DNA of 64,000 bases, from the NCBI GenBank assembly GCA_965221165.1, contig CBDCRP010000003.1, positions 896,001 through 960,000 of the forward strand, in the 5' to 3' direction. Position 1 is the first letter of the stretch. Each line of letters starts with the position of its first letter. The position numbers and the translations under genes were made by a program. The DNA comes from a bacterium (GTDB lineage: Bacteria; UBA8248). The notes below the pieces were generated by a model. It worked only from the letters and a program-made list of their open reading frames with translations. It was not told the DNA's origin and ran no database searches. Below are positions 1 to 64,000 of the stretch, piece by piece.

Positions 1-2
1 TG

Positions 3-401
3 GCGACAGCAATCCAAATCGGTAATCCGGTAAGCATCGAGAGAGCCATCAGAACCCTGAAAGCATTCGAGGGCTCCGTGGAACAGGCGAGCGAAGAGGA
101 ATTGGCCAACGCTGCTGCCCGCGCGGACAGAACCGGAATGTACAACTGTCCCCAGACCGGCGTGGCATTGGCCGCCCTTGAAAAAATAATCGCGCGTGGA
201 GAAATAAATCCCAAAGACCGGGTCGTAGTCATCTCTACGGCGCACGGGCTAAAATTCACTGAATTCAAGGTCAATTATCACAAAAAAGAAATTCCGGGTT
301 TTGATAGCCGATTCGCGAATACTCCCATTGAGCTTCCAGAAGATATCAACGCGGTTCAAGATGTAATCGAGAAAAAACTTGGAGCATTGTCCGTCACGTA
401 A
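3..401 (+). CDS. thrC: Threonine synthase, C-terminal part (5' truncated by window)
   Basis: Frame open from position 3: [11 protein letters not shown]...[10 protein letters not shown]...[11 protein letters not shown], typical threonine synthase C-terminal motifs. Confidence 0.9.
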
Positions 402-434
402 CACCCATTTGCTTTTCGTTTCCTCGTTCTGCTA

Positions 435-1613
435 ATGCAACAACAGGAGATGAGTACATTGTCGAAAAACATGAGGAGAGATGAGCGCCATCAGCCGAAA
501 AACTCGCTTGCGCCACCGATTTTTCAAACCGCGACATTTACTTTTGACAACTCAGATGATTTAGAAGCCTTTCACAGTGGCGAGAAAGACGCGTTTTTCT
601 ATTCACGATATGGAAACCCGACAAACGCATCCGCCGAACGCCGGCTCGCCCTCATGGAAGGCGCGGAAGCCTCCCTCTTATTCGCCAGCGGTATGGCGGC
701 CGTCACTTCCGTGTTCCTCTCACTCCTGGCGCCAGAAGCGCGAATCGTCATCCCGCGAGAATCCTATAGGCATACCAGGGACATCGCAGAGGGTCTCCTT
801 TCACGGTACGGGGTATACGTTGATATCCTGGCGGAGAATTCGGTGGAATCCTTAAGAGCGCTCCCTCACGAGCAAGTTCGGGTGTTGTTCGCAGAAATTC
901 CTTCCAACCCCACGTTACGCATACCCGATATCGAGAAAATGGCTGAATGGGCCTCCGAAAGAAAAGCCAGGTTCATTGTAGACTCGACCATCGCATCCCC
1001 CGCTTTGTTTCGCCCGCTGGAGCATGGAGCCGATTTAGCTGTTCAAAGCGCGACGAAATATATCGGCGGACACAACGACGTCATCGCGGGTGCGGTTTCA
1101 GGCCGCCTGGGCATAATAGACGCGCTACGTGAACAACAAGCTTTGCTGGGTTCCATTCTCGGGCCGCAGGAGGCATTTTTGCTTGAAAGAGGATTGAAAA
1201 CGCTCGAATTGCGCGTGGGGCGTATTAGTGACACGGCTCTGAAATTAGCCGAATTTCTTTCAAGCCACTCCAAGGTGTCCCGTGTCCATTACCCTGGCCT
1301 CGAGTCTCATCCGGATCATACACAGGCCGTTAAATATATGGGTGCTTTCGGCGGGTTGGTCAGCTTTGAAATCCATGGCGACCCGGAAAAAGCCGACAAA
1401 CTCGTGAATTCTCTGCAAATTCCTGTATTTGCTCCCGGCTTCGGCGGCACGGAGAGTCAAGTAGAGCATCACGTAAAGATGGCATATGCAGATATTGGAA
1501 TAGAAGGCGCCGGGAACCGGGGCGTTTCCGCAGGATTGATTCGGTATTCCGTGGGACTCGAGGATTTTGAGGTTTTGAGAGACGACCTCAGCGAAGGGCT
1601 CAAAAAACTATAG
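435..1613 (+). CDS. PLP-dependent transsulfuration enzyme (cystathionine gamma-synthase/Met gamma-lyase family)
   Basis: PIFQTATF, YSRYGNPT, FASGMAA, SATKYIGGHND (PLP lysine), IRYSVGLED; adjacent to thrC, so MetB-like function is plausible. Confidence 0.88.
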   Translation: MQQQEMSTLSKNMRRDERHQPKNSLAPPIFQTATFTFDNSDDLEAFHSGEKDAFFYSRYGNPTNASAERRLALMEGAEASLLFASGMAAVTSVFLSLLAPEARIVIPRESYRHTRDIAEGLLSRYGVYVDILAENSVESLRALPHEQVRVLFAEIPSNPTLRIPDIEKMAEWASERKARFIVDSTIASPALFRPLEHGADLAVQSATKYIGGHNDVIAGAVSGRLGIIDALREQQALLGSILGPQEAFLLERGLKTLELRVGRISDTALKLAEFLSSHSKVSRVHYPGLESHPDHTQAVKYMGAFGGLVSFEIHGDPEKADKLVNSLQIPVFAPGFGGTESQVEHHVKMAYADIGIEGAGNRGVSAGLIRYSVGLEDFEVLRDDLSEGLKKL

Positions 1614-1615
1614 AA

Positions 1616-2257
1616 TCAACTCTTGCTGCGTATACGTTTGGGGGCCCGTTCGGTAAGCCAGCGGGTGCGCACCCACATTTTCTTTCCTTCCCAACGGCCT
1701 GATTTCACCTGAACTCTGGTAAAACCGCGTCTGTCGCTGGAAATAACGGCTACGAGCGTTCCTGGTTTGAGTTTGTATGGATAACGGGAGCTACGCGGAT
1801 CGTTATAGCCCCCTGCATAACTAAGCAATAGTCCCCGATATGTGCGGCGAATATATCTGGCGCCCATGGCGGTTTCGTTTTGGCCGGCAGGTTTCCGGGC
1901 CGATTCTTTTTTTCGATTCGGCTTTGCGTAATCCGCCATCTTGGTGGGCTTTCTATTCAGTTCCTTCACTGTTTTCTCTACAGTTGACACTGCATGACGA
2001 ATCTGCAACTTAAATTCATTCAATGACTTGCCATGATTCGCCAAAATTTGCGTATGCGCCAGAAGCTGGCTGCGGACCGCGTTGACTTCTCTCTGGTTTC
2101 TTTCTTTATCCTCATTGTAATCAGCTTGCATCACAACCAAATTACAGCCAGAAAGCATCATCATGAACACGCAAATAAGCACCATGCGTAACTGGGGGTA
2201 TTTTTCGTTCCGCGACTTGATTTGTCGACTATGCTTCCGGCTCATACCGGGTACCAT
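1616..2257 (-). CDS. Hypothetical lipoprotein with coiled-coil and possible SH3-like C-terminal domain
   Basis: Hydrophobic stretch ending LSGC (lipobox); C-terminal LKPGTLVAVI...TRVQV...GKKMWVRTRWL resembles bacterial SH3b; true start may be downstream. Confidence 0.55.
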   Translation of the reverse strand: MVPGMSRKHSRQIKSRNEKYPQLRMVLICVFMMMLSGCNLVVMQADYNEDKERNQREVNAVRSQLLAHTQILANHGKSLNEFKLQIRHAVSTVEKTVKELNRKPTKMADYAKPNRKKESARKPAGQNETAMGARYIRRTYRGLLLSYAGGYNDPRSSRYPYKLKPGTLVAVISSDRRGFTRVQVKSGRWEGKKMWVRTRWLTERAPKRIRSKS

Positions 2258-3075
2258 CCCTCGATAGGTGGCATGACGACCAATTCGCTATTCAACTCGG
2301 CCACTCCGTCATATTCTCTGGCAATTGATTCAGCCAATTCTTTTTCTTCATCGCTATTGACGCGTCCGTGTAAAAATAATTCACCGGGTCCGAGACAGTC
2401 CACGACAATGCCACTCGCATCAATGCGCTCATCCGTCATGATTGTCGCTTTGATCTTCTGCGCAAAAGCCAGATTTTGGAGCTTTTGAGATCCTGATGGC
2501 TGAGATTCCGAGAATTGCTCACTTTGCAATATATTCACCAGCAACCGTATCGACATTTCCTCATTGAACAACCCGGTATTTAATATGAGATCAAAATGAC
2601 TTGGATCTCCCCATCGGACATCGAAAAAATGACGCGTATACGCCATCCTTTCATCATCGTTATGACGTATGAACTGCTCCGCCATAGATAGGGTAATTCC
2701 CTCGTTATTCACCAATGTCCGTTGCCGATAATCTCGAGGAGCTACTATCCGCGCTCGAAACACACTTTCGATTCCCTCGAGGAGTATATGGGAGCCGCGG
2801 CCCAGAATGACGAAATTATTTTTCAAGGCCGATTCATACACGATGGCGCGCATGATATCGAGATATACAAGTTGTCTGTCCCGAAAAAAGCGGTCTACCA
2901 AACCGGGCTTTCTCTCATCCACTTGCTCCAGTTCGGCTCGAACATAACCATACGATTGTGCGGCATCCGCAAATCCATCGTTATCCAACAGGGACCAGCC
3001 CAACTCTTGCGCAACTTTCTTCCCTATAGCATCACCACCGCTTCCAAGCTCTCTTGAGATTGTCAGAACACCCAT
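2242..3075 (-). CDS. Cytidylate kinase-like family protein with C-terminal BON domain
   Basis: TISRELGSGG P-loop, ILGRG, YDL/FDLILNT; C-terminal LHGRVNSDEEKELAESIAREYDGVAELNSEL is BON-like. Confidence 0.8.
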   Translation of the reverse strand: MGVLTISRELGSGGDAIGKKVAQELGWSLLDNDGFADAAQSYGYVRAELEQVDERKPGLVDRFFRDRQLVYLDIMRAIVYESALKNNFVILGRGSHILLEGIESVFRARIVAPRDYRQRTLVNNEGITLSMAEQFIRHNDDERMAYTRHFFDVRWGDPSHFDLILNTGLFNEEMSIRLLVNILQSEQFSESQPSGSQKLQNLAFAQKIKATIMTDERIDASGIVVDCLGPGELFLHGRVNSDEEKELAESIAREYDGVAELNSELVVMPPIEGWYPV

Positions 3076-3191
3076 TTCTCAACCCTCCACACTAAGGGTG
3101 GCGCCACCAATGGGGCGGGATGCATAATGTTTCCACATCCCTTCATACCATTTGTCTCGAACTATCGCATCAGTCTGGTCGTTTGCGGCTA

Positions 3192-4973
3192 TCATTTACG
3201 ACTCGCCTTCTTGAATTTTTCCAGTTGCAGACGAAAATAGCGATTTCCGGGCGCTATTTCAATCGCCCTCTGAATAAGTGGAAGCGCCTTCACGGATTGT
3301 CCGCTCCGATAATATAGTTCCGCGAGAGTATCCAAGTATGCCGGCGTATCAGGCTGGACTTCCAGCGAACGTCTCGAAAGCTTGATGCCGTGTTCCAGTT
3401 CTTTTTTTTCCGTCGCATGAAACCATGCCAAACGATTCAACGCCGGTGCTGAATTTTTGTCTATTTCGAGTACCCGCATGAACACCTTCTTCGACTCTTC
3501 GGATTTCCCGATTTCCCAAAGAAAAACGCCAAACTCAACCAAAGCGAGAGACGAGCGCGGGTTCTTCTCCAGCAAATCCGAAAGTATTTTATGCGCGAGT
3601 TCTTTTCGACCCCTTGATTTGTGAAGTTTGGCGATGCGAATTCTCATCTCGATGTCGTTCGAGTCCAACTCACCCGCTTTCTCGTATAGGGAAATCGCAG
3701 CTTTGTCTCTACCTATAGATTCCAAAAGAGCACCCAGACGAACATAACCATCCAACCAGTCGGGGGATAATGAAACAACTTTCTCATAAGCCAGAATTGC
3801 TTCATCGGTACGGTTCATTTCAACCAAAGCAGCGCCCAGCAAGAAATGGAATCTCGGATTATCCGGTATTTTTTCGATAGCGTCCTTGAGTAAGCTTACA
3901 GCTTGCGCCGGACGCTTGTCGGATATAAAGCGCTCCGCATCTATCAAAATCCGGGTCGGCTCCAGGGCGCGATTCGCAGGGCCGGTTGATTTGGGCTGAA
4001 CGGAATGGGCACGTGATTCAACAATCCGAAGCCGCCTTTTCAAGACAATATCCTCGGGTTCACGTCGATAAGCTTCTCTATATATTTCCAGCGCTTTCGA
4101 GAATTGCCCACTGCGAACATACAAATCACCGAGGAGGATCATGGCTTCTATATGCCCCGGAGTGCGTTGGAGCAAAGATTGTATTTCACGTATAGCGTCT
4201 CGGGAATGGTTTTGCTGCGCAAGGATTTTCGCCAAGCGGTATCGGGCGACATTCTGGCGGCTCCCCTTGAGCCCCAATGCTTTTTTCAAACTAGTGACCG
4301 CTTTATCGAACTCCCCTTTACTTTCATATTGCGCCGCTTCTGCAATATACCTTCTCTGTTGCCGTTCGGCCTTGAGTTTCAGGTTTTCCGGGGCGCTGGG
4401 CTCCAGCCATTCGCCAACTCTCGCCTCCCAAATTGCGTCGAGGCGCTTCCAGATATTGCGAAAATAATCCGGAGATTCACGAGAAATCGCCGTGGAGGCA
4501 ATACCAGCAGCTAAAAGCAACACCAGCCCCGCCGCAATTTGCATGCCCCTTTTCGAAATCCTCGGCTTGGGCGCAGGCACTCGCTCGATACCGAGCATCA
4601 TCAATTTGCCCTCAAACTTTGCTTCTGGATCTATATGAATCTTGGGAGCCGTCACATTTCCCTGGTGAGAACATCCGGCTTTGAATTCAACACGATTTTC
4701 CGCATGTATAGAGCCTTTCGTTTGGCCATAATTCACCAGTTCCGTTGCATGGATTTCTCCTTCGGTCTTTCCTGTCTGGGTAATCTCAAGATGGCCGTCG
4801 CCCTGGATTTCGCCTTTGAACTCACCTTCCACGAGAACTTTACCGGTGAAACGCAGCGAACCTTCCAGGCGCGCATCGGCGCCTACAAAAGAAAGTTTAG
4901 GCTGCAGACGAGAAAGCGGGCTTTTATATTGCACGGGACTCTTCCCACAAAAGTGTTCATTTGAAATTTTCAA
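3192..4973 (-). CDS. Bactofilin (polymer-forming) domain - TM helix - TPR repeat protein
   Basis: N-terminal beta-helix pattern (SFVGADARLEGSLRFTGKVLVEGEFKGEI...GNVTAPKIHIDPEAKFEG), one TM (IAAGLVLLLAAGIA), many TPR repeats ending ALNRLAW...YLDTLAELY. Confidence 0.8.
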   Translation of the reverse strand: MKISNEHFCGKSPVQYKSPLSRLQPKLSFVGADARLEGSLRFTGKVLVEGEFKGEIQGDGHLEITQTGKTEGEIHATELVNYGQTKGSIHAENRVEFKAGCSHQGNVTAPKIHIDPEAKFEGKLMMLGIERVPAPKPRISKRGMQIAAGLVLLLAAGIASTAISRESPDYFRNIWKRLDAIWEARVGEWLEPSAPENLKLKAERQQRRYIAEAAQYESKGEFDKAVTSLKKALGLKGSRQNVARYRLAKILAQQNHSRDAIREIQSLLQRTPGHIEAMILLGDLYVRSGQFSKALEIYREAYRREPEDIVLKRRLRIVESRAHSVQPKSTGPANRALEPTRILIDAERFISDKRPAQAVSLLKDAIEKIPDNPRFHFLLGAALVEMNRTDEAILAYEKVVSLSPDWLDGYVRLGALLESIGRDKAAISLYEKAGELDSNDIEMRIRIAKLHKSRGRKELAHKILSDLLEKNPRSSLALVEFGVFLWEIGKSEESKKVFMRVLEIDKNSAPALNRLAWFHATEKKELEHGIKLSRRSLEVQPDTPAYLDTLAELYYRSGQSVKALPLIQRAIEIAPGNRYFRLQLEKFKKASRK

Positions 4974-5096
4974 TCAACCAATACGAATTATATCTTACCA
5001 AAATGTTGAAAAGTTGCGCCAATTTATATTTCCCATCCAAATCGGCGGTTGGAGGGCAGGTGAAATCCCAAAACTTCCACCCCACCCATCGTAGAG

Positions 5097-5141
5097 AAAA
5101 AGCGATCCTGCGCGGCTAGCGGCCGGCAGGACGCGCTTTTC
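5097..5141. terminator. GC-rich hairpin flanked by A- and T-tracts (possible bidirectional terminator)
   Basis: aaaaAGCGaTCCTGCgCGGC-tagcg-GCCGGCAGGAcgCGCTttt, between kdsA and the bactofilin-TPR gene. Confidence 0.35.
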
Positions 5142-5418
5142 GCCGCATCGGCATAAAGAGACGTGCTACCGCCTCCGGGCAGCCCAAGCAGTCTTGGGTG
5201 ACCGGGTTTTCCCCTCATTTTCATTACTTTTTTTGAAATTCAGCGTTTTTCACGATTCCGCCGGCGAACCAAACCATGCGCAACTTTCGTGACGGGGCAA
5301 TGACGCAGAATCACCTCGCGCCGAGGAATGGATTTCATATCGAGCGCAAGACGACGTCAACAGCGCGCAAGAGAGGAAAAAACCTGCGATAAAAAGATGA
5401 GACGGATTTCTCTGAATT

Positions 5419-6252
5419 TTATTGCGCGCCGAGGCGCGCCGCATCTATCGCCTGTAAAGAGATGAGAAGCGGGTACAGACCTTCGATATCCAACATATTC
5501 GGGCCATCGGATAATGCTTCATCCGGTTCCGGGTGACATTCGAGGAAAAAAGCGTCGACGCCCACGCCCGCCGCGGCGCGCGCAAGATGAGGAACCATGC
5601 TTCTGTCCCCTCCTGAACTTTCCCCGAGTCCGCCTGGCGACTGAACGCTGTGTGTCGCGTCGAAAACTACGGGATATCCGGATTCGCGCATCTGCACGAG
5701 CGAACGCATATCGGAAACCAGGTTGTGGTAGCCGAAACTGGTCCCTCTCTCCGTAAGAAGTATTTGCCGACAACCCGCTTCTTCGAGTTTTCCTACTACG
5801 TTTCTCATATCCTCGGGCGCCATGAACTGCCCTTTTTTCACGTTTACGGGCTTCCCCGTTCGTCCGGCTGCATGGAGGAGATCCGTTTGTCGGCACAAAA
5901 AAGCGGGTATCTGGATAGCGTCCAAAACGTGGGCCGCTCGTTCGGCCTCCTCCGGGCTATGCACGTCCGACATCACCGGAAGGCCGGTTTCGCGCCTCAC
6001 CAATTCGAGTATTTCCAATCCCTCATCGATGCCGGGGCCGCGCGGTGACTTCCCCGAGCTGCGATTCGCCTTGTCATACGAGGCCTTGAAAACCCCGCCG
6101 ATACCACATCTGTCTACCGCATCTTTTACCTTTTCGGCGCACGTTCTGGTTATTTCTTCGCTCTCGATCAGGCAGGGCCCCGCGATGACGCATATCGATC
6201 CTTGTGCGCCGAAGGCCACGTCCCCGATTCTTGCAATTTTTGTTTTCGCCAT
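5419..6252 (-). CDS. kdsA: 3-deoxy-8-phosphooctulonate (KDO8P) synthase
   Basis: IAGPCLIES, FKASYDKANRSS, QIPAFLCRQTDL, NVKKGQF, FDATHSVQ, ECHPEP..SDG; start taken at MAKTKI. Confidence 0.96.
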   Translation of the reverse strand: MAKTKIARIGDVAFGAQGSICVIAGPCLIESEEITRTCAEKVKDAVDRCGIGGVFKASYDKANRSSGKSPRGPGIDEGLEILELVRRETGLPVMSDVHSPEEAERAAHVLDAIQIPAFLCRQTDLLHAAGRTGKPVNVKKGQFMAPEDMRNVVGKLEEAGCRQILLTERGTSFGYHNLVSDMRSLVQMRESGYPVVFDATHSVQSPGGLGESSGGDRSMVPHLARAAAGVGVDAFFLECHPEPDEALSDGPNMLDIEGLYPLLISLQAIDAARLGAQ

Positions 6253-6303
6253 ACTCTTATCTTTTCCAGGCCTCATCCCGCATGGACGGCATGAAAGGAC
6301 ACA

Positions 6304-8735
<2,432 letters not shown>

Positions 8736-8747
8736 CCATGACGCCGT

Positions 8748-10166
8748 CTAATACGCATTTTTATTTATCAACCCCTTCCAGAGGGTGAACCATAAAATTT
8801 TGACGTCAAAACCCAGGGACCAGTTCTCGATATAGTGTAAATCGAATTCGATTCTTTTTTCTATCGACGTGTTTCCGCGCCACCCATTCACCTGCGCCCA
8901 ACCCGTCATCCCGGACTTCATCTTATGGCGCAGCATGTAATCGGGAACGGATGCCCTGAATTCCTCCACAAACCCCGGACGCTCGGGCCTCGGGCCCACG
9001 AGGCTCATTTCGCCGCGCAACACGTTGAACAACTGCGGCAGCTCATCGAGACTCGTCTTTCTGAGGATAGCGCCGACCCGGGTGCGCCGCTCATCGTCTT
9101 TCCGGGCCCAGGCCGGGCCTGATTCCGCCTCGGCATCCACCCTCATGGAACGAAACTTGTACATGCGAAACCGGACGCCGTCCAGACCCATTCTCTCCTG
9201 GTGATACAGAACGGGACCGGGGCTCGTCCATTTCACGATGAGCGCGATGACCGACATGAGCGGACCGAGAACGAGCAGCGCCAGAATGCCCAGAAAATAA
9301 TCCACCACCACCTTCGCCCAGCGATTCCAACCCAGAAGAGGGGTCTGCGACAAGAGGATCACCGGCAAGCCGTCGAGTTCTTCGATTCCGGCGTTCAGCC
9401 GCATGTGTTCGACGATATCGGGCACCAGGCGGACGTCGACGCTCGAATCCCCCAGAGCGTTCAACAATTCCTCTTGCGCGGCGCGCAAATCCGGAGGAAG
9501 CGCCACGTAGACTTCATGGATTCTCTCTTGCGCCACGACTTCGCGCACCTCCCCGAGTTTTCCCAGCACGGGCGCGTCTTCCGCAGCATCCCCCTCGGAG
9601 AGATATCCCACAACCTGAAAACCAAGATATCGATACGTCTCCAAATGGGTGGCGACCCGGTGGGCGAGGGAGTTTGTTCCCGCGATGAGGATGCGCCGCA
9701 CGTCCACGCCCCGGCGCCTCAAGCGGCGAATGAAGGACCAAACCAACCGCCGAACCAGAAAAAGAAAAACAGGCCCCAGGCACATGAAAAGAATTACCAA
9801 CAGACGGCTGTAGCTTTGTTTTCGATAGAAAAACGTGAAGAAGACGAAGAACAGAACCGTCCATGCCAATGTGCTCGTGAGACGAACGATTTCCTGGGTA
9901 CTCTCGAGCCCGGCCCGGTACTGGTACAAATGCGATATTCCCGAGGCGAGAAGCCAGGTGAGGAGAATTACGGGAAGCGAAACCAGATAAACGCTGAAGT
10001 CAGGGTACCCGAAGGGAACGGGAATTATCTCCACGACGAAACGCAGCCAGTACGCTGCGAACCAGGCCAAAACCAGCGCGATGACGTCTCCCCCGAAAAG
10101 AAAGAGCGCATTCAACTGCCCGTATTTGCGCAGCACGACCTCACATTCCTTGTCGAGTCCGGCCAA
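8748..10166 (-). CDS. Undecaprenyl-phosphate glucose phosphotransferase (WcaJ/WbaP family)
   Basis: N-terminal TMs, CoA-binding-like middle, FRMYKFRSM, LRKTSLDELPQLFNVLRGEMSLVGPRPER, GMTGWAQVNG. Confidence 0.92.
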   Translation of the reverse strand: MAGLDKECEVVLRKYGQLNALFLFGGDVIALVLAWFAAYWLRFVVEIIPVPFGYPDFSVYLVSLPVILLTWLLASGISHLYQYRAGLESTQEIVRLTSTLAWTVLFFVFFTFFYRKQSYSRLLVILFMCLGPVFLFLVRRLVWSFIRRLRRRGVDVRRILIAGTNSLAHRVATHLETYRYLGFQVVGYLSEGDAAEDAPVLGKLGEVREVVAQERIHEVYVALPPDLRAAQEELLNALGDSSVDVRLVPDIVEHMRLNAGIEELDGLPVILLSQTPLLGWNRWAKVVVDYFLGILALLVLGPLMSVIALIVKWTSPGPVLYHQERMGLDGVRFRMYKFRSMRVDAEAESGPAWARKDDERRTRVGAILRKTSLDELPQLFNVLRGEMSLVGPRPERPGFVEEFRASVPDYMLRHKMKSGMTGWAQVNGWRGNTSIEKRIEFDLHYIENWSLGFDVKILWFTLWKGLINKNAY

Positions 10167-10215
10167 AGATTTCTCGTGAAGTCGCTTTCAGACAGCCGTA
10201 TTTTACCAGTATTGC

Positions 10216-11412
10216 TTAGTAATTATCACTCAATCTATCCAGACGCTCCTGGTGATTCCGCCAGCCCTGCCGGAAACGCTCTCTCGCCGTATTCTTGAAA
10301 TTCTCGCGACCGAATCGCTCCGCTTGTCTGCGCGCGGCCTCGGGCGAGAATCGGCCTTCCATCTTCTCGAACGCCAGGACGGCCTCTTCGATATGCGCCG
10401 GGTCCGAATGGGCGAAAAACATTCCCGTAGGCTCCGCTTCGCCATCCCCGACTTCACCCCATGGGATGAAACCCGGCGGCGGTTCATATTCTTGCGCATT
10501 CACGCCCACAACGGTCTCGAGCGCACCGCCCGCACCCAGGGCCAGCACCGGGCGACCACATGCCTGCGCCTCTAGCGGCGTGATGCCGAAGTCCTCTTCT
10601 CCAGGAAAGATGAAGGCGCGGCACCCGCCGTAAAGCTCCCGGATGGTCTCATCATCCTGCCAGCCCAGGAATTCCACGTTGGGTTTTCCCAGCGCGCGGA
10701 CCCGCTCGAAATCCTGACCCTCTCCCACGACTTTGAGCGGACGGCCAAGCCGCCCAAACGCCTCTACCGCCACGTCGACGCGCTTGTAGGGAGCGAATCC
10801 CGTGACCATGAGGTAGTAATCCGAGGTGCGTCCGCTCCGGGAGTGGTAGAATTCCGTATCCACCGGCGGGTAGAGCACGTCCGCTTCCCTGCCGTAATAC
10901 CGGCGGATGCGCTCCGCCACCGTATGGCTGTTGGCGATAAAATCATGCACTCCCCTGTTGGCTTCGTTGTCCCACCTCCTCAGGTATTCGACGAGGGGAG
11001 GAAAAAGCCACTTGGCCGCACCACCCAAGCGCGCAGAATAGTCCTCATACCCACTCCAGGCGTAGCGCATCGGCGTATGGCAATAGTCGAGGTGGTAGGT
11101 TTCAAAGCCTCCCTTCGCTCCTTTTGCGACGCAATGCGAACTCGAAAGGATGAAGTCATATTCCCTGAGCGAGAACATCCTCACGCTCATCGGCATGAGG
11201 GGAAGCATGTGGCGATAGCGGCGCTTGATACCGGGAATCCACTGCAAGGGGCTGGTATGGATGCGGTGGCGCTCGATGGTGTCCGAAACCGAGCCCGGCA
11301 GGTGAAGCAGGGTAAAAATATCCGCCTCCGGGTATATCTCGCAAAACACTTCGAGGCATTTCTCTCCGCCTCTCATGCCCGTGAGCCAGTCGTGCACGAT
11401 CGCTACCCGCAT
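10216..11412 (-). CDS. GT4 glycosyltransferase (WbaZ-like)
   Basis: MRVAIVHDWLTGMRGGEKCL, YCHTPMRYAW, EEDFGITPLEAQACG. Confidence 0.9.
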   Translation of the reverse strand: MRVAIVHDWLTGMRGGEKCLEVFCEIYPEADIFTLLHLPGSVSDTIERHRIHTSPLQWIPGIKRRYRHMLPLMPMSVRMFSLREYDFILSSSHCVAKGAKGGFETYHLDYCHTPMRYAWSGYEDYSARLGGAAKWLFPPLVEYLRRWDNEANRGVHDFIANSHTVAERIRRYYGREADVLYPPVDTEFYHSRSGRTSDYYLMVTGFAPYKRVDVAVEAFGRLGRPLKVVGEGQDFERVRALGKPNVEFLGWQDDETIRELYGGCRAFIFPGEEDFGITPLEAQACGRPVLALGAGGALETVVGVNAQEYEPPPGFIPWGEVGDGEAEPTGMFFAHSDPAHIEEAVLAFEKMEGRFSPEAARRQAERFGRENFKNTARERFRQGWRNHQERLDRLSDNY

Positions 11413-11428
11413 GTCTGCTCCTGAGGTC

Positions 11429-12559
11429 TCACGGCCTGAAGACAGATGGCGAGGCGGGAATTCTCCCAGGCGAACACAAAAGGGCGTCGCAGTAGGCGCG
11501 CTGCGTTTCGGCGGCGAGTTTTTCCCAATGGAAAAAGCGCGCCCGCTCTTTCGATTTCTCAGCGAGGCCATCTCTCAGGCCCGGTTCTCTGAAGATGCGC
11601 AGCATCGCATTTCGCAGGGCGTCCTTGTCCCCCCGGGGAACGATCAGGCCGGCATCCCCGACCACTTCGGGCAGGGCGGCCGCGTCCGATACAATCGGCG
11701 GCGCGCCGCACGTCATGGCCTCCAGGGGAGGATAGCCGAACCCCTCGTAGTGAGAAGGAAACACCAGCGCCCGGGCGGAGCGATAGATTTCGGGCAACGC
11801 CTCCTGAGGCATATTTCCCAGAAACACCACCTCCTCGCCCAGGTTCAAAAAGCGTAGAACCTCACCGAGGTTCTCTCGCTCACCCGTCAGGACGAGGCGA
11901 ACCTCGCTCGTCTCTTGCAGAAGACCCGCAAAGGCGTCGAGCAGCAGATGCAGGTTCTTATGGCGTTTGTGGTTTCCCACATACAGGAAATAGGGGGTAT
12001 CGCCCAGCCTTTCCAGCGCCTCGGGTTTGGGCGTGCGCCCGTCCTCCCAGCCGGGCGGCAGGGCGTTGTGCGTCACGCGAACTTTATCATCCGGGACGCC
12101 CACGTGCTCCACGATATCGTTTTTCGTGTGCTCGGAGACGGCGAGAATCAGGCGCGCCCTTCGCGCCGTTCTCCGGATCATCCACTTCGAGGCGCGCCAA
12201 TGCAGCGGCGACGGGCAAAGCGCCGGAAACAACTGATGGATCAAATCGTGAATCGTCGCCACCATGGGCGTCTTGCCGAAGAGGGGGGCGAAATAATGAG
12301 GGTGATGTATCAAGTCCAGGCGCTCACGCTCCAGCAGTCGGGGCAGCGCCACCTGCTCGGCGAGCGAATACGGAGCCGCCCCGCAAACCAGCCGTCTGAA
12401 ATTACCGCCCAAGCCGGCGCAACTTTCCATATCCTTTTCTTGCAGGAACACGACGTACTCCGCATCGTCGTCGCGCCTGCTCAGCCCGGCAAGCAAACTT
12501 TTCAAATAGGTCCCGATGCCGCCCATCGATACCATGCGGGCGTCAATCCCTACGCGCAT
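11429..12559 (-). CDS. GT4 glycosyltransferase (mannosyltransferase-like)
   Basis: MRVGIDAR..GGIGTY, TIHDL, HKNL, FPSHYEGFGYPPLEAM. Confidence 0.9.
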   Translation of the reverse strand: MRVGIDARMVSMGGIGTYLKSLLAGLSRRDDDAEYVVFLQEKDMESCAGLGGNFRRLVCGAAPYSLAEQVALPRLLERERLDLIHHPHYFAPLFGKTPMVATIHDLIHQLFPALCPSPLHWRASKWMIRRTARRARLILAVSEHTKNDIVEHVGVPDDKVRVTHNALPPGWEDGRTPKPEALERLGDTPYFLYVGNHKRHKNLHLLLDAFAGLLQETSEVRLVLTGERENLGEVLRFLNLGEEVVFLGNMPQEALPEIYRSARALVFPSHYEGFGYPPLEAMTCGAPPIVSDAAALPEVVGDAGLIVPRGDKDALRNAMLRIFREPGLRDGLAEKSKERARFFHWEKLAAETQRAYCDALLCSPGRIPASPSVFRP

Positions 12560-13857
12560 CTCTTTACCGCCTGGTACACGCGCTCGAGTTCGCGATTCTC
12601 TCTGTCCGCCCCGACGCCGCGCGAGAATGCGGGCCGCTTTCGCAGCACCACCACGTTCGGGCCGCGCGGCCCCCATACGCTCGGCTCAGCCGGCCCCTGA
12701 AAGATGCAGATCACGGGAACGCCGAGCGCCGCGGCGATATGGGTGGGGCCCGAGTCGTTCCCGATGAAAAGCCGACAGGCCTTCATCACCCCCATGAGCG
12801 ACCGGAGGCTCCGTACCTTCCCGCACATGTCCACAACAGTGCCCCGGACACGGACGCCCTTCATGGATTTCAGTATCTCATCGACGATTTGCCGATCATC
12901 CGGCCCTCCCAGCAACAAGACCCGTGCCGGGAGACTGGAAACGACCCGGCTGATCAGTTCCCCGTAGAGTTTCGGTCTCCATATTCTCTCTCTTCCTCCG
13001 GCTCCCGGGTGAATCCCGATGAAAAAATCAGAGCCGTACTCCATCAGGGATGATAAGGTTGCGCGCCCTTGCGCCTGTTCTTCTCGAGAGAGCGTCAGTG
13101 CGGGGTTTTTCGTCTCGAACGGACCCAGCCCCGCACATTCGAGCAGACCCAGATTAAATTCCACCTGATGGCGCTTGGGGTACTCCTCGGCTTCGACATC
13201 CAGCCCGAAGCCGAATCCTCTGATGCCGCGCCCGACCAGATAGCGCGCGCCCGCGAGCCTCGCCGCGATGATCGACTGAAAATCGCCCGCGAAATCGACC
13301 GCCAGATCGTAGGACCCGCCGATTTCCTCCGCTCTCAATCTGAGCAATCGCCTCAGTCTGCGCATCGAGAGAAAACCGAATTTTTTCCGCTTCGGCCTGT
13401 CGCGCCAGGACGCATTGAATACGAGAAAATCCACCCCGCCCAACTCTTCGTCCAAGTCCATGAACAAAGCGCGGGCGGATGAGCGAACGAGAAGGTCGAT
13501 TTGCGCATCCGGCAGGCTTTCGCGAATCGCATGAACCGCGGGCAGCGTACAGACGAGGTCGCCGATATGATCGGAGCGCATCAAAAGAACACGGCGAATG
13601 GCCGGGGGCCTTTCTCTCGTTTTACCGAAAAAGGTCTCCCCCGCCAGGTCGACCGTGCGAAACGCCAACCTCGCCAGAAGACTCCTATAGTCGTAATTGC
13701 GCTGAAAAACGGGAATCCTGCGGCCCGGCTCCGGACTGAATGCCGCCTCCACCGGGGGCACGGCGGATTTAGGGGGCAGGCGCAGGTGAGCCTCATCAAA
13801 AAAACTCGCCGCCTCGAGCGGTGATTCGCGCATTCCCACGTTTTCTGATTTATCCAT
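12550..13857 (-). CDS. GT9 glycosyltransferase (LPS heptosyltransferase family)
   Basis: RSDHIGDLV, IGIHPGAG, FIGNDSGPTHIAAALGVP. Confidence 0.88.
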   Translation of the reverse strand: MDKSENVGMRESPLEAASFFDEAHLRLPPKSAVPPVEAAFSPEPGRRIPVFQRNYDYRSLLARLAFRTVDLAGETFFGKTRERPPAIRRVLLMRSDHIGDLVCTLPAVHAIRESLPDAQIDLLVRSSARALFMDLDEELGGVDFLVFNASWRDRPKRKKFGFLSMRRLRRLLRLRAEEIGGSYDLAVDFAGDFQSIIAARLAGARYLVGRGIRGFGFGLDVEAEEYPKRHQVEFNLGLLECAGLGPFETKNPALTLSREEQAQGRATLSSLMEYGSDFFIGIHPGAGGRERIWRPKLYGELISRVVSSLPARVLLLGGPDDRQIVDEILKSMKGVRVRGTVVDMCGKVRSLRSLMGVMKACRLFIGNDSGPTHIAAALGVPVICIFQGPAEPSVWGPRGPNVVVLRKRPAFSRGVGADRENRELERVYQAVKRCA

Positions 13858-14075
13858 CGTGCGTTCTCAAAACGAATTTCAACTCCACAGGCAGTAATGA
13901 ATATAGCGCGCTTCGCCCCTCGGCGGAAATTCCGCCATCCCAAATCCCTCCCACGACATACACAACGCCGCCGGCAATCACGGGGATGATGAGCGATGTA
14001 GGCAGCCAGGGCAAGATCATACCCGCAAAAAGGGCCGCCAGACAGGCCGCCTCACCTCCTCCATCCACTATCCCT

Positions 14076-15191
14076 TCAAGCCCGCAAAACATCCTCATAA
14101 AGACGATGCGTCTTCTCGGCCACCACATCCCAGGTGAATTCCTCGAGCACTCTTTTGCGACCGGCTTCCGCCACCCGTTCGCGTTCACGGGGCTCATTCT
14201 TCAACTTTTGGAGAATTTTCCCCAAAGCCTCCGCATCAGCTTCGGGAAATACGAACCCCTCCGCACCGATGACATGCGGGATTTCGCCCGTGGCCGCTCC
14301 CACGGGAACCACGCCGCAACCCATCGCCTCGATCAGCACGCGACCGAATTGCTCTCGCCAGTTCACGGCCGCTCTCGATGGAAGCGCCAACACATGCCAT
14401 TTGCGCAAATACCAGGGAACCTCGAAATTATCGACCCAGCCGATGAATTCCACCTGCTCCCCGATTCCGAGTGCGCGCGCGAGCCGCTCCAGATTTTCCC
14501 GCACATCCCCATCCCCTACGATTTGCGCTCTCCAGTCTCCCGCAAGACCCGCAAGCGCCCCCAAGAGAACGTCGACCCCTTTGGGGTGAACGAGCCTTCC
14601 GGCATACCCGACGGTAAATACATCGCCGCGCTCACCCGGCTCAGGCGGACGGAAAAGTTCCGGGTCCAGTCCCCATTGGGGGAGCGTTCGCACTTTTTCC
14701 GGCGGTGCGCCGAGACGCGAAAGCCTTGTCCGGGCGGTATGGGCATAGACCAAAAGCGCGTCCGCGCGGCGGAAAATGATTTTTTCGATCCTGCGGGCGC
14801 GCCAGGGGAGAGCGCTATCGGAATTCTCCGAGTTGTTGACAATGAACTTCGGCCGCGTTCTGAGCATAGACAGATAAAGTAATACCTGGGCCGCGGCGAA
14901 GCCGTAGGACTGCTCTTCCAGGTGAATGATATGCGGCCGCGCTTGCCTGAGCGCCTTCCATAGCCCCCGGCGGTAGACGTGGCCGCCCACCCTGCCGCTG
15001 AAAACCAGGGGGCCGGTGAAAATCCGGTATCCGTTCTCCTCGCCCTCATGGCAGGTGAGCACCCGCGCGCCTTCTTTCCACTTTTCAGGCGCGAGCAAAA
15101 AAACCTCGAGCCCCGGCCGCTGCGCGAGCGCGGCGATCTTCGCCCGATGAAGCGGCGACGCGCAGAAGCGGGAAATGACTAAAACGCGCAT
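14076..15191 (-). CDS. GT4 glycosyltransferase
   Basis: GYAGRLVHPKGVD, EQFGRVLIEAMGCGVVPVG. Confidence 0.9.
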   Translation of the reverse strand: MRVLVISRFCASPLHRAKIAALAQRPGLEVFLLAPEKWKEGARVLTCHEGEENGYRIFTGPLVFSGRVGGHVYRRGLWKALRQARPHIIHLEEQSYGFAAAQVLLYLSMLRTRPKFIVNNSENSDSALPWRARRIEKIIFRRADALLVYAHTARTRLSRLGAPPEKVRTLPQWGLDPELFRPPEPGERGDVFTVGYAGRLVHPKGVDVLLGALAGLAGDWRAQIVGDGDVRENLERLARALGIGEQVEFIGWVDNFEVPWYLRKWHVLALPSRAAVNWREQFGRVLIEAMGCGVVPVGAATGEIPHVIGAEGFVFPEADAEALGKILQKLKNEPRERERVAEAGRKRVLEEFTWDVVAEKTHRLYEDVLRA

Positions 15192-15210
15192 GACGGCCTC
15201 CCCATAGCGC

Positions 15211-15987
15211 CTACCCTAAACGCAGAAAAACGCCTTCGACGACCCCGCTGAACCAGCAAATGGGAGGAATTTTGGATAGCCGGGCCTCGGCGCCCAACCA
15301 TATATGCGGATGCGCTCCCAGTGATTGCCTGAGCCCTTCCGGCAGAGGGGTCAGATTCTTCGGCAGGGTGTTCGAATACCATGTCTTGACCGCCTGAAAC
15401 CCGAACCGGGAAAGGAGTCGGCGCATTTTTTTGATGGAATAGAGCCGGTCGTGATCACTCGCTTTGAAGATATTTCTCGCCAGGAACTCCGCGTAACTCC
15501 ACTCGTTGGGCAACATCATCACGACAAGGAAACCCTCGGGGCGCAGGGTGCGCGAAATTTCCGAGAGCGAGCCGCTCTCGTCTTCCACATGCTCCAGTAC
15601 CCCGCATGACAAAACGACGTCGAAAGATTCGTTCTCGAAGGGAAGCCGAACGGGGTCTTTGCCGTACACGACATCGAGGTTTTGATCGCGGAGAAATACA
15701 TTCGAAGGAGATGGTTCTTCTGCTTCAATCGTGTAGGAAACGACCTCGAAACCCCGGTTTCTCAGAAGATAAGACATCTGCCCGTAACCGCACCCCCAAT
15801 CCAGCAACCTGCCGCCATGTGGTTTCAGGTTTTTCACGATATCCGCTTTTCGCAGATAATTGGCGCGCCCAAGCGGCGTGGACAAGTGGTGGAGACCGCA
15901 GCAGGCCTCCGCCGATGAGCGTTCGACGGCGCAGGCGAGCACAGCCATCTCTTCGGACTCGGGTCGAGGAGAGCGTATCGTCGGCAT
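15211..15987 (-). CDS. Class I SAM-dependent methyltransferase
   Basis: LLDWGCGYG, LPFENESFDVV, VLEHV, RTLRPEG. Confidence 0.88.
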   Translation of the reverse strand: MPTIRSPRPESEEMAVLACAVERSSAEACCGLHHLSTPLGRANYLRKADIVKNLKPHGGRLLDWGCGYGQMSYLLRNRGFEVVSYTIEAEEPSPSNVFLRDQNLDVVYGKDPVRLPFENESFDVVLSCGVLEHVEDESGSLSEISRTLRPEGFLVVMMLPNEWSYAEFLARNIFKASDHDRLYSIKKMRRLLSRFGFQAVKTWYSNTLPKNLTPLPEGLRQSLGAHPHIWLGAEARLSKIPPICWFSGVVEGVFLRLG

Positions 15988-16130
15988 AGGACGCGAACCC
16001 TGTTTTCATCGTGGAGGCAAGATCTACTCTATCCCCGGGACCACGCGGAACACAAGGCTCGCTTGACACGAGGCCGGTGGGTGGGAGAACTTCCGAATAG
16101 CCACCATCCACCCATTCGAGGGATAAAACC

Positions 16131-17000
16131 ATGGACCATTGCGGAGCGCGCCTCCGGGCGCTTTTGGAAGAGAAACGACCCGTGCTTGCTCCCGCCTGCA
16201 TCGACGCCTTCAGTGCGCGCATGGTCGAGCAGGCGGGGTTTGCGGTGAACTATCTGACGGGCAACGGCGCCTCGGCGGCCCTCCTCGGCAAGCCGGACGT
16301 GGGCTTCATGACGCTGCGCGAGGTGGCCGACGTTTGCCGGAACATCGTACAGGCCACCTCGATTCCCCTCATAGCGGACGCCGACACCGGTTACGGCAAC
16401 GCCGTCAACATGATTCGCACCGTCCGCGAACTCGAATCGGCGGGCGTCGCCTGCATCCAGATCGAGGATCAGGTGACACCCAAAAGGTGCGGTTTCCTGC
16501 CCGGCTCGATCCCCGTCATTTCCCTGGACGAACAACTCGGCAAGCTGAAGGCGGCGCTGGACGCCCGCCAAAGCGAGGATTTCCTCATCCTCGCCCGCAC
16601 GGACGCAGCCTCCGACCATGGGCTGGACGAGGCTATCCGCAGAGCCGTCGCCTATAAAGAGGCGGGGGCCGACCTCACGTTCATCGAGGTCGAAGGCACG
16701 GAGGAGGAACTCAGGAAAATCGGCGCCGAGGTTCCTCCGCCCCACGTCACCACGCTCGATGAATCGAGGCGCGAGGCGGCCCTCAGCGTGGATGAACTCG
16801 GAGAACTCGGCTTCGGCGTCATCATCTATCCGGGCATCGTGCGCTGCACGTATCTCAAAGCGGTGAACGACGTGCTGCGCATCCTCAAGGAAGAAGACTC
16901 CACGCGCTCCGCGCGCGAGATGATGGCCACCTTCCAGGAATACAACGACGCCCTGGGCATCTCGGAAATCCAGACGTGGGAGCGCGAATACCTGGGATGA
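16131..17000 (+). CDS. Isocitrate lyase/PEP mutase family protein (PrpB/oxaloacetate hydrolase-like)
   Basis: IADADTGYG, IQIEDQ..PKRCG, ARTDA, AGAD. Confidence 0.88.
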   Translation: MDHCGARLRALLEEKRPVLAPACIDAFSARMVEQAGFAVNYLTGNGASAALLGKPDVGFMTLREVADVCRNIVQATSIPLIADADTGYGNAVNMIRTVRELESAGVACIQIEDQVTPKRCGFLPGSIPVISLDEQLGKLKAALDARQSEDFLILARTDAASDHGLDEAIRRAVAYKEAGADLTFIEVEGTEEELRKIGAEVPPPHVTTLDESRREAALSVDELGELGFGVIIYPGIVRCTYLKAVNDVLRILKEEDSTRSAREMMATFQEYNDALGISEIQTWEREYLG

Positions 17001-17028
17001 TTCATCAGCATCACGCAAGGAGCGGAAA

Positions 17029-17328
17029 ATGATCACCGTAGGCATGTATTACGAAGTGCTGCCGGGCAAGGAGAAAGAGTTCGAAGAAAAATTCGAGGCC
17101 GTGGCCAACGCCCTGGAAGGCCAGGCCGGCCACGTGCAGAGCCTTCTGTATCAACAGGTGAAAAACCCGAATTCCTACACCATCCTCTCGGAATGGGGCA
17201 CCCAGGAAGACTTCATGACCTTCATCAGGAGCGATGCGTTTCGCGCCGTCACGGACTGGGGAAAAGCGGAGATTCTGGCGGGCCGACCGCGCCACAAGCT
17301 CTATGGCCGCGAGGGCGATCTCCACTAG
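17029..17328 (+). CDS. Antibiotic biosynthesis monooxygenase (ABM) family protein
   Basis: 99 aa; V.PGKE.EFE..F, Y.I.SEW...EDF..F..S.AF pattern; RBS aaggag upstream. Confidence 0.8.
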   Translation: MITVGMYYEVLPGKEKEFEEKFEAVANALEGQAGHVQSLLYQQVKNPNSYTILSEWGTQEDFMTFIRSDAFRAVTDWGKAEILAGRPRHKLYGREGDLH

Positions 17329-17340
17329 AGGAAAACCCGT

Positions 17341-18218
17341 ATGCCAGACATGCTCCCCTGCCCGCCCCCGGACCCCCATCCCAGGGCGCCTCGCTTCAAA
17401 CTTCCCCCCGGCGCCTGGGACACCCACGGCCACATCTTCGGGCCCGAGAGCAAATACGCCTACTCCCCCAAAAGGGGCTACACGCCCCCCGACGCTTCCT
17501 TAGAAGCATTCGAAGCACTCCACCGGACACTCGGGGTGGAGCGCGGCGTTCTCACCCAGCCCAGCGTCTACGGGGTCGACAACACCGCCATGCTCGACGC
17601 CATGGCCCGCTCCCGGGGGCGGCTCATGGGCGTGGCCTCCGTGGACAAGGACGTAAGCGAGGAAGAGCTCGCGAATCTCCACGAGGCGGGCGTTCGCGGC
17701 CTGCGGATCAACCTGGCGGACAAGGGCGGGAATCCATTCGATTCGTTCGCAGACGTTCAGGCGATGGGCGAGCGCATCAAGAGCATGGGCTGGCACATGG
17801 AGTTTCTCATTCACGTGCATGAGTTCGCGGACCTCGGGAAAACCTTCTCCTCCCTGCCCGTTCACAGCGTTTTCGGCCACATGGGCTACGTACCGACGAC
17901 CGAGGGGTTGGGGCCGCTTCAGGAATTTATCGATCTGCTGAAAGAAGGCCGAACGTGGGTGAAACTCACGGGCGCCTACCGCATCACGGGCCTCCGGCAG
18001 ACGCCATATACGGACGTCGACCCCGTCGCCCGCGCGCTCATCGAAGCGGCGCCTGCGCGCATCATCTGGGTACGGACTGGCCGCATCCCGTCTGCAAACT
18101 CCCGATGCCCAACGACGGCGATTTACTGGATCAGTTGCTCGACTGGGCGCCGGATGAGAGCGTTCGCAATAAAATACTCGTGGACAACCCCCTGAAACTG
18201 CTCGGGCTCGATACATAG
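17341..18218 (+). CDS. Amidohydrolase_2, LigI (2-pyrone-4,6-dicarboxylate lactonase)-like; apparent 1-nt deletion at ~18068-18071
   Basis: WDTHGHIFGP, QPSVYGVDN, GVRGLRIN, WVKLTGAYR; conserved WGTDWPHP is split: ...ATC TGG G TAC GGA CTG (one G missing), and the C-terminus GTDWPHP...ILVDNP is in the 17955..18218 frame. Confidence 0.82.
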
Positions 18219-18227
18219 GAGAGAAAA

Positions 18228-19133
18228 ATGGCGCGCAAGGCTACAAAAAAAATCGCATTCCTCGGCTTGGGCCGCATGGGCGGATTGATGACGAAACACC
18301 AGATCGACGCAGGCTTATCCGTCACGGGCTACGACCCCTCCCCGCAAGCCGCCGCGACGGCTAAGAAAAATGGCGCCAAAATCGCCAGAACCGTCGCAGC
18401 GGCGGTGAAGGGGGCCGACGTGGTCTGCAGTTCGCTCCCCACGCCCGCCGTCGTGAGGAACGTCTACCTCGGTCCCAAGGGCGTGCTCGATACGGCGCGG
18501 CGCGGGGTGGTCTGTTTTGAGCTTTCGACGAGCAGCGTCGCCCTCGCGAAAGAGATCGCCGAGGCGGCAAAGAAAAAGGGAGTCGCCTTTCTGGACGCTC
18601 CCGTGAGCGGGAGCATTCCGCACCTGGAGCGCAAGGAAGTCGCCGCCATCGTCGGCGGGGACCAGGCCGCGCTCAAGGAACACCGCGACGCGCTCGACGC
18701 CTTCAGCAAGTCCATCACCTACATGGGGAAATCCGGAAACGGCCTGATCATGAAGCTGGTGACGAACCATATTCTGAACATCCACCATTCCGGCATGGCC
18801 GAAGGGCTCGCGTTCGGGATGAAAGCGGGGCTGACGGCTCCCAAAATGATGAAATTCCTGCAAGGCAGCGTGATTCCCCTGCTGATCCACTACAAAGGCG
18901 CGACCATGGCGGCGCGCGATTATTCCGACGTCATCGCAAACCTGGGGATAAGCTACAAGGATTTGGGCCTCAGCATCAACGAGGCGAACGATCTGGGCGT
19001 CCCCGTGCCCCTGGGCGCCGCCGCGCGCCAGCAGTACACCTCCGCCATGGCGCTCGGCCTCGAAGATGCGGATTTCAACGCCGTTTTCGAGTCGTTCCTG
19101 AACGCCATGGGCACGAAGCCGAAAAGAAAATAG
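18228..19133 (+). CDS. NAD(P)-dependent beta-hydroxyacid dehydrogenase (3-hydroxyisobutyrate/GarR family), paralog 1
   Basis: FLGLGRMG, FLDAPVSG, MKLVTN catalytic Lys, KDL. Confidence 0.88.
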   Translation: MARKATKKIAFLGLGRMGGLMTKHQIDAGLSVTGYDPSPQAAATAKKNGAKIARTVAAAVKGADVVCSSLPTPAVVRNVYLGPKGVLDTARRGVVCFELSTSSVALAKEIAEAAKKKGVAFLDAPVSGSIPHLERKEVAAIVGGDQAALKEHRDALDAFSKSITYMGKSGNGLIMKLVTNHILNIHHSGMAEGLAFGMKAGLTAPKMMKFLQGSVIPLLIHYKGATMAARDYSDVIANLGISYKDLGLSINEANDLGVPVPLGAAARQQYTSAMALGLEDADFNAVFESFLNAMGTKPKRK

Positions 19134-19264
19134 ATTTTACAGGGGGCAGAGCGGACGCCTGCACCGCGTCGGGAGACGCCCGGGCTGATTTTTAGGGATG
19201 GCATCACCGGTACTCAGGCGTGGACGGCCTGCGATGGCGCATTCAACTTCAGGAGTGTGAATAA

Positions 19265-20170
19265 ATGGCGCGCAAGGCTACGAAAAAAATCGCATTTTTA
19301 GGCTTGGGGCGCATGGGCGGATTGATGACGAAACACCTCGTAGACGCCGGATTCGAAGTCACGGGCTACGACCCTGCGCCAAAAGCCGTCGCGGCTGCAA
19401 AGAAAAACGGTGTTAAAATCGCAAAAAACGCCGCGGCGGCGGTCAAAGGCGGCGACGTGGTGTGCAGTTCGCTGCCCAAAACCGCCATCGTGCGGGATGT
19501 CTATTTAGGCGCAGGCGGCGCGCTCCAGGCGATGCGGCGCGGCGCGATCTGTTTCGAGCTTTCGACGAGTTCCGTCGCCCTCGCGAAGGAAATCGCCGCC
19601 CAAGCCGCGAAGAAGAACATCGCCTTTCTGGACGCTCCCGTGAGCGGAAGCGTGCCGCATCTGGAGCGCAAGGAAGTATCCACCATCGTGGGCGGAGATA
19701 GGGCCGCGCTCAAAGAACACCGAGGCGTACTCGATGCGTTCAGCAAGTCCGTCACCTACATGGGAAAATCAGGAAACGGCCTGATCATGAAACTGGTGGC
19801 GAACCACATTCTGCACATCCAGCACGCCGGAATGGCCGAGGGACTCGCGTTCGGGGTGAAGGCGGGGTTGACGGCCCGGAAAATGATGAATTTCTTGCAG
19901 GGAAGCGTGATTCCGAACCTGATGTACTACAAGGGCACGGAGATGGCGGCGCGCGATTACTCCAACGTCATCGGGAACCTGGGACTCAGCTTCAAGGATC
20001 TGGGACTCAGCATCGAGGAGGCGAACGATTTGGGCGCGCCCGTTCCCCTGGGAGCAGCCGCCCGGCAGCAGCACACCTCCGCCATCGCGCTCGGGTTCGA
20101 ACAAGCGGATTTGAACGCCGTTTTCGAGACTTTCCTGAACGCCTCGGGCATGAGGATAAAGAGAAAATAA
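19265..20170 (+). CDS. NAD(P)-dependent beta-hydroxyacid dehydrogenase, paralog 2
   Basis: Same length (301 aa) and near-identical N-terminus (MARKATKKIAFLGLGRMGGLMTKH) as paralog 1. Confidence 0.88.
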   Translation: MARKATKKIAFLGLGRMGGLMTKHLVDAGFEVTGYDPAPKAVAAAKKNGVKIAKNAAAAVKGGDVVCSSLPKTAIVRDVYLGAGGALQAMRRGAICFELSTSSVALAKEIAAQAAKKNIAFLDAPVSGSVPHLERKEVSTIVGGDRAALKEHRGVLDAFSKSVTYMGKSGNGLIMKLVANHILHIQHAGMAEGLAFGVKAGLTARKMMNFLQGSVIPNLMYYKGTEMAARDYSNVIGNLGLSFKDLGLSIEEANDLGAPVPLGAAARQQHTSAIALGFEQADLNAVFETFLNASGMRIKRK

Positions 20171-20312
20171 TTTTATCGGAGGCAAACGGAAGTACGCACC
20201 CACGTCGGGAGACGCCTCTCCTGATTTTATGAGGGATGGGCCTGTCCCCTCCCCGCCCGTCGATTCGCAGGATGGGCGTTGCGTGATGCCGTATTCAAAG
20301 GAGTGATGAGAA

Positions 20313-21191
20313 ATGGCGAAAGTGGTTGCTTTTCTGGGTCTCGGCAACATGGGCTCCGGCATGTCGGAGAATCTGGTGAAGGCGGGATTCGACGTTCGAG
20401 GCTTCGACCCCGTCCCCGCCGCGCGCGAGCGGGCGGCCTCGGCCGGCCTTACAGTTTTCGAGACGGCGGCGGAAGCCGCATCGGGCGCGGAGGTCATCTG
20501 CAGTTCGGTGCCCGAAGTCGAACACGCGAAAGAAGCCTATCTGGGCGAGACCGGCGCGCTCACGAGCGCGCCCGAGGGTGCTGTTTGTTTCGACCTGTCC
20601 ACCCTCACGGTCGAGGGCAGCCAGGAACTCGCCGGGGAGGCGAAAAAACGCGGGGTCCGGTTTCTCGACACCCCCGTCAGCGGGAGCGTGCCCCACGCGA
20701 GAGCGGGGACCCTCGCCATCATGGTGGGGGGCGATGAGGCCGCACTCGAGGTCCACCGCGACGTTTTGGAAGCCTTCAGCGCCTCGATCCACTACTTCGG
20801 CGCGAACGGCGCGGGCCTCCAGATGAAGCTGGTGACGAACCACATTTTTGCGATCCACATCTCCGCCATCGCCGAGGCGCTGACCATGGGGACGAAGGGG
20901 GGCCTGAGCCCCGAGCAGATGGTCGAGTTCCTGAAGGCGAGCGTCATCCCAAAAATTCTCGAATACAAGGCCTCGCCCATGATCGCCAAGGACTACACGC
21001 CCACGTTCACGGTAAACCTGATGCTCAAGGATTTGCGCATCATCGCGGCGATGGCCGACGGCCTCGCGACGCCGATCCCTCTGGGAACCATGGCGCGGCA
21101 GGTCTACATGGGCGCGGCTGCTATGGGGCACGGGAACGCGGATCAAAACGCCATCCTAGATTTTTTTGAAAAAAGCGCAGGGATGGATTAA
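20313..21191 (+). CDS. NAD(P)-dependent beta-hydroxyacid dehydrogenase, paralog 3
   Basis: FLGLGNMG, FLDTPVSG, GTLAIMVGG, MKLVTN, MLKDL. Confidence 0.88.
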   Translation: MAKVVAFLGLGNMGSGMSENLVKAGFDVRGFDPVPAARERAASAGLTVFETAAEAASGAEVICSSVPEVEHAKEAYLGETGALTSAPEGAVCFDLSTLTVEGSQELAGEAKKRGVRFLDTPVSGSVPHARAGTLAIMVGGDEAALEVHRDVLEAFSASIHYFGANGAGLQMKLVTNHIFAIHISAIAEALTMGTKGGLSPEQMVEFLKASVIPKILEYKASPMIAKDYTPTFTVNLMLKDLRIIAAMADGLATPIPLGTMARQVYMGAAAMGHGNADQNAILDFFEKSAGMD

Positions 21192-21455
21192 CGCGCATGG
21201 AACGAGAGGCTTTCGCGAAACCAAGGCATACGCGCAAGCGCGCCCCTGCGCACATGGCGATGAAAGTCATTTTCCGGGATAATGGCTCGACTTTGGGGTT
21301 CTCGTGGAAGACTTGCTATTCTTGAGTAATTTAGTTTAGTATTTAATGGAATTATGGAACGGGCGTTGCGCGCTCTTCCATGCCGAGGACTTACGATAGA
21401 ATATTTTATCCCATATCCCTTTTCAGCGAATGCTGGCAGCAAAGGAGATCAAGAA

Positions 21456-22655
21456 ATGTCTAAGACAGGACGGGACCTGCTCGAAGCCGCGCGGGGCGAT
21501 GTTCCTGAGGTCACGGCGGAGGAAGTGAAATCCGCGGTCGATTCAGGCGCCGAGGTGGCGCTCATCGACGTGCGCGAACCCGATGAATTCCGGGGCGGCT
21601 ACCTGCCGGGCGCCGAGCACGTGAGCCGTGGATTTTTAGAACTCAAGATCGAGCAGGTCGTTCCCGACAGGACGACGCCCATCGTCGCCTATTGCGCGGG
21701 CGGCGTACGCTCGCTGCTCGCGGGCCAGGTGCTGCAATCCATGGGCTATCAGAACGTGAAATCCATGGCGGGCGGCTACGGGAAATGGAAAGACCTGGGC
21801 TTTCCCGTCCAGGTGGACAAGCAGATGAGCGCCGAGCAGTTAAACCGCTACAGCCGCCACTTCCTGCTCTCTCAAATCGGGGAAAAAGGCCAGTCCAAAC
21901 TCCTGGACGCCAAAGTCATCATGATAGGCGCGGGCGGCCTGGGTTCTCCCACCGGGCTTTATCTGACGGCCATGGGCGTGGGGAACATCGGCATCGTGGA
22001 CATGGACGTCGTGGATATGAGCAATCTTCAGCGCCAGATCGTCCACACGAACGATCGCGTGGGCACCTCGAAGGTCGAAAGCGCGAGAGCCACCCTCACC
22101 GCGCTGAACCCGGACGTGAACATCATCTCGCATGAGGAAAGAATCAACCGCGACAACGCGCTCGACCTCCTGAAGGACTACGACGTCATCATCAACGGGG
22201 CGGACAATTTCCCCACCCGCTACCTCGTGAACGACGCGGCGGTCTTTCTGGGAAAACCCATCGTCGACGCCTCCATCTTCAAGTTCGAGGGGCAGGCCAC
22301 CGTCTACCACCCCGGAGAGGGCGGGCCCTGCTACCGCTGCCTCTATCCCGAACCGCCGCCGCCCGGCATGGTGCCCTCCTGCCAGGACGCAGGCGTGCTG
22401 GGCGCGCTGTGCGGCACCATGGGCTCCATCCAGGCGACGGAGACGGCCAAGCTCATCGTGGGCTTCGGGGAACCGCTCATCGGCAAGCTGTTGATGTACG
22501 ACGCGCTCAAATCGCAGTTCAGGACGCTCAAGATCAGGCGCGACCCGGCCTGTCCCGTGTGCGGAGACAGCCCCTCGATCACGGAACTCATCGATTATGA
22601 GTTCTTCTGCGGCCTCACGGAAGCCCCCGCCGGCACCGCCGCAAACGGGCATTGA
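21456..22655 (+). CDS. moeB: Rhodanese-ThiF/MoeB fusion (molybdopterin-synthase adenylyltransferase MoeB/MoeZ-type)
   Basis: IDVREPDE, YCAGGVRS (rhodanese); RYSRHF, GAGGLGSP, SNLQRQ, CYRC, PSC, CPVCG; RBS aaggag before ATG 21456. Confidence 0.9.
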   Translation: MSKTGRDLLEAARGDVPEVTAEEVKSAVDSGAEVALIDVREPDEFRGGYLPGAEHVSRGFLELKIEQVVPDRTTPIVAYCAGGVRSLLAGQVLQSMGYQNVKSMAGGYGKWKDLGFPVQVDKQMSAEQLNRYSRHFLLSQIGEKGQSKLLDAKVIMIGAGGLGSPTGLYLTAMGVGNIGIVDMDVVDMSNLQRQIVHTNDRVGTSKVESARATLTALNPDVNIISHEERINRDNALDLLKDYDVIINGADNFPTRYLVNDAAVFLGKPIVDASIFKFEGQATVYHPGEGGPCYRCLYPEPPPPGMVPSCQDAGVLGALCGTMGSIQATETAKLIVGFGEPLIGKLLMYDALKSQFRTLKIRRDPACPVCGDSPSITELIDYEFFCGLTEAPAGTAANGH

Positions 22656-22725
22656 TGGGGGCGACGCAAGCAGTCAAGCTGGTGTAAACGGATGTAGGGA
22701 AACAACGAAAGTCTAGCCACAAGAC

Positions 22726-22756
22726 ACCCCCGGAACAAGATGTTCCGGGGGTTTTT
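22726..22756 (+). terminator. Rho-independent terminator after moeB
   Basis: ACCCCCGGAACA-aga-TGTTCCGGGGGT followed by TTTT. Confidence 0.75.
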
Positions 22757-23113
22757 CTACGTGATTTCTTCCAGTCTAGCCGCATCCACCACCGGACGGA
22801 TGGGGTAATAACCCCGCAGGAGTTCGGCGAGAAAGCCCAAATGTTCGGAGAGGGCCGACATGTGCGCGGCTGCGTAGTGCGATGAGAGCGCATCGGCTCG
22901 TTGGGCGAGGGCTTCGCGCGAATCGGGAGCGGGTTCATCCTGCGCGGCCAGGGCGTTATAGGCGCCTAGCAGGACGCGTACGTCTTCATGCGAATCTGCA
23001 TAGTCAGTTTTCAACGCATAGGGGCTTCTCAGGACAAGATGGACGGGGTTTTGCGTGTTCGAGGACTGATCGAGCATGCAGCGGCTGCGCCTATGGTCGT
23101 AGTTCTCGGGCAT
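22757..23113 (-). CDS. Hypothetical protein (118 aa)
   Basis: AGGAGG RBS upstream of ATG; directly downstream of the MBL hydrolase on the same strand; no recognisable motif. Confidence 0.55.
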   Translation of the reverse strand: MPENYDHRRSRCMLDQSSNTQNPVHLVLRSPYALKTDYADSHEDVRVLLGAYNALAAQDEPAPDSREALAQRADALSSHYAAAHMSALSEHLGFLAELLRGYYPIRPVVDAARLEEIT

Positions 23114-23137
23114 GGCGCCTCCTGTAAGTCTTGGGCC

Positions 23138-24067
23138 TCAACCGCCCCGGGCGTCGTGTAGCGATATCCCCTGCTCGCCCTTGCCCCGGAACTCGTTGTA
23201 GAGCTTCATCACGGCTTGTTCGACGCGGTCGGGCTTCATCCACTTCGCGTATCTCCCCAAAGAAATCTCGCGCGCGGCGCGCCTGGCGGGGGTTCCCTTT
23301 AGAAAGCGTTTTTTCGCCTCACGGCGCACGAGCTTGAGATAGCCCAGGGTTTCCTGAAGCGCGCTCCTGTCCCCCGGGGGCCCGTGCCCCGGAACGACCC
23401 TCTCGATAGGAAAAGTTTTCAGTATCTTCTCGGCGATCCGTATCCACCCGCCGACGTGGGCGTCGAACGTGGCGGGCGTGACGAAATGAAAGCAGATGTC
23501 GCCGGTAAAGAGAACCCGCTCTTCGGGCAGATAGACGATGGTGTCGCCCTTGGAATGCGCGTGGCCCAGGTGGTGGAGTTCCACCACGCGCTTGCCCAGG
23601 CGCAGCGTCATGCCCCCCTCGTAGGTGATGGCGGGAAAGCGCTGTTTGAGCCTCTTTAGTTCTCCCGCGTATTCCGGGTTCACGCCCCTGTAGTGCGCGA
23701 GGTCGAGGCCCGTTTCCACCATTCGCTCGCGCATGTAGCGGTGCGCGATGACGGGGATATCCTGATCGAACCATGTAAGCCCCAGGGTGTGATCCGCATG
23801 GTGGTGGGTGCAGACTATCTTGCGCACCGGCTTTCTGGTCGCCTCTTGAATCGCTTGCTGAAAGGCCTGCGTCATGGGCCGCACGTAGAGCGCGTCGACG
23901 ACCAGGGCCTCAGCATCGCCCACGACGAGCCCTGCGTTCGAGACGTTCAGCCCGCCCGCCTGAATGTAGGCGTAGACTCCCGGGGCCATGCGCTGAAGCC
24001 CCGTTTTCCAACTGGTGGGCACTTTCTGCATCCCGGCCATGCGCGTCTCCTTCTCCAGATTCATCAT
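23138..24067 (-). CDS. MBL-fold metallo-hydrolase (cyclase-like)
   Basis: SNAGLVVG, THHHADH, HAHSKGD, FTGD, VVPGHG. Confidence 0.88.
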   Translation of the reverse strand: MMNLEKETRMAGMQKVPTSWKTGLQRMAPGVYAYIQAGGLNVSNAGLVVGDAEALVVDALYVRPMTQAFQQAIQEATRKPVRKIVCTHHHADHTLGLTWFDQDIPVIAHRYMRERMVETGLDLAHYRGVNPEYAGELKRLKQRFPAITYEGGMTLRLGKRVVELHHLGHAHSKGDTIVYLPEERVLFTGDICFHFVTPATFDAHVGGWIRIAEKILKTFPIERVVPGHGPPGDRSALQETLGYLKLVRREAKKRFLKGTPARRAAREISLGRYAKWMKPDRVEQAVMKLYNEFRGKGEQGISLHDARGG

Positions 24068-24164
24068 TCTACATCATACAAGCGATTGACCACACGCCCC
24101 GAACGGGCGACATTGGCCCCCACCAGAACGAGGAGTTCCAACCGTCATATAAAGGGAACCATCC

Positions 24165-24575
24165 ATGCGCTTATCGTTCGATCATGCGCACATCATCTGC
24201 AAGGATTTGGGAAAGATGGTCGCGTTTTTCGAGGACATCTTCGGCGGCGAGGTCATCTACCGGGAAGAAAACTTTCACGGCGCGCCCAACGCCGTCGTCC
24301 GCGTCGGGGAGGCCAGGCTTTTCTTAAGGGGCGTGCGGCCCGGCGAGGCCGTCGGAGAGAACCACGCAGAGGCCGTCATGGGTCTCGACCACTTCTCCTT
24401 CGCCGTGGACGACATCCACGGCCTCGCAGCGCAGATGAAGCAAGCGGGCGCCGATTTCATCCGAGACCCCTCTCCTTCGGGCATGGGGGGCAGAACGACG
24501 GCCTACATCAGAGGGCCCGAGGACGTGCGAATAGAACTTTCAGAGCGCGCGGGAGAGACCTACGGCGGCGGTTGA
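24165..24575 (+). CDS. VOC/glyoxalase family protein
   Basis: FDHAHI, GLDHFSFAVDD, YIRGPEDVRIEL. Confidence 0.85.
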   Translation: MRLSFDHAHIICKDLGKMVAFFEDIFGGEVIYREENFHGAPNAVVRVGEARLFLRGVRPGEAVGENHAEAVMGLDHFSFAVDDIHGLAAQMKQAGADFIRDPSPSGMGGRTTAYIRGPEDVRIELSERAGETYGGG

Positions 24576-24600
24576 TGCGCCCTGCCCTACACTCACCAGC

Positions 24601-24631
24601 AAAAAACCCCCGGGCCTTGAAACCCGGGGGT
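24601..24631 (-). terminator. Rho-independent terminator for ino1 (possibly bidirectional)
   Basis: A-tract then ACCCCCGGG-ccttgaaa-CCCGGGGGT between convergent genes. Confidence 0.7.
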
Positions 24632-24650
24632 GCGTTGTCAAGTGAAGAAC

Positions 24651-25796
24651 CTATTTAGGATCGTAGCGCGCGGGCAGGCCGTTTCCGTTGAACTCGACCT
24701 GATCGCTCGCACGCAGGTTGCCTGCGATGAACTCGTCGATCATTAGGCGCGATACGGAATCGGGCACCTGCACCGGCGGGTGTTTCATCAGATATGCGCT
24801 CACCGGGAAGAGCGGCCCCGCCTCGCCCCTGTCGCGCGCGATGCGCGCCAGGCGAATCGCGTCGATGACGACGCCGCCCGAGTTGGGAGAATCCTCGACC
24901 GAGAGGCGCGCTTCGATTTCGAGCGGCACGCCGCCGAAGCCTTCCGCCTCGATCCTCAGGAAACAAATCTTGTTGTCGTCCTGCCAGGGCACGTAGTCCG
25001 ACGGGCCGATGTGGATGTCGTCCGCGTCCAGAGGCTCGGGCAACTGGCTCTGCACGGCGTCCGTTTTCGAGATTTTCTTCGATTTGAGACGGGAGCGCTC
25101 CAGCATGTTCAGGAAATCGGTGTTTCCGCCCGTGTTCAACTGATAGGTGCGCTTTAACTTCACGCCCCTGTCCGCGCACAGCCTGGCGAGTGTGCGGTGG
25201 AGGATGGTGGCGCCGAGTTGGGCCTTTACGTCGTCTCCCACCACGGGAATGCCCGCCTCGGTGAAGCGGCCCGCCCATTCGGGGTCGGAGACGATGAAGA
25301 CAGGCATGCAGTTGATGAAGGAAACACCGGCTTCCAGCGACGCTTCGGCGTAGTGGCGCGCCGCCTGCTCGGAACCCACGGGCATGAAGTTCAGGAGGAT
25401 TTCCGCGCCGCTCTCCCGAAGCTCTGCAGCCACGTCGCAGGGTTCGGCCTCGGCGGACAAAAAAGATCGATCCGAAGCATATTCCGCCATGTGGGACGCC
25501 ACACCGTCGAGGATGGGCCCCATCCGCACGTTCACGCGATAGTCGGGCAGGTTCTCCCAGATCGTTTTGGTGCAATTGGGCTTGGCGAAGGCCGCCACGT
25601 GCAGCGGCTGGCCCACCTTGCGGACATCGATGTCGAAAGCCGCCACGACCTCGACGTCCTCCGGCCCGTAGCCGCCCAGATCCCGGTGCATGAGGCCCAA
25701 CTCTTCTTCGGGATGGTGGCGGTAATACTCGATGCCCTGGAGCAGGGAACTCGCGCAGTTCCCGACGCCGGCGATGGCGATGCGAATCGGAGACAT
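24651..25796 (-). CDS. ino1: myo-inositol-1-phosphate synthase
   Basis: GVGNCASSL, PVGSEQA, GDDVKAQLGAT, YQLNTGGNTDFLNM, SKKISKT, DSPNSGG, MKHPP. Confidence 0.95.
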   Translation of the reverse strand: MSPIRIAIAGVGNCASSLLQGIEYYRHHPEEELGLMHRDLGGYGPEDVEVVAAFDIDVRKVGQPLHVAAFAKPNCTKTIWENLPDYRVNVRMGPILDGVASHMAEYASDRSFLSAEAEPCDVAAELRESGAEILLNFMPVGSEQAARHYAEASLEAGVSFINCMPVFIVSDPEWAGRFTEAGIPVVGDDVKAQLGATILHRTLARLCADRGVKLKRTYQLNTGGNTDFLNMLERSRLKSKKISKTDAVQSQLPEPLDADDIHIGPSDYVPWQDDNKICFLRIEAEGFGGVPLEIEARLSVEDSPNSGGVVIDAIRLARIARDRGEAGPLFPVSAYLMKHPPVQVPDSVSRLMIDEFIAGNLRASDQVEFNGNGLPARYDPK

Positions 25797-26026
25797 ATAT
25801 GCGTTTCCTTTCTTGCCTTTGTAGTCGCTGCGGCCTCAAAAGGCGAATCCGAAGTCGAGTCCATGGGGCAGGATTCTCGCCGTCGACCACGCGCATGCGG
25901 ATTCAATGTCAGATCAATCAGTGCTGACAACCGCGTCCGCAAAGAGGCGACTATATCCCAAAACCGGGATTTTCTCCAAGAGGAGAACAGAAAATGACTT
26001 CAGACGGCCTCAGGGCGGGAGCGCGG

Positions 26027-27025
26027 CTAATATAGCAGACAGCGGACGAAGTGCCCGGGGGATACCTCTTTGAGTTCCGGCTCATGTTCCAGGCACATCG
26101 CCTTCACCTCCGGGCACCTCGGGTTGAAGCTGCAACCCGTCGGCAGGCGGTTCAGGCTGGGCACGATGCCCTTGATCTCCTCCAGTCGAATCCGCTCGCC
26201 GGACTTGATGAGATTGAGCTTCGGTATCGAATTGAGCAGCCCCCGGGTGTAGGGATGGAGCGGGTTTCCGAAAATTTCCTCCGTCGGCGCTTCCTCGACC
26301 ACCTTGCCGGCGTACATGACGACGACGCGCTTACACGTTTCGGCCACGAGGCCCAAATCGTGCGTGATGAGGATGACCGCCGTGCCCAGGTCTTCCTGCA
26401 ATTTGACCATGAGGTCGAGAATCTGCGCCTGAATGGTCACGTCGAGCGCCGTGGTCGGCTCATCGGCCAGGAGGATTTTCGGGTTGCACGAGAGCGCCAT
26501 GGCGATCATCGCGCGCTGCCTCATGCCGCCCGAGAGCTGGTGGGGATATTCCCGGACCCTTTGACGCGGCAGGGGGATGCCGACCAGGTCGAGCATCTCG
26601 GCGGCCTTGTCCATCGCGTCCTTTTTCGTCATCCCCTGGTGGAGCATGACGGCCTCGGCGATCTGGAAGCCGACGGTGAACACCGGGTTCAGGCTCGTCA
26701 TCGGCTCCTGGAAGATCATCGAGATGTGGTTGCCCCGAATCTCGCGCAACTCCCTCGTTTTGAGCTTCGTCAAATCGCGGCCCTCGAAGAAGATGCCGTC
26801 GCCGAATATCTCGCCCGGCGGCTCGGGTATGAGGCGAAGCACCGAAAGCGCCGTCACCGTCTTGCCGCACCCCGACTCGCCCACTACCCCGAGCGTCTCC
26901 CCCGATTTTAAGCTGTAGCTCACGCCGTCCACGGCGCGCACCGTGCCCTCGGGCGTATGGAAGTAGGTGTGCAGGTCTCTCAGTTCTAAAATGGTGTCGG
27001 TGCCGACGGCTGCGCCATTGGCCAT
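26027..27025 (-). CDS. Oligopeptide/dipeptide ABC transporter ATP-binding protein (OppD/DppD-type)
   Basis: [48 protein letters not shown]-terminal Cys cluster. Confidence 0.93.
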
Positions 27026-27136
27026 GGATAACCTCCGGATTGCGGGTTCGACTTCACAGGACGAATGAGCAATACCTGATTATAAGGACTCGGAAATTCA
27101 ATTGTCCAGTCGGATGAGAAAAAACCCGAAAGATCA

Positions 27137-27775
27137 TCACGAAGAAACCACCTCCTGACCGTGGGGACAATCCTTGAGGATGGGGCAATCCGCGCAGAGG
27201 GGTTTTCTCGCCGAGCAGCAATTTCTCCCGTGGTGAATCAACAGCAGGGTGACGCGGCCCCACCATTTTTCCGGCACTGCGTCCATGAGCTGAAACTCGG
27301 CCTTCACCGGGTCGCGCGTCGATATCCAGCCCAGCCGGTTCCCCGTGCGCAAGACGTGGGTATCCACGGCGATGGCGGGCCGCCCGTAAGCCTCGTTCAA
27401 AACGACGTTGGCCGTCTTTCGCCCCACGCCCGGAAGGGTCACGAGATGCTCCATCTCGGCGGGCACTTCACCCCCGAATTCCTTCACGATGCGGCTACAA
27501 CACGCGCGGATGGACTTCGCCTTCTGGCGGTAGAACCCGCACGAGTGAATCAACCCCTCGAGTTCACCCGGTTCCGCTTCCGCATAAGAGGCGGCATCCG
27601 GATAGCGGGCGAAAAGAGCGGGGGTGACCTTGTTCACCCGCTCATCCGTGCACTGGGCCGAGAGCATCGTCGACACCAGCAGTTCGAGCGGGTTTTGGTA
27701 ATGAAGCGCGCAGCGCGCGTCGGGGTAGGTTTGCTCCAGTATGCGCAAAAGACGCGCGGTCGGGGATGCGGGCAT
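27137..27775 (-). CDS. nth: Endonuclease III
   Basis: LSAQCTDERVN, LPGVGRKTANVVL (HhH), AVDTHV, CSARKPLCADCPILKDC ([4Fe-4S]). Confidence 0.95.
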   Translation of the reverse strand: MPASPTARLLRILEQTYPDARCALHYQNPLELLVSTMLSAQCTDERVNKVTPALFARYPDAASYAEAEPGELEGLIHSCGFYRQKAKSIRACCSRIVKEFGGEVPAEMEHLVTLPGVGRKTANVVLNEAYGRPAIAVDTHVLRTGNRLGWISTRDPVKAEFQLMDAVPEKWWGRVTLLLIHHGRNCCSARKPLCADCPILKDCPHGQEVVSS

Positions 27776-27934
27776 ATGAGCTCCGTTTCACTTCAAAAAG
27801 AGGGCCTCTCTTACCTGCGCCACACGAACCGGCGGCCTTGCGGCGCAGCCTTCTTTTCAAGGGCGATGATTCGGACTAGAATACCGGACGAATTTCATAT
27901 CGCCTACCGCGTCGAGACAAAGGAGAACGCATCG

Positions 27935-28174
27935 ATGGCCGACCCCCACGTGGCCCAGAAATCGCCTTATATCTATAAACCGGAAAAAGATGAGAAAGTC
28001 GCCTGGTGCGCGTGCGGCATGAGCCAATCGCAGCCTTTCTGCGACGGCTCGCACAAGGGATCGGAATTCCGCCCCATCGTTCTCGACGTGCAGGCGGGCA
28101 AGACCTGCGCCTTTTGCGGCTGCAAGCAGACGGGCAACGCGCCCATGTGCGACGGCACGCACTCCATGCTCTAG
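27935..28174 (+). CDS. CDGSH iron-sulfur domain protein (two CDGSH motifs)
   Basis: WCACGMSQSQPFCDGSH and FCGCKQTGNAPMCDGTH; RBS aaggag; start MADPHVAQKSP lies inside the longer 27161 ORF. Confidence 0.92.
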   Translation: MADPHVAQKSPYIYKPEKDEKVAWCACGMSQSQPFCDGSHKGSEFRPIVLDVQAGKTCAFCGCKQTGNAPMCDGTHSML

Positions 28175-28202
28175 GAACGAGATGTAATTCTTTGATGAAT
28201 AT

Positions 28203-28278
28203 GCGCGTGTAGCTCAGAGGATAGAGCGCCTGCCTCCGGAGCAGGAAGTCGCAGGTTCGACTCCTGCCACGCGCACCA
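28203..28278 (+). tRNA. tRNA-Arg (CCG)
   Basis: GCGCGTG acceptor, TAGCTCAG.GGATAGAGC D-arm, CCTGC-CT-CCG-GA-GCAGG anticodon arm, GGTTCGACTCC T-arm, encoded CCA. Confidence 0.97.
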
Positions 28279-29252
28279 ACATATTTTCCCATCCTGTTCC
28301 CGTAACACCGCAAACCTGACGGAAATGTTTTTAATTTCAACGGATTAGGCGCCCTTTCCACGAAAATACAGCCTGAGAAAATTCCCATCGCCCGTCCTGA
28401 GCCCTCCGGCGCGATTCATCGGCGCGAGGAGTCGCCGGGCCAGAAAATTCATCCCGAGAGCGAATTTTTTCTCCAGCCCGAGCAAACGGTGTGATAAAAT
28501 GTATTCAGATTTTCGCGGTTTTGTTCGAGGAGGAAGAAAAATGAAGAATGCCGAGTTGGTCGAATCGAACGGGACTGCCGCCACCCGGACGTCGGAGGGA
28601 AAAGCGATCTTCTGGGATCGTAAATTCCAGGCGTCGTACAAAACGACGATAGAAGCCGCCTGGAGGTGTGGACGCGCATTGCTGGAGGTGAGAAAGAAAA
28701 AAGCGCATGGACAATGGATGGACTGGCTCGATAGCGTCGGAATCAGCTACACGAGGGCGATCCGGTGCATGGCCCTCGCGGGAGTCGAAATGTCGCGCGT
28801 GCTCAACTTTCCCAACATGAAGCAGGCACTTGCGGTCGTTTCATCCATGCCGAGGCTTACGGGCATCCAATCCCCGGTGAAGGAGAAGGCCCTCATCGCG
28901 AAGACCTCCATCCGCCTCGGCAAGCCGAAGGTTCCCGCCCGCAAGGAAATCGAGCAGCTACAAGCACGGGTTCTCGATCTTGAAAACACGGAGAAAGACT
29001 TGCGCACCGAACTGAAACGCTCGAAGCGGGCCGTCAACCGGTACAAGAAAACGCTGAGCGAGAAGAACAGGCGCATCGAAGAACTCGAAGAAAAACTCGC
29101 ACGGACCAACGGCTACATCGAGAAACCGCGCAAGGCGACTCGACGCAGCTAAACGAGACGACCGCTAAAGAGACGATAGATCGGCCGGCGGGGACTGCAA
29201 AACCTCATAAGGCGGTCGCCAACAACGATTGGACGCCGTGCACGCGCACCAA
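28268..29252. mobile_element. Putative ~1 kb integrase-less element bounded by a direct repeat of the tRNA 3' end
   Basis: CACGCGCACCAA at 28268-28279 (tRNA end) and again at 29241-29252; encloses one phage/ICE-type gene. Confidence 0.5.
28541..29152 (+). CDS. DUF3102-like (phage/ICE-associated) protein with C-terminal coiled coil
   Basis: AWRCGRALLEVRKKKAHGQWMDWLDSVGISYTRAIRCMALA resembles the DUF3102 pattern (G..L...K....HG.W..WL....S...A...M..A); GAGGAGG RBS. Confidence 0.6.
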   Translation: MKNAELVESNGTAATRTSEGKAIFWDRKFQASYKTTIEAAWRCGRALLEVRKKKAHGQWMDWLDSVGISYTRAIRCMALAGVEMSRVLNFPNMKQALAVVSSMPRLTGIQSPVKEKALIAKTSIRLGKPKVPARKEIEQLQARVLDLENTEKDLRTELKRSKRAVNRYKKTLSEKNRRIEELEEKLARTNGYIEKPRKATRRS

Positions 29253-29410
29253 AATCAGGATCGCGCCAGAGCCGGGGACGGGCGTCTCCGGCCTTTGGTT
29301 TTATGGGGGTTCTCTCCCCCGCCGCTCCCTGTTTCCACTCCTCCCCCTTGACCACCGGTGTTCATGCGGATAGGTTGACCTCAAAGCATGAAACCAGGGG
29401 AGAGGTTCCG

Positions 29411-30304
29411 ATGTTCGGCGAATACATCGACAGCCACAACCACATGCACGCCCTGAACTGGGACGAGTGGGAACTCCTCGGCACGACGGGCATGCGCGCG
29501 GCGGTGCTATCCTGCGGCAACCCCCACCTCTACCGCGAGGTGTGGGACGAAGCGCCGGGTTACGACGACATCATGCGCTTTTGGGAGGGCCCCATCGAAA
29601 TGGCCCGGGCTCTCGAGGCGCAGCACTTCATCAAAATCTACTGCGCGGTCGGCATCAGCTCGATGACGCGGGTGAACGACTGGGAAAAATTGTTGGCGGA
29701 ACTCCCCGGCTTACTCGAAAACCCCAGCGTCGTCGCCTTCGGGGAGATCGGCCTGGACCCCACGCAGTATTTCTCTCTCACCTGGCCGCTGGAAGAACAG
29801 GCCGCTTGCATGGAAGCCCAGGCGGAGATAGCCAAAGAGCACGATAAACCCATCATCCTGCACACGCCCACGCCCAAAAAGAGCAAGGATTTTCTCGGCG
29901 AAGTCGCCGTGCAGGCGGACGTGCCGCCCGAGCAAATCCGGCTCCACTACATGCAAAAAGATTTGGAAGTGCTGGCCAAGGCCGGTTTCGATGAAGCCCA
30001 AGTCGCGGTCGATCACACCGACGGCACGACGGTCGAATACATCCACAAGAACACGCGCGCCATGTGCGCCATCAGCATCGGCAGCGCGCTCAGGCCGCTT
30101 CAGCCCGCCCAGGTCATCGAGTGGGTGGAGACATTCGGGCCGGACCGGATTATGCTCAACTCGGACCACCTGGGCTACCGGCCCATCGACATCCTCTCGG
30201 TTCCCAAGACGCTGCGCGCCATGCGAAATGCCGGCATATCGGATGAGGCGATTCGCAAGGTGTCGTTCGAAAACGCTAGAAAGTTCTACAATCTCACCCT
30301 CTAA
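29411..30304 (+). CDS. TatD-family (amidohydrolase TIM-barrel) metallohydrolase
   Basis: IDSHNH, GEIGLD, IILHTP, VDH, LNSD, ENARKFY. Confidence 0.82.
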   Translation: MFGEYIDSHNHMHALNWDEWELLGTTGMRAAVLSCGNPHLYREVWDEAPGYDDIMRFWEGPIEMARALEAQHFIKIYCAVGISSMTRVNDWEKLLAELPGLLENPSVVAFGEIGLDPTQYFSLTWPLEEQAACMEAQAEIAKEHDKPIILHTPTPKKSKDFLGEVAVQADVPPEQIRLHYMQKDLEVLAKAGFDEAQVAVDHTDGTTVEYIHKNTRAMCAISIGSALRPLQPAQVIEWVETFGPDRIMLNSDHLGYRPIDILSVPKTLRAMRNAGISDEAIRKVSFENARKFYNLTL

Positions 30305-30313
30305 GGACGCACG

Positions 30314-31345
30314 ATGAACCAGACGACGGACCCTTTCGAGTATTTCTTCGAGATGCCCTGGTCGGACGGGCTTCCCGTAGTGACGCCCACGCCCGAGCGC
30401 CTCGCCTGGATGCTAGGCGGCACGAGCAGGGACCCGGACGAGGTGCTGGGGGACGTTCCGCCCTCGCTGAACCAAGCGACGGTGGAGAGCGTCGCTCTTC
30501 ACGCCGTGATGGCGGGCTGCAAACCCGAATATCTGCCCGTGGTGCTGGGAGCCATGGAGGCCATGCTTATCGAGCGCTTCAACTTGGTCGGCATTCAGGC
30601 CACCATGTTCACCGGCGGGCCCTTGCTGATACTGAACGGCCCCTACGCGCGTGAGATCGGCGTCCACGGGGGTTCCGGCTGTTTCGGCCCCGGCTTCCGG
30701 GCGAACGCCACCATCGGCCGGGCGATAAGGCTCATCATGATGAACTTAGGGGGAGGCATTCCCGGCGTTTCGGATATGAGCACCTTCGGCAGTCCCTCCA
30801 AATTCACCTACTGCGTCCGGGAGAACGAGGAGCAAAGCCCCTGGGAGCCGCTGCCGGGCGATTTCGGCTTCGGCGAGGATGCCGACGTCCTCACGGTCTG
30901 CAACGCCGAGGCGCCTCGCATGGCGATGGACGACGTGAGCGCAAAGCCCGAGGGCGTCCTCACCACGCTTGCGAGCACGATGTGCGCGATGGGCGCCACG
31001 ACGGCCTACACGCAGACGAACTGGGTGGTCGTCGTCGGCCCCGATCACGCCGATATCCTCGCCAGGGGGGGCTTGAGCCGAGCGGACGTGAAACGAGAAC
31101 TCTTCGAGCGGGCGAGAATGCCCGTGGGTACTCTTAAAAAAGGCGGGCGCTACCGGGGACCCGAACTATCGCGCTGGCCGGACTGGGTGGACCACGATGA
31201 CGATGATTCTCTCGCCCCGATGGTGCACGAGCCCGAAGACATCCTCTTGATCGTCGCAGGCGGCGTCCCCGGCCCCTCTTGTCTCGTCATACCGGGCTGG
31301 AACACCTCGAGCCAGACCATCACGCAGGCCTATCGCACGGATTGA
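30314..31345 (+). CDS. Conserved uncharacterised protein (PWSDGLPVVTPT family), paralog A
   Basis: WSDGLPVVTPT, AVMAGCKPEYLPV, GPGFRANATIGRA, ENEE.SPW, IVAGG; clear paralog at 50336. Confidence 0.75.
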   Translation: MNQTTDPFEYFFEMPWSDGLPVVTPTPERLAWMLGGTSRDPDEVLGDVPPSLNQATVESVALHAVMAGCKPEYLPVVLGAMEAMLIERFNLVGIQATMFTGGPLLILNGPYAREIGVHGGSGCFGPGFRANATIGRAIRLIMMNLGGGIPGVSDMSTFGSPSKFTYCVRENEEQSPWEPLPGDFGFGEDADVLTVCNAEAPRMAMDDVSAKPEGVLTTLASTMCAMGATTAYTQTNWVVVVGPDHADILARGGLSRADVKRELFERARMPVGTLKKGGRYRGPELSRWPDWVDHDDDDSLAPMVHEPEDILLIVAGGVPGPSCLVIPGWNTSSQTITQAYRTD

Positions 31346-31530
31346 GGTGGGGGTCTTTCTCATCGGGCGGGAATGATCAAACCACGCCGGAATGACGGCC
31401 ATCTGAATCGCTGTACGGGCCGTTCGCGAACGGTGGGGCGGTCCCGAGGAGGGATTGCCCCTACGGTGAATCCCCGCCTCCAAACCAAACATGCAGGCGG
31501 GCGGACACACAGGTCCGCCCCTACGAGACG
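31346..31530. repeat. REP-like palindromic repeat cluster
   Basis: GCCGGAATGACG; tgtacGGGCCGTTCGCGAACGG..GCCCCTACG; GGGCGGACACACAGGTCCGCCCCTACG; motifs recur at 35.3, 48.6, 49.4-50.2, 51.5 and 52.7 kb. Confidence 0.75.
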
Positions 31531-31704
31531 ATCGCGCCTACCAATAATATCCACCCAAAACCGCCTACCCATCTGGATCACGAAGCCCAAGGCCGCTATA
31601 ATCCCCGCGTTCACCGAACCGACAAACCCGAATGAAAGTTTTCAGGGCGGTCATTCGCGCCGCCTGCTCTAAAACATCTTTGATGACCTGAGGAGAAGGA
31701 CAGA

Positions 31705-33456
31705 ATGAGCGATTTCAAGACCGAAGACAGAGACGGGATGCGCATCGACTGGGACGCGCCCATCCCCATGGAAGACGGCGTCGTTCTGCGGTGCGACGTA
31801 TACCGCCCCCAGGATGAGGGGAAATACCCCGTCATCTTGACGTACGGCCCCTACGGGAAATACCTGCACTTCGAGGACTTGTATGAGACCTGCTGGACGC
31901 GCATGGTCGAGGAACACCCCGACGTGCCCGCAGGCTCCACCAACAAGTACCAGAACTGGGAGGTCGTGGACCCCGAGAAATGGGTGCCCGACGGCTACGC
32001 GGTCGTTCGCGTGGATTCGCGCGGAGCGGGCCGCTCGCCGGGCGTCATCGACATCTGGTCGGCGCGCGAGGCGCAGGATTTCTACCAGTGCATCGAATGG
32101 GCGGCGGCGCAGCCCTGGAGCACGGGCAAGATCGGGCTGAACGGCATCTCCTATTACGGCATGAACCAGTGGCAGGTGGGCGAACTCCGGCCGCCTCACC
32201 TGACCGCCATGTGCGTCTGGGAGGGGGCTGCGGATTATTACCGCGAAATGGCCCACCACGGCGGCATCTTCTGCAACGGCTTCGCGCGCAACTGGCCCGA
32301 GATGCAGGTCTACAGCGTGCAGCACGGGCGCGGCAAGCGCGGCTTCAAGAGCCGCTTCACGGGTGATTGGGTCTCAGGCCCCCCCACGCTCACCGAGGAG
32401 GAACTCGGAGCGAACAGAAACGATTTCGGCGAGGATTGTTTTTCCCACAAGCTCAACACCGAGGATTACTGGCAGTCGAGAATGCCCGATTTCAGCAAAA
32501 TCCAGGTGCCGCTCCTATCTTCGGCCAACTGGGGCGGGCAGGGCCTGCACCCGCGCGGGAACTTCGAGGGTTTCCTGGAAACCGGGTGTGAAGAGAAATG
32601 GCTCGAAGTCCACGGCATCGAGCACTGGACGGAGTTTTACACCGACTACGGCGTCAACATGCAGAAGAGATTTTTCGGCCACTATCTCAAGGGCGAGGAC
32701 ACCGGCTGGCCGGATCAGCCCCGGGTGCTGCTCCAGGTGCGCCACCCCGGCGAGCGCTTCGTCGAACGCCACGAGAGCGAATGGCCCCTCGCGCGGACGC
32801 AGTGGACGAAATACTATCTGAACGCGAACACGCACTCACTCGAAGACGCCCCCGTAGCGGATGCTGCTACCACCACCTACGCGGGCTTCGGCGACGGCGT
32901 CACATTCACCACGCCGCCCATCGCCGAAGACACGGAAGTCACCGGCCCGCTGGCGGCCAAGCTCTTCGTGTCCTCGGAGTCCAAGGACGCGGACCTCTTC
33001 CTCGTCGTGCGCGTGTTCTCGCCCAACATGGAGGAAGTCGTATTCCAGGGCGCGCTCGACCCGCATACCCCGATCGCGCAGGGCTGGCTTAGGGCGTCGC
33101 ACAGAAAACTGGACCCCGAAAAGACACTGCCCTACAGGCCGTATCACACGCACGATGAGGAACAGCCCCTGACGCCGGGTGCGGTATATGAGCTCGACAT
33201 CGAGATATGGCCGACCTGCATCGTGATTCCAGAGGGCTACCGGGTCGCCTTCACGGTGCGCGGCAAGGACTATGAATACCCGGGCGGCGCGGGCGGCGGC
33301 CTCTCCAACATGAAAAACGAGTTCACGGGTTGTGGTTGTTTCATTCACACCGATCCCAAGGACAGGCCGGCCGCGGTGTTCGGCAAGAACGTGACCCTTC
33401 ACTGTGGCGGAGAGCACGAAGCCTACGTGATGCTGCCGGTGATACCCGAGAAATAG
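31705..33456 (+). CDS. CocE/NonD family hydrolase, paralog 1
   Basis: YPVILTYGPYGK, RVDSRGAGRSPG, QPWSTGKIG, GISYYG nucleophile elbow, C-terminal PepX-like domain (GWLRASHR). Confidence 0.9.
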   Translation: MSDFKTEDRDGMRIDWDAPIPMEDGVVLRCDVYRPQDEGKYPVILTYGPYGKYLHFEDLYETCWTRMVEEHPDVPAGSTNKYQNWEVVDPEKWVPDGYAVVRVDSRGAGRSPGVIDIWSAREAQDFYQCIEWAAAQPWSTGKIGLNGISYYGMNQWQVGELRPPHLTAMCVWEGAADYYREMAHHGGIFCNGFARNWPEMQVYSVQHGRGKRGFKSRFTGDWVSGPPTLTEEELGANRNDFGEDCFSHKLNTEDYWQSRMPDFSKIQVPLLSSANWGGQGLHPRGNFEGFLETGCEEKWLEVHGIEHWTEFYTDYGVNMQKRFFGHYLKGEDTGWPDQPRVLLQVRHPGERFVERHESEWPLARTQWTKYYLNANTHSLEDAPVADAATTTYAGFGDGVTFTTPPIAEDTEVTGPLAAKLFVSSESKDADLFLVVRVFSPNMEEVVFQGALDPHTPIAQGWLRASHRKLDPEKTLPYRPYHTHDEEQPLTPGAVYELDIEIWPTCIVIPEGYRVAFTVRGKDYEYPGGAGGGLSNMKNEFTGCGCFIHTDPKDRPAAVFGKNVTLHCGGEHEAYVMLPVIPEK

Positions 33457-33517
33457 GACAAAGGATGGAAAGCCCGTTCCGGGCGCGTTGCTTTCACATT
33501 GAACCGATGAGGTGAAC

Positions 33518-35287
33518 ATGAGCGATATCGACCTGAGCACGGACCCGCAATACCGAACCGAGAAACGAGACGGCTTTCTTATCGAATGGGACGTCCCCAT
33601 CCGGATGGAAGACGGCCTGGTGCTGCGGTCGAACGTCTACCGGCCCGATGACGACGGACAATACCCCGTCATCCTGAGTTACGGCCCCTATGCGAAGGAC
33701 CTGGCATGGCAGGACGGCTACGAGACGGCGTGGGAGCTTTTCGCCACCGCGCATCCGGACGCCATCGCGGGTTCCTCGAACGTCCACCAGAGCTGGGAGG
33801 TCGTGGACCCCGAGAAATGGGTGCCGGACGGCTACATCTGCGTGCGCGTGGATTCGCGCGGCGCGGGCCGCTCGCCGGGCTATATCGACCACTTCTCCCC
33901 GCGCGAGACCAAGGATTTCGCCATCTGCATCGAATGGGCGGGCGAACAACCCTGGTGCAACGGCAAGGTGGGCCTCACGGGAATCTCCTATTACGCCATC
34001 AACCAGTGGCAAGTGGCGGGCCTGCAGCCCAAATGTCTCGAAGCCATGTGCGTCTGGGAGGGAGCGGCGGATTTCTACCGCGACATGAGCCACCAGGGCG
34101 GCATGCTCACGACGTTTCTGGCCAACTGGTACGACATGCAGGTCAAAAGCGTGCAGCACGGCCTGGGGGAAAACGGCCCGAAAAGCCGCGTCCACGGCGG
34201 CCTCGCCTGCGGCCCCGAGACCTTGAGCGAAGAGGAGATGGAGAAAAACCGCTCCGACTACGGGGGCGACATTCTGGAGCGTCCGCTCGATGGCGAGTGG
34301 TACCAGGATCGCTCCGCGCATTGGGAGAAGATAAAAACGCCCTTCATCTCGGCGGCGAGCTGGGGCGGACAGGGCTTACACCCGAGGGGGAACTACGAGG
34401 GCTTCATGCGGGCGGCGTCCACGGAAAAATGGCTGGAAGTCCACGGCTTCGAGCACTGGACGGAGTTTTATACTCCCTACGGGGAAAAGCTCCAGAAACA
34501 GTTTTTCGGCCATTACCTGAAGGGCGAGAACACCGGCTGGATGGAGAAGCCCCCCGTCATGCTCAAGGTGCGCCACGTCGGGGAAAAATTCGTCGAGCGC
34601 GGCGAGAACGAATGGCCCCTCGCCCGCACGCAGTGGACGAAGTTCTATCTGGACCCGGCCCACATGAACCTGGGTTCCGCGCCCATCGAGGGCGAGCAAA
34701 GCATCACCTACGCGGGAATGAGCGACGGCGTGACCTTCATGCTGCCGCCCTTTGAGGAAGAAACCGAGATAACGGGCCCCATCGCCTCCAAGCTCTTCGT
34801 CTCCTCAGAAGCCGCGGATGCGGACATGTTCCTGGTCTTGCGCCTGTTCACGCCCGACATGAAGGAGATTACCTTCCAGGGCACGCTCGACCCGAACACC
34901 CCCATCGCGCAGGGTTGGCTGAGAGCCTCGCAGAGAAAGCTCGTGCCCGAGCTATCGACCGAATGGAAGCCCTACCAAGCGCATGATGAGAAACAATACC
35001 TGAACCCCGGCGAGATATATGAACTGGACATCGAGGTCTGGCCCACCTGCATCGTTGTGCCTCCCGGCTACCGGCTGGCTTTGAGCGTGCGCGGCAAGGA
35101 TTATGAGTACAGTTGCGTCACCACGCACAAACTCTCGAACATGAAGAACGTGTTCCGGGGCTGCGGACCGTTCTTACACGACGACCCCACGGACAGGCCC
35201 GAGGAGATTTTTGGGAAGAACGTGACGCTCCACTGCGGACCCGAACACGCCTCTTACATCATGCTGCCCGTGGTGCCGGAGAAGTAG
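33518..35287 (+). CDS. CocE/NonD family hydrolase, paralog 2
   Basis: Same motifs (GISYYA, WEVVDPEKWVPDGY, WGGQGLHPRGN); tandem duplicate of paralog 1. Confidence 0.9.
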   Translation: MSDIDLSTDPQYRTEKRDGFLIEWDVPIRMEDGLVLRSNVYRPDDDGQYPVILSYGPYAKDLAWQDGYETAWELFATAHPDAIAGSSNVHQSWEVVDPEKWVPDGYICVRVDSRGAGRSPGYIDHFSPRETKDFAICIEWAGEQPWCNGKVGLTGISYYAINQWQVAGLQPKCLEAMCVWEGAADFYRDMSHQGGMLTTFLANWYDMQVKSVQHGLGENGPKSRVHGGLACGPETLSEEEMEKNRSDYGGDILERPLDGEWYQDRSAHWEKIKTPFISAASWGGQGLHPRGNYEGFMRAASTEKWLEVHGFEHWTEFYTPYGEKLQKQFFGHYLKGENTGWMEKPPVMLKVRHVGEKFVERGENEWPLARTQWTKFYLDPAHMNLGSAPIEGEQSITYAGMSDGVTFMLPPFEEETEITGPIASKLFVSSEAADADMFLVLRLFTPDMKEITFQGTLDPNTPIAQGWLRASQRKLVPELSTEWKPYQAHDEKQYLNPGEIYELDIEVWPTCIVVPPGYRLALSVRGKDYEYSCVTTHKLSNMKNVFRGCGPFLHDDPTDRPEEIFGKNVTLHCGPEHASYIMLPVVPEK

Positions 35288-35299
35288 AACGAATACATG

Positions 35300-35530
35300 G
35301 CAGGGGCGGCCCCGAGGAGGGCTGTCCCTACGGGCGAAGACGGGGTCAAACCCGACCAATGAGGGGTTGTTGAAAAACCCCTCTTCGGTCGGGTTTGACG
35401 ATGCGTTTCTCGTCCGCCTGGATTCCGGCATCCGCCGGAATGACGTCGGTCCAATCGCAATCATCCCTCTTCGGGCGCAATCCCTCGCGCATTGGTCGCA
35501 ATTCCTCGCTCTTCGCTCGGAATTGACCTT
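35300..35530. repeat. REP-like palindromic repeat cluster
   Basis: GTCAAACCCGACC...GGTCGGGTTTGAC hairpin enclosing GGGGTTGTTGAAAAACCCC; TGGATTCCGGC.TCCGCCGGAATGACG; CGCTCGGAATTGACC. Confidence 0.75.
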
Positions 35531-35586
35531 GCCCCGCCCTCTCGCCCGGTGGATAATGGGATTTTCCCTTATCTCGGGTTTTCCAC

Positions 35587-36471
35587 TTGCTCGAATCACT
35601 CCATCCCAACCTGATGGCGCTTCTCTCGGCTTTTTTCATCTCCGTCGCCAGAACCCTCTACCGTGGCGCGCTCATGAGCCTGAGCCCCCTCGTGACGATG
35701 GTGATCGCGACGATCATCACGACGTGTTTCGCGCTGGGTCTCTACGCCCTCGGCGAGGGGCTTGCGCACTGGCCGCTCTACGGGGTCTTGTGGTTCGCCC
35801 TCGTGGGGATGGTCGGCGGGCTGGGCGGGCGCTACATGGGGATGATATCCATCAAGCTCGTGGGCCTGGCCCGCACGCCCATATTGACGCAAACAGGCCT
35901 CATCTGGTCCTCGGGGCTCGCGGTTCTTCTATTGGGCGAGAGGCTCACCCCCCTGGTGACGCTGGGGACGCTGGGCATCATGGCGGGCGGGGTACTGCTC
36001 TTATACGAAAAGAAAGCCATCGAGAGGCGAATTCCGCCCACCTACTACCTCATCCCCGTGGTGGGCGCGGCTTTCGCGAGCATCTCCCACATCGTGCGGA
36101 AATACGGCTTCGTCCACATCCCCTCGGTCTCTCTGGGAATGAGCATCTCGAACATGACGACCCTCACGCTTTTGATCGCGAGCTTTTTCTTCCTCCCTAC
36201 GCTCAAAATGAAAAGCGGCCCCTTCACCCGCCATTCGCTTGCGATCACGGTGCTGGGCGCGACGTGTAATTTTCTGGCCGCGTTCTTTTTCTGGTGGGCG
36301 ATCAAGGCCGGTGAGGTCATTCAGGTCGTTCCCATCAACCGGCTCTCGATCCTGATCGTCATCCTCTTCTCCTGGCTTTTTTTCAGGAAACAAGAACGCG
36401 TGAGCGCGCAAGTCATCATCGGCGGGGCGTGCTCCGTCCTGGGCGCATGGGCCGTCGTCTGGGGCAAGTGA
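35587..36471 (+). CDS. DMT/EamA family transporter
   Basis: About 10 hydrophobic segments in two repeats, LLGERLT, VVPINRLS..LFSWLFF. Confidence 0.82.
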   Translation: MLESLHPNLMALLSAFFISVARTLYRGALMSLSPLVTMVIATIITTCFALGLYALGEGLAHWPLYGVLWFALVGMVGGLGGRYMGMISIKLVGLARTPILTQTGLIWSSGLAVLLLGERLTPLVTLGTLGIMAGGVLLLYEKKAIERRIPPTYYLIPVVGAAFASISHIVRKYGFVHIPSVSLGMSISNMTTLTLLIASFFFLPTLKMKSGPFTRHSLAITVLGATCNFLAAFFFWWAIKAGEVIQVVPINRLSILIVILFSWLFFRKQERVSAQVIIGGACSVLGAWAVVWGK

Positions 36472-36597
36472 TTCCTGCCGACACCCTTGCGGCGTGGTGT
36501 CCCCGCAATCCCGGCACGATAAAATTCCCGGGTCGCGACTGCCCTTCTCGCGGCGCATGGATTAGGATGCGACCTTCTTACTCGGTGAGGAATTGAT

Positions 36598-37332
36598 ATG
36601 CCGTCATATATTAAAGGAAAAACCTGCATCGTCACCGGCGCGAGCCGGGGCATCGGCCGTGGATGCGCGCTGGCATTAGGGGGCGCGGGCTGTAGCGTGG
36701 CGGTGAACTACCGCGAGCGCGCGGACGAAGCGGGGGAAACCTGCCGTCTCATAGAAGAGGCGGGCGGGGAGGCGCATCCCCTGAAAACCGACGTGTCGAA
36801 AGCCGCAGAAGTGCGCCGCCTCGTGGATGAGACGAGGGAGCGTTTCGGCCCCGTATCGATTCTTATCAACAACGCAGGAATCGCCATCAAGAAGCCTTTC
36901 CCCGAACTCACCGAATCCGATTGGGACGCCACGCTCGACGTGAATCTCAAATCCGCGTTCCTGCTCACCCAGGCCGTCCTGCCCGATATGAAAGGGGCGC
37001 AGTGGGGAAGAATCGTCAACGTTTCATCGAACGCCGCCTTCACCGGCGGGCGCGTCGGCCCGCACTACGCGGCGTCCAAGGCGGGAATGCACGGACTCAC
37101 CCACGCCTACGCCGCCGCTTTGGTGAAAGAAGGGATTACGATGAACAGCGTGGCGCCCGCCGTAATAAAAACCGACATGATGACGCAAGACTTACAAGTA
37201 TCCACCCCGCATACGCCGATGGAGAGATTCGGCACGGTGGATGAGGTGGTCGACGCCGTCATGATGATGATTAGAAACGGCTACGTTACCGGCCAGACCC
37301 TCCTGCTGAACGGCGGCATTCATTTCCACTGA
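36598..37332 (+). CDS. SDR family oxidoreductase (FabG-like)
   Basis: VTGASRGIG, LINNAG, YAASK. Confidence 0.92.
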   Translation: MPSYIKGKTCIVTGASRGIGRGCALALGGAGCSVAVNYRERADEAGETCRLIEEAGGEAHPLKTDVSKAAEVRRLVDETRERFGPVSILINNAGIAIKKPFPELTESDWDATLDVNLKSAFLLTQAVLPDMKGAQWGRIVNVSSNAAFTGGRVGPHYAASKAGMHGLTHAYAAALVKEGITMNSVAPAVIKTDMMTQDLQVSTPHTPMERFGTVDEVVDAVMMMIRNGYVTGQTLLLNGGIHFH

Positions 37333-37396
37333 ATCTTGGCATGATGGAGGCGAAATTCCAGGCGGCGCACCGCAGGAGCTTTGAGGGGAAAGAAAC

Positions 37397-38176
37397 TCAG
37401 GCCGGTTTCCAGCCCAGGATGGTCAGCCGTTTTCTGGCGATGGAGAATTCCGCTCCCTCGCCCTTTTCCTCATACCAGCTTCCGCCCGCATCGCGCAGGG
37501 CCTCGAAGGCGCGCCTCAGCTTCGGGAAGACATCGGCGGAAGTCTTGGAGACATCCATCCAATCATCGAAGGGAGTGTCGGTCCTGTCGACCACGACTTC
37601 CTCTATCCGGATTCCCTCTTCCCGAAAAAGATCTTCCATTTCCTTTTGGGATACATGCCGCGTGATGGTCGGCTCTCTCAGCCTGTCGAGCGCTTCAATC
37701 TTCTCGCGCTCATCCGCATCGTCGGGGTAGTGATAGTCGATGAGGAAGACGTGGCCGCCCGGCCGGACCGCGCGCGCCATCTCGCCGAAAACTTGTCCGG
37801 GGTTTTCGAGATGATGAAACGTGTGCCGGCAGATGACCGCGTCGGCGCTCCCCTCCGCCAGGGGCGCGTCGTGCGCGTTCGCCATGACGTAGCGGGCGTT
37901 CGCGTCGAGACCCCATTCGCGCAAGCGCTCGCGCCCGCTTCGGACCATTGCGGGGGTGAGATCCAGCCCCACGACGTTCCCGCCCTTTAGAAGAAAAGGC
38001 CGCGCGGAAGTGCCCGTGCCCATACCGAAATCGACCAGCCAAGAGCCTGCGCCGAAGCCGATGCGCTCCGCCATCGCGCCCAGGCGCGCTTGTTCCGCAT
38101 CGCTGTAATAGCCGCCGTAGCTCTCGGCCATTCGGGTGAAAGTCTCGATGTTTCGCTGCTTCGCCGTATCCATCAA
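37397..38176 (-). CDS. Class I SAM-dependent methyltransferase
   Basis: LVDFGMGTG, GLDLTPAM, ICRHTFHH, RAVRPGG. Confidence 0.85.
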   Translation of the reverse strand: MMDTAKQRNIETFTRMAESYGGYYSDAEQARLGAMAERIGFGAGSWLVDFGMGTGTSARPFLLKGGNVVGLDLTPAMVRSGRERLREWGLDANARYVMANAHDAPLAEGSADAVICRHTFHHLENPGQVFGEMARAVRPGGHVFLIDYHYPDDADEREKIEALDRLREPTITRHVSQKEMEDLFREEGIRIEEVVVDRTDTPFDDWMDVSKTSADVFPKLRRAFEALRDAGGSWYEEKGEGAEFSIARKRLTILGWKPA

Positions 38177-38337
38177 AAGCCTCCTCGTGGAAGTTCACCT
38201 GCGCGCGCGTCAAATGAGGTATCAGAGAATCATACACCCGATTCATAATAACCGCTCCCCGCCACGGATTTACAAAAGGAGCGTGCTGCCGTTAGAATGG
38301 CGAAAAACCCTACTTCTTAAAAAAAGGAGAGCGCATC

Positions 38338-38841
38338 ATGGGTGAAATTCTCGATAAGTTCACCGCCGAGTGCCACGACATACTGAAAGCGGATTCGAGC
38401 AAGGCGGGCCTCCAGCAGGTAAGCGACAGCCTGGAGAAAGTGCTGGTGCAAGAGGAGTTCGTCCAGGAGCACCTGGGGCCGGACAACGATTCCCCCCGCA
38501 AGCTCCTGTATCAGGACGCGGAACTCGGCTTTTGCATCTTCGCCCACGTGCACAAGGGCGTGACCGGAAGCTCCCCGCACGATCACGGCCAGTCGTGGGC
38601 CATCTACGGCCAGGCGGTGGGCACCACCACGATGACGGATTACGACCTCGTGGAAAGGCCGAACGGAGCCGCTCCGGGCAAGGTGACGCCCGTGCGCAGC
38701 TACGACTTAACGCCCGGCCTCTCGAAGGCCTACGACGTAGGGGAATTCCACTCGCCCAAGCGCGAGGGAGAGACGCGCCTCATCCGCATCGAAGGCATCG
38801 ATCTGGACACCATCACGCGCGACAAATACGAGGCCGTTTGA
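38338..38841 (+). CDS. Cupin, cysteine dioxygenase-like metal-binding protein
   Basis: RKLLYQDAELGFCI, SPHDHGQSWAIYG, FHSP. Confidence 0.75.
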   Translation: MGEILDKFTAECHDILKADSSKAGLQQVSDSLEKVLVQEEFVQEHLGPDNDSPRKLLYQDAELGFCIFAHVHKGVTGSSPHDHGQSWAIYGQAVGTTTMTDYDLVERPNGAAPGKVTPVRSYDLTPGLSKAYDVGEFHSPKREGETRLIRIEGIDLDTITRDKYEAV

Positions 38842-38895
38842 CCTCGCCTCGATTTGTAGCGCGCTGATTGTTCGAGCAGTATAGTTTTTCTGAAG

Positions 38896-39059
38896 TGCTG
38901 CAGGGGGGCTTTCCTCAGGAAAGCCCGGGAAGCCGGTGAGAATCCGGCGCGGACCCGCCACTGTAACCGGGGACGAAAGCGGCCGAAACCACCGGCGTAA
39001 GGCGCCGGGAAGGGGTCGTGAGTAGGTGGATCCGGAAGCCAGGAGACCGCCCTGCGGCA
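38896..39059 (+). promoter_or_regulatory. Cobalamin riboswitch 1
   Basis: GGGAAgccGGTGAGAATCCggcgcggaCCCGCCACTGTAA ... GGGAAGG ... AAGCCAGGAGACC B12 box; P1 TGCTGCAGGG/CCCTGCGGCA. Confidence 0.92.
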
Positions 39060-39218
39060 ACCTTTTGACCCGTCACGTCCTCGCGGAACGGGAGATGGGT
39101 GGCATCTTGCGCATCATCACACCCGAAATCGACGGCACTACAGCACGCGCGAGTATCACGCACGCGCTGCGTTAAAGTTTTCGCCATAGGAGCGGTGGAC
39201 CCGTCCGCCGCCAAAACA

Positions 39219-39362
39219 GCCGGCAGGTGTTCGGGAATCCGGTGTAAGACCGGAGCTGCCCGGCAGCTGTAAGCGACGCGCTTTTCATAATATCCACCGG
39301 GACACCCCCGGGAAGGAATGAAGAGCGGCCATCGGCGCGAGCCAGAAGACCGGCCTGTCGGC
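39219..39362 (+). promoter_or_regulatory. Cobalamin riboswitch 2
   Basis: AGGTG.TCGGGAAtccGGTGTAAGACCGG.GCTGCCCGGCAGCTGTAA ... GGGAAGG ... GAGCCAGAAGACC; P1 GCCGGCAGG/CCTGTCGGC. Confidence 0.88.
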
Positions 39363-39425
39363 ATCTCCCCTGCGACCCTCCGGGGTCGGTTTCGAGCGCT
39401 TGGGCCGCTCAAGGAGTGTAATCCC

Positions 39426-41474
39426 GTGAACCATCCTGCAAGAAGCGCCACCCGATTTCTCATCCGCCTCAAACGAGGTCTCCTTATCCTGGGGGCCGCA
39501 GCACTCATCTTGTGCGCAGGAGGGGCTCCGGCCGAGGCGCAAAGCACAGCACCCGAGGAGGAGCTTTATCTCGACCCCATTACCGTGACGGCCACGCGCA
39601 CGCCCGAAAGACTCAGCGACGTGGCCGATTCGGTGGAAGTGTTCAGCCGGGAGAGAATCGAGAGCCTCCTGCCCGGCGACGCGCTCGACTTCCTCACCGG
39701 CGCGGCGGGCGTCGTCCTCCCGCAGACAAGCGGCAGGGGCGGTCAGGCGAGCCTTTTCCTGAGGGGCGCGGAGAGCAACTTCACCAGCGTCATGATAGAC
39801 GGCTTCAAGCTCACCTTTCCGGACGGGAGCGCGTATGACTTCGGGCATCTCTCGCCCGAGTGGGTAGGCGCAGCCGAGGTGCTCAAAGGCCCGCAAAGCC
39901 CTCTCTATGGCTCGGACGCGGCTTCGGGCGTCATAAACTTTCTGCCCGATATCGGAAAGCCCGGAGAAGCCTCCTCCTTCACGGTACACGCCAGGGGCGG
40001 CAGCGGCGACACGTTCGAGGAGGCCTTCAAGCTCAAAGGCGGCGGCGCCAAGAGCGGATACGCCGCCACCTTGAGCCGCCTCGACACGGAGGGCCACCTG
40101 CCCAACGATGGATATTACCGCACCGTGGGCACGGTGGGGCTGGATCATTTCTTCTCGGAAACGGCGAAGCTGCGCTTTCTCTATCACGCCAACCAGAACC
40201 GCTACGACATCCCCGGGCCGGGCCATGCAGGCTACAGAGAACCCGACAAATACGGGAAAAACACCGAGCAACTCATAGGCGCGCGCGCGCATTTGAAGCC
40301 CTTCTCGTGGCTCGAGTACGTCCCGCGCCTCTCTTTTTACTTAAGAGACACGCTGTTCGAGAACCAACCGGATGCATTCAGCCCCGATTCCGACAAAACG
40401 GATTCGAGCGGAACGAGGCTTCATTTCGACAACCAGATCAACGTGAGGCTTTCGGGGAAACAACTGGGGTTCAGGGGCCTCCGCCGGTCCATATCCACGC
40501 TCGGCGTCGAATGGGAAGAAGAGGATATCTCCGTAAAGGGCAAATCCGCCTTCGGGGACAGCGAGTACGACAGCAAGAGACGGGCGGTCTCTTTGTACGC
40601 GCAACAGCAGTTCCAGTTCCACAAGGGCCTCACCCTCGCGGGCGGGGTGCGGCTGGATGATTTCGACGTCGGGGAAGACGAGGTAACCGGAAAAATTTCC
40701 GCTTCCTATAAAATCCCCGGAACCGGCGCGCGTATCCGCGGCGCGGTGGGCGAGGGAATCAAGCGTCCCTCTTTCGCCGAGTTGCTCGACGTCTATGGCC
40801 CCGGAAACCCGAACCTGAAGAGCGAAAGACAGAAAAGCTGGGAGGCGGGCTTCGATCAGTTTTTCGCGAAAAATAAGTTCAAATTCAGCGCCACCTATTA
40901 TGAAAACGAAATCGACGATCTGATCGCGTATTCGTTCAATAAATTTTCCAACGGCACGAACTACGAAAACATCCGAAAGGCGCGGGTCAAGGGCGCGGAA
41001 CTCTCCTTGTCCCTCATCGATTTCAACGACTTCTCGGCCCATGCGAGCTTGGGCGCCATGGACACCCTCACGCTGGATGAGGGAGGGGTCGACGGCGCGC
41101 CGAATTACGTGGAGGGAGAAGAGCTGTTAAGACGCCCGAAGTGGTGGTGGAGCGCCTCGATCAGCTACCACCCGAATCGCCTGAGAGCGACTTTGCGGGT
41201 GAATACGGTGAGCGATCGGCAGGACATCGACGATTCCCAACCCTGGCCCTACCCCCGGGTGAAGAATCCGGGGTTCACGCGGGTGGACCTCGCCCTCTCT
41301 TTGGATGTCGTGAAGAACCGCATATCAATGTTCGACAAGACGAAAAAATCGAAGGTCAAGGATTTGGCGGTGGAACTCAAGGTGAACAACGCCCTCGATG
41401 AGGATTATGAGAGCATCTACGGTTTCAGCGAGCCCGGGATACAGTGGTTCGCGGGCTTGCGGGCGATCTTCTAG
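39426..41474 (+). CDS. btuB: TonB-dependent receptor, BtuB-like
   Basis: Signal peptide, TonB box DPITVTATR, plug motifs LRGAESN..VMIDG and EVLKGPQSPLYGSDA, terminal Phe; GTG start after AAGGAG; downstream of B12 riboswitches. Confidence 0.85.
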   Translation: MNHPARSATRFLIRLKRGLLILGAAALILCAGGAPAEAQSTAPEEELYLDPITVTATRTPERLSDVADSVEVFSRERIESLLPGDALDFLTGAAGVVLPQTSGRGGQASLFLRGAESNFTSVMIDGFKLTFPDGSAYDFGHLSPEWVGAAEVLKGPQSPLYGSDAASGVINFLPDIGKPGEASSFTVHARGGSGDTFEEAFKLKGGGAKSGYAATLSRLDTEGHLPNDGYYRTVGTVGLDHFFSETAKLRFLYHANQNRYDIPGPGHAGYREPDKYGKNTEQLIGARAHLKPFSWLEYVPRLSFYLRDTLFENQPDAFSPDSDKTDSSGTRLHFDNQINVRLSGKQLGFRGLRRSISTLGVEWEEEDISVKGKSAFGDSEYDSKRRAVSLYAQQQFQFHKGLTLAGGVRLDDFDVGEDEVTGKISASYKIPGTGARIRGAVGEGIKRPSFAELLDVYGPGNPNLKSERQKSWEAGFDQFFAKNKFKFSATYYENEIDDLIAYSFNKFSNGTNYENIRKARVKGAELSLSLIDFNDFSAHASLGAMDTLTLDEGGVDGAPNYVEGEELLRRPKWWWSASISYHPNRLRATLRVNTVSDRQDIDDSQPWPYPRVKNPGFTRVDLALSLDVVKNRISMFDKTKKSKVKDLAVELKVNNALDEDYESIYGFSEPGIQWFAGLRAIF

Positions 41475-41518
41475 GAAGACCCCTCGGCTGAAGAGGGATT
41501 TCGCGCAAAGGACGGGAG

Positions 41519-42379
41519 ATGCGAGCGAGCGGAAGGATAAAAATCTTTTTCATGACGGCGGCCCTCTTGTTGGCGCCGGCTCCTGCGGGGCCGGGAGAGC
41601 CTGCGCATGCGGCTCGAAAGCCAGAGCGCCTGATCGCCATGACGCTCGCCACGGCGGAGATGCTCCTCGCCCTGGCGCCTCGGGAAAAAATCGTCGGACT
41701 TCACAAGCTGGCCGGAAACGCAGGCTATTCGAACATCGCGGATGAGGTTCGGGATATTCCGCTCATCGGCAGCGTGCCCGAGCGAATCATCTCCTTGAGG
41801 CCCGATATGGTGTTCGTCGCCTCGTATTCGAGCGCGGAATTCCTGAACCACCTTCGCGCAGCCGAGGTGCCCGTCTCGAAATTCTCTTCTTTCAGCAGCG
41901 TGGAGGATGTTTTTGCGAACATCGAGAAGATGGGACGCCTGATCGGAGAACAAGCGAAGGCGCGAAGACTCATACGGGACGCGCGAGAGAAAATTCGCGC
42001 CATCCGCGCGCGCATCCCCAAAAACGCAAAACCACCCCGCATTTTGACTCTCGTGCGGGGCGGCTGGGCGACCGGCAGCGGCACCTCGCACGACGCGCTT
42101 ATCCGCCTGGCGGGTGGTGAGAACGTGGCCGCCGAACGCGGAATCCGGGGAGCGCGCAGGATATCGGCGGAGAGGGCCATCGCCTGGAATCCCGACGTCA
42201 TCATGGTGGGGGTGAACCCCGAATCGGGAGAAAGCATGAAGGCCGCCATTCGCGCGAACGCGGTCTACGCCCCTTTGAGGAACAAGAAAATCATCGAGAT
42301 CCCCTATCCGCGTTTTTCGAGCGTATCCCAATACATCGTCGGCGGACTCGATGATCTGGTGAGGGAATTGTACCGGTGA
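41519..42379 (+). CDS. btuF: ABC transporter substrate-binding protein, BtuF-like
   Basis: PERLIAM..ATAEML, ERIISLRPDMV, LIRLAGGENV, AWNPDVI. Confidence 0.78.
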   Translation: MRASGRIKIFFMTAALLLAPAPAGPGEPAHAARKPERLIAMTLATAEMLLALAPREKIVGLHKLAGNAGYSNIADEVRDIPLIGSVPERIISLRPDMVFVASYSSAEFLNHLRAAEVPVSKFSSFSSVEDVFANIEKMGRLIGEQAKARRLIRDAREKIRAIRARIPKNAKPPRILTLVRGGWATGSGTSHDALIRLAGGENVAAERGIRGARRISAERAIAWNPDVIMVGVNPESGESMKAAIRANAVYAPLRNKKIIEIPYPRFSSVSQYIVGGLDDLVRELYR

Positions 42380-43410
42380 GAAAATACGCGCCGGCGGCGG
42401 GGATGATCGCCATCGCCTTGCTGGTCGCTTCTCTCAGCGTCCGCCTGGGCGTCACGGACATCACTTCAGCCAAGATTCTCGAGGTCATCCTGAGCGAACT
42501 GGGCCTCCTCTCGCCCGAGGGGGCGGGCGTTTCCGTCCACGAGCGGACCATCATCTGGCACATTCGCGTCCCCCGGACGCTCACGGGCGGTTTCGTCGGG
42601 GCGTCGTTGGCACTTTCGGGCGTGATGCTCCAGGGCCTTTTCAGAAACCCGATGGCGAGCCCCGTCGTGGTCGGCATCAGCACGGGCGGCGCGCTGGGCG
42701 CTACGAGCGCCATCGCCTTGGGCCTGGGGGCCGTCTCGATCTGGTCGGTTCCCCTGGCCGCCTTCGGCGGCGCGCTCTTGAGCGTGTTTCTCGTCTCCCT
42801 CGTGGCCTCCCACAAGGGACACACGCCGCTGGGCGCGCTCATTCTTTGCGGGATGGCGATGAATTCCATCGCGGGCGCGCTGACGACGCTCGTGCTGAGC
42901 TACAGCGTGAGCGACTTCGAGATCGCCCGCCAGATTCTCTTCTGGCTCATGGGGAGTCTGACGAACCGGACGTGGGAGCACGCCTTTCTCATCACGCCCT
43001 TTTTCGCCGCCTCGGCCCTCGCCGCCACCTTCTTCGGGCGCGAACTGAATCTCATGATGTCGGGAGAAGAATCCGCCATGGCGCTGGGCGTGGACACGGC
43101 GCGGGCGAAGGCGTGGATTCTCGTCATCGCCGCAGCGGCGGCCGGGGCGTCCGTCGCCGTATCGGGCGTGGTCGGCTTCGTGGGCCTGCTCGTCCCCCAC
43201 ATCGTGCGGATGCTCGTCGGGCCGGACCACCGCAGGCTTTTGCCGCTCAGCATGATGGCGGGCGCGGTATTCGTGATGGGGATGGATTTGCTGGCGCGAA
43301 CGATCTCGCCCGCCGGGGAGATACGCCTGGGCGTGCTCTCATCGAGCATCGGCGGGCCGTTTTTTCTCTATCTGATCGTCAAGAATCGCGCGCGCGCGGA
43401 GATGTTCTGA
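42376..43410 (+). CDS. btuC: FecCD/BtuC family ABC permease
   Basis: IRVPR, LQGLFRNPMASP, FWLMGSL, GEESAMALGV, GFVGLLVPH, GGPFFLYL. Confidence 0.85.
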   Translation: MRKYAPAAGMIAIALLVASLSVRLGVTDITSAKILEVILSELGLLSPEGAGVSVHERTIIWHIRVPRTLTGGFVGASLALSGVMLQGLFRNPMASPVVVGISTGGALGATSAIALGLGAVSIWSVPLAAFGGALLSVFLVSLVASHKGHTPLGALILCGMAMNSIAGALTTLVLSYSVSDFEIARQILFWLMGSLTNRTWEHAFLITPFFAASALAATFFGRELNLMMSGEESAMALGVDTARAKAWILVIAAAAAGASVAVSGVVGFVGLLVPHIVRMLVGPDHRRLLPLSMMAGAVFVMGMDLLARTISPAGEIRLGVLSSSIGGPFFLYLIVKNRARAEMF

Positions 43411-44226
43411 TGATGTTGAACATGCAAAACGCCCGCGTCGAACTCGGCGAACGGGACGTGCTCAAAAACGTGTCGGCCGATTTTCATCCGGGCGCGCTCA
43501 CGGGCGTCATCGGCCCGAACGGGGCCGGGAAGACGACGCTCCTGCGCGCCCTTGCGGGCATTCTGCCGATAAAGGCGGGGCAAATTTCGCTGGACGGCGA
43601 ACCCATCGAAGCGTTCACCAGAAAGGAGACGGCCCGCCGCGTGGGCTATCTCGCCCAGAGACAGGAACCGGCGTTTCCCTTCCCGCGTCGAGGAGACCGT
43701 GATGATGGGGAGATACCCCTATCTGGGCAGGCTCGCGCCCGAAACCGATGCGGATCGCGAGGCGGTGGATGCGGCCCTGCGCGACGTGGACGCCGCCGGC
43801 CTCGCGAGCCGCACGCTCAACGAACTCTCGGGCGGAGAGTTGCAGCGCGTCCTGATCGCGAGAACCCTCGCCGCGCAAACGCCCATCGTGCTGCTCGATG
43901 AGCCCTTTGCGAATCTCGACGTCAAACACTGCCTCGACATCCTCGCGATCCTGCGCGCACAAGCCCTGGAAGGCCGAACCGTAGTCGTCTCGGTGCACGA
44001 CCTGAACCTCGCGCACCACTACTGCAATGAACTGCTTTTGCTGTATGAAGGAGAAATCCTGGCCCAAGGAAACGCAAGCAGCGTCCTGACGCCCCGGCTC
44101 ATCGAAAAGGCGTTTCACGTACGCGCCCAGATTCTCACGATGAACGGCGAGGAGGAGCGATATTTCATCATGCGAGCCACGAAAGAAGAACGCCCGCGCG
44201 CGGAGGGGAGAGAGCGAAAGCCGTGA
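43410..44226 (+). CDS. btuD: ABC ATP-binding protein, BtuD/FecE-like; apparent +1 frameshift at ~43683
   Basis: GPNGAGKTT in one frame; LSGGELQR, LLDEP, VHDLNLA in the next; junction TTC CCG CGT CGA has one extra C relative to F-R-V-E-E-T-V-M-M-G-R-Y-P. Confidence 0.82.
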
Positions 44227-44681
44227 AGAAAATCTCTTGCGCGAAATTTCTTGTCCGGGTCCTGGTCTTTGCGCTCACTACGCCCGCACCGCTTCTCGCC
44301 CAGGAGATAGAAACCTCCGTGGACGCGCCATCCGTGAAGACGAGTCGTCCCGCATCGTCCGAGGCGCCCTCTTTCACTTTCAGGAAAAGACGTGTGCGGG
44401 TGGATGCGAACGCGCAGGTCGCGGCCATCATCGAGCGTATCAAGCGTCACCAGCACTACCCGGACATCGCGCGCGAATCAGGGGCCGAGGGCGCATCCAC
44501 CGTGAGTTTTCAGATTCTGCCGAACGGGCGGCTGCGTGACCTCAGAATCAAGAAAACCTCGGGCAACGCCTTTTTAGACGGCGCCACGCTCGAGGCGGTG
44601 CGAAAAGCGGCTCCCCTGCCCTATCTGGATAAGACACTCGTGCTGACCATACGCTATACTCTTCTACGAACGACCGATTAG
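44223..44681 (+). CDS. tonB: Energy transducer TonB (short, C-terminal domain)
   Basis: YPDIARESGAEG.STVSFQI..NG, KTSGNAFLDGATLEAVRKAAPLP. Confidence 0.75.
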   Translation: MKKISCAKFLVRVLVFALTTPAPLLAQEIETSVDAPSVKTSRPASSEAPSFTFRKRRVRVDANAQVAAIIERIKRHQHYPDIARESGAEGASTVSFQILPNGRLRDLRIKKTSGNAFLDGATLEAVRKAAPLPYLDKTLVLTIRYTLLRTTD

Positions 44682-44743
44682 CCTGAATCACGCCGCCCAG
44701 GTCCCGCCCATGTGAGCGGCGACCTCCGCAAACGGGGACTCGC

Positions 44744-45319
44744 ATGAAGGCGAAAGCGCAATACCGGGAAGAAACGGGTGCGGACGGGAGCCTGCATTCC
44801 ATCTGGGAATTCAAGCCCGAGCGTGAACTCCTGGAAACCCTCTTGCGCGACTTGTTCGAGAACCACCATGAATCGCTCGTCTTCGGCCCCTGCATCCAGG
44901 GAGCCGTGTTCGAGTGCCGCGTGAAATCCCCTCCGCACAGGATCAGCTATCTGGACGGCTACCTGACCGTCGACTTGGGCGAGTGGCATTTTCACGTCTG
45001 CATCGGCGAGCACCGGGGCGACGCGCTACACCCCTGCCCGCCCGAGTTGGCGCGTTGGCGGAAGTGCGCGCGGGGGATGCTCCAGCGGGCCTACCAGAAT
45101 CCCCCCATCGCGGGCCACGCCCCGGTGAGCTATTCGCTGGTGCTGCTGAACGGGCGCGATGAGCAGATGATGACCTTCTTTCTCCCCAATCCTTTTTTCG
45201 ACACGGAATACCGGGTTCTCGAAACGGCCGACTGGGCGAAACTCGCCCTGTGGAATCACATACGTACCGTATATCTGGGGCTGGGGGAGGACGCAGGCCC
45301 TTTCGCGGAGCTTAGGTAA
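44744..45319 (+). CDS. Conserved hypothetical protein (His/Cys-rich)
   Basis: FGPCIQGAVFE, DGYLTVDLGEWHFHVCIGEH, MMTFFLPNPF; coding-like, same strand as the btu operon. Confidence 0.7.
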   Translation: MKAKAQYREETGADGSLHSIWEFKPERELLETLLRDLFENHHESLVFGPCIQGAVFECRVKSPPHRISYLDGYLTVDLGEWHFHVCIGEHRGDALHPCPPELARWRKCARGMLQRAYQNPPIAGHAPVSYSLVLLNGRDEQMMTFFLPNPFFDTEYRVLETADWAKLALWNHIRTVYLGLGEDAGPFAELR

Positions 45320-45349
45320 GAGAGAAATTCGACAACCAAGGAGCACGCG

Positions 45350-46279
45350 GTGAAAGCCATTCTGATGCACGGCTACGGCGGCCCGGAAGTGCTCGAATAC
45401 GCAGATACTCGCGACCCCGTGCCGGGGCCGGGGGAAATCGTGATCGACATCCATGCGGTGAGCGTGAACCCCGCCGACTGGAAGGTGCGCGAAGGACTCC
45501 GCAAAAAGGACGTACAGGCCCGCTTCCCCCACATCCTGGGGAGGGATTTCTCGGGCGTCGTCCGCGAAGCGGGGGCCAGCGTCTCGGATTTTCAGCCCGG
45601 AGACCCCGTATTCGCCATCAACGAACAGGGTTGCGAGGGGGGCTACGCCGAAGCCATCGCCCTGCCCGCGGCCCTCGCGGCCCCGAAACCGGATTTCCTC
45701 TCACACGTGCAAGCCGCTGCGCTCGCCATCACGGGATTGACGGCCCTGACCGCCCTCGAAGACTGCGCGAAACTCAAGGCCGGTGAAACCATCCTCATTC
45801 ACGCGGGCGCGGGAGGGGTGGGCGGCTTCGCCGTCCAGTACGCGAAACACGTCGGCGCGACGGTCTACACCACGGCGAGTGCGGCCAACCACGCCTACGT
45901 CAAGGAAATGGGGGCGGATTTCGCCATCGACTATAAAAAAGAAGATTTCGCCGAAACAGTCCCCCCTTGCGACGTGGTTTTCGACACCATCGGAGGCGAA
46001 GTGCAGGCGCGCAGCTTCGCGGTCTTGAAACCGGGGGGACGGCTGGTGCACATCGTGGCGAGTCCGCAGGGCTTCGAGCCGCCGAGGGAGGACGTATCCA
46101 TCATCCGCCCGGACGTGCGAAGAGATCGCGCGCATTTGGGGAGAATCATCGAACTCGCCGCATCGGGAGCGGTTCGCCCGCCCGAGATACTGGAGATGCC
46201 GCTCCAAGAAGCGGCGGCGGCGCATGAACTCTGCAAAACGGGGCACGTGCGCGGAAAAATTATCCTGAGGGTGCGGTAG
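45350..46279 (+). CDS. NADP-dependent oxidoreductase (MDR/zinc-independent quinone reductase family)
   Basis: YGGPEVL, SVNPADWK, ILGRDFSG, HAGAGGVG, GHVRGKIIL. Confidence 0.9.
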   Translation: MKAILMHGYGGPEVLEYADTRDPVPGPGEIVIDIHAVSVNPADWKVREGLRKKDVQARFPHILGRDFSGVVREAGASVSDFQPGDPVFAINEQGCEGGYAEAIALPAALAAPKPDFLSHVQAAALAITGLTALTALEDCAKLKAGETILIHAGAGGVGGFAVQYAKHVGATVYTTASAANHAYVKEMGADFAIDYKKEDFAETVPPCDVVFDTIGGEVQARSFAVLKPGGRLVHIVASPQGFEPPREDVSIIRPDVRRDRAHLGRIIELAASGAVRPPEILEMPLQEAAAAHELCKTGHVRGKIILRVR

Positions 46280-46297
46280 GGAGAGTGTAAGGCTCGC

Positions 46298-48004
46298 CTA
46301 CAAAGACTCCGCAAGCGCGATCGCGGCGTCGAGACCCGTGATGACGCGGTTTTTCTCGCGCAGGATGCGCGTGTAGATGACTCTCCCCGCATCGCTATCA
46401 GGGCCTTTTTCGGCGTAATTCCCGATACACTGAAGACCGGGCATCCTGAACGCGCCGCTTGCCGGGTCGTGATCGAACGGCCCCGCCAGCGTGTAGAGAA
46501 CGGGATTCACCGCGTGGCTCATCTTGAGAACAAGGCGGTTGCCCTCGGCGGAATCCACGCTTTCCAGCTTCGCGCGCAACGCCTCGCATGCGCGGGCAAA
46601 GCGCACGCCCGCCTCGCGTAAATCGTATAAATCCACCGCTCCTCCTCCCGAATCCGCGAGCCTGGCTATCTCCTCGTTCACGACGGCTGCCGTCGTAGCG
46701 GGGTTCAGGGGCACCCGCTCAAGACTACAAAGCTCGTGCAGCGCCCCCGCGTAGAGGCGGCAATGCTCGGCGAGCAAGTCCTTATCCATCTTGTCGAGCG
46801 TGTCGGCGGGATGGTGCCAGTATTCGGGAAAGCCGCTATCGGGGTGATCTTTTTGTAAGTCGGGATGCCCGGGCGGCAGCACGGGCAGGAAGGAGAACGA
46901 GGGAACGCCCACCCCCCAGAGGGACTGGTCGGCCATCTTGCGGGGATGATCAGGACTCGTGCGCTGGCCGCCCAGACGCTCCACGACGCCGCGCACCCAG
47001 TCGCGTACCTCCGCCGTGCAGAACGGACGATAGAGCGTCGCCCCCCGGCAGCCGGGCTGATCGATGTTCAGATAGGCGACGCAGTTTTTCCTGAGTTCAT
47101 GAAACATGTGGTCCGCATACCAGGTGGAGCCCGAAAACCGCCCGTGCGAGTGCCCGTTCCACCAGGCCACCTTGAGACCGCGCCTGAGCTCTCCCCGCAT
47201 CTGGTGCGCTATGCGCGCCAGTTCCATGAGCGTGGCGTCGCCCGCCGCGTTGTCGTTCGCGCCGATGTGCCATGAATCGACGTGCCCGCCCACGAGGGCG
47301 TATTCCCGGGCTCCGTTTTCAGGCGCGATGCTCGCCACGGGCATGAGGGTCTCGCGCCAGGCGGTGTCCGTCTTGGCATGAACGAGGAGTTCCACCTCTT
47401 CTCTTGATCGCAGGCGCTCGAGGAGGCCCGCCCCCTGTTCTCGAGATAAGGTGAGGACGGGCGTTTTCGGCAGCCGCGCGATGCTCTCGGGCGTAGGCGC
47501 GCCCCAGATGGTGGAGACCGTCATCTCGTGCGCATAGCCCTTGTTCACGTACACCTGGGCGATGGCGCCTCTTCGCTCGAAGAAATAAAACCGCGCGGGA
47601 CTCACCATGCCCTCGGCCACGACTACCCGCCCGGCCACGGGGGGCGCGCTCGATTCATTCCCGTAAAAAGGAGAGCCGAACGGCGTATCGGGCGCTCCCG
47701 CCTCCCCGACGTAGACGGCATCCCCGATCACGCCAGCCTCGCCTGTGGATGCGCCGAAAACGGCGGTGATGGCGGGAATCCGCTCCCCCCCTTCTCCCAG
47801 GATATGGAGCGCCGCCTTACCGGGTATGCTGATCAGGGATTCGAACGCATGGACTTCGACGTCAATGCCCAAGCTCGATAATTCCGCCTCGATGTAGCGC
47901 ACCGCCTCGTTCTCGCCCCCGGTTCCGGTGTATCGCTCCCACCGGCAGATGCCTTCGAGGTTTCTCCACAAGGAATCCGCGTCCACTTTTTCCTGAACGG
48001 CCAT
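46298..48004 (-). CDS. M28 family metallopeptidase with PA-like insert
   Basis: R.TGT.GE, GGHVDSW, GANDNAAG, YLNIDQPG, YWHHPADT.DK. Confidence 0.82.
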   Translation of the reverse strand: MAVQEKVDADSLWRNLEGICRWERYTGTGGENEAVRYIEAELSSLGIDVEVHAFESLISIPGKAALHILGEGGERIPAITAVFGASTGEAGVIGDAVYVGEAGAPDTPFGSPFYGNESSAPPVAGRVVVAEGMVSPARFYFFERRGAIAQVYVNKGYAHEMTVSTIWGAPTPESIARLPKTPVLTLSREQGAGLLERLRSREEVELLVHAKTDTAWRETLMPVASIAPENGAREYALVGGHVDSWHIGANDNAAGDATLMELARIAHQMRGELRRGLKVAWWNGHSHGRFSGSTWYADHMFHELRKNCVAYLNIDQPGCRGATLYRPFCTAEVRDWVRGVVERLGGQRTSPDHPRKMADQSLWGVGVPSFSFLPVLPPGHPDLQKDHPDSGFPEYWHHPADTLDKMDKDLLAEHCRLYAGALHELCSLERVPLNPATTAAVVNEEIARLADSGGGAVDLYDLREAGVRFARACEALRAKLESVDSAEGNRLVLKMSHAVNPVLYTLAGPFDHDPASGAFRMPGLQCIGNYAEKGPDSDAGRVIYTRILREKNRVITGLDAAIALAESL

Positions 48005-48153
48005 GTCGTCTCCCGAGATATATATAAGAGGTAGCGTCCGCCCATTCTAGTACATCGGCCCGGAGAAAGCCCAAGCGCGCGCGTTGTGGAAAACGCCGCT
48101 TCGGGGGAGAATCAACGATACGGCCATGCGTCCATGCGGGGGTAGCGACAATC

Positions 48154-48543
48154 ATGTGGGGAAAAATATCCCGTCCATTTTTTCTGGCGCTGGGCTGCGT
48201 TTCTCTGGGCTTAGGCGTCATCGGCCTGCTGCTGCCCGTCCTGCCCACGACGCCCTTCATCCTGCTGGCGGCGTTCGCGTTCTCCAAAAGCTCGGAAAAA
48301 CTCCACGGGTGGCTTTTGAACCACAGGCTCTACGGGCCGCTCATCACGAACTGGCAGCGCCACGGCGTCATCCGCCCCCGGGCCAAGTGGACCTCGGTCT
48401 CGCTCATCGTCATCCTCGCGGGGCCTTCGATTTATCTCGTAAGCGCGCCGGTGTACGCGAAAGTCCTGCTGGCGGCGATATGCGCGTGCGTGGTGTGCTT
48501 CATCATCACGCGGCCGGGCGTCATCCCGGACAAGAGCGATTGA
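48154..48543 (+). CDS. YbaN (DUF454) family membrane protein
   Basis: LGVIGLLLPVLPTTPFILLAAFAFSKSS...WLLNH..YGP.I..W. Confidence 0.9.
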   Translation: MWGKISRPFFLALGCVSLGLGVIGLLLPVLPTTPFILLAAFAFSKSSEKLHGWLLNHRLYGPLITNWQRHGVIRPRAKWTSVSLIVILAGPSIYLVSAPVYAKVLLAAICACVVCFIITRPGVIPDKSD

Positions 48544-48910
48544 GGTCAGACCCGGCCGGGGAGGGAGGGTTTGCCGGAATGACGAACCAAAATCCGGCCG
48601 GGGCGGAAGGGCGCGAACATCTTTACGACCCACTGTTGGGGCGGTCCCTCCCTCTCCGGTCGGAACCGACTCCTCGGGACCGCCCCACCATTCGCGAACC
48701 GCCCTCGCCGGAGGAGAAGCGGGCGCTTCACGAAGTGCCCCTACGAAATCTTCGCCTCTTTATCTGAATGCCGACGGAGAGGGCCGCATATATGCGGCCC
48801 CTACACCGATACCGCCGTGTCTTTGTAGGTCGGACATATATGTCCGCCACGCATATATGCGTCCCGCACGGACGAGGAAAACATCGACAAGGAATGACGA
48901 ACCAAAACCT
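48544..48910. repeat. REP-like palindromic repeat cluster
   Basis: GGGCCGCATATATGCGGCCCCTAC, GTAGGTCGGACATATATGTCCG, GGGCGCTTCACGAAGTGCCCCTAC, GGAATGACGAACCAAAA twice. Confidence 0.78.
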
Positions 48911-48970
48911 GAGCAGGAAACGATAAATTCACCTGCCCAATTCACCGCCACTGTATACAAGGAGAACCCC

Positions 48971-49357
48971 ATGAACGAGGAGCGATACGAACGCGGTCTC
49001 ACGATAAGAAAATCACTCGGTATCTACGGCGAGGACGGCCTCGCGGGCACGTTCACCGAGATGGGCGAGCTTGCGCCGACGCACACCCGCGCCATCGTGG
49101 AGTACTGCTTCGGCACCTGCTGGAGCCAGCCCCTGCTCGACAACAAGACGCGCGAGATGCTCATCGTCGCGGCGGCGGCGGCCCAGGATTTATCCGGCGA
49201 GGTGGAGATTCACTCGCGCGGCGTGCTGAACCAGGGGCTCGCGCCTGAAGAGTTGATAGAGGCCATCGTTTCCCTCACCCCCTACATCGGCTTCCCGAAA
49301 ACGAACCACGCCCTCGCGGCGGCGAAAAACGCCATCGAGAAAAAGGCGGCGGGGTGA
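48971..49357 (+). CDS. Carboxymuconolactone decarboxylase (PcaC-like) family protein
   Basis: RYERGL, FGTCWSQPLLDNKTREM, H.RG.LN.G, PYIGFP; GGAG RBS. Confidence 0.85.
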   Translation: MNEERYERGLTIRKSLGIYGEDGLAGTFTEMGELAPTHTRAIVEYCFGTCWSQPLLDNKTREMLIVAAAAAQDLSGEVEIHSRGVLNQGLAPEELIEAIVSLTPYIGFPKTNHALAAAKNAIEKKAAG

Positions 49358-49369
49358 GGTGAAAACGCG

Positions 49370-50260
49370 GCCGAGGAGGGAGGGTTTTGCCGACCGATGA
49401 AGGAGGGTTTGCCGAAATGACGGTTATCGGGTAGGGACCGTTCGCGAACGGCCCCTACGAGGGTGGAATCCCCTGCAAAGTTCACACCGCAGTCACTCCG
49501 GCGCATGCGGGTGGCAACCGAAAGGTTGGCCAGAACCGAGGAGAGAAGAGATATTACGGCCTTTCATTCTTTTTTCGATGGGGTCGGCATGACGGCGAAA
49601 GGGAAAAGAAAAATTCCTGGGTTCCGCAAACCCTCCCTCATCGGGGTTGTTGAAAAACCCCTCCTCGCTCGGAATTGACCACTGCCGTCATTCCGGCGAA
49701 AGCCGGAATCCATTGCCGAGCGAAATGACAATACTCCGGCTTTTCATCTCCCCGTCATTGGCGGGAATCAATCAGAAAATAAAAAACAAAGGCAAAACAC
49801 ATGGATTCCGGCTTTCGCCGGAATGACGAACAAAGCCGCACCGCCTCGTAGTGACACGGTTCCTCCCTCTTCGGTCGGAATCGACTCCTCGGGGCTGTCA
49901 CACTGCCCCTCCTCGGGGCTGTCCCACAAGTCGCGACCTCGGACAGGCACAGGGCCTGTCCGCTACGGCCCCCCCCCGTCCCTGGTTGGTTCCATTCGCC
50001 GAATCACGAAATCGGGACTTTTCAACAACCCCTTCATCGGTCGGGTTTGACACCGGAATGACGATCAAAACAAAGGCGGGCGGACACGCAGGTGGCAGAC
50101 ATATATGTCTGACCCTACCCCTTCATTCGGAGTGTAGGAGTCGCATACATGCGACCCGCATACCGAACGGGAAGAGCCGCATAGCGAACGGGGAGGACCG
50201 CATATATGCGGCCCCTACAATTCCTGCGACTGCGCCTGCGCGCCGGAATGACGATCCAAA
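49370..50260. repeat. Large mosaic of REP-like palindromes and a MITE-like unit
   Basis: GTCATTCCGGCGAAAGCCGGAATCCA (49688) inverted against TGGATTCCGGCTTTCGCCGGAATGAC (49802); GTAGGGACCGTTCGCGAACGGCCCCTAC; several CATATATG-loop palindromes. Confidence 0.82.
49643..50032. mobile_element. Putative MITE (390 bp) with 14-bp perfect terminal inverted repeats
   Basis: GGGGTTGTTGAAAA (49643-49656) / TTTTCAACAACCCC (50019-50032); flanked by ctcatc / ttcatc; no credible ORF. Confidence 0.5.
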
Positions 50261-50335
50261 ACAAAGCCGGGCGTGATAGGGTGGGGCTACATACACCAAC
50301 GAAAAAATCTACAAACGCCAACCCCGGAGCGCGCC

Positions 50336-51361
50336 ATGAACGAGATGGATGAATTCGAATTTTTTCTGGAAAAACCCTGGTCCGACGGCTTCCCCGTGGT
50401 CACGCCCACCGAGGAGCGCATCGAGCGCATGCTCACGGGAACGAAGAGACCGCCCGATGAGGCGCTCTGCAAAGTCCCGCCGCTCGATGAGGTCGCCACC
50501 GTGCGGAGCGTCGCCGTCCACGCCGTCATGGCGGGGTGCAGACCCGAATACCTACCCGTCGTCATCGCGGCTTTGGAGCTCATCGTGGAAGAGGCGCTCA
50601 ACCTGCGCGGCGTGCAGGCCACCATGCACAGCGTAGCGCCCCTGCTCATCGTGAACGGCCCCTATGGGAAACGCATCGGGGTAACGGGCGGGCAGGGTTG
50701 TTTCGGCCCCGGCTTTCGGGCGAACGCCACCATCGGCCGCGCGGTGAGGCTCCTGCTGCTCAACCTGGGCGGCGGCGTGGCGCGCGTGGCCTGCATGAGC
50801 ATCTACAGCCAGCCGTCTCGCTTCACGTTCTGCATAGCCGAGAATGAGGACGAAGGCCCCTGGGAGTCGCTGGCCGTATCGCGGGGATACGGCCCGGATG
50901 AGGACGTCATCACCGCCGTCATGGTGGAAAACCCCCACATCGTCTTCAACGACGTGGACCGCGACCCCAAGCGCCTCCTCGTCTCCCACATGGACAACAT
51001 GGCGGCGATGGGTTCGTGGCCCATCTGGGTGAGGTCCGACACCGTGCTCATCCTCTCGCCCGAACACGCCCGCCTGTGCGAGCGGGCCGGGTTCTCGCGC
51101 GCGGACGTGCACGCATATGTTTGTGAGAACGCGGGGCGCACCGTGGGGGAACTCAAGCGCGGCGGCCCCTGGAGGGAGGATAAGCCGAACGGGCGGTGGA
51201 CCTATCCGGTGGACAGGGAGGATGATGATTTCTTCATCCGCGTCGTGAACGAACCGGAAGACCTACACCTCATCGTCGCAGGCGGCAACGGGCCGCTCGG
51301 CGCGGTGATGCCCGGCTGGAACGGCGCGAGCCGGGCGGTGCACCGGGCGTATACGCCGTAG
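50336..51361 (+). CDS. Conserved uncharacterised protein (PWSDGFPVVTPT family), paralog B
   Basis: Aligns along its length with 30314..31345 (WSDG.PVVTPT, AVMAGC.PEYLPV, GPGFRANATIGRA, IVAGG). Confidence 0.75.
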   Translation: MNEMDEFEFFLEKPWSDGFPVVTPTEERIERMLTGTKRPPDEALCKVPPLDEVATVRSVAVHAVMAGCRPEYLPVVIAALELIVEEALNLRGVQATMHSVAPLLIVNGPYGKRIGVTGGQGCFGPGFRANATIGRAVRLLLLNLGGGVARVACMSIYSQPSRFTFCIAENEDEGPWESLAVSRGYGPDEDVITAVMVENPHIVFNDVDRDPKRLLVSHMDNMAAMGSWPIWVRSDTVLILSPEHARLCERAGFSRADVHAYVCENAGRTVGELKRGGPWREDKPNGRWTYPVDREDDDFFIRVVNEPEDLHLIVAGGNGPLGAVMPGWNGASRAVHRAYTP

Positions 51362-51399
51362 GGGCAATTCCGACCGAAGAGAGAGGGATTGCTCAGGAA

Positions 51400-51585
51400 A
51401 CACCGTCATTCCGGTGTCATTCTCGCCCGATGAGGAAGAGAATGCGGAATCCGGGGAATTTGCTTTTGCATCTTTTGCCGCGATTTCCACCTCCTCGTAG
51501 AGGAAAAGAAATACCACAATAGTTTCACCCTCCCCGGTTCCGGCCAACCTTTCGGTTGCCACCCGCATGCGCCGGAATGACGAGG
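51400..51585. repeat. REP-derived ~140 bp element, inverted copy of 49491-49628
   Basis: Reverse complement reads GTCATTCCGGCGCATGCGGGTGGCAACCGAAAGGTTGGCC...AAATTCC..GG.TTCCGCA, matching 49491-49628. Confidence 0.75.
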
Positions 51586-51722
51586 ATAAAAACACGCTCG
51601 AATCAAGAAACCACCCCTCCCTGAAGTCAGTTCCCTCTTTTCACTCCCTCTTGAGACACATTTCCGACCGTAGCAGGGGCACCTATAGAAAACGCATTTC
51701 CTCCTCTCATCGCTCGAAACAG

Positions 51723-51749
51723 CAGTCTTCCCCTCCTCGGGGAAGACTG
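51723..51749. terminator. Perfect 11-bp hairpin insulating the non-coding locus
   Basis: CAGTCTTCCCC-tcctc-GGGGAAGACTG; only a weak T-tract follows. Confidence 0.45.
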
Positions 51750-51783
51750 ACCTTTCACTCAAAATGGATGAAAAAATCATTCC

Positions 51784-51813
51784 TTGACAAACCCAAAAAA
51801 GCTATCGCAAGAT
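51784..51813 (+). promoter_or_regulatory. Putative sigma70 promoter P1
   Basis: Perfect TTGACA, 18 bp, CAAGAT; AT-rich upstream element. Confidence 0.45.
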
Positions 51814-51817
51814 GTAC

Positions 51818-52623
51818 ATTGCGATGCAATCCACGAGGTGAAGAGGCTTCGGCTGTTCGCCAACCACGAGGCGATCTTCTTCTGGAAGGTCGAAAATCGG
51901 CGAGAAATTCACCTTGACAAAATGCAAAAAGCTGTAGCAATATCAGAGTTGCGACACAGATCCATGAGGTGCAGTCGATTTCGGGCTGCTCGCTGAATAC
52001 AACACGTCTTTCTTCTTGAAGGACGGAATAGGCGAGAACCCACCTCAAGAACCTATACCTCGTGGATTGTGTCGCAACCAGCCCGGACTGCGTGTCCGCA
52101 AGGTTGCCGGCCCCGGTGCTGCCCAAAGACTCACAAGTGGTTTTGTTGCGGCCCGTATAGATACACAAGGTAAGAAGGTTAATCGTAGAAAACCGGAAAT
52201 ATGCTGAAAAATCCCTTTTTCTACTCCGGGTTCGCAGCAGCAGGCGCCTTCGGCGTGAGAGGCGGCACGGGTGACGCCGCCATGAGCCTCATCGGCGCTT
52301 ACAAACAGTAGAGCAAGACGCCTTGCCTTGGCTCTTGGGTTTTATATACGACGCCCGGGGAGAAGGCGGACAAATAAAGAAGAGTAAAGGGGGCTGCTCA
52401 TTGGTTGCTTCCCTCGTGATTGAGCAAACTGTACCGCTCCTTGCTTAGAGTTTGAGTCCTCGAGCCGGGAACGGGAACAATGGGCAACCCCCGCTTTTTT
52501 TATAACGCGCTTTGGCGACGCCTGGCAATTCCGAAAAAGGGGCTATCCCCTCCCCGTTTTTGACTGGAATCAAGAATGTTCGCCGAGAGGTGAATCGGGA
52601 GAGGGGGCGAGCCCTTTTTTTTT
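51818..52623 (+). ncRNA. Putative large structured non-coding RNA (or cluster of sRNAs), unassigned
   Basis: Between convergent genes, no credible long ORF, two promoters, extensive pairing with compensatory changes, two long hairpins each followed by a T-tract. Confidence 0.5.
51914..51943 (+). promoter_or_regulatory. Putative sigma70 promoter P2
   Basis: Perfect TTGACA, 18 bp, CAATAT; homologous to P1 and 130 bp downstream of it. Confidence 0.45.
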
Positions 52624-52659
52624 GCGTAGCGGCGTTTTACTTCTCCCGTTCCCTCCCTT

Positions 52660-52940
52660 CTCGACCCGAGCAGTACCTCCTTCATCAGTCGGCAATGACC
52701 ACCGCCTTTGATCGTCATTCCGGCGCATGCCGGTGGCAACCGCAAGGTTGACCAGGGGTTAACCTGTTGCCTTTATCCTGCGATATCTTCGGTGCAAATC
52801 TGTCGGGCGGCATATATGCCGCCCCTACGAAACGAATCGCTTCTCTCCCGATCATCCGTAGGTGGCGGTCCCTCCCTTTCCGGTCGGCAAACCCTCCCGC
52901 ATTGGTCGGCAAACCCTCGCTCCTCGCTCGGGTTTGACCC
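52660..52940. repeat. REP-like palindromic repeat cluster
   Basis: GTCATTCCGGCGCATGCCGGTGGCAACCGCAAGGTTGACC, GGGCGGCATATATGCCGCCCCTACG, GGTCGGCAAACCCTC x2, CGCTCGGGTTTGACC. Confidence 0.75.
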
Positions 52941-53143
52941 TCCCGAATCCGGCTTGGATCCACCAAGAAAACGGGGGCGCATTTCCGCGCATTTGGCGTT
53001 ACCGCGCAGGCCCGGGCGTGTGGCAAGGTGTCGCCCGCCGGGCGAAACGCCGGCGCATAAGTGAAAATGTCTGAAAAAAGGGGGAAAAAGGGGGAAATAT
53101 CTGAAAATAAGTGAAAATTTATCTCGTTGATAAATAAGGGGTT

Positions 53144-54784
53144 TCAGTGATTTCCCCACGTATGGCGGCCTATGGGACGCTCCCGGGCCATAAATGTTTT
53201 TTCGGCCATTTTCACGAAAATGTTGACCCGCCAGCGCGCGTCGTCGGCTTCGGGGCAATCCGCCCGGTAGTGCGCGCCCCGGCTCTCGGTTCTGAGCAGC
53301 GCGGCCTCCACCACCGCCTGTGCGCTCAGGCACATGTTCTCCGCCTCGACGGCCTCGAGCAGGCGGGCGGGTGCGCTCCCCCCACACGAAGCCAGAGCGC
53401 CCTGGATATCCCCGAGCGCGCCCCGCGCCTCTTCGAGCGGGCCCTCCTCGCGCACGATGCCCGCCTTCTCCCAGCAGAGCCTCTTGAGCTTGCGGACCAA
53501 GTCCACCGCGCGATTCGGCCTGCCCGCGCGCTCCGAGAGCGCAACCGCGTGGGCCTTCGCGAGCGCAGGACCCGGCGTCGCGCATTCTGAGCTTCGCGCA
53601 AGCTCGCTTGCGGCCTTCCCCGCGCGCCAGCCCAGCGTATGGGCCTCGGTGAAGGCGTTGTTCGAGAGGCGGTTCGCCCCGTGCGCACCCGCGCTCACCT
53701 CGCCCGCCGCGTAGAGGCCCGGCATGGCCGTCGCTCCCTCGCCGTCAATCGGCACCCCGCCCATGAAGAAGTGGGCCTTGGGCGAGACGTAGATATCGCT
53801 GCCGTGGGGCGAAACGCCCCTCCTGGCGAAGAGCTTGAGATTGTCGGGGGCGAAATGCTCCAGATCCTCCACCGAGATGCCGGATAAATCCATCTGCACG
53901 GCGCCATCCACCCCGCCGCCACGCATGAGTTCGAGATAGACCGCCCGCGCCATCAGGTCGCGCGTGGCGTCGCCGCCGCCTGGCACGTCGCGCATGATGT
54001 CCTCCCCGTCCCGGTTCAGGAACCGCGCACCGAGCGGGAACAGCGTGGGCGCCACCACCATGTTGCTCTCGGGCCGCTTGATGACGGCCGGGTAGAACTG
54101 AACGAACTCCATATCGGAGAGCGCAAGGCCCGCCCTCAGCGCCATCGCGAAGCCGTCTCCCGTGATGCCGCCCGCATTCGTGTTCTCCGCAAAAATCTGC
54201 CCCGCGCCGCCCGTGGCCAGTATGGTGGCGCCTGCGCGTATGGCGTACACCTCGCCGCTCCTCGTGTGAAAACCCATGACGCCCCCGCAGACCCCATCAT
54301 CCACGAGCAAATCGACGGTCATGACGTTTTCGAGAATACGGGCGGCGTCTGCGTCGAGTTTCTTGCGCAGCGGCCTCGCCACCTCCACGCCCCAGTTCTT
54401 GATCGGGTAAATTCCGCGGTCTTGTCTGTGGCCGCCCTGGGGGTGTAAGTCGAACGACCCGTCCTCGCGCGTGATGAAGGGAATCCCCCAGTCGTAAAGA
54501 TCGCGTATGCGAGCGGCGGAATCCGCGCACATGGCATGGGCGACGGCGGGGTGATTGAGGCGTGCGCCTCCCTCCAGGGTATCTTCCAGGAACAAAGCCG
54601 CGCTGTCATCGGGCGCGAAATTCGCCGAATGTCCCGCGCGGGCCATGACGATATTGCCCGAACTCCCGGGAGATTGCTTGCAGACCAAAAGCGCGTCCGC
54701 GCCGCTCTCCATCGCGGCGATGGCCGCCGTCATGGCGGCGGGGCCGCCGCCCAGGATCAATACGTCGCAGGAGAGATTCTGCAC
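53144..54784 (-). CDS. FAD-dependent oxidoreductase, NadB/SdhA/FrdA flavoprotein superfamily (divergent)
   Basis: ILGGGPAA, LATGGAG, TGDG, MEFVQFYP, AHFFMGG, YAAGEV..GAHGANRL, RTESRGAHYR. Confidence 0.85.
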   Translation of the reverse strand: MQNLSCDVLILGGGPAAMTAAIAAMESGADALLVCKQSPGSSGNIVMARAGHSANFAPDDSAALFLEDTLEGGARLNHPAVAHAMCADSAARIRDLYDWGIPFITREDGSFDLHPQGGHRQDRGIYPIKNWGVEVARPLRKKLDADAARILENVMTVDLLVDDGVCGGVMGFHTRSGEVYAIRAGATILATGGAGQIFAENTNAGGITGDGFAMALRAGLALSDMEFVQFYPAVIKRPESNMVVAPTLFPLGARFLNRDGEDIMRDVPGGGDATRDLMARAVYLELMRGGGVDGAVQMDLSGISVEDLEHFAPDNLKLFARRGVSPHGSDIYVSPKAHFFMGGVPIDGEGATAMPGLYAAGEVSAGAHGANRLSNNAFTEAHTLGWRAGKAASELARSSECATPGPALAKAHAVALSERAGRPNRAVDLVRKLKRLCWEKAGIVREEGPLEEARGALGDIQGALASCGGSAPARLLEAVEAENMCLSAQAVVEAALLRTESRGAHYRADCPEADDARWRVNIFVKMAEKTFMARERPIGRHTWGNH

Positions 54785-54919
54785 GGAAATACCTAGAACT
54801 TTGAGTGAATTATCGAGAACTTGAAAGACGGGGAGTATTCGTTCACTTTTTCAAGCCCTCGGGGACATGCGGAGAGTAGACGGATAAACCCCAGGTTCAC
54901 GGGCCGCTCAAGCGGTCTT

Positions 54920-57190
54920 TTATTTTCTTGCTTCTTCTATCGCTTCGAGCACGTGCTCGGGACTGACCGGCAGGCTGCGGACTCGCGCGCCGCCCGTTGC
55001 GTGATAGATAGCGTTGCAAATCGCCGCCGTGATCGGGTTTATCGCCACCTCGGCCAACCCCTTGGCGCCATAGGGGCCGTGAGGGTCCATCGATTCAAAG
55101 AAATCATGCTCAATCGGGGGCGCATCCATCGAGGTGGCGATGAGGTAATCGTGAAAATTTTTCCCGCGCAGATGCCCCTCCAGCGGCGCGAGACCTTCCA
55201 TCATCGCGTAGCTCATCCCCTGAACCGCACCACCCTCGACTTGCCCCTCGGCGCCCAACCTGTTGATCACCCGGCCCGGGTCATGACCACAGCAAATCTG
55301 CAAAATGGTGACGACCCCCGTCTCCATATCCACTTCCACCTCGGCGCCGTGGGTGCTGAAAGAATACGTGGTCGAGGGATTTCCGAATTTTTCCTTATCG
55401 AGCACATCTCCCCCGGCCAGCCATTTCCCGTTGCCTTCAATCACGCTTCCCGCCCGCCTGACGACTTCGCCCACCGTCATTTTCCGCTCGGGCAGAGCCT
55501 TCGCCTGGACCTCTCCCTCTACAATTTCGAGTTCATCCGCCGGGATTTCCATGATTTCCGCCGCCGCATCCAACAGATTCCTGCGCGCGTCCTCTGCAGC
55601 GAGCTTCACGGCATTGCCGCCAATCAAGGTGATGCGGCTGGCGAACGCCCCCATGCCGAAGGGCATGTAGCCCGTATCCGTGGGGGGCACCTTGAACCGG
55701 TTTAGCGGAATACCCATGACTTCCGAAGCGATGTAGGCCATCACGCTCGTGGCGCCCTGGCCCAGGTCCGACTCACCCGACCAGATTTCGACTTTTCCTT
55801 CCTCATCCAGCCGAATCACGCCGCTCGAGGGGTCCGTGTCATCCGGCCCGAGTTCCACCGAGAAACCTTTATTTCCCGAAACATGAATGCAACTGGCAAG
55901 ACCTACACCGCGGCCTTTTCCCCCTCGGGCGCGCTTGGCTTTCCAGTCGATCTTATCCACCACGTATTTCGTGGCGTCGGCCACGGCGCAACTCGCGATT
56001 TTCCAGCCGTGAAGCGAAACGTCGCCCTTTTCGGTATAATTCTTAAGACGAAGCTCGGCAGGGTCCATCCCCAGACCATCGGCCACGTTGTCGAGATGAC
56101 TCTCCCAGGCGTAAGTCGCCTGCACGTTTCCGAACCCCCGCATCTGGCCCGAGGGGATGATGTTCGTGTAGACGAGTTTTCCCTGAATCTCCGCGGCAGG
56201 CGTTTTGTAGAGATTGTCCGTCCGCAGCGCAATGGAACTCATGATGGCCGGGGACAGCGAGCTGTAAGCGCCGTTTTCCGCCACGATTTTGACGCGCTTG
56301 CCCGCCAGCGCGCCATCGCTCATCCAGGCGGATTCCAAGGATATGTGCACCGGCATTCTCGGGCGCATGGCGGTTAAATCTTCTTCGAGGCTCATGATGA
56401 ACCTGACGGGCTTTTCCGCCGCGCGGCTCAACATCGCAGCCATGAGAGCCGCTTTCACATCCAGCTTGCCTCCGAAGGCGCCGCCAGGTTTGGTTTGCGT
56501 TACGCGAAAATCATCGGGGGACATGCCCATGACGGGCGCAAGCATGAAAGTGCGAATCAAAAACACCGACTGCAAACAACCCCATAGGGAGATTTTTCCG
56601 TCCCGATGCCACTGCGCAGCGCAACCCGTGGGTTCGATATACGCCTGGTGCGCAAGATGGGTGTGGAACTCATCCGAGAACCTGGCGTCAGCTGCATGAA
56701 ACGCCTCGTCTATCTCGCCGCGTTTGATATGGAACTCATTCGCGATGTTTCCAGCCACGGAATCATGGACGAGAGGCGCATCCGGCGCTTGCGCCCCGAA
56801 AGGGTCCGCAACCGTGGACAAAATTTCATATTCCACGCGAATGAGCGAAAGCGCTTCGCGCGCCGTTTCCTCATCCACCGCCGCCACGGCGGCGACTTCA
56901 TCCCCCACGTAGCGCGCCTTCTCGCGGCAAAACGCGGTTTCATCCTTATGATTGATGCCGAAGGGGGCATTTGGCGTGTTATTCATGGAAAGAACGACGG
57001 CGACGCCCGGCAGGCGCTCCGCATCCGAGGTATCGAGGGTCAAAATCCTCGCGTGGGGATGGGGACTTCGCAGGGCCATGCCTGTGAGAGCGCCCGGAAG
57101 CTCCAAATCATTGATGAATATCGTGGCGCCGGAGACTTTCTCCACGGCGTCGATGATGGGATGAGGCCGGCCGACGACGCGCGTGCTCAT
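54920..57190 (-). CDS. Xanthine dehydrogenase family molybdopterin-binding subunit
   Basis: LRSPHPHARI, HQAYIEP, GGAFGGK, MRGFGNVQ, DLGQG, ASRIT, EGQVEGG, GPYGAKGLAE; start MSTRVVG overlaps the 2Fe-2S gene stop. Confidence 0.93.
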   Translation of the reverse strand: MSTRVVGRPHPIIDAVEKVSGATIFINDLELPGALTGMALRSPHPHARILTLDTSDAERLPGVAVVLSMNNTPNAPFGINHKDETAFCREKARYVGDEVAAVAAVDEETAREALSLIRVEYEILSTVADPFGAQAPDAPLVHDSVAGNIANEFHIKRGEIDEAFHAADARFSDEFHTHLAHQAYIEPTGCAAQWHRDGKISLWGCLQSVFLIRTFMLAPVMGMSPDDFRVTQTKPGGAFGGKLDVKAALMAAMLSRAAEKPVRFIMSLEEDLTAMRPRMPVHISLESAWMSDGALAGKRVKIVAENGAYSSLSPAIMSSIALRTDNLYKTPAAEIQGKLVYTNIIPSGQMRGFGNVQATYAWESHLDNVADGLGMDPAELRLKNYTEKGDVSLHGWKIASCAVADATKYVVDKIDWKAKRARGGKGRGVGLASCIHVSGNKGFSVELGPDDTDPSSGVIRLDEEGKVEIWSGESDLGQGATSVMAYIASEVMGIPLNRFKVPPTDTGYMPFGMGAFASRITLIGGNAVKLAAEDARRNLLDAAAEIMEIPADELEIVEGEVQAKALPERKMTVGEVVRRAGSVIEGNGKWLAGGDVLDKEKFGNPSTTYSFSTHGAEVEVDMETGVVTILQICCGHDPGRVINRLGAEGQVEGGAVQGMSYAMMEGLAPLEGHLRGKNFHDYLIATSMDAPPIEHDFFESMDPHGPYGAKGLAEVAINPITAAICNAIYHATGGARVRSLPVSPEHVLEAIEEARK

Positions 57191-57684
57191 GAGTCGCCTC
57201 CTTCGTTCATCTGCCGGGCGGCCACGGCGAGCGCTTCGAAAATCTTTTTGTATCCCGTGCAACGGCAAAGATTTCCCGCGAGGCCACGCTGTATATCTTC
57301 ACGCGTAGGCGCGGGATTCTCATCCAGAAGCGCCTTCGCCGCTACCACTATCCCGGGTGTGCAAAAACCGCACTGCACACCTCCTTTTTCGATGATCTGC
57401 TCCTGAATGGGATGGAGGTCGTCTTCTGTTCCGATGCCACGTACGGTGATTATCTCGGAGCCATCGGCCTGCGCGGCGAACACGAGGCAGGCGTTCACCG
57501 CGACGCCATCGAGTAAAATGGCGCACGCACCACAATCACCCCCCTCGCAACTGAGCTTCACTTCCACATACCCAATCCGCCTGAGCGCACGCAGGAGCGT
57601 CTCATCTCCACGCACGGCGAGGGTTTCATCCTTTCCGTTCACGCGTAATTTTATTTCATATCCATTCATCATCTTATCATCCAA
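57187..57684 (-). CDS. Xanthine dehydrogenase family (2Fe-2S) subunit
   Basis: CEGGDCGAC...C, QCGFCTPG, GNLCRCTGY. Confidence 0.95.
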   Translation of the reverse strand: MDDKMMNGYEIKLRVNGKDETLAVRGDETLLRALRRIGYVEVKLSCEGGDCGACAILLDGVAVNACLVFAAQADGSEIITVRGIGTEDDLHPIQEQIIEKGGVQCGFCTPGIVVAAKALLDENPAPTREDIQRGLAGNLCRCTGYKKIFEALAVAARQMNEGGDS

Positions 57685-57700
57685 AATCCAAAGGTTTTCA

Positions 57701-58585
57701 TCACACGACCACGGCCTGCGGCATACCCAACGCTTTTCTTAACAAGCGGCGAACCAGCACACCGCACATTTTCTTGCGGTACGCCGCACTCGCCCGCACG
57801 TCGTCAATCGGTTGCGCGCTATCCTCTGCGGCCGCAGCAGCAGCCTCGATTTCAGCTTCCCCAATTTCCTTTCCGCGCAGAAACACCTCGGCGGCACGCG
57901 CGCGGTACGGGATTGCAGCCACCGCCCCGAGGGCGATGGCGGCCTCCGCGCAGACGTTTCCTTTCATCCGAAGAGCGACCGCCACACTTATGACGGCTAT
58001 CGCCATCGCACGCCTGAGTTGGAGTTTGTAATAAGCGCACCTATCAGCCCCTCCCAGGGGCTCAATGACGATGGCCGTTACGAGTTCTTCCGACCGTACC
58101 GCCGTTTTCCGGTAATCCAAGAAGAATTCGGAAAGCGGCAGGGAGCGTTCACCTTCCACCGAAGCCAATTCAACGACGCCATCTTGCGCCAGCAGAGGTG
58201 GCGCCAAATCGGCGGCGGGCGAGGCATCCATCAGGTTGCCCGCCACGCTCGCCCGGTTTCTCACCAAAGGACCCGCGAACTCGATAGCGCTCTCATACAA
58301 AGGCGGGGCCGCTGCGCGTATCAGTTCCGAATCCAGCAAATCCGTGACCGTCGCCAGCGCACCGATTCTGATTTTCCCGTCCACCTCCTCGATGAAGCGA
58401 AGCTCATCGAGACGGCTGATATCCACTGCGCGCGCAATTTTCTTTCGCCCGAAAAGAACATCCGGCACGAGGTTCGTGCCGCCCGCGACAAAAGCGGCGC
58501 CATCGCGCGCAGCCGCCAGCGCCTCATCCACCGATGTAGCGCGAAAAAATTCCATTCTCCGCCCCAAAAATTTCCGTTTCGCCAA
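57701..58585 (-). CDS. Xanthine dehydrogenase family FAD-binding subunit
   Basis: AGGTNL, IRIGALAT, VRNRASVAGNL..ASPAAD, PIDDVRASAAYR. Confidence 0.92.
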   Translation of the reverse strand: MAKRKFLGRRMEFFRATSVDEALAAARDGAAFVAGGTNLVPDVLFGRKKIARAVDISRLDELRFIEEVDGKIRIGALATVTDLLDSELIRAAAPPLYESAIEFAGPLVRNRASVAGNLMDASPAADLAPPLLAQDGVVELASVEGERSLPLSEFFLDYRKTAVRSEELVTAIVIEPLGGADRCAYYKLQLRRAMAIAVISVAVALRMKGNVCAEAAIALGAVAAIPYRARAAEVFLRGKEIGEAEIEAAAAAAEDSAQPIDDVRASAAYRKKMCGVLVRRLLRKALGMPQAVVV

Positions 58586-58617
58586 GTGCCAAGCCTATGC
58601 CTGAAACTATTCACGAA

Positions 58618-59415
58618 TCACGGTCTGATGTCGGATTCAATCTGCATTCCCGTCGCCAGAGAGTTAAAGCTGTTGTAGTGGTCCACCACCCCAAAAATCT
58701 CCAGGATTCGCCCCGGGTCCCAACCCATTTTTACCAAATTGGCATGAAAATACCGTATAAAATATTTAGATCCGTTCGTGGCGCTCACCCCCAAACCTAC
58801 CGCCGCCTTGGCCTGTTTTTCGAGAACGCCTCCATCGAGCAAGAGTTTGTGTTTGTTCCACGTCGATTCGAAATAATGGCGGTTTCGGGCCAAGCAGCGC
58901 CAATAGCGCGGGACTCCATCTTCGCCCAGGCGCGCCGATTCCATCTTCTCCACTTCGCCCATCAGATCCCGAACCGCCGGCTCGACCTCCGAGTCTTCCG
59001 GATAAGGCAGAAGGGGCGAAGCGTCCTCATCTTCCAATAGAAGACCGAAAGCGACCTTGTTCATCCCCGAGACATGATCCGTCAAGCCAACCAATTCCGT
59101 GATCCCCACCTCATCGACTCCCATCCGCATGACCGCGGCGATGTGGGAGTCGATTCAGTATTCACACGCATTGACGATGGAGACCGCCGAGGCGACCATC
59201 TCCTTCACCAAAGGAGGCACATCTCCGCGCTGCATCGTGGCCCGCGAGCGTTCCCAACTCGCTTTCATGTAATCGGGGTGATGGGTCATGGAGCGCCAGA
59301 CGTTCGAGAGCGTATCGATACCGAAAACGCGTTTTTCACGCGTCTTGATGCGCTCGACGAGATCGCGCGCTGCCTCAGGCACCTCATCATCGGCCAACTG
59401 GCGAATCGTCGGCAT
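58618..59415 (-). CDS. Tandem AhpD/CMD-domain protein, predicted selenoprotein (CxxU), 265 aa
   Basis: ORFs 59155..59454 and 58618..59130 are in one frame: ...AVSIVNAC-E-Y-TGA-IDSHIAAV-M...; TGA sits at the second Cys of the AhpD CxxC..SH motif and is followed directly by a SECIS-like hairpin. Confidence 0.85.
59113..59154 (-). promoter_or_regulatory. Bacterial SECIS element
   Basis: mRNA UGA-AUCGACUCCCA-CAUCG-CCGC-[GGUCAU]-GCGG-A-UGGGAGUCGAU: 11-bp lower stem, apical loop starting with G 20 nt after the UGA. Confidence 0.8.
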
Positions 59416-59486
59416 AAACTCCTCAACTCCCCAGGCCCAAGAACGCCGCCTCAACCCAGGCGGCGCTCCCGAACCCGGCTAAGAAA

Positions 59487-60695
59487 CTATCTTGGATACC
59501 TGAACTTCGCGTTCGCCACGCTCTTTGGTCCCACCGTCCGGCGCTTTCCGTCCTGCACCTGGAACAAAACGATGGCGCTCGCCGCGTTCATGTTGCGCTT
59601 GTCGAACTTCACGGGGCCGAAGAAAGTCTGCAAGTCGATGTTCGCAATCGCGTCGCGAACCTTCTTCTTATCCAGCGTTCCCGCCGTCTCGATGGCCTTC
59701 TGGGCGACGATGCCCGCAGCCGTCGATGCCGCGGCGACGTAGTCCGGCTCCTGCTTGAACTTGCCGCGCCAGATTTTCCCAAAGTCCCGCGCCGTGCCGA
59801 TGAAGCCGCCCTTGTAATCGAGCGCCTCGCCCCACCAGGCGGCGGTCAGGATGTTGTTGGCCGTGCCTCCGAGAGATTCCGTGAACTGGGCGTAGACCGG
59901 ACCCACCATGGTGAACAGGATTTTGGGCTTCACTCCCAACTCGTTCGCCTGCTTGGTGGCGAGGAGGGTGTCGGGAAGATAGCCGGCCACCATGAGCACG
60001 TCGGGATTCTTGCCCTTCACGATCGTGAGCCAGGTGGACATGTCCTTGGAATCTTTCGGGAATTCGGCGTAGTAAACGTCCGTGAAACCTTGCTTTTTCG
60101 CCGCTTTTCTGATCATCCTCGTGACGGCGCGCGGGAAGAAGTCGTTGCGCGTCACGAACGCTATGGTCTTCGGCATAGGCTTCTGCTCTTTCAGGAGCGT
60201 AAGGAAGTTGTTCGGCAAATACGCATTCGGCGCCAGGAGGCCGAAGAGGTATTTGTAGCCCTGGTCGAAAATCGGCTCGGAACTCGCCACAGGCGCGATG
60301 AGGGGAACCTGATAGCGCTCCGTAATCGCGGCGACGGATTTCGTCGCTCCGCTTCCGAACGGGCCCAGCAGGAGGTCCACCTTTTCCTTGGTGATGAGCC
60401 GCTCGGCGAGCTTGGTGGCAGTCGGCGTCTTGCTCTCATAATCGTAGTAGACGATTTTCACCTTCATCTTCTTGCCGCCTACGTTGATGCCGCCCGCCTT
60501 GTTCACGCGCTCGCGCCAGATTTCATAGCCCGCCTGCTGCTTTTTCCCCTCGGTTGCGAGCGGACCCGTGAGCGGCAAGGCCGCGCCGAACTTGACCTCC
60601 GCGGCCTCGGCTCCATCCAGACCCTGAAGTCCTGTTACGCCGAAAGCAAAAAACAAAACCACTGCGATGAAAAACAACAAATTCCGATTCTTCAT
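59487..60695 (-). CDS. Branched-chain amino acid (Liv-type) ABC transporter substrate-binding protein
   Basis: Signal peptide, FGAALPLTG, VNKAGGI, YYDYES, LLGPFGS; AGGAGG RBS before MKNRNLL. Confidence 0.9.
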   Translation of the reverse strand: MKNRNLLFFIAVVLFFAFGVTGLQGLDGAEAAEVKFGAALPLTGPLATEGKKQQAGYEIWRERVNKAGGINVGGKKMKVKIVYYDYESKTPTATKLAERLITKEKVDLLLGPFGSGATKSVAAITERYQVPLIAPVASSEPIFDQGYKYLFGLLAPNAYLPNNFLTLLKEQKPMPKTIAFVTRNDFFPRAVTRMIRKAAKKQGFTDVYYAEFPKDSKDMSTWLTIVKGKNPDVLMVAGYLPDTLLATKQANELGVKPKILFTMVGPVYAQFTESLGGTANNILTAAWWGEALDYKGGFIGTARDFGKIWRGKFKQEPDYVAAASTAAGIVAQKAIETAGTLDKKKVRDAIANIDLQTFFGPVKFDKRNMNAASAIVLFQVQDGKRRTVGPKSVANAKFRYPR

Positions 60696-60789
60696 GATCT
60701 GCCTCCTCATTAGGTGAGCGCTACCCTTTGGTTCTCGATTTTTCACGATTCTCGCACATCCTCATTCCAGAAACACATATAAAAACAGG

Positions 60790-61530
60790 CTACATGCCCA
60801 GGTACGCCTTTTTCACCTGCGGATTCGCCAACAGTTCATCCGACGTACCGGAAATCGTTACACGCCCCGTCTCAAAAACATAGGCCCTGCTCGCAAGTTC
60901 GAACGCGGTCAGCACGTCCTGTTCCACGAGAATGATGGCGACGCCCTCCTCGTTTATCTGCTGAACGAAACCGCACAATTCCTCCACAAGCCTGGGAGCA
61001 AGGCCCAAGGAAAGCTCGTCGATCAAGAGCAGCCTGGGACGCGCCATCAACCCCCGGGCAATCGCGCACATCTGCTGTTCTCCGCCGGACATGCTCCCCG
61101 CAAGCTGGGATTTTCGCTCCCCCAATCGCGGGAAAAACCCGTACACCCTCTCTAAATCCGCCGCCAATGCCTGATCTGTCATATTCCGGGCATAGGCGCC
61201 CATCAAAAGATTCTCCTCCACGCTCATCGCGGCGAAGAGCCTGCGGCCCTCGGGCACATGGGAAATCCCCTTGGCGACGATGCTCTCCGGCGACATTCCT
61301 CCAAGGGACTCGCCATCCAGCGCTACCGTGCCCGCCCGGTGGGGGAGCACGCCCGAGAGCATTCGCAAGAACGTGGATTTTCCGACGCCGTTGCTGCCGA
61401 CGATGGCGACAATCTCTCCTTCGCTCACGCTCAGGTCGACGCCCCACAGAACCTGCACATCGTCATAACCACCCGCCAGGCCGCGTACTTCCAGAAGGCT
61501 CGCCCCGCCGTGCGATTCATGCGTCACCAC
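60790..61530 (-). CDS. Liv-type ABC transporter ATP-binding protein (LivF-like)
   Basis: GSNGVGKST, HVPEGRRLF, MSGGEQQM, DELSLGLAP, AYLG. Confidence 0.93.
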   Translation of the reverse strand: MVTHESHGGASLLEVRGLAGGYDDVQVLWGVDLSVSEGEIVAIVGSNGVGKSTFLRMLSGVLPHRAGTVALDGESLGGMSPESIVAKGISHVPEGRRLFAAMSVEENLLMGAYARNMTDQALAADLERVYGFFPRLGERKSQLAGSMSGGEQQMCAIARGLMARPRLLLIDELSLGLAPRLVEELCGFVQQINEEGVAIILVEQDVLTAFELASRAYVFETGRVTISGTSDELLANPQVKKAYLGM

Positions 61531-61532
61531 GC

Positions 61533-62300
61533 CTAGGACTCCTCTTCCAGTTTTTTCATCATCGCCACATACTTCTCGCCCAGATACGCCTTGATGACCT
61601 GCTCATCACTCGTCACCTCGCCGGGCAAACCTTCCGCTATCTTCTCCCCATGGTGTAAAACGATGACGCGATCCGAGAGACCCGTAATCACCTTCATCAA
61701 ATGCTCGATCACCAGGATGGTCACGCCCTGCTCCCTCACCTTGTGGATGAGGGAAATGGCGTTCTCGATTTCCGTCGTGTTCAGGCCGGCATTCACCTCA
61801 TCGAGAAGAAGCACCTCCGGTTCGGTGGCGAGAGACTTGGCGAATTCGAGGCGCTTTCTCTCGGCGAGCGTGAGTTGGGAGGCGAGTTGCGCGGCTTTAT
61901 CACTCAGACCCACGAACGCCAGCATTTCATCCGCGAGGCCTTGGGCGCGCTTCACTTCTTTTCTCGACTTCTGGGAGCCGAACAGCGCGCCCATCACGAC
62001 GTTCTCGCGCACCGCGAGACCCGGAAAGGGCTGGACGATCTGAAACGTCCGCGCAATTCCCTTTCTCGTGATGGTATGGGGCTTGAAGGTTTCGATGCGT
62101 TCGCCGCGAAACAGAATCTCACCCTCATTCAACGGATCAAGACCCGTAATGCAGTTGAGGAGCGTCGTCTTCCCCGCACCGTTGGGACCGATGACGCCCA
62201 GGATCTCTCCTTTCCGCACGGTGAAATCCACCGCCGAGACGGCGGTGAGTCCGCCGAAACGCTTTGTGACGCCCCTGCCTTCTAACAGTGTTTCGCTCAC
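61533..62300 (-). CDS. Liv-type ABC transporter ATP-binding protein (LivG-like)
   Basis: KRFGGLTAV, GPNGAGKTT, IARTFQ, LLDEVNAGL, IEHLM, VIKAYLG. Confidence 0.93.
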   Translation of the reverse strand: MSETLLEGRGVTKRFGGLTAVSAVDFTVRKGEILGVIGPNGAGKTTLLNCITGLDPLNEGEILFRGERIETFKPHTITRKGIARTFQIVQPFPGLAVRENVVMGALFGSQKSRKEVKRAQGLADEMLAFVGLSDKAAQLASQLTLAERKRLEFAKSLATEPEVLLLDEVNAGLNTTEIENAISLIHKVREQGVTILVIEHLMKVITGLSDRVIVLHHGEKIAEGLPGEVTSDEQVIKAYLGEKYVAMMKKLEEES

Positions 62301-63289
62301 ACCTTGAACCTCTGTATGTTGCTCTTAAGGATAACCCCCAAAGACCCCCACCCGCGGCTTTTCACTTCCTGGGAGACGGCCATCAGGCCACGCGGGAGGA
62401 ACAAGACGACGAGTACGATGATGATTCCCAGAAACACGCTGTGAAATTCCGTGAACGCTCCCCACAGGTAATCCGCCAGGTATTCCATCATCAACGCGCC
62501 CACGATCGGACCCATCACCGTCCCCACCCCGCCGAGCATCGACATCACGATCGCCTTGATGGAGAACATGATGTCGAACACATCGATGGGTTCTAAAAAT
62601 GCGGCGCGGTAGGCATACACGCCGCCGCCCATCGCGGGGAAAATGGATGAAAGAACGAAGGCGATGATCTTGTATTTCGTCGTATCCACACCCGTCATGG
62701 AGGCCGCGTCCTCATTCTCCCGAATCGCGACGAGCCCGTAGCCCAGGCGGTGACGCGTAACGAAGTACTGCGTCAAGACCGCGAGCACGGCCACCCCGAG
62801 CATCGAGAAGTAGAAAAAGCGCGTGAAATAATCCGGCCCGCCCGTAATCTGGGGAAGATTGATCCCGTCCCCCCCGCCGGTGATGCGGAGATTATCCGCC
62901 AGTTCACGTAAAAATTCCGCCACTCCGAACGTGGCGATGGCGAAGTAGTGGCCCCTCAGCCTCAATATGGGAACGCCCAGGGCGAGCGCCACGAGAGCGC
63001 CGAAGCAGGCGCCAATTCCTAAGGTGATGAAAAAATTGAACCCCGCGTTCATCAGGATGGCCGTCGTGTAGGCACCCAGCCCGAAAAAGGCTGCCGGCGC
63101 GAAAGAAGGATAGCCCGTCAGGCCGCCGATGAAATTCCAGCTCGTCGCCAGTATGGCCACCATCAGGATGTCCATCCACTTGCGAATCTCGTCGTTTTCC
63201 ACGAAAGAGGGCAAGAGGATGAGGGCGAGCACGCCCGCTCCCATGCCGAGCCATTGAATGTGGGCCCAAGGCTTGAACATGTTAATCAA
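62297..63289 (-). CDS. Liv-type ABC transporter permease (LivM-like)
   Basis: SWNFIGGLTGYPSF, LRLRGHYFAIAT, AIRENEDAA, LGGVGT..GP. Confidence 0.92.
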   Translation of the reverse strand: MINMFKPWAHIQWLGMGAGVLALILLPSFVENDEIRKWMDILMVAILATSWNFIGGLTGYPSFAPAAFFGLGAYTTAILMNAGFNFFITLGIGACFGALVALALGVPILRLRGHYFAIATFGVAEFLRELADNLRITGGGDGINLPQITGGPDYFTRFFYFSMLGVAVLAVLTQYFVTRHRLGYGLVAIRENEDAASMTGVDTTKYKIIAFVLSSIFPAMGGGVYAYRAAFLEPIDVFDIMFSIKAIVMSMLGGVGTVMGPIVGALMMEYLADYLWGAFTEFHSVFLGIIIVLVVLFLPRGLMAVSQEVKSRGWGSLGVILKSNIQRFKV

Positions 63290-63998
63290 AACCCTTTCTG
63301 CCCAGCAGGCCCGATGGTTTGATGAAGAGCACCAGGATCAAGAGCACGTAGCCGATGGCGTTTTGTAGTCCGGGGCCGAAATACAGGGCCCCGAAATTCT
63401 CGGCGAGTCCCAGAATCAGCCCCCCGGCAAGCGCACCCGTGATATTCCCGAGACCTCCGATGGTGCAGATGATGAAGGATTTCGAGAGGAACTCCACGTC
63501 ACTCACCGGCGAGATGGCGAAACCCACGCTCACGAGAGAACCCGCCGTGGCGGCGACGGCCGCGCCGATTCCATACGTGATGGCGTAGATTCTGCCGATG
63601 TCGACGCCCATGAGCTGGGCGGAATCCAAATCCATCCTCGTCGCGCGTATAGCCCGACCCGTGCGCGTACGCCCCATGAACCAGAAGAGAATGCTCGTGA
63701 GAATGACGCCCAGCACGAATATGGAAATCCGGACGAATGGTATGGAAAGACTCATGACGGGAATGGAGAAACCAGCATAGGAGGGCTGAACCGACCTGTA
63801 ATCACCGGTGAAGAAATATATCGCCAGCCTCACGACGATCAATTGAAGACCGAAGGTGAGAATCAAGGACATGAACATGGGCGCGCGCACGATTTTGTTG
63901 ATCAATCCTCGCTGCACCACATAACCGGCGCAGAACATGACGACGGCGGAAACAGGAAGGGACAAAAACGGGTCCACGCCGTATAGCCTGAACATCCA
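63282..63998 (-). CDS. Liv-type ABC transporter permease (LivH-like), 5' truncated by window
   Basis: TRTGRAIRAT, AQLMGVD, IGGLGNI.GA, KPSGLLG; frame remains open to the window edge. Confidence 0.9.
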   Translation of the reverse strand, partial: WMFRLYGVDPFLSLPVSAVVMFCAGYVVQRGLINKIVRAPMFMSLILTFGLQLIVVRLAIYFFTGDYRSVQPSYAGFSIPVMSLSIPFVRISIFVLGVILTSILFWFMGRTRTGRAIRATRMDLDSAQLMGVDIGRIYAITYGIGAAVAATAGSLVSVGFAISPVSDVEFLSKSFIICTIGGLGNITGALAGGLILGLAENFGALYFGPGLQNAIGYVLLILVLFIKPSGLLGRKGFD

Positions 63999-64000
63999 GA

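Follow-up and report, generated by a model that had tools for sequence, protein, structure and literature searches.

We analysed a 64,000-nt stretch of DNA (the window) from a Nitrospinota genome, here G000, and found at positions 51948-52094 what is probably a copy of a new cis-acting, riboswitch-like, pseudoknotted leader RNA of surface-lipoprotein genes, a reading of the sequence comparisons to which we assign a rough probability of 0.55. Covariance-model searches, alignment and inspection of the gene context establish a structured RNA family of multiple copies, to which the element belongs, together with its promoter-like boxes and its association with downstream genes. From these patterns we infer its transcription, its regulation in cis and its action as a switch.

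Organisation of the element

Self-comparison of the sequence revealed a direct repeat, 51782-51824 versus 51912-51954, with 72% identity at a spacing of 130 nt, and the 3' ends of the two units are likewise repeated (51895-51906 and 52027-52038). Further downstream lie the complements of three stretches upstream of them: 52057-52077 for 51819-51839 (90%), 52068-52078 for 51948-51958 (100%) and 52074-52085 for 51982-51993. The whole tandem, including both promoter-like boxes, is kept in all eight of the aligned orthologous loci. SD-like GAGG motifs recur in the region. The individual features are as follows.

51784..51813, plus strand: promoter-like site of unit 1 (TTGACA 51784-51789, 18-nt spacer, CAAGAT 51808-51813), kept in 8/8 orthologs
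51819..51911, plus strand: unit 1, a truncated degenerate copy (partial CM match; kept in orthologs)
51914..51943, plus strand: promoter-like site of unit 2 (TTGACA 51914-51919, 18-nt spacer, CAATAT 51938-51943), kept in 8/8 orthologs
51948..52094, plus strand: unit 2, a complete family member with P1, pseudoknot P2, P3 and junction J (CM R1, fold z, covariation)
51949..51970, plus strand: P1 5' strand (covariation)
51971..51988, plus strand: pseudoknot 5' strand, core CGGGCTG 51982-51988, possible extension GCAGTC 51971-51976
51989..52036, plus strand: P3 hairpin, lower stem CTCGCT/GGCGAG, upper stem CGTCTTTC/GAAGGACG (covariation)
51995..52004 and 52026..52030, plus strand: conserved P3 internal loops, GAATACAACA and GAATA (conservation across copies)
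52037..52056, plus strand: junction J, conserved AACCCAC 52037-52043 followed by a variable linker
52057..52078, plus strand: P1 3' strand ("anti-repeat"), serving both the unit 1 and the unit 2 5' arm
52079..52091, plus strand: pseudoknot 3' strand, core CAGCCCG 52079-52085, extension GACTGC 52086-52091
52113..52121, plus strand: alternative pairing site for the pseudoknot 3' strand, CCGGTGCTG (MFE fold), kept by orthologs as CCGGCGCTG (alignment)
52095..52228, plus strand: conserved leader tail (ortholog comparison)
52229..52312, plus strand: possible 3'-end remnant of a lost lipoprotein gene, AAGAFG...KQ* (weak tblastn match)

The tandem of structured RNA units with an anti-repeat, as given in the preliminary description, was borne out by the repeat, by its retention in the orthologs and by the predicted fold: 51948-52078 has an MFE of -59.9 kcal/mol versus -33.2 +/- 3.8 kcal/mol for shuffles (z = -7.0), and 0/200 shuffles were as good. 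The two units had been described as alike, but unit 2 scored 172.9 bits with CM R1 on the sense strand (30.6 bits antisense), whereas the match of unit 1 covers 51851-51924 and model positions 36-107 only, with 25.3 bits. What unit 1 retains is a 5' arm, a hairpin resembling the pseudoknot 5' strand and an arm similar to P3 whose loops differ; it is devoid of its own 3' closing strand and its own pseudoknot 3' strand. The predicted starts lie at ~51819-51821 for unit 1 and ~51949-51951 for unit 2; the promoter-like site of unit 1 was not listed by a strict consensus promoter scan because its -10 box is weak.

Covariation and conserved unpaired bases

The fold was evaluated over 84 distinct copies, many of them orthologs and therefore not independent as counts, with P1 and P3 fitted to the model; in this set, paired cells amounted to 92.5% as compared with 77.4% in shuffles and 35-49% in slid controls, and double changes were present in 37 of the 41 pairs. 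P1 exhibited both-side changes in 20/20 pairs, with 90.6% of its cells paired, and P3 covaried in 6/6 pairs of the lower stem and 8/8 pairs of the upper stem. The compensatory change noted earlier in the 8-bp stem is real, and represents one case of this family-wide covariation. The "anti-repeat" at 52057-52078 is complementary to the 5' ends of both units as claimed, but it is in fact the covarying 3' strand of P1, and likewise 52079-52091, correctly recognised as complementary to a hairpin, turned out to be the covarying 3' strand of the pseudoknot. The small hairpin GCAGTC...GGCTGC of the preliminary description itself had to be discarded, as it lacks covariation and is paired in 70.6% versus 69.7% in shuffles.

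The core helix of the pseudoknot, which lies outside the CM, was 94% paired over the 84 copies (slid, 21-45%) and contained 39 double-change cells against 18.3 in shuffles, a value attained by 0/500 shuffles; one of its pairs occurs as UA (42 copies) or CG (31). The pseudoknot extension P2' is weakly supported, with duplex energies of -9.4 kcal/mol for cognate and -8.5 kcal/mol for non-cognate strands. Taken together, the alignment establishes P1, P3 and the pseudoknot as the predicted architecture of the family.

The best conserved unpaired bases are those of the P3 internal loops, 93-99% conserved over the 84 distinct copies and, as RNA, nearly invariant as GAAUACAAnAC / GGAAUA (GAAUACAA/GGAAUA). 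Columns 143, 144 and 146 of the junction (AA.C) are 96-99% conserved, and the conserved junction reads GGGAACCC. The family thus presents the covarying structured aptamer with conserved unpaired bases that is generic to riboswitches.

Distribution and promoters

CM R1 identified four full copies in G000. Of the 22 genomes in the Nitrospinota genus to which G000 belongs, 20 gave matches, at most about 18 in a single genome, counts that include antisense echoes and partial hits; in the phylum as a whole, 24 of 51 genomes were matched. Furthermore, one alphaproteobacterial MAG contains 8-9 copies, and diverged copies occur in 20/49 genomes of its order, at 1-13 copies each. Altogether, the hits number about 190 in the Nitrospinota and about 90 in the alphaproteobacteria. 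A blastn search of plasmids with both RNA types, Nitrospinota and alphaproteobacterial, returned no match.

The earlier proposal that the RNA has its own promoter agrees with the family as a whole. At least five of the six bases of TTGACA, 32-39 nt upstream of the model start and accompanied by nAnnnT, were detected in 65/84 distinct copies (64 at 32-35 nt) as compared with 5/84 in the control window, and in most copies these boxes end just 5' of P1. The preliminary description had also been unable to place the element in a known family, and Rfam 15, including RF00013, indeed gave no match on it, either in the window at the gathering threshold or in the region at E <= 10, nor on the element in 20 Nitrospinota loci (E <= 1) and 20 alphaproteobacterial loci (E <= 0.1).

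Genes downstream of the RNA

Within 700 nt of 57 of the 84 copies there is an ORF of 90 aa or more that is preceded by an SD; signal-peptide-like sequences are present in 41 of these and a lipobox in 20. For many copies, the gene 25-70 nt downstream encodes a lipobox/poly-Gly (TbpB-like) lipoprotein or another secreted or envelope protein. The Pfam domains among the downstream proteins include TbpB_B_D, Sel1, Ank, OMP_b-brl, Bac_transf and Glyco_transf_25, and three copies precede Bac_transf sugar transferases. In the alphaproteobacterial set, 16/22 copies precede lipobox lipoproteins, whose starts are 19-49 nt downstream, and the lipoproteins are homologous between the two phyla, as all 14 alphaproteobacterial queries matched (14/14), with up to 55-59% identity. 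The 5' UTR location generic to riboswitches is therefore found for the family, with ORF starts 19-70 nt downstream, and not at the present locus. The downstream genes specify surface proteins, not transporters or enzymes of the kind that would hint at a metabolite, a point against the riboswitch-like reading.

The neighbours of 12 alphaproteobacterial copies comprise transposases, an integrase, a group II intron RT, a T4SS coupling protein and others; no TonB receptor and no Slam were found among them. G000 also encodes a Slam homologue.

Alternative pairings and the proposed mechanism

A conformational switch had been one of the options considered at the outset, and the part of it that stands is a set of predicted, mutually exclusive pairings. 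The two 5' arms of units 1 and 2 share a single 3' arm, and the pairing of the unit 1 5' arm with 52057-52078 is predicted to be stabler than that of unit 2's own arm in 8/8 orthologs. Moreover, the local MFE fold joins the pseudoknot 3' strand to sequence further downstream in 73 of the 84 copies (87%) as against 67% of shuffles, so that such alternative 3' hairpins are in modest excess. One paralog group has a downstream mimic of the P1 3' strand, formed by a conserved SD/AUG segment. As a general expression platform, such P1-arm mimics gave no family-wide signal and are present only in some subfamilies: in complementarity to downstream sequence, cognate arms did no better than non-cognate ones in the Nitrospinota copies (41/83 versus 46/83) or in the alphaproteobacterial set (20/38 versus 22/38). 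Intrinsic terminators were not evident by eye across the copies (uncounted), and none was found after unit 2.

We propose that a leader of ~125-150 nt would be transcribed from its own sigma-70-type promoter, beginning at the first helix, P1, and would fold into the long closing helix P1, the pseudoknot P2, the hairpin P3 and the conserved junction, with P2 joining the stretch just 3' of the P1 5' strand to the stretch just 3' of the P1 3' strand. The family would act in cis on the following gene, typically that of a lipobox/poly-Gly TbpB-like surface lipoprotein, and in the Nitrospinota genus the controlled gene could also encode another secreted or envelope protein. A ligand or factor would favour the pseudoknotted fold over the alternative hairpin formed by the pseudoknot 3' strand and downstream sequence, and the change of fold would alter translation or transcript continuation. 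Riboswitch-like switching between these folds is the most likely mechanism. Going further, we consider it possible, though at rather less than even odds, that the family is a new riboswitch class that senses a captured nutrient, a metal or a second messenger, has moved between phyla as a promoter-aptamer-gene cassette together with TbpB-like lipoproteins, and in the Nitrospinota genus came to serve a broader range of genes for secreted and envelope proteins.

The alternative that survives best, although we regard it as less likely, is a constitutive or protein-bound leader that sets the expression of surface-protein genes without ligand sensing. In its constitutive form, the 5'-terminal P1 and the compact pseudoknotted fold would shield the 5' end of the mRNA from decay; in its protein-bound form, the RNA would be a site for a regulatory protein, the ribosome or RNA polymerase, as in translational repression or processive antitermination. 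The 5' stem-loops that stabilise mRNAs, of which the ompA 5' UTR is an example, are known to require a helix close to the transcription start, and in most copies P1 indeed begins a few nt at most from where transcription is predicted to start; a plain stabiliser would, however, need neither the invariant internal loops nor the pseudoknot. The gene set of envelope and secreted proteins and polysaccharide transferases is of the regulon type of RfaH/ops and EAR leaders, but the element matches neither EAR, JUMPstart nor any other Rfam leader. The failure to find a consistent expression platform favours this explanation, as does the position of the cassettes in variable regions by transposases and integrases, which would fit a self-contained expression cassette. 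A lineage-specific protein partner, on the other hand, is hard to reconcile with occurrence in two phyla unless it is universal or was co-transferred.

Gene loss at the present locus

The riboswitch-like leader would ordinarily be followed by its gene, and the earlier statement that no coding gene follows applies to three of the 12 orthologous loci, those of G000, G005 and G014, but not to the other nine, of which seven keep the lipoprotein gene and two have an integrase-like gene instead. In relatives, the leader tail runs on into a third diverged copy and the RBS of the lipoprotein gene. The segment 52229..52312 matched residues 592-607 of the 609-aa G007 lipoprotein weakly by tblastn (E = 3.8), which is suggestive of a remnant of the lost gene. 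The order at this locus is promoter 1 and the truncated copy, followed by promoter 2 and the full copy, with both 5' arms predicted to compete for the single P1 3' strand, and the third copy and the lipoprotein gene of the relatives are deleted, leaving an orphaned leader. No gene follows the element here because the lipoprotein gene was, on this comparison, lost in G000. Since no gene follows, the RNA at this locus may be functionless or may act differently.

A further alternative for this orphan locus is that units 1 and 2 would be independent trans-acting sRNAs, pairing with targets or titrating a protein. The units have their own promoter-like sites, no gene follows in the three genomes named above, G000 and G005 retain 88% identity over the region, and the recurring GAGG motifs would suit such a role. 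We nevertheless consider it improbable, as unit 2 is not followed by a terminator, the RNA is continuous with an ORF 25-70 nt downstream in 7/12 orthologous loci and most paralogs, and the G000/G005 state is explained by a recent deletion.

Two other options of the preliminary description, namely a short RNA of the 6S type and a repeat/anti-repeat pair whose variable loops resemble guides, have in their favour the long closing stem of the 5' and 3' ends and the loops that differ between units 1 and 2, respectively. Both are hardly credible, since RF00013 has no match in 51300-52800 at E up to 10 and the canonical 6S RNA of the genome lies elsewhere (G000:C3:1403348-1403529, 79 bits), the element is multi-copy and located at gene 5' ends with a covarying hairpin and a pseudoknot in place of an open bubble, the loops of unit 2 are family-invariant (93-99% identical across 84 distinct copies) and those of unit 1 differ because it is a degenerate copy, and the eight flanking ORFs of the immediate neighbourhood contain no nuclease or Cas domain. 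An IS110 bridge RNA or seekRNA was also considered and dropped, given that the upstream 362-aa ORF is without a Pfam domain and the locus keeps its synteny within the genus.

Significance

The evidence for a structured RNA family is good, and Rfam 15 does not contain this family; a full-text literature search found no paper on it. The regulation of Slam-type/TbpB-like lipoprotein genes is classically that of Fur and Zur, and the RNA would be the first candidate cis-regulator of such surface-lipoprotein genes outside this picture. The same RNA stands beside homologous lipoprotein genes in two phyla and therefore appears to be a portable regulatory module; given the two phyla, the ligand or partner of the leader should be general. 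If the RNA is a riboswitch, its ligand would reveal how cell-surface remodelling is controlled in these mostly uncultured bacteria.

Comparison with known systems

The family shares with 6S RNA (RF00013) a long closing helix formed by the 5' and 3' ends and a size of similar order, and differs from it in being multi-copy, in lying upstream of ORFs and in its structured and pseudoknotted interior, in a genome that has a separate 6S RNA. The c-di-GMP-I and -II (GEMM) riboswitches occur in many copies per genome, sometimes in tandem, in the 5' leaders of diverse surface- and secreted-protein genes, and possess conserved unpaired bases and, in class II, a pseudoknot. The present RNA resembles them in its copy number, its position in leaders of surface and secreted genes, its conserved unpaired bases and its pseudoknot, whereas neither sequence nor structure matches and the architecture and consensus are different: RF01051 and RF01786 gave 0 matches in G000 at E <= 0.1, and none at the element in the permissive Rfam scans. 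G000 encodes one GGDEF protein only, a count that says nothing about the ligand.

EAR RNA, JUMPstart/ops (RfaH) and put RNA are likewise conserved elements in the leaders of polysaccharide or surface-protein genes, but none of them is matched in Rfam, and most copies of the present family precede single lipoprotein genes at 25-70 nt and not long operons. Finally, stabilisers of the ompA 5' UTR type also place a helix at or beside the predicted 5' end of outer-membrane and surface-protein mRNAs; with its pseudoknot and invariant loops, the family described here goes well beyond them in complexity and conservation.

Tandem locus in the gene-free gap

The preliminary description of 51782-52091, as two diverged direct repeats followed by an anti-repeat, was borne out by the sequence. 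A repeat search placed the direct repeat at a spacing of 130 nt (51782-51824 and 51912-51954, 72% identity), with its 3' ends duplicated too (51895-51906 and 52027-52038), and confirmed the anti-repeat, the 3' strand of the closing helix P1 at 52057-52078, as inverted repeats: 52057-52077 with 51819-51839 (90%) and 52068-52078 with 51948-51958 (100%). The search also recovered the complement of the unit-2 hairpin (52074-52085 with 51982-51993). Unit 2 together with the anti-repeat (51948-52078) was predicted to fold at -59.9 kcal/mol, versus -33.2 ± 3.8 kcal/mol for shuffled sequences (z = -7.0; 0/200 shuffles equal). No convincing ORF was found within 51361-52773, and the genes downstream of this gap lie on the minus strand. 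When 51540-52760 was compared by BLAST with 41 related genomes, the tandem was present in 17 of 22 same-genus genomes and absent from all 18 outside the genus, and an alignment of eight orthologous loci showed that the two TTGACA boxes, the two units and the anti-repeat are all conserved.

Features of the window
38885-39069 and 39208-39372, plus strand: tandem cobalamin riboswitch aptamers, ~140 nt apart (114.5 and 90.6 bits)
50273-51361, plus strand: upstream ORF without a Pfam domain, possibly no real gene
51784-51789 and 51808-51813, plus strand: promoter-like boxes of unit 1
51914-51919 and 51938-51943, plus strand: promoter-like boxes of unit 2

The whole gap is bounded by a 42-nt inverted repeat pair (51542-51583 and 52712-52753, 93% complementary), which is REP-like, with ~40 BLAST matches in the host genome G000 and many copies in relatives. 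A separate, strongly folding ~120-nt element at 52377-52497 (plus strand; -51.3 kcal/mol for 52370-52505) ends in a terminator-like GC stem and U run and has no Rfam match. It is single-copy in G000 and present in at least 10 copies in several relatives (~85-93% identity), where it often directly follows this locus's lipoprotein gene.

Distribution of the RNA

BLAST detected two paralogs inside G000 (~73% identity), whose P1 arms differ from those of the window copy by compensatory changes. A covariance model of P1 and the hairpin P3 only, built from 11 sequences (R1), detected four complete copies in G000, along with antisense echoes and a partial match at unit 1. Within the genus, R1 matched 20 of 22 genomes, with as many as ~18 matches in one genome when echoes and partial matches are counted; in other genera of the same family it matched 1 of 19 genomes. 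Phylum-wide, the figure was 24 of 51. An exact pattern run against 185,579 species genomes returned 51 stretches, by record title from Nitrospinota/Nitrospinaceae or unlabelled "bacterium" MAGs and one "Alphaproteobacteria bacterium" MAG; in the metagenome collection it returned only 10. The alphaproteobacterial MAG G058 carries eight copies by R1 and nine by R2, a model built from matches in G058 and its relatives. R1 matched 15 of the 41 genomes formed by G058 and its 40 relatives. Of the 49 genomes in the order of G058, 20 had R2 matches (1-13 copies each); in an even sample of the whole phylum of this MAG, R2 matched only 2/151, G058 being one.

Covariation supports a pseudoknotted fold

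The RNA is conserved, covarying and pseudoknotted. Among 111 matches (84 distinct), standard pairs filled 92.5% of cells versus 77.4% after shuffling (0/500 shuffles as high), in an alignment that is biased towards P1 and P3 because both helices were in the model. Two-sided changes were seen in 37 of 41 pairs across the 84 distinct copies, covariation extended over the 20 pairs of P1 and the 6 and 8 pairs in the two parts of P3, and pairing fell to 35-49% when the 3' partners were shifted by 1-3 columns. Outside the model, CGGGYYG directly 3' of the P1 5' strand pairs with CRRCCCG directly 3' of the P1 3' strand to form the pseudoknot P2, which is 94% paired (21-45% when slid) and has 39 double-change cells versus 18.3 in shuffles (0/500); at one of its pairs, 42 sequences have UA and 31 have CG. 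The local hairpin GCAGTC/GGCTGC proposed earlier showed no covariation, and an extension of the pseudoknot, GCAGUC/GACUGC, is weakly supported. P1 is joined to both pseudoknot strands by linkers of 0-4 nt, an unusual geometry, so that, judging from the sequence order, P1 and P2 would need to be arranged side by side or form alternately.

The top conserved unpaired bases (A57, A58, T59, A60, A62, A64, A66, A129, A130, A133, A143, A144 and C146) lie in the P3 internal loops and the junction, each at 93-99%. The loops once read as variable are, in unit 2, exactly these best conserved bases of the family. R1 scored unit 2 at 172.9 bits in sense versus 30.6 in antisense, which fits an RNA read from the plus strand. 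The alphaproteobacterial and Nitrospinota types share P1, the pseudoknot strands, the 3' tail and the loops GAAUA(C/G)AAC and GAAUAGG, the P3 tip being larger in the former.

Promoter-like boxes and downstream genes

Of the 84 distinct copies, 65 have a TTGACA box (at least 5/6) 32-39 nt before the model start (32-35 nt in 64), always followed after a spacer of 16-19 by an nAnnnT box, as compared with 5/84 in a control window 100 nt further upstream. This position sets the predicted transcription start at the first bases of P1. A strict consensus scan missed both promoter-like sites of the tandem, since their -10 boxes are weak.

The RNA precedes a coherent set of secreted or surface-protein genes in two phyla. 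With orthologs and tandem copies tallied separately, 57 of the 84 distinct copies are followed within 700 nt by an ORF of 90 aa or longer with a preceding SD, many start codons lying 29-70 nt past the RNA. By a simple heuristic, 41 of these 57 ORFs have a signal-peptide-like N-terminus and 20 a lipobox, typically LAGC and then a glycine run. Pfam matched 13 of 43 downstream ORFs and none of the other 30: TbpB_B_D in four (three over the cut-off), Bac_transf in two (plus one from a separate Pfam run), Sel1 in two, and Ank, OMP_b-brl, Glyco_transf_25, DUF4875 and phage integrase in one each. In the alphaproteobacterial set, a lipobox lipoprotein starts 19-49 nt 3' of the RNA in 16 of 22 copies, with weak TbpB_B_D matches under the cut-off in 4/16. 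All 14 alphaproteobacterial queries matched Nitrospinota lipoproteins, the top matches reaching 55-59% identity over 111-185 aa and one 42% over 337 aa, which marks the lipoproteins of both phyla as homologs. Around 12 alphaproteobacterial copies we found transposases, an integrase, a group II intron RT and a T4SS coupling protein, and no TonB receptors; with such neighbours, the promoter-leader-lipoprotein unit looks like a mobile cassette.

Arrays of two or three leaders, each followed by a paralogous lipoprotein gene, occur at L058 (G011), L059 (G022), L061 (G010) and other loci. Their lipoproteins have near-identical N-termini (MRNAKKQLK...LVC...GCGGGGG), a pattern suggestive of gene families that diversify behind a common leader. 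G000 also encodes a Slam homologue (PF04575, SlipAM) on its contig C2 (C2:1041445-1042314, minus strand, 95.6 bits), flanked by a copy of the gap-bounding REP-like element (C2:1041219-1041261) and by one of another repeat, which in the window lies at 52249-52298 (C2:1043100-1043149).

Alternative pairing and possible mechanism

We infer that the leader RNA acts in cis. The pseudoknot 3' strand is able to pair with downstream sequence, in the window as CAGCCCGG with CCGGTGCTG at 52113-52121 by fold prediction, and a downstream GGGAGGAUUGUAUGGG with an SD and AUG, strictly conserved within one orthologous paralog group, mimics the P1 3' strand. On this basis we favour a riboswitch-like switch, in which the pseudoknotted structure and a 3' hairpin would be alternative states. 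The downstream pairing was found in 73/84 copies versus 67% of shuffled controls, at a local fold energy of -18.6 versus -15.2 kcal/mol, and across the family cognate P1 arms did not exceed non-cognate ones in complementarity to downstream sequence in the sets of both phyla. One rival reading is a leader that stabilises constitutively, or that binds a protein or polymerase.

In the L045 group (12 loci orthologous to G000:C3:1934474-1934612), a strictly conserved GGGAGGAUUGUAUGGGU lies ~60-75 nt after the RNA and ~250 nt upstream of the lipoprotein start; its SD and AUG open a frame of only ~6-10 codons, and it may be a regulatory uORF.

History of the tandem locus

Relatives carry, in this order, promoter 1 with the truncated copy, promoter 2 with the full copy, a ~135-nt spacer, and a diverged but full third copy (39-53 bits), with a lipoprotein gene ~150 nt beyond (in G007, 609 aa, MMFRDKS...LAGCGGGG). 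Among 12 orthologous loci, the lipoprotein gene is kept in seven and replaced by an integrase gene in two; three loci, among them those of G000 and of its closest relative G005, have neither. The G000 leader tail extends to ~52228, and the translation of the short stretch that follows (AAGAFG...) weakly resembles the C-terminus of the G007 lipoprotein (E = 3.8). A deletion in G000 probably removed the third copy and almost the entire lipoprotein gene. For such a gene-less orphan locus, a trans-acting sRNA is a rival to the favoured cis-acting switch.

In G020 (L021:6431-7678) and G013 (L024), a P4-type integrase gene (Phage_integrase and Arm-DNA-bind_3) takes the lipoprotein gene's place directly after the leader array, downstream of the third RNA copy, which suggests that an island inserted at the tandem locus.

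Unit 1 covers model positions 36-107 only (25.3 bits), and its loop sequences differ from those of unit 2. The 5' arm of unit 1 pairs perfectly with the single P1 3' strand over ~21 bp, and this duplex is stronger than that of the unit 2 arm in 8/8 orthologs (-35.8 to -39.6 versus -30.6 to -36.4 kcal/mol), so that transcripts from promoters 1 and 2 should fold differently.

Comparison with known RNA families

The element matched no family of Rfam 15 in the window, at 20 diverse Nitrospinota loci or at 20 alphaproteobacterial loci, and the c-di-GMP-I and -II models had no match in G000. The initial interpretation is right in part, as to a structured RNA with alternative pairings outside Rfam 15; its guide-RNA option lacks support, and 6S RNA identity is excluded. 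The leader RNA was not found in the portions consulted of the literature on Nitrospinota riboswitches and structured RNA motifs and on surface-lipoprotein riboswitch candidates. The element is a new structured leader RNA family and, given its pseudoknot, invariant loops, multi-copy gene set and spread across phyla, a good candidate for an orphan riboswitch.
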